Shown one piece after another: positions 1 to 41,666 of a stretch of 41,666 bases of DNA. Numbering within the stretch: position 1 is the stretch's first letter; the number at the start of each line of letters is the position of its first letter. The DNA is from a virus (lineage: Duplodnaviria; Heunggongvirae; Uroviricota; Caudoviricetes). Both the position numbers and the translations under genes were made by a program. Location of the stretch: IMG/VR virus record IMGVR_UViG_2526164631_000048, positions 1 to 41,666 of that record. One strand, written 5' to 3'. The notes under the pieces were generated by a model. The model was not told where the DNA came from. It was given only the letters and a program-made list of their open reading frames with translations, and did not search any database.

Positions 1-540
1 ATGAATCCGTTTAACGCCATTACTTTTGCTGCATTGTGCGGGCCTCTGGTTTGTCCTGCTGCTATGGCGCAGGAGTTCATCATCCAGCCAGCCCCTGTGA
101 TTGCTAAACCTTTTGAGTACTCTCCCTCTGTTGAGGAATTCTCACGCAAAATGGAAGAGGGTAAGGAGATCTTGCAAAAGTTAACAATTGCAGCAGATGA
201 CTACTATATCTGTTTGATTGATCTTAATAGCCAAGATGCTCGCGAGTTTGTTTCCAAAAACGGGACAGATACGACAGAGGCATGCGAAATGTTCCTGCGT
301 GCTTTTGAAGAAGAAGTGAAGCGTACAATTGAATCGCCTCTGCCTGAATTTATCAGGTCAGAACTGAAGGTTTACTGGCGTCATATTGCTAAAGCTCGCT
401 CATCTGTCACTCGCCTTAACAATTACATAAAGAGCATATTTAAAGAAACTGTTACTTTTAGCGGGCGCGCGGATCTTGCTGGAATTGCAGCACTAGCTAG
501 TCACACATCAAATAAGCTAAAATCGATGCAATTTCACTAA
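1..540 (+). CDS. Hypothetical protein with N-terminal hydrophobic segment; upstream partner of YafO-like toxin (possibly N-terminally truncated by window edge)
   Basis: ORF open from base 1; 16 bp gap to downstream toxin gene; AT-rich; no family recognised. Confidence 0.4.
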   Translation: MNPFNAITFAALCGPLVCPAAMAQEFIIQPAPVIAKPFEYSPSVEEFSRKMEEGKEILQKLTIAADDYYICLIDLNSQDAREFVSKNGTDTTEACEMFLRAFEEEVKRTIESPLPEFIRSELKVYWRHIAKARSSVTRLNNYIKSIFKETVTFSGRADLAGIAALASHTSNKLKSMQFH

Positions 541-556
541 CCGATAGCGGACGACC

Positions 557-991
557 ATGCATCTAGAAGTCTCTATTAATCCAGAAACTAGAGCTGAATT
601 TTTTGATGAAGTTTTTCTCAAATTCCCAGAGCTAGAGTCTTCTATCATTGATGATTTCAAGAGATACAAAGCAACCGGTGAGCTTCCGCATTATTTCGGT
701 AGGGACGTTGCGTATACTCAGCCTTATGGTGCTTTTCGGGCTGGGTTGATGCATATCCATCTTTGTCTACCGCCAAACAAGTTTCCCGAGAAACTTCCAC
801 AACCGGATAGGGTCTGCAAGAAAGGTGATCCTGATAATGATGCTTGTCTTGTGTATGTCCAAGGTGAGCTTTATGAGAATAAATATTCACTCATTGCTAT
901 TATGTATCCCGATGCACATGAAAAAGCAAGAAAACATGATGTGATGAGCTATCTGGCGCGAATTGCCCAGAATTATAAAGATGAAAACTAA
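557..991 (+). CDS. YafO-family toxin-like protein (ribosome-dependent mRNA interferase family)
   Basis: 144 aa; motifs FGRD..Y, HIHL, LVY.QG, LIAI..P..H.KAR align with my recollection of E. coli YafO; followed by terminator. Confidence 0.5.
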   Translation: MHLEVSINPETRAEFFDEVFLKFPELESSIIDDFKRYKATGELPHYFGRDVAYTQPYGAFRAGLMHIHLCLPPNKFPEKLPQPDRVCKKGDPDNDACLVYVQGELYENKYSLIAIMYPDAHEKARKHDVMSYLARIAQNYKDEN

Positions 992-1012
992 CCCGCCGAA
1001 GCGGGTTTTTTG
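992..1012 (+). terminator. Rho-independent terminator (cccgc-cgaa-gcggg + T6), probably bidirectional
   Basis: GC hairpin 992..1005 followed by TTTTTT; lies between convergent genes. Confidence 0.6.
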
Positions 1013-1017
1013 TGAGA

Positions 1018-1290
1018 TTAGTTATTTATTTTCCTATTTGTTCTTACCCTCTCCCATTCAATTCTGCCTTCTTCACGCCGTTTATCTATATATTCAGCAA
1101 GATCCTGAATGTTGATGCAGCGCTTTGCTTTCTGTGATGTACCAACACGATAAGTCGGGATCGGCAACTGGCATGCATTTGCTTTCGCTTCTGCTGTGTT
1201 AGGGCTCATACCGAAATACTTTTGGCATACAGCTGACAGCTCAATGTTTGGGGTATTGAATTCAGCCATCAGTAAAAACAAGGTGTTCAT
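1018..1290 (-). CDS. PrtN-family (pyocin activator-like) regulatory protein
   Basis: N-terminus MNTLFLLMAEF resembles PrtN MNTLFLLMAQY; GGAG RBS before ATG at 1290; ORF track start 1317 is GTG. Confidence 0.5.
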   Translation of the reverse strand: MNTLFLLMAEFNTPNIELSAVCQKYFGMSPNTAEAKANACQLPIPTYRVGTSQKAKRCINIQDLAEYIDKRREEGRIEWERVRTNRKINN

Positions 1291-1326
1291 AATTTTCTCC
1301 ATCAAAACCGGCTGCACCCGGGAAAA

Positions 1327-1902
1327 TCATAATTCTGTGCTGGTGGCAGGAATTAATTTCTGCCAGATAGCGGAAACATATTTTGCCTGATGACGGGCAT
1401 CAGCCAGGGCGTTGTGCCGGTCGCCATCGAAAGGCATGTCCATTTTGGGGTCGAATCCGATGGAACGCCCAAGCGTAACGATCGTGCGTACATCGTGGTC
1501 ATTCCAGTACGCCCACGGGCAGATTTGTCCTGCTCGCTCGTAAGCTCCACGTAAAATTACGTTGTCGAAGGTGGCCCCGTTACCCCAGACTTTTAAATAT
1601 TTCGTATTGTCTGCGTGCCGGTTAATGAAATGATTTAGTTCTGAGAGAGCATCGCTGATCGACAAAGTATCATCAATACAGATTGCAGCTCGTGCTTCAG
1701 GGCTTTGTTTCAACCACCACAGGATGGTATCGCCGTCAGGTGTAGCTCCTTGCCCCATAGCACTTTCCAGGCTAACAACCGTATAGAATTCTTGTCCGAT
1801 GTCTCCGGTTTCTGGAGTGAAGAACACCGCGCCAATGGAAACGATCGGTGCATCCTTATTTTTCCCCATCGTCTCAAGGTCGATCATTAAGTTGTTCATC
1901 AC
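1327..1902 (-). CDS. DnaQ-like 3'-5' exonuclease (DEDD family)
   Basis: 191 aa; MIDLETMG Exo I motif near N-terminus; H..ALADA near C-terminus. Confidence 0.7.
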   Translation of the reverse strand: MMNNLMIDLETMGKNKDAPIVSIGAVFFTPETGDIGQEFYTVVSLESAMGQGATPDGDTILWWLKQSPEARAAICIDDTLSISDALSELNHFINRHADNTKYLKVWGNGATFDNVILRGAYERAGQICPWAYWNDHDVRTIVTLGRSIGFDPKMDMPFDGDRHNALADARHQAKYVSAIWQKLIPATSTEL

Positions 1903-2450
1903 TTCACCTCCTGCGGCGGTTCCGGTAGCGGCATCCAGTGAGTTGCTTGCTCAATACCATTACCCGGCTTAATCGTTGCATCTCCGCGCCGAAAGGTGCT
2001 TCCGGTATAGCGTGCGGAGCATATTAGCGGTTCAACCAGAGAGCTATCGAAATTCACCGAAATAAGCACGTTCTGGCCCTTTTCAGGCATTCGATCACTA
2101 CAGATTATCCAACTATCCGGAGTTCCCGGAGAGTTGCCATTTACATCGAAGTTTGGCTCTGCGTCCTGAACCAGGAGGATGTAACCATTCTTGGCTGTAT
2201 CAAGTTCTAACGCCTCGGTGACGGTGCCGAAATAGCGATTACCTAAATCAGCATCACAAGTGCTTACATCAATGGAAACTTCCATGCCTTCGATTAATTC
2301 TGGCAAGTTGTAAGTTTGGCTTATAGGCTCTGCTTCCAGCGATGCCAGTGCAATTTCATAAGCACGGCGCTCAATATTGTCTCGAACGTCCAGGCCGCCT
2401 ATGCGCTCTTTGATTTCTTTAATCAGTTCTTTGTCGGTAAAAGTGGTCAT
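1899..2450 (-). CDS. DUF551-domain phage protein
   Basis: 183 aa; C-terminal W.PLPEPP-type motif; overlaps neighbours by 4 nt. Confidence 0.55.
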   Translation of the reverse strand: MTTFTDKELIKEIKERIGGLDVRDNIERRAYEIALASLEAEPISQTYNLPELIEGMEVSIDVSTCDADLGNRYFGTVTEALELDTAKNGYILLVQDAEPNFDVNGNSPGTPDSWIICSDRMPEKGQNVLISVNFDSSLVEPLICSARYTGSTFRRGDATIKPGNGIEQATHWMPLPEPPQEVK

Positions 2451-2812
2451 GCTGTAGCCCCTTCTTGATATTTTTCAAACCAGAACACAACCGGGTCAGA
2501 TTTCATTTCAACCAATCCCATACGAACCAGCGCCTTGCCTTTCCCGGACGCAAGGAATTCACGACGACCATCACTGATAATTCGCCGATAATCTTCCAGG
2601 CTACTGCAATGCTTGTGCAGATTGCATGGGTGGCATGCCGGAACCATGTTGGATATATCGTCACGTTCCTGGTGAAGCATATTTCCAGCAAAACGAATGA
2701 CCGGTTTTACATGGTCTGCATGCCACTTTTCGCCAAGTTCGCAGCCGCAATAAGCGCAGCGACCACCGAACTTCATGCGCAGTTCTGCACGTTGTTTTTT
2801 CGTCAGTGCCAT
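2447..2812 (-). CDS. HNH endonuclease
   Basis: CAYCG..H.DH..P and CHPCN motifs; AAGGAAAG RBS before ATG at 2812 (ORF track extends to 2902). Confidence 0.7.
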   Translation of the reverse strand: MALTKKQRAELRMKFGGRCAYCGCELGEKWHADHVKPVIRFAGNMLHQERDDISNMVPACHPCNLHKHCSSLEDYRRIISDGRREFLASGKGKALVRMGLVEMKSDPVVFWFEKYQEGATA

Positions 2813-2813
2813 A

Positions 2814-3032
2814 TCAGCTTTCCTTATATGGATTAATTTTATTGTGCAGTGTGTTGAACGACGCCCATACCACGTCGTTATACAATTCAATAACTGGCTC
2901 AATTATTTTCCCGATTGCCCATACCAGAATTAACGGGGATATCGGTATCATCAACACGATAAACAGAATGAGAAACAAAAATTCTGTCGCTCTACTTCTT
3001 CGCGGATATTCTTTTCTGAATAATGTCGGCAT
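2814..3032 (-). CDS. Small hydrophobic (membrane) protein, 72 aa
   Basis: ATG at 3032 preceded by AAGGAGAG RBS; central hydrophobic stretch FLFLILFIVLMIPISPLILVWAIG. Confidence 0.4.
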   Translation of the reverse strand: MPTLFRKEYPRRSRATEFLFLILFIVLMIPISPLILVWAIGKIIEPVIELYNDVVWASFNTLHNKINPYKES

Positions 3033-3033
3033 A

Positions 3034-3225
3034 TCACTCTCCTTTAGTGCGCAAGTGGTTTTCCCAGCGGTTTTGCGCCGCGCTGGGCTTATCTTTGACT
3101 CCCTCTCTGGCAATTCCAGAATATAAGTACAACACCACACGGCGATTGCTAACTCTCAACCACTGGCAGGGATAGCAACGTCTGTATACACGGGAAATAA
3201 GCATCTTTGCTTTACGGTTTTTCAT
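3034..3225 (-). CDS. Small basic protein, 63 aa (paralog of upstream ORF)
   Basis: Starts MKNRKAK; ATGA stop/start overlap with upstream ORF; Arg/Lys-rich. Confidence 0.35.
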   Translation of the reverse strand: MKNRKAKMLISRVYRRCYPCQWLRVSNRRVVLYLYSGIAREGVKDKPSAAQNRWENHLRTKGE

Positions 3226-3398
3226 CTTACTGCGTACCCTTTCTTTCGCCTGTTCTGTGACGCTGTAGGCTTACGCTTTGCGGCAAAAGCCACCTGACCA
3301 AATGGATGGAGTACTGCTATCTTATGGTTGCTGATAACCAGCTCCACCACACGCACAGGTCGCTGTAAAAAAAGTCGTTTTGCTTTACGGTTTTTCAT
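3222..3398 (-). CDS. Small basic protein, 58 aa (paralog of downstream ORF)
   Basis: Starts MKNRKAK; AGGAGAG RBS 7 nt upstream; shares 20-nt 5' sequence and K-P-x-A-x-Q-N-R motif with 3034..3225. Confidence 0.35.
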   Translation of the reverse strand: MKNRKAKRLFLQRPVRVVELVISNHKIAVLHPFGQVAFAAKRKPTASQNRRKKGYAVR

Positions 3399-3570
3399 CG
3401 TTTTGCTCTCCTGCGTTTCTTTGCTGCACGTCGTGCAGCTGCAATACCGGTATGGCGGTGCTTTGGTGCCGGGATGATGTTGTCAGCCATCAGGACATGT
3501 GGCTTTGCAATTAGCGCAGAAGCCCAAAAACGAGTCGGGTACGGTAACAAGTCGATACATGCCACACGCA

Positions 3571-4200
3571 TTACTCACCTTCTTTGATGCGAATGCCAGC
3601 GGCGCGTGGCACATTAACTTCCACGATGCGCACAGTTGGTTTGTACATCTCAATCGCTGTCAGCCAGTCAGCGCCGGTCATATGCTTTTCTGCATCGCCA
3701 TTAGTCCATTGAACCGGCACACCAATAGCTTTCATCGCAATTTCTATTTCCCCGGCAATGGCGCTTTTCCCGCAACCAGTAAAACCAGAGACAACGACAA
3801 GAACTTCGCCTTTGGCTGGTTTTATTTCCCGTGCTTCCAGTTCTGCTATGCGCTTCTCTGCGGCTTCCAGCTTGGCTTCTGCATCTTTGGCTCGCATCTG
3901 CCAGTTGATAGCGATGTCGATAACGCTGTTAGCACAACTGGACTCGTTCTCTTCGGCAGCTTTAGCTTCAGAAAGCTCATCAAGCAATCCAAGAACAACA
4001 GTTGGCGTGGCGAGCGTGATAAAACGCATATTGCTCATATGCTCTTCATCGCTGACCTCATCTCCAGCCTCGACCGCTGCCATGTGCTGAACATAGCCGC
4101 TATCACAGGTATTCCAGATTGCCCCTGCCTCGTAACCCCATTCACCATGTAGTGCTTTTTCTGCCGCCTCACGCAGTGCCTGGTAATTAATTTCGCTCAC
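3571..4200 (-). CDS. Ead/Ea22-like protein
   Basis: 209 aa; coiled-coil AEAKLEAAEKRIAELEA; typical position in lambdoid early-left region. Confidence 0.55.
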   Translation of the reverse strand: MSEINYQALREAAEKALHGEWGYEAGAIWNTCDSGYVQHMAAVEAGDEVSDEEHMSNMRFITLATPTVVLGLLDELSEAKAAEENESSCANSVIDIAINWQMRAKDAEAKLEAAEKRIAELEAREIKPAKGEVLVVVSGFTGCGKSAIAGEIEIAMKAIGVPVQWTNGDAEKHMTGADWLTAIEMYKPTVRIVEVNVPRAAGIRIKEGE

Positions 4201-4889
4201 TGACAGCCTCCTTTGCGAAGCTCTGCAGCGAAATATACAGCTGCGGAAACAATAGCTGCATGTCGGTATTCACCATCAGAAAAGAGAGAATCTCCCTTAA
4301 GTGCATTGACGATACTCTGATGATTTTTTGCCAGCATCTCCACACCCTGCGCCCGTACTTCAGCCAGGAAAGCATCTGTAGCCGGGGTTTGCGGCATACC
4401 TCCGTCTGTTGCGCAGATATACGCATCAGATAGTTCATCCTGCTCGCCATCAAACACGTAGCAACTCTGTGCGATAAATTTATTTAGCCCCGCATTCTCC
4501 GCCGCCAGCGCCGCGCAATTACCCTCCAGCTCTGCAATGCGCTGTTTTGCAGCATCAAGTTCAATCGATAATTTTTCCAACTGCTCTTTATGCTTCTTGT
4601 ATTCCTGATATGCGTGCCAGGACTGACCTTTGCGCACACTATCAGTAATATCAGTAATCTGTTCTGGTGTTAGCGTGGTCAGTGGCTGTGCTGGGAAAAT
4701 CAGCACTTTCCCGGAATCCCAATCAAAACCAGCGTGAATTGACTGAACCTCAACTGAGGGTGTTGAACCAATGCTGCCAGGCGAATGAACAACGATCGTT
4801 ACATCCATATCGCGACGATGGCTGTGGTTGTTGGACAAAATACGATTCACCAACTCAGAAAATTTGGAGAATTTCATGCGGAGCCTCAA
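4197..4889 (-). CDS. Ead/Ea22-like protein (paralog)
   Basis: Coiled-coil AKQRIAELE; shares a near-identical ~50-aa block with 5293..5877. Confidence 0.55.
   Translation of the reverse strand: MRLRMKFSKFSELVNRILSNNHSHRRDMDVTIVVHSPGSIGSTPSVEVQSIHAGFDWDSGKVLIFPAQPLTTLTPEQITDITDSVRKGQSWHAYQEYKKHKEQLEKLSIELDAAKQRIAELEGNCAALAAENAGLNKFIAQSCYVFDGEQDELSDAYICATDGGMPQTPATDAFLAEVRAQGVEMLAKNHQSIVNALKGDSLFSDGEYRHAAIVSAAVYFAAELRKGGCQ
4371..4518. repeat. Direct repeat copy A (~150 bp, near-identical to 5538..5697)
   Basis: Long identical runs seen directly, e.g. gcgcagatatacgcatcagatag...gccccgcattctccgccgccagcgccgcgca. Confidence 0.8.
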
Positions 4890-5296
4890 TATGCAAAATA
4901 GACCGTTGCCACGCCGTTATAGTGATCAAACGATACGGCGTTTACTTCATAGCTGGCAGGGAGCTTCGAGCCGAGAACATATCCGGGCCACGTTTTCCAT
5001 GGAATTTCTCTACTCTCACTACCCCCATATACCGTACATCCAAGTGAACCTACAGCCTCGTCAGAACGTTTGCCGCATGTTATGAAACCTATATTTTTCT
5101 TGCTGGTCTTAATGGCGATTGGGTGAACACTGGCTGATGCATTGGCAGCACGCTGTGACTGTTGGTTTGCGATATTCGCAGAGTTCGCAGCAGCTACAGC
5201 AGCCATGGTCGCGGCGGTAGATGCCACAATAACTGCTGAAGCCTGCGCCTGTTGGGTAATGGTCAGCAATGCCGCCACAAAAATCATCTTCTTCAC
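4886..5296 (-). CDS. Secreted/periplasmic hypothetical protein with Ala/Ser/Asn/Gln-rich linker
   Basis: GTG start with AAGGAG RBS; signal-peptide-like MKKMIFVAALLTITQQAQA; two Cys in C-terminal part. Confidence 0.45.
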   Translation of the reverse strand: MKKMIFVAALLTITQQAQASAVIVASTAATMAAVAAANSANIANQQSQRAANASASVHPIAIKTSKKNIGFITCGKRSDEAVGSLGCTVYGGSESREIPWKTWPGYVLGSKLPASYEVNAVSFDHYNGVATVYFAY

Positions 5297-5877
5297 TTGT
5301 CAGCTCCTTTGCGAATCTGTTCCGCCCATTCTTCAAGGGATTTCTCCGCATATTCACCGGACAGGCCATCAATCGGGTGCGGTTCATTAGCCAACTCTTC
5401 TTTCGCTGACAGAATCATGCGCGTAACGTCGAAAACTTCACGTAAAGACTTATTGATAAATCCGTGGTTGAAAGCAGCAGCAAGACGGCTTGCGGTATAG
5501 TTAATCCCCTCGTTGCGAGCCGCCGCACGAATTTCAGCCAAAAAAGCATCGGTGGCTGGGGTTTGCGGCATCTTTCCGTCTATTGCGCAGATATACGCAT
5601 CAGATAGCTCATCCTGCTCGCCATCAAACACGTAGCAACTCTGTGCGATAAATTTATTTAGCCCCGCATTCTCCGCCGCCAGCGCCGCGCACTTGGCCTC
5701 AAGGTTATCAATCGTGATTCCAGCAGAACGGCACTCCCGCAACGCCGTTTCTAGTTTTGATTCAAGTTCACCGAACTTACGCACCAGGTATTCAGCATCC
5801 GTTTCATTCACTTTCAGATCTTGCGGTACACATTTCCCGAGAAGAAACCATTCCATTTCGAAAACATTCATGCGCAT
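5293..5877 (-). CDS. Ead/Ea22-like protein (paralog)
   Basis: Shares the block CAALAAENAGLNKFIAQSCYVFDGEQDELSDAYICA with 4197..4889. Confidence 0.55.
   Translation of the reverse strand: MRMNVFEMEWFLLGKCVPQDLKVNETDAEYLVRKFGELESKLETALRECRSAGITIDNLEAKCAALAAENAGLNKFIAQSCYVFDGEQDELSDAYICAIDGKMPQTPATDAFLAEIRAAARNEGINYTASRLAAAFNHGFINKSLREVFDVTRMILSAKEELANEPHPIDGLSGEYAEKSLEEWAEQIRKGADK
5538..5697. repeat. Direct repeat copy B (~150 bp, near-identical to 4371..4518)
   Basis: Same sequence block as copy A, seen directly. Confidence 0.8.
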
Positions 5878-6416
5878 TTGCGTAACTCCGATAACTCGTT
5901 AAAACGTTCCATAAACATCCCGTAGGCATGGCCTGGTGACAGTGGAATAACTTTGAACATCTCTGTTGCCGGGATGCCTTCCAGTACAGGCCAGAAAGAG
6001 CCATCATCAAGCCCGAGATCGCGGCGTTCGGTTGCCAGCATAATGAGATCGGCATATTTCACTGGCGTGCTCATAACAGGAGGTAACCCGTATTTCTCAC
6101 GGATTACGGCGTCTATTTTTTCTTCCATCCGTTTATAGTCAGGAAGAAGGCGTTTCAGTGGCGCGGGAATGTCCTGGCAATACGCTTCTGTTGCATCATG
6201 CATTAACGCTTCAAAAGCAAATTCCTGCGGTACCAGCTGGCTGCAAAGCACCGCATGTTGGGCGACGCTGTAGAAGTGTGAAAGATGTCCTGCAAAGCGA
6301 CAGATATTTGAAAGGGAAACCGCGATATCGTTAATAACGATGTCATCTTTATTTATCTTGTCATAATAAAAATGTTTCCCGGAAAAAGTTTTAATAAATG
6401 ACATTTCGTTCTCCAC
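5868..6416 (-). CDS. HD-domain phosphohydrolase (YfdR-like)
   Basis: 182 aa; H..HD-type motifs (FAGH, MHDATE). Confidence 0.6.
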   Translation of the reverse strand: MENEMSFIKTFSGKHFYYDKINKDDIVINDIAVSLSNICRFAGHLSHFYSVAQHAVLCSQLVPQEFAFEALMHDATEAYCQDIPAPLKRLLPDYKRMEEKIDAVIREKYGLPPVMSTPVKYADLIMLATERRDLGLDDGSFWPVLEGIPATEMFKVIPLSPGHAYGMFMERFNELSELRKCA

Positions 6417-6532
6417 TTTATATGCGCTGCACCGCGTTGAATTCTGCTAAAAGGAAGCTCTCACCATCCGGTGATTATTGAGTTAATTACGTTTCCATAA
6501 ATGCCCCCGCAGGGGCATTAGCAGTAATGAAA

Positions 6533-7357
6533 TCAGGCGGTGAAAGTACCAATAAAGGTTTCTACTTTGCTGTCTTTGAATTTCTCAACAAGCAGATCAC
6601 GAAATTCGTTAGCCATTTCTTCCTGCACTGCTTCCAGCTGAATAATGCGCAGAACCAGTACAGGACGATCGCCAGTGATAATGCTGAGGCGTAATTTAAA
6701 CGGACGTTCTTTCAGACCTTCAAACGGAACGCATTTAAATTCAAATGCCACTGGCATAATATCTTTGGTCTTCGCTTCGACAGACTCCATCAGGGAGCGT
6801 TTTCCGCTGAAGTCATTATCTTCAAAATCAGCGGTCTGGTTTGCTTCAATCGTGATTTTACGGACAGCCGCAGCCGCTTTTGTTGCCTGAATAGCGTCAC
6901 CATTAGCATCAAAGCCCACAAGGTAGTCGGCCCAGTCTTCAATCCATTCTGCCAGTGACTTCTGGGAGTTACGCTCGCCATTAACAGACAACAGAGCAGA
7001 AAACGGTGCTGTCTTTTTTAGTTTGAGAGTGGCGGTGTTATCTGCGTGACCTGGTTCATCAATAGTACCCAGGTTAAGCACACTGACGGCGCGCATATTA
7101 TCGGCATCGATAAAGCAGCGGGTGCCTTCATCTGCAAGATCTTTAGAATAACGGGTAAAGTCATCGATGCTGGCAGTGGAAAGCGCACCACGGAAACGGA
7201 AGCGATTTAAATTAAATTTTTCCAGATCATGAATGCGGAAATTCTCAGGCAATGCCACAGCATCGGCACCAATCTTACTGATAATTTCATTAACACCCTG
7301 AGCAGAAATAAGGGCATGGATTTGATTAATTGCGGTTGCGTCTAAGTTCTGAGACAT
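6533..7357 (-). CDS. YfdQ-like (DUF2303) phage protein
   Basis: 274 aa; size and N-terminus resemble E. coli CPS-53 YfdQ as I recall it. Confidence 0.55.
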
Positions 7358-7422
7358 AATAAGTCCTCACTATATAAAGATATTCAGTGATGAGATAAAT
7401 AATCAGTTAATTAAGAACGATA

Positions 7423-7785
7423 TTAATGACCTGCTGCGCGGAGTTTTCCGTCAGGTTCACCGGCAAGAGTCAGTAATTGTCCCTGGTCTTCCTGCAGAAT
7501 AGTCAGGCGACCACCGCGATTGACATACATCGGCGTTTCGGTGGTGTCTTCTTCGGAAATTTTCCCGCGGTTAGTTGGGCGAACATATGAGAGTTTGTGT
7601 TTGATTTTCACACGGTTCTCATCAAACGGTTCGATTTCCAGATTGAGTGAGACCTTCCCTTTGGTTTTCGTGTTCATCACACCGGAAGCGACTTCACTGA
7701 GAACTGCGCCGATTTTGGTTTCAAATACGCCGCCGTCCAGCTCCCCGATAAATGCCTGCACATCAGTACTGCGTTCGCTAGCCAT
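7423..7785 (-). CDS. YfdP-like hypothetical phage protein (120 aa)
   Basis: ATG at 7785 with AGGAG RBS; ORF track extends to 7971 with no RBS-supported start. Confidence 0.5.
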   Translation of the reverse strand: MASERSTDVQAFIGELDGGVFETKIGAVLSEVASGVMNTKTKGKVSLNLEIEPFDENRVKIKHKLSYVRPTNRGKISEEDTTETPMYVNRGGRLTILQEDQGQLLTLAGEPDGKLRAAGH

Positions 7786-7833
7786 TTTGCTGCTCCTCAT
7801 CATATCGACCCTGCAAGGTCGGTTGGTTTCTCC

Positions 7834-7922
7834 ACAAAACAGAGAAGAACACCTGCGGTGGCAGCCGCCCGGATGGATTGGGTTATGAGCCCGTCGTCCG
7901 GTGATGCTCTTCTCTGTTTTGT
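7834..7922 (-). other. Long hairpin: 15-bp perfect stem (ACAAAACAGAGAAGA / TCTTCTCTGTTTTGT) around a ~59-nt structured loop
   Basis: Perfect inverted repeat seen directly; sits between a leftward terminator and the first early-left gene. Confidence 0.6.
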
Positions 7923-7968
7923 AAAAAGAGCGGTACCAGCCGGAAGCAAGTGTACAAACTGGTACCGC
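7923..7968 (-). terminator. Rho-independent terminator on minus strand (10-bp stem GCGGTACCAG, then U-run)
   Basis: Stem 7930..7939 / 7959..7968; plus-strand AAAAAGA at 7923..7929 gives the minus-strand U-tract. Confidence 0.5.
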
Positions 7969-8379
7969 CAAAGCAGTGGCTGTTGTGGTGACCGGTGCTG
8001 ATCTCCGGCTTGCGGTTATTTCAGACTCTCACGGGCGTTTAATTGCCCCGCCGAACAGCTCTTTTCCGCATTAGCTGCAATGTCTTTCGCGCATCAGCCT
8101 GCGCATTCACCACAACGCTGAGAGCACTTAGCCAGTTACGGCACCACACTTTGTCGCGGTTCCATAAATGCCCTCATCGTTGCACCCTGGTCTCTTCCCA
8201 GGTGTCAAACCGAACCGCCACGCTGGTTAGGCGTCTTATCAGCATCATCATTGACTTGCACATTCCGGCTACCTGGTTTGTTTGCCCGAGCAAGGAGTGG
8301 ATTGTCCCCTTTAACGTCCCCAGACCGCTAACGACGCATGTGCCATACGCCGTGTTACAACCAAATTTTGTTTAATCTT

Positions 8380-8437
8380 GCCTGTGACATGTTTCTTTTA
8401 GATACATTATGTATCTCAAGGGTACATTGTCAAGTAT
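8380..8437 (-). promoter_or_regulatory. Candidate OL/pL region
   Basis: Palindrome GATACAttaTGTATC (8401..8415) and GGGTACA motif shared with the OR region; position left of cI terminator. Confidence 0.3.
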
Positions 8438-8460
8438 AAAAAAACCTGCCGAAGCAGGTT
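8438..8460 (-). terminator. Rho-independent terminator downstream of cI
   Basis: On minus strand: aacctgc-ttcg-gcaggtt followed by U7. Confidence 0.6.
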
Positions 8461-8471
8461 ATAAATATTGA

Positions 8472-9146
8472 TTAGGCCTTTATTTTGTATCTTCTTGGTT
8501 TTCCTGAGAAAATTACTGTACCAATTATAGAGCAATTACCGTTGATCTTAATGTAAGGTTCAGGCCAGTTTGGGTTTAATGCTTTGAGGTAACGCTGTGT
8601 TCCATCTTCTATCAACCGCTTAAAGGTGGTTTCGCCTGTATCGTGCATCAATGCAATAACGTCGTCACCGTGGCAGGCAGGGACTTCAGGATCTACAAAA
8701 ATCATGTCTCCCGGGCGGTACTCATCAATCATTGAATCACCAATCACCCGCAAGATATAAGTCATTTCGCCACAGGGTACAGGGCAGGGATAAGTTTCTG
8801 CTGTGCTCAAATCAACCTCAGAATAGCCAACTTCTTTCCATGCTCCGGCCTGTACCCATGATATGACAGGGACTAACGTTATTTGTTTGTTAGTAATTGA
8901 AACATCAGGTTTTTTTGTGATGTTTGTTGTCTGGTGTTCTTGATCAAGCCATCCGACAGGCAGGTCGAAACATTTTTCGATGTGCCGTGCCATGCTGTCA
9001 CCGATATTTTTAGTAGCACCATCTCCCATAAACCTGCTGGTCTGGGTTGGCTCGCGATCAATCATGGTGGCAAAGGAAGAATTCCCGCCAACACCATCTC
9101 TCAGTTTTCTGGCGTTAGACCGCCGGATGTCATGGACTGTTTTCAT
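8472..9146 (-). CDS. CI-like prophage repressor (HTH + LexA/S24 peptidase domain)
   Basis: 224 aa; C-terminal GDSM and K..D motifs of S24 self-cleaving repressors; divergent from cro-like gene. Confidence 0.8.
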   Translation of the reverse strand: MKTVHDIRRSNARKLRDGVGGNSSFATMIDREPTQTSRFMGDGATKNIGDSMARHIEKCFDLPVGWLDQEHQTTNITKKPDVSITNKQITLVPVISWVQAGAWKEVGYSEVDLSTAETYPCPVPCGEMTYILRVIGDSMIDEYRPGDMIFVDPEVPACHGDDVIALMHDTGETTFKRLIEDGTQRYLKALNPNWPEPYIKINGNCSIIGTVIFSGKPRRYKIKA

Positions 9147-9236
9147 AACGAAATTAAAACCTTTGTACCGATAGGGTACAAGTATCTTGAAGGTTCATCT
9201 CAATCATGTAATATGTATATCGGAGGTACATATTGT
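9147..9236. promoter_or_regulatory. Immunity-region operator/promoter (OR; pR and pRM candidates)
   Basis: Perfect palindrome TTGTACC-N5-GGTACAA at 9162..9180; candidate pR -35 TTGAAG / -10 TAATAT; GGAGG RBS before cro. Confidence 0.5.
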
Positions 9237-9437
9237 ATGAAAGCGTATTGGGACTCTTTAACCAAAGAACAGCAGGGCGAGTTGGCCGGAAAAGTTGGCT
9301 CAACACCAGGCTACTTACGGCTGGTTTTCAATGGTTATAAAAAAGCCAGTTTTGTGCTGGCTAAAAAACTTGAGCAATGCACGTCAGGTGCAATTACGAA
9401 ATATGACTTAAGACCGGATATCTATCCGAAAGATTAA
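9237..9437 (+). CDS. Cro-like HTH regulator (YdaS family)
   Basis: 66 aa; GGAGG RBS; ends ...LRPDIYPKD as in YdaS-type Cro proteins. Confidence 0.65.
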   Translation: MKAYWDSLTKEQQGELAGKVGSTPGYLRLVFNGYKKASFVLAKKLEQCTSGAITKYDLRPDIYPKD

Positions 9438-9468
9438 CAGAACACCTTCAATTTTTAACCACAGAACG

Positions 9469-10032
9469 ATGAGGCTAACCGTGGGTAAGCATCACTGGAA
9501 AGTAGAAAAACAGCCTGAGTGGTACGTGAAAGCTGTCAGAAAAACTATCGCGGCGTTGCCGGGGGGTTACGCTGAAGCTGCTGAGTGGCTGGATGTAACA
9601 GAGAACGCTTTATTCAACCGCCTTCGTGCAGATGGCGATCAGATTTTCCCGCTGGGATGGGCAATGATTTTACAGCGCGCGGCTGGCACTCACTACATTG
9701 CGGATGCTGTCGCACAGTCTGCTGGTGGGGTGTTTGTATCGCTTCCTGAAATTGAGGAAGTAGAGAACGCCGATATAAACCAGCGCCTGCTGGAAGTCAT
9801 CGAACAGATCGGGAGTTACTCAAAGCAGATTCGTTCGGCAATCGAAGATGGGGTAGCGGAGCCACACGAGCAGACAGCAATTAATGATGAGTTGTATCTG
9901 TCAATTTCGAAGCTCCAGGAGCATGCAGCACTGGTCTACAAAATCTTTTGCGCTCCAGAAAAGAGTGACGCCCGCGAGTGTGCAGCTCCGGGCGTCGTGG
10001 CGTTTTGTGTCTGTGGAGAAACTAACGCATGA
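9469..10032 (+). CDS. Hypothetical regulator at the CII position (possibly YdaT-like)
   Basis: 187 aa ORF directly after cro-like gene; family assignment uncertain. Confidence 0.4.
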   Translation: MRLTVGKHHWKVEKQPEWYVKAVRKTIAALPGGYAEAAEWLDVTENALFNRLRADGDQIFPLGWAMILQRAAGTHYIADAVAQSAGGVFVSLPEIEEVENADINQRLLEVIEQIGSYSKQIRSAIEDGVAEPHEQTAINDELYLSISKLQEHAALVYKIFCAPEKSDARECAAPGVVAFCVCGETNA

Positions 10033-10177
10033 ACAGTTTAACGGCAAATAACCGTTTGTCGCAACAGCTGGTGGTCAGCGTCGCTGAACACCTGTTGTTA
10101 CGGCATGAATGCAGATTACCAAATCACCTGGCTGTAAGTAACCACAGAGAACTTTACCTGACTGTGGGGGGCGAGTT

Positions 10178-10357
10178 GTGCAGGAACTTAACCGCTGGTT
10201 TCGTGACGGAAGAGGACTTTATGTTCATGTTATTCGTTGGGAGCCAGAAACACAGCGCGTTATCTATCTTCGCAAAGACTACCCGCATGAGTGCTTTAGT
10301 CCTTTGTGGAAATTCAGGCGTGATTTTGTTGAGTGTGAAGGACCACCAGCACATTGA
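10178..10357 (+). CDS. DUF4222-family small protein
   Basis: GTG start after G-rich RBS; WFRDGRGLYVHVIRWEPETQRVIY...ECFSPL pattern; sits in a different frame from the long ORF 10029..10865. Confidence 0.45.
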   Translation: MQELNRWFRDGRGLYVHVIRWEPETQRVIYLRKDYPHECFSPLWKFRRDFVECEGPPAH

Positions 10358-10631
10358 TTCTGCCATTCCGGGACGTTACACTGTTCAGGCACCTTATAAA
10401 GCGGGTGCCGGGATTGGCGTCCTGGAATTGATCAAGGCGATATATGACGCGCCAGCGTCTTTTTTATCGTCCGCATTTGCTCACATCAAAGTTATGGTGG
10501 GCTGGGCGGGGGCATCGAAAGATGCGCCGGTTTCCTTGATCACCGGTTACGCCAACCCCGTTCAGTTCACCACCAGCGAAATTGGCGTTTCCGGTGGTGG
10601 AAGTATTTCACCGATCAAGGAGGCTGCCATC

Positions 10632-10865
10632 ATGGCTACTGTCCCAGCCCTCACTCGTCTGAATGATGAAGACTTACATAAACTCAGTTATGTAACAACT
10701 GCACTACGTGCTCTGCGCAAGGTAACTCTTTCGGATCCCCAGGCGCATCAGGTTTTGGTAGAAACCCTTCTTAACTTGCAGGCTGAACGTATTCGTCTGG
10801 CGGATAAGGCTAATTTTCATATTCACCGTCTCCTGAATATCAGCGGAGGGCATCGTCATGCTTAA
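10632..10865 (+). CDS. Small hypothetical protein (77 aa)
   Basis: Strong AAGGAGG RBS 8 nt before ATG; stop overlaps next start (ATGCTTAA). Confidence 0.4.
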   Translation: MATVPALTRLNDEDLHKLSYVTTALRALRKVTLSDPQAHQVLVETLLNLQAERIRLADKANFHIHRLLNISGGHRHA

Positions 10866-11094
10866 TCCGTTGAGCCTCAATATTCGCCGTTTACTTCAGC
10901 GTAAAAAAACATCAATTCCTACAGTTGGGCAGTGGTACACCACGCCTGCAGGGCATGTTCTACGTGTTAGCCTGGTTGACCGTGAATGCCAGAAGGTGAT
11001 TTGTGAACCGCTGGGCCGTAATTACCGCGTCAGTATGCCGCTTATAGCCTTTCGCTCCGGAAAAAACATGAAGCATCTCGGAGGTGCAGCATGA
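10858..11094 (+). CDS. DUF4222-like small protein (paralog)
   Basis: WY..P.GHVLRVSLVDRECQKVICEPLGRNYRVSMPL pattern similar to 10178..10357. Confidence 0.45.
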   Translation: MLNPLSLNIRRLLQRKKTSIPTVGQWYTTPAGHVLRVSLVDRECQKVICEPLGRNYRVSMPLIAFRSGKNMKHLGGAA

Positions 11095-11909
11095 GTATGG
11101 AGCTGATGGTTAAAGCGATGAAAATTCGAGTGGGTAATCCATTGCGAAAACTGGTTCTGATCAAGCTGGCTGATAATGCCAGCGATCAGGGTGAGTGCTG
11201 GCCCAGCTATCAGCATATCGCTGATCAGTGCGAGATTAGCAAACGTTCTGTGATGAATCATATTGCGGCCCTCTGTGAGTCCGGGCTGGTAAAAAAAGTC
11301 ACCCGGAAAGGTGAAAAAGGTAACTCAAGTAATATCTATCTCCTTCATCTGGATGGTGCAGGAGATTCACTAGGGGGTAGTGCAAATAATTCACTATCTG
11401 GTGCAGCAAATTCACCAGGTAGTGCAGGAGTTGCACCAGGGGGTAGTGCAGGAGATTCACCCAGAACCAGTCACTCTTTTGAACCAGTCAAAGAACCAGT
11501 CAATGAACCAATAGCTGTTGGTGCATCAGTTGATGAGTCCGTGCGAGTTCGTTCAAACCGACCGGAATACTCTCCGGAGTTTGAGCAGGCATGGCTGGCA
11601 TATCCCAAACGTGCTGGTGGCAATTCAAAATCTGCAGCCTTCAAAGCCTGGAAAGCCCGTTTGAACGAGGGGGTAAACCCCGAAACCATGCTGGAAGGTG
11701 TGAAACGCTACGCGGGCTGGGTATCTGCGATGGGTAACAGCGGCACACAATTTGTGAAACAGGCTGTCACGTTCTTTGGTCCGGATCGTCATTTCGAAGA
11801 ATCCTGGGAAGTTCCTGCGATATCTGCAGCCAGACGCGAGGACCCGTACTTCAAAGCCAGTTACGACAACGTGGACTACAGCCAGATCCCGGCAGGATTC
11901 AGGGGGTGA
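11091..11909 (+). CDS. Replication initiator (O-like; N-terminal winged-helix DNA-binding domain)
   Basis: N-terminal LVLIKLADNASDQGECWPSYQHIADQCEISKRSVMNHIAALCESGLV; internal Gly/Ser/Ala linker encoded by iteron-like repeats. Confidence 0.65.
   Translation: MSMELMVKAMKIRVGNPLRKLVLIKLADNASDQGECWPSYQHIADQCEISKRSVMNHIAALCESGLVKKVTRKGEKGNSSNIYLLHLDGAGDSLGGSANNSLSGAANSPGSAGVAPGGSAGDSPRTSHSFEPVKEPVNEPIAVGASVDESVRVRSNRPEYSPEFEQAWLAYPKRAGGNSKSAAFKAWKARLNEGVNPETMLEGVKRYAGWVSAMGNSGTQFVKQAVTFFGPDRHFEESWEVPAISAARREDPYFKASYDNVDYSQIPAGFRG
11355..11515 (+). repeat. Iteron-like tandem repeats inside the initiator gene (candidate ori)
   Basis: Five imperfect ~20-bp repeats (ggtagtgcaggagattcac-like), then 3 perfect GAACCAGTCA 10-mers plus one degenerate copy. 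Confidence 0.55.
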
Positions 11910-12400
11910 TCATGAGTCTTTTGAATGAAGTTCAGAAATTCATTGAAGCCCATCCGGGGTGTACTTCCGGAGACATTGCGGATGCTTTTGCAGGTTACTC
12001 ACGGCAGCGCGTTCTGCAGTCAGCAAGCAAGTTACGTCAGAGTGGGCGTGTGGCTCACCGTTGTGAAGGAGATACACGCAGACATTTCCCACGCCTGACT
12101 GAGAGAGCGCAGGAGCCGGAACTACAACCAGTTCGTGAAACCAGACCTGTGCGCAATTTCTATGTCGGCACTAACGATCCCCGGGTGATTTTGTGCCTGA
12201 CCCGCCAGGCGGAAGAACTGGAGTCCAGGGGCCTATACCGTCGTGCTGCAACGGTGTGGATGGCGGCATTCCGTGAAAGCCACTCCCAGCCAGAACGAAA
12301 CAATTTTCTGGCGCGTCGTGAGCAGTGTTTACGGAAAAGCAGCAAGCGCGCTGTATCGGGTGATGAGTGGTATCTGTCAGGGAATTACGTGGGGGCTTAA
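11906..12400 (+). CDS. PerC-family transcriptional regulator-like protein
   Basis: C-terminal LESRGLYRRAATVWMAAF...RREQCL resembles PerC domain. Confidence 0.5.
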   Translation: MIMSLLNEVQKFIEAHPGCTSGDIADAFAGYSRQRVLQSASKLRQSGRVAHRCEGDTRRHFPRLTERAQEPELQPVRETRPVRNFYVGTNDPRVILCLTRQAEELESRGLYRRAATVWMAAFRESHSQPERNNFLARREQCLRKSSKRAVSGDEWYLSGNYVGA

Positions 12401-13053
12401 TGAGTAATAAATATTGCCAGGAGCTGGTGGAACTGCGGAACAAACCAGCCCATGAACTGAAGGAAGTGGGTGATCAGTGGCGCACGCCGGACAACATTTT
12501 CTGGGGAATTAACACCCTGTTTGGCCCGTTTGTTCTGGATCTGTTCACTGACGGTGATAACGCCAAATGTGCCGCGTATTACACGGCGGAAGACAACGCG
12601 CTGGCGCATGACTGGTCAGAACGCCTTGTGGAGCTTAAAGGTGCTGCCTTTGGTAATCCTCCATACAGCCGCGCCAGTCAGCATGAGGGGCAATACATCA
12701 CCGGCATGCGTTACATCATGAAACATGCCAGTGCCATGCGTGATAAGGGCGGGCGCTATGTTTTCCTGATCAAAGCTGCCACCAGCGAAGTGTGGTGGCC
12801 GGAAGATGCGGACCATATTGCTTTTATTCGCGGGCGTATTGGTTTTGAACTGCCTGCCTGGTTTATCCCGAAGGATGAGAAGCAGGTGCCGACAGGCGCT
12901 TTCTTCGCTGGTGCTATTGCTGTTTTTGACAAGACCTGGAAGGGACCGGCAATCAGCTACATCGGGCGCGATGAACTTGAGGCATGTGGTGAGGCCTTTC
13001 TGGCGCAGGTTCGCCAGCAGGCAGAAAAACTGGTCAGGGAGATGGTGGCATGA
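12400..13053 (+). CDS. Phage DNA N6-adenine methyltransferase (Dam-like)
   Basis: NPPY catalytic motif (FGNPPYSR); TAATG overlap with upstream gene. Confidence 0.7.
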   Translation: MSNKYCQELVELRNKPAHELKEVGDQWRTPDNIFWGINTLFGPFVLDLFTDGDNAKCAAYYTAEDNALAHDWSERLVELKGAAFGNPPYSRASQHEGQYITGMRYIMKHASAMRDKGGRYVFLIKAATSEVWWPEDADHIAFIRGRIGFELPAWFIPKDEKQVPTGAFFAGAIAVFDKTWKGPAISYIGRDELEACGEAFLAQVRQQAEKLVREMVA

Positions 13054-13439
13054 AGCTGATCCTGCCTTTCCCGCCCAGCGTGAACACGTACTGGCGACAC
13101 CCCAACAAAGGGGCATTTGCTGGTAAGAGCCTGATAAGCGCGGCGGGGCGCAAATTCCAGAGCGCGGCGTGTGCAGCAATAGTTGAGCAGTTACGTCGTC
13201 TGCCAAAACCAACGTCGGCACCTGCTTCAGTGGAGATCGTGTTGTTTCCTCCGGATAACCGGATCCGCGATCTGGACAACTATAACAAGGCGCTGTTTGA
13301 CGCCCTGACCCACGCGGGTGTGTGGGAAGACGACAGTCAGGTGAAAAGAATGCTGGTTGAGTGGGGACCGGTTATCCCGGGAGGGAAGGTCGAGATCACT
13401 ATCAGTAAGTACGAGAAAACGGCGGGTGCAGCCGCCTGA
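13050..13439 (+). CDS. rusA: Holliday junction resolvase RusA
   Basis: 129 aa; PPSVNTYWRH, RDLDN, KALFDALT, VKRMLVEW motifs match RusA. Confidence 0.8.
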   Translation: MKLILPFPPSVNTYWRHPNKGAFAGKSLISAAGRKFQSAACAAIVEQLRRLPKPTSAPASVEIVLFPPDNRIRDLDNYNKALFDALTHAGVWEDDSQVKRMLVEWGPVIPGGKVEITISKYEKTAGAAA

Positions 13440-13458
13440 TTAAGAGGAGAAACGAAGT

Positions 13459-14268
13459 ATGAATAATCTGATGGTCATTGATGGTATTGAAGTTCGTCGT
13501 GATGCTTATGGGCGTTACAGCCTGAACGATCTGCATCGCGCAGCAGTAGCATCTGGTGCAAATGCCAGAACCAAGGAGCCGGGAAAGTTTCTTTCCAGCC
13601 AACAAACTGTTGAGCTTGTTCATGAATTGACCAACACCCAGAATTTGGGTGTTGACCCGGTGAGTGTGATTCATGGGGGAAATGAACGGGGAACGTATGT
13701 CTGCAAGGAACTGGTGTATGCCTATGCAATGTGGATCAGCCCGTCATTCCATCTGAAGGTGATCCGTACTTTCGATATGGTAACCAGCGCACCGGAAAAA
13801 TTATCCGGACAGGCTGCTGACAAGATGCAGGCTGGTGTGATCCTGCTGGACTTTATGCGCCGGGAGTTAAACCTGTCTAACTCTTCAGTGCTTGGTGCCT
13901 GTCAGAAACTCCAGGAGGCTGTTGGCTTACCGAATCTGGCACCGCGCTATGCCATTGATGCTCCTGCTGATGCACACGATGGCTCAAGTCGCCCGACACT
14001 GTCACTGAGTGCACTGCTGAAACAGTATGGTATACGCCTGACGGCTAATCAGGCATATCACCAGATGGTGAAGCTGGGGATCGTCGAGCAGCGCGAACGA
14101 TACAGCCGTACCGCGATTAACAACATCAAAAAATTCTGGTCGCTGACAGCGAAAGGCTGCATGTTCGGCAAGAACATCACCAGTCCTGCAAATCCGCGCG
14201 AGACGCAGCCGCATTTCTTCGAATCCCGATTCCCTGAGCTGTTAAAGCTGCTCGATACCGTTCATTGA
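13459..14268 (+). CDS. KilA-N domain protein
   Basis: N-terminal IDGIEVRRDAYGRYSLNDLHRAAVASG; AGGAG RBS. Confidence 0.65.
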   Translation: MNNLMVIDGIEVRRDAYGRYSLNDLHRAAVASGANARTKEPGKFLSSQQTVELVHELTNTQNLGVDPVSVIHGGNERGTYVCKELVYAYAMWISPSFHLKVIRTFDMVTSAPEKLSGQAADKMQAGVILLDFMRRELNLSNSSVLGACQKLQEAVGLPNLAPRYAIDAPADAHDGSSRPTLSLSALLKQYGIRLTANQAYHQMVKLGIVEQRERYSRTAINNIKKFWSLTAKGCMFGKNITSPANPRETQPHFFESRFPELLKLLDTVH

Positions 14269-14269
14269 G

Positions 14270-15265
14270 GTGACCGTGAGAGCACTACTGACCCCTGAAA
14301 TTGCCCCGCGTATGGGGATCGTATTGTTCAGACCAGGTTCAGAGCTGATGCCCCTGTTTATGCAGGGGCGTGTCCTGCTGGAGCCTGAGCCGGAACGTTA
14401 TTCATCTTTCGCCAGTGGTGCCGTACCGGCGGCATCACAACCGCTGGCAGATGATCCTGCCGTTCGGGCCGTGTTCCGCAATGAGGCAGTGATCCGTCGT
14501 GCTGGTGGCGTGGAATGTCTTGAAAGCTGGTTACTTCGTGAAAAAGGCTGCCAGTGGCCTCATTCCGACTGGCACAGCGAGAACATGACAACAATGCGAC
14601 ACGCGCCGGGCGCAATCCGTCTGTGCTGGCACTGCGATAACCAGCTGCGCGATCAGTTCACGGAACGGCTGGAATCAATGGCAACGGATAACTGTGCCCG
14701 CTGGGTGTTGTCTGTTGTGCGTCGGGATCTCGGTTTTGATGACAGTCACGTTGTGACAATGCCGGAACTGTGCTGGTGGCTGGTTCGTAATGATCTGGCG
14801 GATGCCTTACCGGAAAGCGCAGCCCGTAAGGCACTGAGATTACCGAATCCTGTTGTGCCGTCTGTCACCCGGGAAAGTGACCTTGTGCCTTCGGTTCCTG
14901 CCACCAGCATCATCCAGGATAAGGCGAAAAAGGTGCTGGCGCTGAAAGTGGATCCGGAGTCGCCGGAGTCTTTTATGTTACGCCCAAAACGTCGCCGCTG
15001 GGTTAATGAAAAGTACACGCGCTGGGTTAAGACACAGCCGTGCGCATGTTGTGGAAAGCCTGCTGATGATCCTCACCACCTGATAGGCCACGGTCAGGGG
15101 GGAATGGGTACAAAAGCGCATGACCTCTTTGTGTTGCCTTTGTGCAGAAAGCATCACGACGAGCTGCATGCGGATACCGTGGCATTTGAAGAGAAGTATG
15201 GCTCCCAGCTGGAGCTGATATTTCGTTTTATCGATCGTGCGCTGGCAATAGGCGTACTGGCGTAA
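14270..15265 (+). CDS. DUF968-domain protein (YdfU-like)
   Basis: C-terminal PCACCGKP..DPHHL..HGQGGMGTKAHDLFVLPLCRKHHDELH motif. Confidence 0.65.
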   Translation: MTVRALLTPEIAPRMGIVLFRPGSELMPLFMQGRVLLEPEPERYSSFASGAVPAASQPLADDPAVRAVFRNEAVIRRAGGVECLESWLLREKGCQWPHSDWHSENMTTMRHAPGAIRLCWHCDNQLRDQFTERLESMATDNCARWVLSVVRRDLGFDDSHVVTMPELCWWLVRNDLADALPESAARKALRLPNPVVPSVTRESDLVPSVPATSIIQDKAKKVLALKVDPESPESFMLRPKRRRWVNEKYTRWVKTQPCACCGKPADDPHHLIGHGQGGMGTKAHDLFVLPLCRKHHDELHADTVAFEEKYGSQLELIFRFIDRALAIGVLA

Positions 15266-15278
15266 GTGGAGAACGAGC

Positions 15279-16031
15279 ATGAACCTTGAAGCCTTACCAA
15301 AATATTACTCCCCAAAATCTCCAAAACTGAGCGATGACGCACCGGCGACAGGCTCGGGTGGTTTAACGATTACGGATGTGATGGCTGCGCAGGGGATGGT
15401 GCAGTCGAAAGCACCGCTTGGATTTGCCTTATTCCTGGCAAAAGTTGGTGTTCAGGATCCTCAGTTTGCGATTGAAGGTCTGCTCAATTACGCGATGGCA
15501 CTGGATAATCCGACATTGAATAAATTGAGTGAAGAAACCCGGTTACAGCTCATCCCTTACCTTGTGAATTTTGCCTTTGCTGATTATTCCAGGTCTGCGG
15601 CAAGTAAGGCTCGCTGTGAGCATTGTGCTGGTACTGGATTTCATAATGTATTGCGCGAAGTGGTGAAACACTCCAGAAGCGGGGAATCTGTTATCAAGGA
15701 AGAGTGGGTGAAGGAACTATGTCAGCATTGTCATGGTAAGGGAGAAGTCAGCACAGCGTGCAGAGGGTGTAAGGGTAAAGGTATTGTCCTGGATGAAAAA
15801 AGAACCCGGCTTCATGGCACGCCTGTTTATAAGATTTGTGGGCGTTGCAATGGAAACCGGTTTAGCCGTTTGCCAACCACACTGGCGCGGCATCATGTCC
15901 AGAAGCTGGTACCAGACCTGACGGATTATCAGTGGTACAAAGGATATGCAGATGTCATTGATAAACTGGTGACAAAGTGCTGGCAGGAAGAAGCATATGC
16001 TGAGGCGCAATTAAGAAAAGTGACGAGATAA
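15279..16031 (+). CDS. Late-gene antitermination protein Q
   Basis: 250 aa; Cys-rich zinc-binding motifs (CEHCAGTG, CQHCHGKG, CRGCKGKG, CGRCNG); placed just before lysis genes. Confidence 0.7.
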   Translation: MNLEALPKYYSPKSPKLSDDAPATGSGGLTITDVMAAQGMVQSKAPLGFALFLAKVGVQDPQFAIEGLLNYAMALDNPTLNKLSEETRLQLIPYLVNFAFADYSRSAASKARCEHCAGTGFHNVLREVVKHSRSGESVIKEEWVKELCQHCHGKGEVSTACRGCKGKGIVLDEKRTRLHGTPVYKICGRCNGNRFSRLPTTLARHHVQKLVPDLTDYQWYKGYADVIDKLVTKCWQEEAYAEAQLRKVTR

Positions 16032-16062
16032 ATGATTTTCGCCGAAGATGGCGACATGATTC

Positions 16063-16091
16063 TTGCATTTTTCAATAAATCTGGTTAGGAT
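16063..16091 (+). promoter_or_regulatory. Candidate late promoter PR' (-35 TTGCAT, 17-bp spacer, -10 TAGGAT)
   Basis: Sigma70-like hexamers directly downstream of Q; palindrome TTAGGAttcTCCTAA overlaps the -10. Confidence 0.35.
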
Positions 16092-16142
16092 TCTCCTAAC
16101 GATGGGCTTTGCATGTCTGCCGTTAACGAAATCATAACAAAC

Positions 16143-16164
16143 CTCGCTTCGGCGGGGTTTTTGC
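16143..16164 (+). terminator. Candidate tR' terminator (CUCGC-UUCG-GCGGG + U5)
   Basis: Hairpin with UUCG tetraloop and one G-U pair, then TTTTT. Confidence 0.5.
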
Positions 16165-16222
16165 TTTTCTGGAGGTCAATAATGCAGGGCGAAAAGCAGC
16201 AGCCATATTTTTTAACCCTGGT

Positions 16223-16426
16223 ATGACTGTTGAACAGCTTGAAGACTGGCTGGAGCAGCAAAAGCTTCATCTAAGCCGCTATAACCGTCTGGTAAAAGAA
16301 AAAGCAGAGCTTGAAGAACGGCTCAGTGATATTTCTGTGGAAATTGAACGAATGTCTGCTGGTGGTTTTAACGGAAAGTTGAGTTTCCCTTGGGAGTCAA
16401 GTTCGCTTCTGAGAAATCATCAATAG
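16223..16426 (+). CDS. Hypothetical small coiled-coil protein (67 aa)
   Basis: ORF between the late terminator and holin; no clear RBS. Confidence 0.25.
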   Translation: MTVEQLEDWLEQQKLHLSRYNRLVKEKAELEERLSDISVEIERMSAGGFNGKLSFPWESSSLLRNHQ

Positions 16427-16517
16427 GGTAGTATTTGACTGAAATAATAAACAGACTGTCATTAAGATCCCTTCCCCTCATATCTGAGAGGACCAACAGC
16501 AATTAAGAGGGGGCTAA

Positions 16518-16904
16518 ATGTCCGATCCGATTTCCGGTACTGGGCTGGCTGGTGGTGCCCTGACGGGTGCCAGTGTTTATGGACTGCTGACCGGAACTGA
16601 TTACGGCGTTGTATTTGGCGCATTTGCAGGGGCTGTATTCTACATAGCAACAGCAGCAGATCTGAGTGCATCGCGCCGACTGGCATATTTTATCGTGTCA
16701 TATATTGCCGGGATTCTTTGCTCTGGGTTGGTTGGCTCCAAGCTGGCGAACTTGACCGGATACAGTGATAAACCTCTGGATGCTATTGGTGCCGTAATCG
16801 TCTCTGCTTTAGCCGTTAAAATCCTGACGTTCCTGAATAATCAGGATATCGGCTCGCTGGTGGCGCTCATAACGCGCCGGGGAGGTTCAGGTGGAGCTAA
16901 ATGA
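16518..16904 (+). CDS. Putative holin (multi-TM small membrane protein)
   Basis: 128 aa; Gly/Ala-rich hydrophobic segments; first gene of lysis cassette; AGAGGGGG RBS. Confidence 0.5.
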   Translation: MSDPISGTGLAGGALTGASVYGLLTGTDYGVVFGAFAGAVFYIATAADLSASRRLAYFIVSYIAGILCSGLVGSKLANLTGYSDKPLDAIGAVIVSALAVKILTFLNNQDIGSLVALITRRGGSGGAK

Positions 16905-17172
16905 CCCGACAGCAACTATAAATGCGCTGTTATGTGCTTGTGTTGTTATTACTCTGATGTTTTATCGTCGTGGTGATTCGCGGCATCGTCCTTGGGTTTC
17001 ACGTTTAGCCTGGCTGATTACTGTTACATACAGTGCTGTTCCGTTGGCCTATCTCTGTGGGATTTATCCTCATTCCTCATGGCCCATTATCGTGGCGAAC
17101 ACTATTTTTCTTTCCGTGCTGGTGGCCGTCAGAGGCAACGTTGCACGTCTGGTTGATCATCTGAGGCACTAA
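16891..17172 (+). CDS. Putative holin/antiholin-like membrane protein
   Basis: 93 aa; GTG start after GGAGG; two hydrophobic segments; overlaps upstream holin. Confidence 0.4.
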   Translation: MELNDPTATINALLCACVVITLMFYRRGDSRHRPWVSRLAWLITVTYSAVPLAYLCGIYPHSSWPIIVANTIFLSVLVAVRGNVARLVDHLRH

Positions 17173-17786
17173 TGAACCAACAATTATTTCAAAAGGCGGC
17201 TGGTATTAGCGCCGGGCTGGCTGCGCGCTGGTTTCCGCACATTGATGCGGCGATGAAGGAATTCGGCATTACAGCACCAGCGGATCAGGCAATGTTTATT
17301 GCTCAGGTAGGCCATGAGTCGATGGGGTTTAGCGCCGTAGTTGAAAATTTTAACTACACACCATCTGCGCTTGTGGCGACGTTCGGAAAGAGGATCACAC
17401 AGCAGCAGGCTGATGCCCTTGGCAGAACATCCGGACATGCAGCTCGTCAGGATGCTATTGCCAATCTTGTGTATAGCAACCGGCTGGGTAACAAAGCACC
17501 CGGTGATGGCTGGAAATATCGCGGTAGAGGATTAATTCAAATCACTGGCCTCCATAATTATCGCATCTGTGGCGCGGCGCTGAAGTTAGATCTGGTGACT
17601 TCACCTGAACAACTGGAGCAGGATCTACAGGCCGCGCGCTCAGCTGCATGGTTCTACACATCTAAAGGCTGCATGGTCTACGGTGCCGATATTAATCGTG
17701 TTACGCGCATCATTAACGGCGGTCTGAACGGTATTGAGGATCGTAAGATTCGATACAACAAGGCGCGGGCGGCGCTGCTGGTATGA
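17172..17786 (+). CDS. Endolysin, glycoside hydrolase family 19-like
   Basis: 204 aa; GHES and WKYRGRGLIQITG..NY motifs of GH19 lysins. Confidence 0.75.
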   Translation: MNQQLFQKAAGISAGLAARWFPHIDAAMKEFGITAPADQAMFIAQVGHESMGFSAVVENFNYTPSALVATFGKRITQQQADALGRTSGHAARQDAIANLVYSNRLGNKAPGDGWKYRGRGLIQITGLHNYRICGAALKLDLVTSPEQLEQDLQAARSAAWFYTSKGCMVYGADINRVTRIINGGLNGIEDRKIRYNKARAALLV

Positions 17787-18244
17787 AGACGAGTTATTGG
17801 GCGCTCATTTTAACGTTTATTGCTTGTATTGCTGGTGGTCTTGTCTGGTCAGCTAATCATTACCACAATAAAGCCATTGAATACAAAAAACAGCGCGATG
17901 AAAACGCTATGGCATTAGATTCGGCTATGGCGACGATCTCTGATATGCAGAAGCGTCAACGTGACGTAGCAGAACTCGATGCCAGATATACAAAGGAGCT
18001 TGCTGATGCTAACGCCACTATCGAAAGTCTCCGTGCTGATGTTTCTGCTGGTCGTAAGCGCCTGCAAGTCTCCGCCACCTGTGCAAAGTCAACGACCGGA
18101 GCCAGCAGCATGGGCGATGGAGAAAGCCCAAGACTTACAGCAGATGCTGAACTCAATTATTACCGTCTCCGAAGTGGAATAGACAGGATAACCGCGCAGG
18201 TTAACTACCTGCAGGAGTACATCAGGGCTCAGTGCCTGAAATAA
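17783..18244 (+). CDS. Rz-like i-spanin
   Basis: 153 aa; N-terminal TM helix, coiled-coil periplasmic domain; follows endolysin; contains embedded ORF. Confidence 0.7.
   Translation: MKTSYWALILTFIACIAGGLVWSANHYHNKAIEYKKQRDENAMALDSAMATISDMQKRQRDVAELDARYTKELADANATIESLRADVSAGRKRLQVSATCAKSTTGASSMGDGESPRLTADAELNYYRLRSGIDRITAQVNYLQEYIRAQCLK
18006..18182 (+). CDS. Rz1-like o-spanin lipoprotein, embedded in Rz in another frame
   Basis: AAGGAG RBS 8 nt before ATG 18006; lipobox VVSAC; Pro-rich mature part. Confidence 0.6.
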   Translation: MLTPLSKVSVLMFLLVVSACKSPPPVQSQRPEPAAWAMEKAQDLQQMLNSIITVSEVE

Positions 18245-18276
18245 TTTTTTTGCAAATCACAAAGTCCATTTAATGA

Positions 18277-18299
18277 GCCTCGCGATGCGGGGCTTTTTT
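18277..18299 (+). terminator. Rho-independent terminator after lysis cassette
   Basis: gcctcgc-gat-gcggggc hairpin + T6. Confidence 0.6.
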
Positions 18300-18446
18300 A
18301 TGTCCGCAGTAAACGCGCTTCACACGCGCGACTTATGAACACAGAACCTTTCAGGATGACCCTTGAGGATGCCGGTTTGGTGATCGGTACCTTTCTGTGG
18401 GCCGGAATCCTGTGTGACAAGGTTCATCACTAAAAGGTAATTACTG

Positions 18447-18977
18447 ATGAAGTACCCAACAGTTATTGTCAATGGTGTGTCCGTTCGTGTTGATGAGGAT
18501 GGACGCTACAACTTAAACGATCTCCATGCAGCAGCAGTTGCAAATGGAGAGGCTACAGAGCAACAGCGCCCAAGCCAGTTTTTGCGTAGCGCGCAGATAA
18601 AACGCTTCATAAAAGCACTGGAGGCCAAAGTGCAAAAAAGCACTTTGGAACAAATTCAGCCACTTAAAATAATCAAAGGTGGTGCAGAACCAGGTGTGTG
18701 GGGTGTTGAACTTCTGGCAATCAGATATGCAGCATGGATTAAGCCGGAATTTGAAATCGAAGTTTATGAAGTTTTCAAAACGGTTGTCCGTCTCGGCGTT
18801 GGCGCAATGTCCCGTCTGAATAGAATCGATCACATCATCAATACTGAAACCAAAGCGATAAGCCAGTGCGCAAGCCAAATGGCTAAGTGGGGCGTTGGTG
18901 GGCGAAAAAGATTGCTTCATGTTGCACGTGAGAGAGCGGCAAATGAAGTGCAAATGTATTTGCCCGGAATGGTGTGA
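18447..18977 (+). CDS. KilA-N domain protein (second copy)
   Basis: N-terminal VNGVSVRVDEDGRYNLNDLHAAAVANG parallels 13459..14268. Confidence 0.6.
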   Translation: MKYPTVIVNGVSVRVDEDGRYNLNDLHAAAVANGEATEQQRPSQFLRSAQIKRFIKALEAKVQKSTLEQIQPLKIIKGGAEPGVWGVELLAIRYAAWIKPEFEIEVYEVFKTVVRLGVGAMSRLNRIDHIINTETKAISQCASQMAKWGVGGRKRLLHVARERAANEVQMYLPGMV

Positions 18978-19292
18978 TTTCGCAGGTTAATCCAGTTTTT
19001 GCATTACGGCAGTACAGCGAAACAACCCAAGCCAGTAAGTGGGGAAATAACACTGGCAGCCACTGAAAGATGAACCTCCAGCCTTATGGCAAAAAAGATT
19101 CTTTGTGGTGGCGGACTGATGGAAAGACATCGGTTATTGCAGAGGCCATTCAATGAGTGGTCTCGACAATGGCTTATACCCTGCACGGGATAACTTAACT
19201 GATATCCATTTTAACGGATAAACGGAGCCAATAATGGCAGAGAATGTCGGCATTATGGCAATGAAATTTGGATAAATCGGAGATTAGTACAT

Positions 19293-19643
19293 ATGCCGCC
19301 ACGAATCCCAAAAGCCTGCCGTGTTCGCGGTTGCCGCCATACCACCACAGATCCGTCAGGCTATTGTGAAAGCCACAAAAGCGAAGGCTGGAAGCAATAC
19401 AAACCTGGACAATCCCGTCATCAGCGCGGCTACGGTTCGAAGTGGGACAGTATCCGCGTGCGCATATTGAAGCGTGACAAAGGCCTGTGTCAGTTATGTC
19501 TGCGTGCTGGTGTGGTGCGTGAGGCGAAAACCGTTGACCACATCATTCCTAAAGCGCATGGCGGCACTGATGCCGACAGTAATCTGCAGAGTCTGTGCTG
19601 GCCCTGCCATAAGGCGAAGACGGCCCGTGAACGGTTAAAGTGA
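19293..19643 (+). CDS. HNH endonuclease (terminase-associated)
   Basis: CRVRGC...C, DHIIPKAHGG, CWPCH motifs; directly upstream of terminase small subunit. Confidence 0.7.
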   Translation: MPPRIPKACRVRGCRHTTTDPSGYCESHKSEGWKQYKPGQSRHQRGYGSKWDSIRVRILKRDKGLCQLCLRAGVVREAKTVDHIIPKAHGGTDADSNLQSLCWPCHKAKTARERLK

Positions 19644-19768
19644 TAATAATTCTCAACTGTCTGAGGGGAGGGGCGGGTCAAATCCCTGTGACCTGACGTC
19701 TTCCGGACTGCCCGCCCCATCGTTTTTTTATACCCGCGAAAAATGAAATTTAACCAGGAGTGCCGCAT

Positions 19769-20263
19769 ATGGCTGGAACGGCGGGGCGTTCCGGGCGTCG
19801 CCCCAAGCCAACGGCGCGCAAGGCGCTGGCCGGAAACCCCGGCAAGCGAGCCCTGAATAAAGATGAACCTGTTTTTACGCCCATCAAAGGTGTTGAGCCA
19901 CCGGAGTGGTTCGCTGAAGAAGATCTCCCTCTCGCTACGATCATGTGGCAACTGACAACTAAAGAACTCTGCGGTCAGGGCCTGCTGTGCGTGACTGACC
20001 TTGCGGTGCTTGAGCGGTGGTGCGTGGCCTACGAGTTCTGGCGACGTGCCGTGAAAAATATTGCCAGACAGGGCAACACCATCACCGGTGCAATGGGCGG
20101 CAGGGTCAAAAATCCGGAGCTGACTGCCAAAAAAGAACAGGAGTCCGAGATGAGCAGTACGGGGGCAATGCTCGGACTCGACCCCAGCAGCCGCCAGCGT
20201 CTGATTGGCCTGGCGGGGAAGAAGAAAGCCACTAACCCGTTTCTGAAAATTATCGAATCATGA
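19769..20263 (+). CDS. Terminase small subunit (P27-like)
   Basis: AGGAG RBS 8 nt before ATG 19769; position before large terminase. Confidence 0.6.
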
Positions 20264-21992
20264 GCCGGAAATCTTACCCCAACGTAAATGCTGCCAATCA
20301 GTATGCCCGTGATGTCGTGCGCGGAAAGATTGTGGCCTGCCAGTTTGTGATTCAGGCCTGCCAGCGCCATCTTGATGACCTGATGGCGGAAAAAGTAAGT
20401 CGTTTCGTTACCGCTTCGACAAGGACCTGGCTGAACGGGCCGCCAAATTTATTCAGCTGTTGCCGCACACCAAGGGTGAGTGGGCATTCAAGAGGATGCC
20501 CATCACGCTGGAGCCGTGGCAGCTATTTGTGGTCTGCTGTGCGTTTGGCTGGGTCAATAAAGGGTCCCGGCTGCGCCGCTTCCGGGAGGTGTATACCGAA
20601 ATCCCCCGTAAGAACGGCAAATCGGCAATCTCTGCCGGTGTTGCCCTGTATTGTTTTGCCTGTGATAACGAGTTCGGCGCGGAAGTGTATTCCGGTGCCA
20701 CGACAGAGAAACAGGCGTGGGAAGTCTTTCGCCCGGCGCGACTGATGTGTAAACGCACCCCCATGCTGACGGAAGCGTTCGGGATTGAGGTTAACGCCTC
20801 AAACATGAACCGTCCGGAGGATGGCGCGCGGTTTGAACCGCTGATCGGCAACCCAGGTGATGGTTCATCACCCCACTGTGCCGTGGTTGATGAATATCAC
20901 GAGCATGCCACCGATGCGCTTTATACCACAATGCTTACCGGGATGGGGGCGCGACGTCAGCCACTGATGTGGGCCATCACCACCGCCGGGTACAACATTG
21001 AGGGGCCGTGCTACGACAAGCGGCGGGAAGTCATCGAGATGCTCAACGGCTCGGTGCCTAACGATGAACTGTTCGGGATCATCTATACCGTTGATGAAGG
21101 TGACGACTGGACCGACCCGCAGGTGCTGGAAAAAGCCAATCCAAATATTGGCGTGTCGGTTTATCGCGAATTTTTGTTAAGTCAGCAGCAGCGTGCGAAA
21201 AATAACGCCCGTCTGGCAAACGTCTTTAAAACAAAACACCTCAATATCTGGGTGTCGGCGCGTTCGGCGTATTTCAACCTGGTGAGCTGGCAGAGCTGCG
21301 AGGATAAATCACTGACCCTTGAGCAGTTCGAGGGGCAGCCGTGCATTCTGGCCTTTGACCTGGCGCGTAAGCTGGATATGAACAGCATGGCGCGACTTTA
21401 TACCCGCGAGATTGACGGTAAAACGCATTACTACAGTGTGGCCCCGCGCTTCTGGGTACCGTATGACACGGTGTACAGCGTCGAGAAAAATGAAGATAGA
21501 CGGACAGCCGAACGCTTTCAGAAATGGGTGGAAATGGGCGTCCTGACCGTTACCGATGGTGCAGAGGTGGATTATCGCTACATCCTCGAGGAGGCCAAAG
21601 CGGCGAACAAAATCAGCCCGGTCAGTGAGTCACCCATCGACCCCTTCGGGGCGACCGGGCTGTCACATGACCTTGCTGATGAAGATCTGAATCCCGTCAC
21701 TATCGTCCAGAACTTCGCCAATATGTCCGATCCGATGAAAGAGCTGGAAGCAGCGATTGAATCGGGACGCTTTCATCATGACGGCAATCCCATCATGACC
21801 TGGTGTATCGGCAATGTGGTCGGCAAAAACATGCCAGGTAACGATGATTTAGTGAAGCCCGTCAAGGAGCAGGCGGAAAACAAAATCGATGGTGCGGTTG
21901 CACTGATTATGACGATCGGTCGGGCAATGCTCAAAGAACCTGACGATTTCCTCTCATCTCTTGATCCGGACGATGATCTCTTAATTCTATGA
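20260..21992 (+). CDS. Terminase large subunit, reading frame interrupted at an A5 run near 20390..20394 (N-terminal ~44 aa in one frame, remainder in another)
   Basis: Protein-like N-terminus in the 20260 frame turns to junk after MAEK; the other frame opens at 20379 and continues as ...[27 protein letters not shown]... with DEYHEH motif; one extra A would fuse them. Confidence 0.7.
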
Positions 21993-22150
21993 AATCACTA
22001 ATTGCTGATGTTATCGGGCTGGCTGGTTTTGGCCTGCTTACGTGCGGGGTTTACCTGCAGTTTGGTATGGCTCCGGCTCTGATTTTGTCCGGTGCTTTAC
22101 TGCTGGTGGGCGCACTGGCTATGGCCAGAAGGGGGACGCGTGCTGCTTGA
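21989..22150 (+). CDS. Small hydrophobic protein (53 aa)
   Basis: ATG overlaps terminase stop (ATGA); two predicted hydrophobic segments. Confidence 0.3.
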
Positions 22151-23366
22151 TGCTCTGTTCAGAAGTAAATCACTGGAGAATCCTTCCACCCCGATAACCG
22201 GTGATGCCGTTGATACTGATGGGCTGTTCCGGGCAGACGTTTATGTCAGTCCTGAGACTGCGATGAAACTGGCTGCGGTGTATTCCTGTATCTATGTCCT
22301 GTCTTCCAGCCTTGCCCAGATGCCGTTGCATGTTATGCGCAGGCACAAGGGGAAGGTTGAACCCGCACGCGATCATCCGGCGTTTTATCTGGTTCATGAT
22401 GAGCCCAATACCTGGCAAACCAGCTACAAATGGCGCGAACTGAAGCAACGTCACATCCTTGGCTGGGGGAATGGGTATACCTGGGTGAAACGTAATCGTC
22501 GCGGTGAAGTTATATCCCTGGATTGCTGTATGCCGTGGGAAACGACGCTGATGAATACTGGTGGCCGATATACCTACGGTTTGTACAACGAATATGGGGC
22601 GTTTGCGATCAGTCCGGACGATATGATCCACATCCGTGCGCTGGGTAATAATCAGAAGATGGGGCTGAGTCCGATTATGCAACATGCCGAAACAATAGGC
22701 ATGGGGATGAGCGGTCAGAAGTACACAGAAAGCTTCTTCAGCGGTAATGCCCGTCCGGCGGGGATAGTATCCGTTAAAAGCGGACTCAATAAGGAAAGCT
22801 GGGGCTGGCTTAAAGATCAGTGGCAGAAGGCATCGCAGGCGTTACGCCGCCAGGAAAACAAAACCATGCTGCTGCCAGCCGATCTGGATTACAAGGCACT
22901 GACTGTGTCGCCAGTTGACGCTCAGATCATTGACATGATGAAGCTGAACCGTTCAATGATCGCCGGTATTTTCAATATTCCTGCGCACATGATTAATGAC
23001 CTCGAAAAAGCCACCTTCTCCAATATTTCTGCGCAGGCGATTCAGTTTGTCCGCTACACGATGATGCCGTGGGTGACGAACTGGGAGCAGGAGCTTAACC
23101 GTCGCTTGTTTACCCGCGCTGAGTTAGCCGCCGGGTATTACGTCAGGTTCAATCTGACGGGGCTTTTACGCGGAACTCCGCAGGAGCGCGCGCAATTCTA
23201 TCACTTCGCTATTACCGATGGATGGATGAGCCGTAATGAGGCCCGCGCATTCGAGGATATGAATCCGGTTGAAGGGCTGGACGAGATGCTGGTAAGCGTG
23301 AATGCTGCTAACCCGGCAGGAGATTTTAAGCCCCCAAAAAACGATGAGGGAAAAACCAATGAATGA
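22140..23366 (+). CDS. Portal protein (HK97 family)
   Basis: ~410 aa; start uncertain (GTG 22140 or GTG 22092); position after terminase. Confidence 0.75.
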   Translation: MLLDALFRSKSLENPSTPITGDAVDTDGLFRADVYVSPETAMKLAAVYSCIYVLSSSLAQMPLHVMRRHKGKVEPARDHPAFYLVHDEPNTWQTSYKWRELKQRHILGWGNGYTWVKRNRRGEVISLDCCMPWETTLMNTGGRYTYGLYNEYGAFAISPDDMIHIRALGNNQKMGLSPIMQHAETIGMGMSGQKYTESFFSGNARPAGIVSVKSGLNKESWGWLKDQWQKASQALRRQENKTMLLPADLDYKALTVSPVDAQIIDMMKLNRSMIAGIFNIPAHMINDLEKATFSNISAQAIQFVRYTMMPWVTNWEQELNRRLFTRAELAAGYYVRFNLTGLLRGTPQERAQFYHFAITDGWMSRNEARAFEDMNPVEGLDEMLVSVNAANPAGDFKPPKNDEGKTNE

Positions 23367-23961
23367 CCGTGAAATCCGTTGTTACAGCGGTGAGGTGCGT
23401 GCTGAGAGGCATGACGATAACCCGGCGCACATTATCGGTTATGGATCGGTGTTTGACTGTCGTTCTGAGCTGATATTCGGTTCATTCCGCGAAATCATCC
23501 GGCCCGGCGCTTTTGACGATGTGCTTGGTGATGATGTACGCGCACTGTTTAACCACGATCCTAATTTTATTCTTGGGCGTAGTGCAGCAGGCACGCTGAA
23601 TCTTTCAGTTGATGAGCGCGGATTACGCTATGACATCCAGGCTCCGGAGACACAGACCATTCGTGATCTGGTGCTGGCCCCGATGCAACGTGGAGATATT
23701 AACCAGTCATCTTTCGCTTTCCGTGTCGCCCGTGACGGTGAGGAGTGGTATCAGGATGAGGACGGGGTTGTTATTCGCGAGATAACCCGCTTTTCCCGTC
23801 TGCTGGATGTCAGTCCTGTGACATATCCTGCCTATCAGGAGGCTGACTCGGCTGTTCGCTCCATGAAAGCATGGCAGGAGGCGCGCAACAGCGGCGCGCT
23901 ACAGAAAGCCATTAATCAACGTATGGCGCGTGAACGCGTCCTGACCCTTCTTAACGCGTAA
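23359..23961 (+). CDS. Prohead maturation protease (HK97 family)
   Basis: ATG 23359 with GAGGG RBS; ~200 aa; between portal and major capsid. Confidence 0.7.
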   Translation: MNDREIRCYSGEVRAERHDDNPAHIIGYGSVFDCRSELIFGSFREIIRPGAFDDVLGDDVRALFNHDPNFILGRSAAGTLNLSVDERGLRYDIQAPETQTIRDLVLAPMQRGDINQSSFAFRVARDGEEWYQDEDGVVIREITRFSRLLDVSPVTYPAYQEADSAVRSMKAWQEARNSGALQKAINQRMARERVLTLLNA

Positions 23962-23971
23962 AGGAAACATC

Positions 23972-25201
23972 ATGAAACTGCATGAACTGAAACAGAAACG
24001 TAATACTATCGCAACTGACATGCGCGCCCTGAATGAAAAAATTGGTGATAACGCATGGACGGAAGAGCAGCGCACTGAGTGGAACAAAGCAAAATCCGAA
24101 CTGGAAGCGCTTGATGAACGAATTGCACGCGAAGAAGAACTGCGTCGTCAGGATCAGGCGTACATTGAAAGCAATGAGGAAGAGCAGCGTCAGAATCTTG
24201 ATCCGGAAAACAATTCGCAACAGGATGAGAAACGAGCTCAGGTTTTTGATAAGTGGATGCGTCACGGTGCCAGTGAGCTGACATCAGAAGAGCGAAAGGC
24301 GTTGCGTGAACTTCGTGCCCAGGGTGTAGCTCAGGATGAAAAGGGCGGATATACCGTACCAGAAACATTCCTGGCGAAAGTTGTTGAGAAGATGAAATCC
24401 TACGGTGGCATCGCCAGTGTGGCGCAGATTCTGACCACTTCTGACGGTCGCACCATGGAGTGGGCAACAGCTGATGGTACTTCCGAAGTTGGTGTTCTGC
24501 TGGGCGAAAATGAAGAAGCCGGTGAAGAAGACACCGATTTCGGTATGGGAAGTCTTGGGGCGCTCAAAATGACATCGAAAATCATTCGTGTGTCTAATGA
24601 GTTGCTGCAGGACAGCGCGATCGATATGGAAGCTTATCTTGCCCGTCGCATTGCTGAACGTATTGGTCGTGGTGAAGCCCGTTATCTGATTCAGGGGACT
24701 GGTGCTGGTACGCCTAAACAACCCAAAGGGCTGGCAGCATCAGTGACCGGCACAACACAGACTGCCGCGGCAAATGCGGTGAAGTGGCAGGAAATTCTGG
24801 CTCTGAAACACAGCATTGATCCTGCATATCGTCGCGGACCGAAATTCCGCCTGGCATTTAACGATAATACGCTGAAACTGATCAGTGAGATGGAAGACGG
24901 TCAGGGACGCCCTTTATGGTTGCCGGATATTGTTGGTGTGGCACCTGCTTCAGTGTTGAATGTACCTTATGTCATTGATCAGGAAATTGATGATATCGGG
25001 GCGGGTAAAAAATTCATGTTCTGTGGTGACTTTGATCGCTTCATTATCCGTCGTGTGCGATACATGATTCTTAAACGTCTGGTTGAGCGTTACGCGGAAT
25101 ATGATCAGACCGGTTTTCTGGCCTTCCATCGTTTTGACTGTATCCTGGAAGACACCTCTGCCATTAAAGCGCTGGTGGGGAAAGGTAGCGTTGGTGGTTG
25201 A
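23972..25201 (+). CDS. Major capsid protein (HK97 fold family)
   Basis: 409 aa; N-terminal coiled-coil delta-like domain then capsid body; followed by terminator. Confidence 0.8.
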   Translation: MKLHELKQKRNTIATDMRALNEKIGDNAWTEEQRTEWNKAKSELEALDERIAREEELRRQDQAYIESNEEEQRQNLDPENNSQQDEKRAQVFDKWMRHGASELTSEERKALRELRAQGVAQDEKGGYTVPETFLAKVVEKMKSYGGIASVAQILTTSDGRTMEWATADGTSEVGVLLGENEEAGEEDTDFGMGSLGALKMTSKIIRVSNELLQDSAIDMEAYLARRIAERIGRGEARYLIQGTGAGTPKQPKGLAASVTGTTQTAAANAVKWQEILALKHSIDPAYRRGPKFRLAFNDNTLKLISEMEDGQGRPLWLPDIVGVAPASVLNVPYVIDQEIDDIGAGKKFMFCGDFDRFIIRRVRYMILKRLVERYAEYDQTGFLAFHRFDCILEDTSAIKALVGKGSVGG

Positions 25202-25225
25202 TTAGTCTTTTTACGTAATACAGCA

Positions 25226-25247
25226 CGCCGCGTAATGCGGTTTTTTT
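25226..25247 (+). terminator. Weak terminator after capsid gene (short GC stem + T7), followed by an 8-bp hairpin 25248..25269
   Basis: ccgc-gtaat-gcgg then TTTTTTT; second perfect hairpin gtgcccgc/gcgggcac just before next RBS. Confidence 0.35.
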
Positions 25248-25279
25248 GTGCCCGCGTTCTGGCGGGCACAGGAGGTTTT

Positions 25280-25603
25280 ATGCTGTTAAAAATGGAAGAG
25301 ATTAAGCTTCAGCTTCGTCTGGATGATGATTTCTCTGATGAAGATGAGTTGCTTGAACTACTTGGGAAGGCCGCTCAGAGTCGGACGGAAAACTTCCTTA
25401 ACCGTACGTTGTATGCAACCGCAGATGACAGGCCTGCGGATGATCCTGATGGGCTTGTGATATCTGATGATGTGAAGCTGGCGCTCCTGCTACTTGTCAG
25501 CCATTTCTACGAAAACCGCTCAACGGTTACAGACGTTGAGAAAATGGAGTTGCCAATGAGCTTTAACTGGTTGGTTGCTCCTTATCGCCTTATACCACTA
25601 TGA
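25280..25603 (+). CDS. Head-tail connector (gp6-like)
   Basis: AGGAGG RBS; ~107 aa; position after capsid. Confidence 0.55.
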   Translation: MLLKMEEIKLQLRLDDDFSDEDELLELLGKAAQSRTENFLNRTLYATADDRPADDPDGLVISDDVKLALLLLVSHFYENRSTVTDVEKMELPMSFNWLVAPYRLIPL

Positions 25604-26010
25604 AAATTCGTCAGGCGCAGACCAGCGCAACCTACATTCTGCCTGACCCCGGCGAGCTGAATAAACGCGTCCTGATCCGCCAGCGGGTGGATATGCCCGC
25701 GGATAACTTTGGCGTGGAGCCTCAATACCCGGTTGTGTTCCGGGCATGGGCGAAGGTTATCCAGACCAGTGCCACCACCTGGCAGGAAACAGCGCAGATC
25801 GGAGATGCCATCACCCATTACATCACCATTCGCTACCGCCGGGGGATCACTGCTGATTATGAGGTGGTCTGTGATGACAGTGTGTACCGGGTGAAACGTC
25901 AGCGTGATCTGAACGGGGCGCGGCGCTTTCTGCTGCTGGAGTGTACGGAACTGGGTGCCGAAGAACAAATGGGAGGACGCAGTGGAGCAGACAGCATTTT
26001 TACACGTTGA
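25600..26010 (+). CDS. Head closure / head-tail adaptor protein
   Basis: 136 aa; position in head-tail joining block. Confidence 0.45.
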   Translation: MKIRQAQTSATYILPDPGELNKRVLIRQRVDMPADNFGVEPQYPVVFRAWAKVIQTSATTWQETAQIGDAITHYITIRYRRGITADYEVVCDDSVYRVKRQRDLNGARRFLLLECTELGAEEQMGGRSGADSIFTR

Positions 26011-26506
26011 TTTCAAACAACCGGAGGAGATGGAGTTTAATCGTGCCAGGCTCCGAAAGGCATTTGTTCAAATCGGGCGTGTCTATATGCGTGATGCCCG
26101 GCGGCTGGTGATGCGGCGTGGTCGGTCTGCTCCAGGTGAAAACCCCGGCTATCAGACCGGACGACTTGCGCGTTCTATAGGTTATTACGTCCCCCGTAAA
26201 AGCTCCCGTCGTTCTGGCCTGATGGTCAGGATTTCCCCTAACCAGAAAAACGGGCAGGGTAACCGGCGTTTTCCTGAAGGTTCTGCGTATTATCCGGCGT
26301 TTCTGTATTACGGTGTGCGTTATGCCGCATACGGGATGAGCAAAAAGGATAAGCGCCAGAAAAAGCAGCATTCATCCCGCTGGCGGCTGGCACCACGTAA
26401 TAACTTTATGGCTGATGTCATCGACCAGCGTCGTTACTGGACACAAAAGTTACTGTCCCGTGAGTTACAGCGGTCATTACGTCCTGTAAGAAGGAAAAAA
26501 ACATGA
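25955..26506 (+). CDS. HK97 gp10-like neck/tail component (start uncertain, possibly GTG 25982)
   Basis: Basic ~175 aa protein overlapping the previous gene. Confidence 0.45.
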   Translation: MPKNKWEDAVEQTAFLHVDFKQPEEMEFNRARLRKAFVQIGRVYMRDARRLVMRRGRSAPGENPGYQTGRLARSIGYYVPRKSSRRSGLMVRISPNQKNGQGNRRFPEGSAYYPAFLYYGVRYAAYGMSKKDKRQKKQHSSRWRLAPRNNFMADVIDQRRYWTQKLLSRELQRSLRPVRRKKT

Positions 26507-37039: not shown

Positions 37040-37510
37040 ATGCATCGTATAGACACGAAAACCGCGCAGAAGGATAAGTTCGGCGCGGGTAAGAACGGTT
37101 TTACCCGTGGTAACCCCCAGACCGGCACGCCTGCCACCGTTCTGGATGATGACTACTTTGACATGTTGCAGGAAGAACTCTGCAGCGTGGTGGAGGCATC
37201 CGGTGCCAGCCTGGAGAAGGGGCGGCACGATCAGCTTCTTACCGCGCTTCGTGCGCTGCTGTTAAGCCGCAAGAATCCGTTTGGCGATATCAAATCGGAT
37301 GGCACTGTGCAAACGGCTCTCGAAAACCTGGGAATGACAGACATTCTGAATGATAAACAGGATAAAAATGATAATCTGACATCATTGTCGAGCTTAACAG
37401 GAATACCGGATGGGCTGGCATTTTTTACAGGTGCCGGAACAATGGATATGACAGCGCTGACTCAAAATGGCAGGGAAATTTTAAGTAAAAAAACGTATCG
37501 GAAACTCTAA
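37040..37510 (+). CDS. Tail fiber protein, conserved N-terminal part (possibly separated from its C-terminal part by a frame shift at an A7 run)
   Basis: N-terminal [32 protein letters not shown] motif typical of tail fibers; ends at stop 37508..37510 just after A7 (37487..37493). Confidence 0.6.
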
Positions 37511-37545
37511 AATATTTAACACTTGGGGATGGAACAGGAAGGCTT

Positions 37546-38139
37546 TTGGGGGTTCAGGCATTTGGATCATCTGGGACTTATATCAAATCACCTGGTGTAA
37601 CGAAAATTATAGTGGAAGCCGTTGGCGGAGGTGGTGCCAGTGGTAATTTGTCGGCAACTGCATCTGGTAACTGTGGTGTAAGTGCTGCCGGTTCCAACGG
37701 GGCATATGCTAAAGCATTTTTTTATCAGTCTATACCTGAATCCGTGCAAGTAACTATTGGAAGCGGTGGTGTAGCAGGAACAGGACCAGGAGGCTCTGGA
37801 GGTGACGGCGGGAATACAAGCTTTGGTGATTTGCTTGTATGTCCGGGAGGAAGGGGATCAACTCAAGTTCAGCAGGTACCTCCATTTTCAGGGGGAAGTG
37901 CAACAGAAGCACCAATTCCTACAGGGCAAGGGATTCTGTTCCATTCAGTTTCACGATCAAATTTATGTGGGGCACTTGGACTTGGTGATGATCAGGCGAT
38001 TGGCGTTGAAAGTATAACCACTACTATGCTTGGGATATACGGTATTGGCGGGACAGGTAAATACAATAAGGCGTCATCAGGTCCAGCGACAGGAAATAAT
38101 GGAAATCAGGGATATATTCTTGTGTGGGAGTATCAGTAA
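37546..38139 (+). CDS. Gly-rich tail fiber distal/receptor-binding part (frame open from 37489; TTG start at 37546 after AGGAAGG)
   Basis: 197 aa Gly/Ser-rich; lower GC; in a different frame that overlaps the end of 37040..37510. Confidence 0.5.
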   Translation: MGVQAFGSSGTYIKSPGVTKIIVEAVGGGGASGNLSATASGNCGVSAAGSNGAYAKAFFYQSIPESVQVTIGSGGVAGTGPGGSGGDGGNTSFGDLLVCPGGRGSTQVQQVPPFSGGSATEAPIPTGQGILFHSVSRSNLCGALGLGDDQAIGVESITTTMLGIYGIGGTGKYNKASSGPATGNNGNQGYILVWEYQ

Positions 38140-38140
38140 T

Positions 38141-38345
38141 GAGCGATATTTATGCAGTCGTACAAAATGGTGTCGTTACAAATCTTGTTGTATGGGATGG
38201 TAAGTCAGAGTTTAAGTCAGAAAAAGCGGATATAGTTAAATGTGTTGGAGATGTTGGTATTGGCTGGTCATATGACGGTAAAAAATTCATCAAGCCTTCC
38301 TTAAAACCAGATGTAGTTACTCCTCAAGATGAGTTAGTCAGTTAA
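38141..38345 (+). CDS. Small protein after tail fiber (possible fiber assembly chaperone, 68 aa)
   Basis: ATG directly after fiber stop; position typical of Tfa but much shorter. Confidence 0.35.
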
Positions 38346-38756
38346 TTGCTAGTACGCTGGAGATTTTGATAATTTCCAGCGCATTTTTCCTTCTGCAGTA
38401 ATGGATGAAATACCGCGAGTATAATGTTTTTATGCATATGAACCGTTTAAACCAGAGGAATCCTGACGAAATTGGTTATTGCGCCGAGAGTTGTCGGAGG
38501 GGGTGATATAGGTTATCTAATGGAGTAATCATTTTAACATTAATCAGTTTCCCCATGACATCCTCTAAACCCTATATAAACGATTTCCTGCTACTGGCAT
38601 TCAAACGAAATAATTTGAAAGCAATTTAAAGAGTTATTTGTCTAATGTTGGAAGCCGCAGCCACGTCGTATGCAAGAACGTGCTGCGGCTGGCTGGCGAA
38701 CTTTCGATAGTGCGAGTATTGAATGATTTCCAGCCGTTACCGATTTTACGTGTTAA

Positions 38757-39005
38757 TTAGTGAACAAACCACTCGTCAGCAGATTCCCAGGTATCTTTCA
38801 GAGTCTCCTGAACAAAAGTTTTTGCAGAATCCTTATCTGCGGTGCGTGTAACAGAAAGGCCATCGTTGCTGGTGGCTTTTACGATCACCTCTACATCGTC
38901 ATAACGTTTACTGATGCGTCGGGTTAATTCTTCCTTTAACGCATCCACAGCACCGGTTGGCATTTTAGTCATTTTTTCTTTGGCTATGCAGATTTCAATA
39001 CGCAT
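38757..39005 (-). CDS. dinI: DinI-family protein
   Basis: 82 aa; MRIEICIAK...TWESADEWF matches DinI; GAGGGA RBS; two LexA boxes upstream. Confidence 0.8.
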
Positions 39006-39018
39006 AAAAGTCCCTCTA

Positions 39019-39066
39019 TACTGTGTTTGTATACAGTATTATTTTTAACTGTATGGATAAACAGTG
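39019..39066 (-). promoter_or_regulatory. Two tandem LexA (SOS) boxes upstream of the dinI-like gene
   Basis: taCTGTgtttgtatACAGta (39019..39038) and aaCTGTatggataaACAGtg (39047..39066), both CTGT-N8-ACAG. Confidence 0.7.
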
Positions 39067-40164
39067 TCAAGAGGTCTTATTTCTGCTCCTTTGGAGCTCT
39101 TCAAAACGATTATGTAAAGATTTCGGATACAGTTCGGTATATACCTGCCATAGCACGTTTAATGAACGATGCCCTGTAACCTGGGCGACTTCCTCAATAC
39201 TAAAACCAGCCTCAAATAAGCGACTTGCCCCTTCTCTACGCAAATCATGGTATCGCAGATCTTTAATACCTAATTTGCTTCTTACCCTCTGGAATCCCGC
39301 AGTAACAGAAGTGCTGTTATATGGAAAAATGAATTCTGATTTTTTGGGTTGTCGTTGGACGATATCCCAGGCTTCCCCAAGCAAGGCTACTTTCATATGG
39401 TTGCCTTCCTTTTTACGTGGATCTTTCCTGTCTCTTACGAGTATGGATTTTTGTTCCTGATCGAGATCCTCCCATCGTAATCGGCATACTTCACCGATTC
39501 GCATACATGACCACACAGAAAATTTGAGGATATCAACGAACGGAATTTTTGAGCATTTATGTGTAGATCGTTGTTGAAGACCTTCAATGAGCATGTCCAG
39601 TTCATCAGATGCCGGTCTACGATTACGACGATTTGATTTACCAATTAACCCAAGTTTAAGTAGATATGGACGAGCGGCTTTTGCTGGGTTTGATGTGTAA
39701 TTAATTCCATATACAGGTTTGGCAGCATCCAGAACACTGCCAAGATAACTAACATCGTGGCTAACTGTAGCTGGACCTGCACCAGCGTTGTTTCTTAGCC
39801 TGCAATGTTCAATTACGTCATTTTCTGTCAGTTCAGATAGTTTGATCGCGGAGATGTCACTATCCATAAGCAGTTCCAGCACATATCTTTTAGTACGGCC
39901 TGCTTTACCTCCGGCATTTGGGTCATTTAAATATTTGTGTAGTAAGTCACGGACTGTAAGTCCGTCAACTGCATTTGATGATGGAATGCCATATAGATCT
40001 AATTCCATCACTTTCTGTGTGCCCCATGTTTTGGCATGAGCATGTTTAGGGAATGTTTTGCTTTCCCTGTAAGTGATAACACCTTTTTCTTTGATAATCA
40101 CATTACAGCGATAGCGTGGTGTGCCATCGGATTTTAGTCGTTTCTCTATGTTATAGTACGCCAT
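39067..40164 (-). CDS. int: Tyrosine recombinase integrase (dusA-specific integrase type)
   Basis: 365 aa; R...H..LR..Y catalytic signature (HDLRREGAS, LWQVY); divergent from and adjacent to dusA. Confidence 0.85.
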   Translation of the reverse strand: MAYYNIEKRLKSDGTPRYRCNVIIKEKGVITYRESKTFPKHAHAKTWGTQKVMELDLYGIPSSNAVDGLTVRDLLHKYLNDPNAGGKAGRTKRYVLELLMDSDISAIKLSELTENDVIEHCRLRNNAGAGPATVSHDVSYLGSVLDAAKPVYGINYTSNPAKAARPYLLKLGLIGKSNRRNRRPASDELDMLIEGLQQRSTHKCSKIPFVDILKFSVWSCMRIGEVCRLRWEDLDQEQKSILVRDRKDPRKKEGNHMKVALLGEAWDIVQRQPKKSEFIFPYNSTSVTAGFQRVRSKLGIKDLRYHDLRREGASRLFEAGFSIEEVAQVTGHRSLNVLWQVYTELYPKSLHNRFEELQRSRNKTS

Positions 40165-40183
40165 TACACGACCTCGTTATTTC

Positions 40184-40220
40184 GGGTTCCCATAAAACGT
40201 GGGAACCTGTGCGGGAACCT
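40184..40220. repeat. GGGAACC motif cluster: inverted repeat GGGTTCCCA-N7-TGGGAACC plus a direct repeat 12 bp on
   Basis: Seen directly between int start and dusA start. Confidence 0.5.
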
Positions 40221-40252
40221 AACGCGAGAAAAATAGCCTGAAATGTTCAAAA

Positions 40253-41290
40253 ATGCACGATAATCATGAAACACAAAAAATTAATCAAACCAGCGTGATG
40301 CCTGAAAAAACTGGTGTTTACTGGAATTCTCGGTTTAGCATTGCTCCTATGCTCGACTGGACGGACAGACATTGCCGCTATTTCTTGCGTCTGCTTTCCC
40401 GCAATACGTTGCTGTATACCGAAATGGTGACCACAGGGGCGATTATTCACGGTAAAGGTGATTATCTGGCGTACAGTGAAGAAGAACATCCGGTAGCGTT
40501 GCAACTGGGCGGTAGCGATCCGGCGGCGCTGGCGCAGTGTGCAAAGCTGGCAGAAGCGCGCGGATATGATGAGATCAACCTGAATGTCGGCTGCCCGTCT
40601 GACCGGGTGCAGAACGGCATGTTTGGTGCGTGTCTGATGGGTAATGCGCAGCTGGTTGCCGACTGTGTGAAAGCGATGCGCGATGTGGTGTCGATTCCAG
40701 TGACGGTGAAAACGCGTATTGGCATCGATGACCAGGACAGCTATGAATTTCTCTGCGATTTCATCAACACTGTTTCCGGCAAAGGCGAGTGTGAGATGTT
40801 TATCATCCACGCACGTAAAGCCTGGCTTTCGGGGTTAAGCCCGAAAGAAAACCGTGAAATCCCGCCGCTCGATTATCCGCGTGTGTATCAACTGAAGCGT
40901 GACTTTCCGCATCTGACAATGTCGATTAACGGTGGTATCAAGTCGCTGGAAGAGGCCAAAGCACACCTGCAACATATGGATGGCGTGATGGTCGGGCGCG
41001 AGGCGTATCAGAATCCGGGTATTCTGGCGGCAGTAGACCGGGAGATCTTTGGTTCCTCGGATACCGATGCCGATCCGGTGGCGGTAGTGCGCGCCATGTA
41101 TCCGTACATTGAGCGTGAACTCAGCCAGGGGACGTATCTCGGCCATATTACCCGGCATATGTTGGGCTTGTTCCAGGGTATTCCTGGCGCGCGGCAGTGG
41201 CGGCGTTATTTAAGTGAAAATGCCCATAAAGCGGGTGCAGACATTAATGTGCTGGAACACGCGCTCAAACTGGTGGCGGATAAGCGTTAA
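40253..41290 (+). CDS. dusA: tRNA-dihydrouridine synthase A (DusA); start may be ATG 40298 (MPEKTG...)
   Basis: Flavin-dependent Dus motifs ([23 protein letters not shown]); 5' end lies at the prophage junction. Confidence 0.85.
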
Positions 41291-41371
41291 CTTTTCACCA
41301 AAAAGTAGTCAAATTCACCACGCCCTGCGCACCGTCGCGGGGCGTTTTGCTGTTAAATCAATAGATTATTT

Positions 41372-41390
41372 TTGGCATGATTCTTGTAAT
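41372..41390 (+). promoter_or_regulatory. Candidate sigma54 promoter of pspG (TGGCAT-N5-TTGT)
   Basis: -24/-12-like elements ~35 nt upstream of pspG start; pspG is a known sigma54/PspF-dependent gene. Confidence 0.4.
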
Positions 41391-41423
41391 GCCAGCAAGA
41401 GATTTCATATTTGGGAGAGCATC

Positions 41424-41666
41424 ATGCTGGAACTACTTTTTGTGATTGGCTTTTTTGTCATGCTGATGGTCACCGGCGTTTCGTTGCTGGGCATTATCGC
41501 CGCGCTGGTTGTGGCGACGGCCATTATGTTCCTCGGCGGTATGCTGGCATTGATGATTAAGTTGCTGCCGTGGTTACTACTGGCGATTGCGGTGGTGTGG
41601 GTTATTAAGGCGATTAAAGCACCAAAAGTGCCGAAATATCAGCGTTATGACCGCTGGCGTTACTAA
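41424..41666 (+). CDS. pspG: Phage shock protein G
   Basis: 80-aa hydrophobic protein MLELLFVIGFFVMLMVTGV...; ORF track begins at an upstream non-supported start. Confidence 0.8.
   Translation: MLELLFVIGFFVMLMVTGVSLLGIIAALVVATAIMFLGGMLALMIKLLPWLLLAIAVVWVIKAIKAPKVPKYQRYDRWRY

Follow-up and report, generated by a model that had tools for sequence, protein, structure and literature searches.

DinI binds RecA filaments and modulates the co-protease activity of RecA, as cited in PMC3121763 and in a preprint, and the contact with RecA is made by its acidic C-terminal helix (Voloshin 2001, as cited in PMC3121763). The chromosomal dinI gene of E. coli is listed with one LexA box, ACCTGTATAAATAACCAGTA (PMC3009722 Table 4), and that of Salmonella has one strong box and one very weak box (HI of 4.0 and 17.6; PMC8072944). 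The dinI homologues of the prophages Gifsy-1, -2 and -3 are controlled by LexA and are induced by mitomycin C or nalidixic acid (PMC3121763; PMC8072944 Table 1). Replacement of the Gifsy box region abolishes induction by mitomycin C, while induction by nalidixic acid is 4.6- to 23-fold (PMC3121763, PMC8072944), and non-polar deletion of the homologues has no measurable effect on prophage induction (PMC3121763). The published HI values of the Gifsy boxes are 3.9-5.3 (Mérida-Floriano et al. 2021, PMC8072944), and the Gifsy-2 box, which lies 39 nt before the ATG, has an HI of 1.9 in the matrix rebuilt here. Further boxed relatives have been reported in other phages. In the Serratia phage OS31, a boxed dinI is convergent with the tail genes, and the dinI-like gene of phiKO2 is reported to be LexA-regulated (PMC7556043). 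Tum has a DinI-like C-terminal half and is under LexA control (PMC3121763). In an E. coli strain with a reduced SOS response, the prophage dinI-like gene c0943, possibly a copy of the cassette described below, moved with sulA, umuD and recN (PMC2817434). A LexA-controlled dinI homologue in a temperate phage is a well-known kind of gene, and it is routinely annotated. The presence of at least two LexA boxes on one promoter, as in lexA, recN and the colicin genes, leads to tighter repression and later induction. In Salmonella, the lexA boxes are 21 bp apart and the recN boxes are 18-22 bp apart (PMC8072944).

Here, we analysed a 41,666-nt stretch of DNA (the window), which is a segment of the E. 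coli chromosome containing a prophage, and compared its dinI-like gene with these systems. As in OS31 and phiKO2, the dinI-like gene is found behind the tail genes and points the opposite way, with a near-consensus LexA box upstream of it. In contrast, phiKO2, OS31, 186 (Tum), PSP3 and Fels-2 have a single box each, and the window dinI has neither the translationally coupled second gene of OS31 nor the antirepressor fusion of Tum. The window gene resembles the Gifsy genes in being a DinI-family gene of a prophage whose ATG is closely preceded by a strong LexA box that overlaps the promoter. The Gifsy genes are damage-induced, have one box, encode a 78-aa protein (42% identity) ending in DDWFY and lie in the nin region, where dinI heads an operon with an antirepressor gene and irsA that drives induction of a non-cleavable repressor, whereas the window has two boxes, no gene downstream of dinI, a position between int and the tail genes, and an S24 repressor of the cleavable type as judged from its motifs. 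With the chromosomal dinI genes of E. coli and Salmonella, the window gene shares the protein family, the full-length alignment with 1GHH and a LexA box at the promoter, but its product is only moderately identical to E. coli DinI, falls under the NCBIfam equivalog cut-off, and both of its boxes are strong. With the multi-operator SOS promoters it shares the presence of at least two boxes, although their spacing of 28 bp (27-29 bp in related loci) corresponds to no whole number of helical turns.

Two LexA boxes in the gap between int and dinI

The first-pass annotation had placed two CTGT-N8-ACAG sequences 28 bp apart between the integrase stop and the dinI-like start. An exact search located them at 39021-39036 (CTGTGTTTGTATACAG) and 39049-39064 (CTGTATGGATAAACAG), with starts 28 bp apart and a 12-bp gap between the 16-mers, and both are inside the 61-bp gap from the integrase stop (39067) to the dinI-like ATG (39005) on the minus strand. 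The proximal box (box 1, TACTGTATACAAACACAGTA, minus strand) spans 39019-39038, and the distal box (box 2, CACTGTTTATCCATACAGTT, minus strand) spans 39047-39066, so that its 20-mer abuts the integrase stop codon. That annotation had also proposed motif scoring of both boxes, and we scored them by the Berg-von Hippel/Lewis formula, using a matrix rebuilt from the 18 E. coli LexA boxes of PMC3009722 Table 4 and not the original Lewis 1994 matrix, which makes the absolute values slightly different from published ones. Box 1 (HI of 2.82) is the best site of the window and box 2 has an HI of 5.77, and both lie inside the range of the 18 genuine boxes (0.6-12.8, leave-one-out values), among which they rank fifth and eighth. 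The third-best site on either strand of the window has an HI of 12.07. As a control, 400 random windows were generated with a first-order Markov model; their lowest HI was 7.24, the mean of their minima was 11.85, and none reached 5.78 or below. Taken together, these results confirm that the dual-box observation is real and far beyond chance: both sites have CTGT-N8-ACAG cores with an AT-rich centre, HI values in the known range and an overlap with the predicted promoter. Since only boxes 1 and 2 fall below an HI of 12 in the window, no prophage gene other than dinI is a predicted direct target of LexA.

The core pattern matches three times in the whole window, against 0.45 matches expected. 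The third match (10132-10147), in the gap that separates the cII-like gene (ymfL) from the DUF4222/Ash ORFs, was rejected as a LexA box, as it is outside the 15 best HI sites (all 14.75 or better), and it is most likely due to chance.

It is conceivable that the two palindromes in the gap are themselves accidental, or that they are operators for the repressor of the prophage rather than for LexA. The region has a GC content of 40% compared to 50% for the window, which favours TA-rich palindromes, and the prophage does encode a repressor of the LexA family. However, the HI values of the boxes were unreached in the random windows, and no similar site is present in the repressor/cro region or elsewhere in the window. 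In addition, the promoter-dinI cassette is common to phages whose immunity regions differ, among them Stx phages, SKA5, mEp460 and the cdtI phage, and this leaves host LexA as the common factor. We therefore consider an accidental origin or control by the prophage repressor to be extremely unlikely.

The boxes are in register with a predicted promoter. On the gene strand, the gap reads 5′ to 3′ as ctcTTGACA, CTGTTTATCCATACAG, tTAAAAAT, aata, CTGTATACAAACACAG, tataGAGGGactttt, ATG. The promoter scan predicts a perfect -35 hexamer TTGACA at 39065-39070 (minus strand), which contains the integrase stop codon TGA (39069-39067), and a weak -10 hexamer AAAAAT at 39041-39046 (minus strand) after an 18-nt spacer; in an alternative register, the -10 hexamer would be TAAAAA at 39042-39047 with a 17-nt spacer. 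This arrangement matches at 10 of 12 positions and is the best match in 38000-40400, but it is not significant alone (3 hits compared to 6.2 expected in shuffles), and the weight of the predicted promoter comes from its register with the boxes and from its conservation, not from the scan score. Box 2 fills the spacer between the predicted -35 and -10 hexamers. Box 1 starts 5 nt after the -10 hexamer and would thus cover the transcription start, which is expected some 7 nt past the -10 hexamer, near 39032-39035. By direct reading, a Shine-Dalgarno sequence GAGGG is found at 39012-39016 (minus strand), 6 nt before the ATG. The predicted layout of the gap is that of a classic SOS promoter. The scans called neither an antisense promoter on the plus strand in the gap nor a terminator between int and dinI, and an Rfam search of the gap and the dinI 3′ region found nothing significant, with the best match being CssrB at 22 bits compared to a gathering score of 76.

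An RNA that reads through from int would contain CCUCU (39071-39075), which can pair with AGAGG of the dinI Shine-Dalgarno sequence (39012-39016). Masking of the ribosome-binding site in such an RNA was rejected as a general feature, as the CCUCU anti-Shine-Dalgarno sequence is not conserved in other upstream contexts.

The DinI-like gene, its 3′ flank and the prophage

The ORF downstream of the boxes had been called a dinI homologue from the sequence alone, and the database searches agree. The gene (38757-39005, minus strand) encodes 82 amino acids that match Pfam PF06183 (DinI) with an E-value of 1.1e-19 and 70.9 bits, compared to a cut-off of 24.2, over profile positions 1-63 of 63. It also matches PHROG 189 ('RecA filament binding protein DinI', 6e-31) and aligns over its full length with the E. 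coli DinI structures 1GHH and 7YWA (3.7e-13). The acidic C-terminal helix (TWESAD-WF) is kept and aligns with EILQETWESADDWFV of 1GHH. RefSeq annotates the product as a DinI-like family protein (WP_001217553.1). With NCBIfam NF007893, the equivalog model for chromosomal DinI, the protein has 73 bits compared to a cut-off of 111, which indicates a DinI-like paralogue and not the chromosomal orthologue.

About 65 nt past the dinI stop, the minimum free energy and centroid folds both give a strong hairpin with a 14-bp stem, one bulge and no U-tract (38653-38690, minus strand). The terminator scan did not call this hairpin, and it is possibly the 3′ end of the cassette transcript. The hairpin accompanies dinI in most contexts, and lambda-like phages and the E. 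coli core genome have it in the absence of dinI as well. The non-coding stretch 38640-38756 is found in 5243 of 5426 complete E. coli genomes, including K-12 MG1655, where it lies unannotated at 304224-304312, as well as in the lambda-like phages HK75, HK630 and HK633, which lack dinI. HK633 annotates the stretch as attP, similar to the ykgJ-yagV intergenic region. The stretch, probably an attP relic or else a shared non-coding module, would have turned into the 3′ flank of the cassette. For a DinR-like small RNA from the dinI 3′ UTR, by analogy with Klebsiella, we found only 6 nt of complementarity to ftsZ.

We also considered whether dinI and its neighbours form an induction module of the Gifsy type, in which a LexA-controlled dinI is coupled to a small antirepressor that inactivates the prophage repressor. 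PHROG 189 does include Tum-like fusions in which an antirepressor is joined to DinI. However, the minus strand between dinI and the convergent tail genes has no ORF of more than 31 aa. A search for a Gifsy-like antirepressor or irsA in this region returned only minus-strand ORFs of 26 and 31 aa with no family hits, and the 26-aa ORF lies beyond 38568, where the conserved cassette ends. Furthermore, the S24 repressor is predicted from its motifs to be of the cleavable type, which needs no antirepressor. A Gifsy-type module is thus highly improbable at this locus.

Over 38300-40300, the window has 100% identity with both NZ_CP066032.1 and an O111:H2 strain, and the annotation of NZ_CP066032.1 transfers to the entire window with the coordinates shifted by 3 nt near ymfK. 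Counted from the dinI region, the ymfK-like repressor (about 8469-9146) is offset by 3 nt relative to NZ_CP066032.1, which implies a small indel between the two sequences somewhere in 9.1-38.7 kb, and the window may derive from another strain. The prophage is lambdoid and is inserted at the 5′ end of dusA; its size of about 39 kb is approximate, as the left end was not located. Its early region resembles those of e14 and SfV (ymfK, ymfT, ymfL, an Ash-family gene, rusA and an antiterminator), and its structural modules encode an HK97-type head and a Mu-type contractile tail. The tail genes are on the plus strand and are convergent with the dinI-like ORF on the minus strand. The tyrosine integrase (365 aa; 39067-40164, minus strand; Pfam Phage_integrase, 1e-20) adjoins the 5′ end of dusA (40253-41290, plus strand). 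DusA-associated integrases are defined by a tyrosine integrase gene that adjoins the dusA 5′ end and by flanking 21-bp semiconserved att repeats (PMC4482086); the layout of int and dusA in the window fits this class, with the integrase beside the dusA 5′ end. No direct repeat of the dusA 5′ region (40150-40420) was found in positions 1-3000 of the window, and the left end of the prophage may lie beyond the window.

Several other genes of the window were noted. At its left edge, genes of the YafO toxin family (557-991) and the PrtN family (1018-1317) are found, and a PerC-family regulator is annotated at about 11903-12397. Two KilA-N domain proteins are encoded at 13459-14268 and 18447-18977, and a LexA-like site is near neither of them. 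A 197-aa glycine-rich protein (37546-38139; Pfam Gly_rich_2) and a 73-aa protein (38124-38345; PHROG 14370, function unknown) stand in place of the usual tail-fibre tip and assembly genes. The stfP gene beside them is truncated according to RefSeq, and related prophages have a DNA invertase and alternative fibre genes at the position of 37546-38345.

Conservation and contexts of the promoter and dinI

The conservation of the promoter was studied in 84 loci retrieved by protein similarity, of which 80 are from viral contigs and 4 from genomes (96-100% protein identity). A scan of genome contigs gave 4 near-identical loci, and single-protein queries of this kind reach only close relatives. Across the 84 protein-ascertained loci, at least four unrelated upstream sequences (a dusA-type integrase, a GCCCCAT-repeat region and two others) precede a conserved stretch from the -35 hexamer to the ATG, and the similarity starts exactly at the -35 hexamer. 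Conversely, when viral contigs were searched for the dual-box promoter pattern, each of the 86 matching stretches had dinI, complete or truncated, behind it. Of 5426 complete E. coli genomes, 1802 contain the cassette, with up to 7 copies per genome and 3467 copies in all, and a module identical to that of the window is found in ETEC H10407. The cassette or its dinI is also found in the named phages SKA5, mEp460, the cdtI phage, CP-1639, VT1-Sakai and BP-4795, and in many Stx1 and Stx2 phages. In the Stx phages, the cassette is beside an att duplication and does not follow an integrase. The conserved end of the cassette is at 38568, about 190 nt past the dinI stop.

Where no integrase is upstream (BP-4795 128-190, another locus at 464-520, and two more), tandem GCCCCAT(T/G)(G/C)AT repeats precede the cassette, and in the Stx phages these repeats are close to the att duplication. 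The repeats may be binding sites for a recombinase or an accessory protein.

These contexts bear on a further explanation, in which the boxes act mainly on the int transcript, either by blocking or ending read-through or by coupling int to the SOS response. Such a role would agree with box 2 abutting the int stop, with the lack of a called terminator between int and dinI, and with the RNA of the gap, which folds well (-21.7 kcal/mol, z of -3.15), with CCUCU paired to the dinI Shine-Dalgarno sequence in read-through RNA. In contrast, the unit of -35 hexamer, box, -10 hexamer, box and dinI also occurs without an upstream integrase, both in the Stx phages next to the att duplication and in other contexts, which argues that the boxes travel with dinI and not with int. 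In addition, the CCUCU sequence is lost in other contexts, and the fold score largely reflects the presence of two similar palindromes. A primary role in int transcription is accordingly very unlikely.

Phage morons are accessory genes that stand between core modules and are transcribed from their own promoter, and they have been described for HK97 and HK022. From the contexts above, the promoter and dinI together are a portable mobile cassette, a moron-type accessory gene with its own predicted promoter. As for other morons, the same gene and predicted promoter recur in different contexts with the boundary at the promoter. The difference lies at the 3′ end, where the hairpin has no U-tract and also occurs independently of dinI, and it is thus no more than a candidate for a dedicated terminator.

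Substitutions were counted in the protein-ascertained loci only, with 21 distinct indel-free variants over the 65 positions from the -35 hexamer to the ATG. Among 41 variant counts, none fell in the 16 CTGT/ACAG core positions, compared to about 10 expected; these counts are not independent and are indicative only. The -10 hexamer also had no substitutions among the 21 variants. The spacing of the boxes was 27, 28 or 29 bp across variants, which argues against a strict requirement for phasing or cooperativity.

For a more distant comparison, we sampled 11 phage dinI loci with 37-96% protein identity (Klebsiella, Salmonella, Aeromonas, E. coli and Yersinia). Of these 11 homologues, 10 have a LexA box upstream of the ATG at a distance of 33-39 nt. 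In Klebsiella P12620-1, two more Klebsiella phages, Gifsy-2, SEN34 and Aeromonas pAEv1818, it is a single strong box (HI of 0.7-3.1) at 34-39 nt. In the dinI of Yersinia YeP3, which follows another ORF, no box was found. Among the 11 sampled loci, a second box that fills the spacer was confined to the E. coli clade of 82-aa proteins (the window type and PhiR12_2). A subgroup of Stx-phage, BP-4795 and L005 loci has an eroded box 2 (HI of 9.4-9.6, with a core of CTGG...ACAG or ...ACAA) and intact box 1 cores, which suggests that box 2 may be dispensable. From these comparisons, box 1 appears to be a near-universal element and box 2 a clade-specific addition.

This distribution raises the question of whether box 1 is the sole working operator, with box 2 being a palindrome in decay or of accidental origin that acts merely as promoter spacer. 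Each boxed phage dinI sampled outside the clade has a single box at the position of box 1, the Gifsy dinI genes have one box each (PMC8072944), and in the copies of the Stx phages and BP-4795 box 2 has eroded, with CTGT...ACAG retained in box 1. However, box 2 of the window type has an HI of 4.7-5.8, which is near those of the sulA and lexA boxes and better than that of the recA box (7.44, leave-one-out), and no random window reached the score of box 2. Moreover, the cores of box 2 are invariant in the 21 variants while neighbouring positions vary. On balance, we find it improbable that box 1 works alone in the window-type promoter.

Proposed SOS wiring and its meaning

The first-pass annotation had read the locus as a prophage that wires a RecA modulator to the SOS response of the host, next to an S24-type repressor that is itself likely RecA-sensitive. 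The position of the repressor had to be corrected: the CI/LexA-like S24 repressor (8472-9146, minus strand; annotated as the LexA family protein ymfK) is about 30 kb away from the boxes in the window. Its identity as an S24 protein held (Peptidase_S24, 1.5e-26), and its sensitivity to RecA is plausible, since its sequence includes an Ala-Gly site (VQAGAW) as well as a GDSM serine and an FKRL lysine. The wiring claim was right in placing dinI behind LexA operators, but the cassette is portable and is not an invention of this prophage. The reading of LexA control is supported by the quality of the operators, their placement on a sigma-70 promoter, the conservation across contexts, and the proven precedents in other phages. 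Taken together, these results suggest that the 61-bp gap is, with high probability, an SOS-regulated promoter that drives the prophage dinI, and that it moves with the gene as a mobile moron cassette.

In an undamaged lysogen, dimers of host LexA would sit on both boxes and block RNA polymerase at the transcription start (box 1) and at the spacer between the -35 and -10 hexamers (box 2), and this occupancy would shut a promoter with an otherwise perfect -35 hexamer. Upon DNA damage, RecA filaments would form and lead to the self-cleavage of LexA, and both operators would be cleared. The 82-aa DinI homologue would then be made from a leader of about 30 nt with a good ribosome-binding site, and it would bind RecA filaments through its acidic C-terminal helix and modulate the co-protease activity, providing extra DinI that is damage-inducible. 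From the operators and the predicted promoter, we infer LexA occupancy, the position of the transcription start and induction by damage; in turn, the protein may influence the SOS response's shut-off, mutagenesis or cleavage of the S24 repressor. Since dinI is the only predicted direct LexA target, induction of the prophage itself should run via RecA-stimulated cleavage of the S24 repressor. A more specific and tentative proposal, which we consider rather unlikely, is that the spacer box makes dinI a tightly shut, late-firing SOS gene whose product feeds back on RecA filaments, sets when or at what threshold UmuD and the S24 repressor of the prophage are cleaved, and thereby tunes lysis versus recovery of a damaged lysogen. 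According to a comparative genomics preprint, a DinI-like prophage gene is linked to quinolone resistance being acquired later, which would fit an effect at the level of the host.

A full-text search for the exact box sequences returned only int-deletion primers, from a paper on a dusA-integrated Stx2 phage that mentions neither LexA nor dinI, and the dual-operator architecture of this common E. coli cassette appears to be undescribed in the searchable literature. What is new is confined to the second box in the spacer, a small architectural variation. The locus provides a clean and testable promoter architecture for a widespread gene (1802 of 5426 complete E. coli genomes), whose carriers include Stx-converting phages and ETEC and EPEC strains. 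The dual- and single-operator versions are a natural handle on whether the timing of phage DinI expression matters, and extra DinI could affect SOS mutagenesis, survival of quinolones or the induction of toxin phages.

Follow-up and report, generated by a model that had tools for sequence, protein, structure and literature searches.

The window analyzed here, a 41,666-nt stretch of viral DNA, carries near its right end an integrase gene transcribed away from dusA, with a cluster of GGGAACC repeats in the spacer between the two genes. The locus raises the questions of where phage DNA gives way to host DNA and of what the repeats are for.

Integrase gene, dusA junction and prophage ends

The features of the junction, numbered from the first base of the window, were as follows.

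39067-40164, minus strand: int, tyrosine integrase of the DAI family, 365 aa (PF00589 match, E = 1e-20)
40165-40252: int-dusA spacer, 88 bp, the outer part of the attP P arm
40253-41290, plus strand: long dusA ORF (TIGR00742 match, E = 6e-175)
40253-40348, plus strand: phage-borne replacement dusA 5' end, 96 nt or 32 codons
40349-40356: common core ATGCTCGA, common to attL, attR, attB and attP
40357-41290, plus strand: host-derived rest of dusA, joined in frame to the preceding phage-borne segment
1-40356 in the window: prophage body, ~40.6 kb in all, with attL ~205 bp before window base 1

The int and dusA genes were confirmed to be divergent with their starts 88 bp apart, and assignment of the integrase to the dusA-specific family, as originally predicted, was upheld by this position and by its 100% identity to the Int of phage 1720a-02; identity to the mEp460 Int was 98.4%. 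The R-H-R-H tetrad and the nucleophilic tyrosine that a tyrosine recombinase requires were present, and residues R222, H306, R309, H332 and Y342 were invariant or nearly so in 60 homologues. Acinetobacter phages were among the tblastn matches of the integrase, which was found in 729 of 5426 complete E. coli genomes (~13%), Stx phages being among the carriers. Phage 1720a-02 (Stx2d phage, KF030445) inserts ~100 bp into dusA, has a 7-base core and shows Int-dependent excision and attP formation (Balasubramanian et al. 2019, PMC6328086). For this identical integrase, both dusA integration and the need for Int in excision are experimentally established, and a 21-bp repeat motif has been reported (PMC6328086). 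Table S1 of Farrugia et al. 2015 (PMC4482086) includes E. coli dusA lysogens; dusA insertion with a replacement gene start is a common and already published E. coli prophage type.

The alignment with a prophage-free dusA that had been proposed as the way to find the att core was made with K-12 and gave ATGCTCGA at 40349-40356. Differences from K-12 amounted to 18 of 96 nt and 9 of 32 aa in the first 96 nt of dusA and to 7 of 942 nt and 0 of 313 aa in the rest, divergence dropping sharply at 40348/40349 from 19% to 0.7%, with 40348 the last phage-specific base. The DNA upstream of dusA was unrelated to K-12, so that identity with a prophage-free strain, the outcome that would have spoken against the prediction, was found neither there nor in the dusA 5' end; downstream, pspG, qorA and dnaB followed as in K-12. 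In phage mEp460, whose attP is intact, int is adjoined by the same dusA-like 5' segment, and E. coli O111:H2 strain 12A, which is identical to window positions 1-5006, retains at the other prophage end (L004 5209-5313) a displaced dusA 5' remnant with a pseudogene annotation. Together with the 18 differences from K-12, these observations bear out replacement of the dusA 5' end by the element. The phage origin of the dusA start likewise held, its proposed extent of ~15 codons did not: the phage-derived segment is 96 nt, or 32 codons. The ~15 codons correspond to only the stretch of the long ORF ahead of an internal Met16, and the region as first delimited ended at 40340, just short of the phage/host junction.

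In three-way alignments of attL, attR, attB and attP, only ATGCTCGA was common to the sequences, and the 7-bp overlap is probably TGCTCGA (40350-40356). Intact attP forms were seen in metagenome contigs L049 and L079. In attP the core sits between an inverted pair, TCCTA and TAGGA, and these core-type inverted repeats are unlike the arm motif described below. An insertion at a secondary site in a plasmid parB gene also carried the phage-borne dusA 5' segment, its int-side arm being shared through ATGC and no further. The attL core of strain 12A lies at L004 5210-5217, equivalent to window positions -210 to -203, and the 21-bp direct repeats of attL and attR (CCAATGCTCGATAGGATGTAC and CCTATGCTCGACTGGACGGAC, respectively) match at 16 of 21 positions. 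The evidence supports the region as the attR junction of a dusA-specific prophage, and the phage/host boundary is now placed exactly, at 40349-40356, with 32 phage-derived codons ahead of it.

Repeats in the spacer and on the attP arms

Within the spacer, which is 100% identical to the matching stretch of attP in free phage mEp460, an inverted repeat with a 7-nt gap and a further copy 12 bp on had been predicted, and both were confirmed at 40184-40220.

40184-40192, minus strand: candidate arm-type site P1, GGGTTCCCA, inverted (TGGGAACCC on the minus strand)
40193-40199: 7-nt loop TAAAACG between GGGTTCCCA and TGGGAACC
40200-40208, plus strand: candidate arm-type site P2, TGGGAACCT, with TGGGAACC at 40200-40207
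40212-40220, plus strand: candidate arm-type site P3, CGGGAACCT, with GGGAACCT at 40213-40220

The P2 and P3 repeat copies start 12 bp apart, or one helical turn. In the circular phage the order of attP is the int start, three sites of 7-9 bp, the 96-nt dusA copy, the core, an IHF-like site and the P' sites. The attP of mEp460 holds five GGGAACC-type copies, three on the P arm and two on the P' arm; the latter, GGGAGCC and GGGAACC, are direct and 11 bp apart, and lie in the P' arm fragment GTGGGAGCCTATTGGGAACC. Homology between mEp460 and the window prophage stops directly after the second P' copy. Four att sequences, drawn from three lineages, have the IHF-like site at core +28.

The same two-arm layout was found in YeP1 and Kp4887-1 (motif GGGGTGC), EKP1 (GGTGTAC), Vibrio 1F53_PE004 (GGGGTAC) and Marinobacter AS1 (GGAGCAC). 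Morganella, Salinivibrio, Pseudoalteromonas and Shewanella phages were examined after these relatives; the layout was clear in Morganella IME1369_02 (GGTGTCC), Salinivibrio SMHB1 (GGGAGAC) and Pseudoalteromonas ACA1 (GGGTGAC), and only loose, with a spacing of 21 bp, in Shewanella M16-3 (GGGGCAC). Far-arm copies were partly degenerate in the Morganella, Salinivibrio and Pseudoalteromonas set. The layout is shared by ~10 diverged relatives with mostly different motifs, some far-arm copies being degenerate or loosely spaced. A tandem pair 11-12 bp apart lay just upstream of int in ~80% of 97 related loci. A few of the 97 had no clear tandem pair, and the inverted copy was missing in some lineages; wherever a lineage has an inverted copy at the P1 position, it matches that lineage's own motif. 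An alignment-based scan of viral contigs returned mostly near-identical loci; a scan of representative genomes and single phage records proved more informative.

The arm motif tracks Int N-domain residues 25-36 and not the catalytic domain. In Xenorhabdus, two integrases with 89.7% identity over residues 70-350 have different motifs and differ in N-domain signature (GGKYIYREN and GGKHIHRET). Conversely, integrases with GKY.(Y/H)RE(N/S) share GGGGTGC although their catalytic parts are only 50-55% identical. Among close relatives, substitutions fell outside the three motifs, a tendency that was not significant (9 sites; our estimate p ~0.09).

The Int N-terminal domain comprises roughly residues 1-60. 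In an AlphaFold2 model of Int (pLDDT 86), residues 2-58 were modelled as three beta strands and a helix at pLDDT ~90; beta-beta-beta-alpha is the topology of the lambda Int arm-binding domain. Foldseek searches with the full-length model had lambda Int among the top matches, and fold searches with the N-domain alone gave non-specific matches. A Pfam search of residues 1-196 gave no match for residues 1-60 and only a weak Int_N match at 72-165.

The comparative evidence supports the predicted role of the repeats as integrase or regulator binding sites, and on these comparisons they are most likely the arm-type docking sites of Int itself, an ordinary kind of feature. Literature searches gave no description of arm sites of dusA integrases, an sRNA paper with a mention of mEp460 being unrelated; Farrugia 2015 and Durand 2021 mention 21-bp core repeats only, and term searches of their main texts turned up no arm repeats.

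Alternative explanations of the repeats

The repeats might instead bind another protein of the element, a PrtN/Cox-type factor or a repressor, and act as int/dusA operators or as excision-factor sites, a reading we consider unlikely. It draws on their position, the repeats sitting in the spacer where the int promoter and 5' UTR have to be; a simple scan of 39900-40500 for sigma-70 promoters and terminators found none, and hand inspection for int and dusA promoters found no convincing hexamers. A candidate binder is also at hand.

1018-1290, minus strand: PrtN-family small protein (PrtN-family annotation), candidate excision directionality factor

Its gene faces int across attP in the circular phage, as in YeP1 and EKP1, and in Kp4887-1 a PrtN-like peptide, read from the sequence, is encoded beside the P' sites. 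As the RDF of dusA islands is located across attP from int (Durand et al. 2021, PMC8409611), the PrtN-family protein may by analogy be the excision directionality factor here. Because it is 92% identical to mEp460_025, comparison of the window with mEp460 is uninformative as to whether Int or a PrtN-type protein is the binder, the gene traveling with int across attP and its co-inheritance being inseparable from that of Int. In the circular phage the int N-terminal codons and the P arm are neighbors, joined in lambdoid members by the PrtN-type gene, and co-variation of motif and N-domain could therefore partly reflect linkage and not recognition. This argument is weakened by P2-like members, in which the two-arm layout is kept with annotated Cox/excisionase genes kilobases from attP. 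Two further points stand against another binder: copies occur on both attP arms at lambda-like distances, whereas excision-factor sites are usually restricted to one arm, and the motif follows the Int N-domain residues even where catalytic domains are nearly identical.

Alternatively, the inverted repeat could form an RNA hairpin in the int 5' UTR, or a DNA cruciform, that affects int expression, with the direct copy incidental. The minimum-free-energy structure of the int leader contains the 8-bp stem, and complementarity of both arms is maintained across lineages; in Escherichia sp. MOD1-EC7003 (Int 99%) two motifs, the two arms of the repeat, were altered together in a compensatory manner, to GGGTCCCCA and TGGGGACC. 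The fold energy of the leader is, however, ordinary (z = -0.25), and a hairpin accounts neither for the third, direct copy nor for the pair that the other arm carries 40 kb off in the prophage. With Klebsiella, Vibrio, Providencia and Raoultella members having direct repeats only and no hairpin, this explanation appears highly improbable.

Chance clustering in an ordinary intergenic spacer has a negligible claim and is effectively refuted by the comparative data: although a 7-mer background is expected in 41.7 kb (8 GGGAACC copies in the window against 4.2 expected, with 7% of shuffles reaching 8) and 14% of Markov-simulated 41.7-kb sequences hold some 7-mer at least 3 times within 40 bp, a rate of 0.14 per window, three copies here fall within 36 bp, our scaling of the simulated 14% gives such a cluster in one particular 88-bp spacer a probability of roughly 3e-4, and equivalent clusters with lineage-specific sequence occupy the conserved position in dozens of diverged loci.

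Proposed mechanism and relation to known systems

The reading that the region is the attR of a ~40.6-kb dusA prophage with a dusA-specific tyrosine integrase, and that the GGGAACC repeats are arm sites of Int, is accordingly put forward with good confidence. Crossover inside the core splits attP; the arm on the int side, which brings the dusA-like start, joins host dusA in frame, keeping a full-length gene, and the original dusA start stays as a remnant at the far prophage end. That Int binds the arms, bridges them to the core and regulates itself is inferred. The GGGAACC arm-type sites would be bound by its small N-terminal beta-sheet domain and the core by the remainder of the protein, so that Int would bridge arm and core like lambda Int. 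All three P-arm sites fall 20-56 bp ahead of the int start codon, and through them Int probably limits its own expression as well; P4 Int autoregulates via sites overlapping its own promoter.

The arrangement shows no difference from DAI elements (PMC4482086, PMC8409611), in which a tyrosine recombinase is divergent from dusA, the element enters the dusA 5' end and brings a substitute for it, both ends carry semi-conserved 21-bp direct repeats and a candidate excision factor lies across attP from int. The dusA-like 5' segment and spacer match those of phages 1720a-02 and mEp460 (JQ182728), while the remaining phage genome is mosaic; next to the P' arm are a YafO toxin gene and a 179-aa ORF here and two other ORFs in mEp460. 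Resemblance to the lambda-type heterobivalent integrases lies in the predicted small beta-beta-beta-alpha N-terminal domain, the repeated non-core sites on both attP arms, the IHF-like site between core and P' sites and the small candidate excision factor. The differences are that the N-domain has no detectable sequence relationship to theirs, that classification puts the catalytic domain closest to Rci, that int reads away from attP and contains arm sites within its leader, and that the P arm holds a functional piece of a host gene. The shufflon recombinase Rci is the closest characterized relative of the DAI family (Farrugia 2015, PMC4482086), and the mEp460 Int is annotated INT_Rci cd00796; the likeness is in the catalytic domain, whereas the present enzyme, an integrase, additionally has an N-terminal domain and phage att arms.

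Being textbook for the family and present in ~13% of complete E. coli genomes, the gene arrangement itself adds nothing new. What would be new is that the repeats appear to behave as arm-type integrase sites, with a two-arm layout in ~10 relatives, an architecture that appears to be undescribed for the dusA-specific integrase family. We lean, if narrowly, toward a wider proposal: that dusA-specific integrases are heterobivalent, a swappable N-domain reading lineage-specific arm sites (~10 motif classes) while a conserved catalytic body targets the dusA core, that N-domain/arm-site modules have been swapped among integrases whose catalytic domains are nearly identical, and that the int-proximal sites may serve autoregulation. 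The five-site attP architecture should be of use in designing minimal att sites and in predicting where prophages end, and the pairing of N-domain residues with arm sites can be tested across many natural variants with one chromosomal target. If confirmed, these enzymes would constitute a natural set of orthogonal integrases for one conserved bacterial site.

The int–dusA junction

The right end (attR) of the prophage in dusA is laid out as follows.

39067–40164, minus: int, tyrosine recombinase, 365 aa (PF00589, E = 1e-20)
40165–40252: int–dusA spacer, between the two starts, 88 bp
40184–40192: GGGTTCCCA, in the spacer, followed by a 7-nt loop
40200–40207: TGGGAACC, in the spacer after the 7-nt loop
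40213–40220: GGGAACCT, in the spacer, 12 bp past the preceding copy
40253–41290, plus: DusA, 345-aa ORF (TIGR00742 and NF008774)

The original prediction of divergent int and dusA starts 88 bp apart, with an inverted repeat around seven bases and a third copy 12 bp on, was confirmed at these coordinates, and the arrangement with its repeat cluster is a real feature. The window holds eight copies of GGGAACC where 4.2 are expected, and three of them lie within a 36-bp stretch of the spacer; a comparable cluster of any 7-mer was found in only 14% of simulated windows. The next gene after dusA is pspG, as in E. coli K-12. A DinI-like gene (38757–39005, minus) lies directly downstream of int, as in phages mEp460 and EKP1 and a plasmid-borne copy of the prophage, and thus travels with the integrase module.

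The dusA-specific integrase family, its replacement of the dusA 5' end and its 21-bp repeats were defined by Farrugia et al. 2015 (PMC4482086), whose Table S1 lists E. coli lysogens. Phage 1720a-02, with an integrase 100% identical to that of the window, integrates 100 bp into dusA at a 7-base core and supplies an in-frame phage dusA' ORF, and deletion of its int abolishes attP formation (Balasubramanian et al. 2019, PMC6328086). Given this precedent and the presence of the int-plus-spacer sequence in 729 of 5426 complete E. coli genomes, the int/dusA arrangement is an established and very common one.

Around the long dusA ORF start (40245–40266, AAAATGCACGAWAAT; same place in loci L107–L156) the DNA is better conserved than the codons after it, both among phage-borne copies of many genera and in the native dusA of K-12. 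A promoter or leader element may lie here, and if so dusA might really begin at the internal ATG at 40298 (MPEKT...).

The phage/host boundary and prophage contents

Strain 12A of E. coli O111:H2 matches window positions 1–5006 and 40165–40700 exactly; in it a displaced K-12-like dusA start, annotated as a pseudogene, lies just past the window's left edge. On alignment with K-12, the first 96 nt of dusA showed 18 differences (affecting 9 of 32 codons) and the remaining 942 nt only 7 (0 codons), and the 88 bp upstream were unrelated; the last phage-specific base is 40348. The 5' end of dusA is thus prophage-derived as first proposed, but over 32 codons rather than about 15. In a three-way alignment the sole stretch common to attL, attR and the K-12 attB was the att core, ATGCTCGA (40349–40356); the 21-bp imperfect direct repeats are CCAATGCTCGATAGGATGTAC at attL and CCTATGCTCGACTGGACGGAC at attR. 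These alignments place the crossover within ATGCTCGA; the resulting dusA has 32 codons and its whole upstream region from the phage, and the host gene's own start is left stranded at attL. The identical integrase of 1720a-02, the attP of mEp460 and the 12A remnant all support a dusA-specific, 5'-end-replacing integrase. As the attL core falls at window −210 to −203, the prophage is ~40.6 kb and takes up window positions 1–40356.

A prophage of the same kind was found inside the ParB/RepB partition gene (parB) of pEND_Eco 18005 (NZ_CP126947.1; L003, 4903–6208), a 205-kb APEC plasmid, in what looks like secondary-site integration. It carries int, an identical spacer and the dusA-like 5' segment, and its identity to the window runs as far as 40352 (ATGC of the core), after which the two diverge; this independently marks the end of phage DNA. 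An invertase-type recombinase gene lies near its tail-fibre genes.

Two cargo genes (1–991) lie between attL and the PrtN-type gene: a 179-aa ORF (1–540) whose N-terminus reads like a signal peptide, and a type II toxin of the YafO family (557–991). mEp460 has two unrelated ORFs here. Three copies of GAACCAGTCA at 14–15 bp spacing and a fourth, degenerate copy, GAACCAATAG, lie at 11463–11515 inside a 272-aa ORF (11091–11909); the array looks like a set of origin iterons lying in a gene of the lambda O type. In the tail-gene region, a 40-bp stretch (31654–31693) holds three copies of AAAAGCA. An ungapped comparison of 37165–41666 with strain 12A gave 235 mismatches; since 40165–40700 is identical, these probably lie in the tail-fibre region (about 37165–38800), and could represent an indel or variable segment.

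Organisation of attP and its repeats

The packaged genome of mEp460 (Int 98.4% identical) holds an intact attP, consisting in order of the int start, the identical 88-bp spacer, a 96-nt dusA-like ORF start, ATGCTCGA, TAGGATGTACCGTTTTTGAAAAACAAATAGTTATATACTTTGTGGGAGCCTATTGGGAACC and then unrelated sequence; its far arm corresponds to the phage arm at attL in strain 12A. An inverted pair, TCCTA/TAGGA, flanks the 7-bp TGCTCGA in attP, an arrangement expected of a tyrosine-recombinase core. Metagenome contigs L049 and L079 likewise have an intact attP. A sequence matching the IHF consensus is placed exactly 28 bp past the core start in mEp460, the window's attL, YeP1 and EKP1 (AAACAAnTAGTTA, TATCAGTAAGTTA, AATCAGATAGTTG; core +28 in L005, L116, L117 and strain 12A, L004, at ~5177–5189, minus). 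The distance is the same across three diverged lineages, and the match stands between core and far-arm (P') sites.

Repeats in mEp460 stand on the int side (P arm) at +32 (inverted), +48 and +60 from the int start, and in the far arm as GGGAGCC and GGGAACC, 11 bp apart and ~50–60 bp beyond the core. Homology between mEp460 and the window prophage ends right after the second far-arm copy. Other phages carried different motifs in a similar layout, with positions in YeP1 and EKP1 matching mEp460 to within 1–2 bp.

Repeat motifs in related phages. The last four records served as a later check on the layout.
Yersinia YeP1: GGGGTGC; layout as mEp460
Phage EKP1: GGTGTAC; layout as mEp460
Klebsiella Kp4887-1: GGGGTGC beside int, GGGGTTC and GGGGTCC in the far arm; layout as mEp460
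Vibrio tailless phage 1F53_PE004: GGGGTAC; layout as mEp460
Marinobacter AS1: GGAGCAC; layout as mEp460
Morganella IME1369_02: GGTGTCC; int-proximal motif recurs as a tandem pair in the other arm (some degenerate copies in this and the next two)
Salinivibrio SMHB1: GGGAGAC; likewise
Pseudoalteromonas ACA1: GGGTGAC; likewise
Shewanella M16-3: GGGGCAC; two-arm recurrence loose, copies 21 bp apart

A tandem pair 11–12 bp apart, 15–65 bp from the int start, was present in ~80% of 97 loci, a survey in which 78 species were represented by one genome each. A pattern search found no recognisable dusA N-terminus beside int in L145–L147, L150–L158, L177, L180, L185 and L196. Such loci (Xenorhabdus, Serratia, Providencia, Raoultella, Buttiauxella, Enterobacter) retain tandem repeats and may have another target or a longer replacement segment.

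The integrase N-terminal domain and the role of the repeats

Integrase residues 25–36 and the accompanying motif.
KEKGVITYRES: GGGAACC
GGKYIYREN: GGGGTGC
GGKHLHRET: GGTGTAC
GKRIFNES: GGTGTCC

In these comparisons the repeat motif follows the Int N-terminal domain. Two Xenorhabdus integrases 89.7% identical over residues 70–350 nevertheless differ in N-domain signature and motif, and GGGGTGC is common to integrases sharing GKY.(Y/H)RE(N/S) with a catalytic part only 50–55% identical. AlphaFold2 predicted three antiparallel strands and a helix for residues 2–58 (pLDDT ~90), a topology shared with the arm-binding domains of lambda Int and Tn916 Int. When the whole model was searched with Foldseek, full-length lambda Int ranked among the best matches; fold searches with the N-domain alone gave non-specific matches, and Pfam gave no match for residues 1–60.

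Motif and N-domain could co-vary partly through linkage, because in the circular phage the first int codons and the P arm form one continuous stretch, joined in lambdoid members by the PrtN-type gene, but the three P2-like phages among the checked records, with annotated Cox/excisionase genes kilobases from attP, make this less likely. The inverted pair could instead form a hairpin in the int leader, as a compensatory change in a locus with a 99%-identical integrase (L120, Escherichia sp. MOD1-EC7003) would allow: A is replaced by G in both arms (GGGTCCCCA...TGGGGACC) while the third copy remains GGGAACC, so either site position 4 is tolerant or pairing matters. However, the int-leader fold is not unusually stable, the inverted copy is absent in several lineages, and a hairpin leaves the direct and far-arm copies unexplained.

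We therefore favour the five repeats as candidate arm sites, quite probably read by the Int N-domain; the two-arm layout and the tracking of motif with N-domain back the original suggestion that the spacer repeats are candidate integrase or regulator binding sites. Work on 1720a-02, whose integrase is identical, showed that Int carries out recombination between attP and the dusA site and that excision depends on it (PMC6328086). Together with an IHF-type bend, the arm sites would build up the recombination complex; the three in the window would also lie in the control region of int. Since a scan located no promoter in the int–dusA region, we infer autoregulation through the int-proximal sites from position only; P4 Int is an analogue. 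In dusA islands Pint is constitutive and the excision factor is encoded across attP from int (Durand et al. 2021, PMC8409611). More tentatively, the PrtN-family protein (1018–1290) may be the excision factor.

Term searches of the main texts of Farrugia et al. 2015 and Durand et al. 2021, and literature searches, found no mention of arm-type sites. An arm-site architecture with lineage-specific motifs is well supported by sequence comparison and apparently undescribed; together with the exact junction, it is what this analysis would add to the known dusA-specific integrase family.
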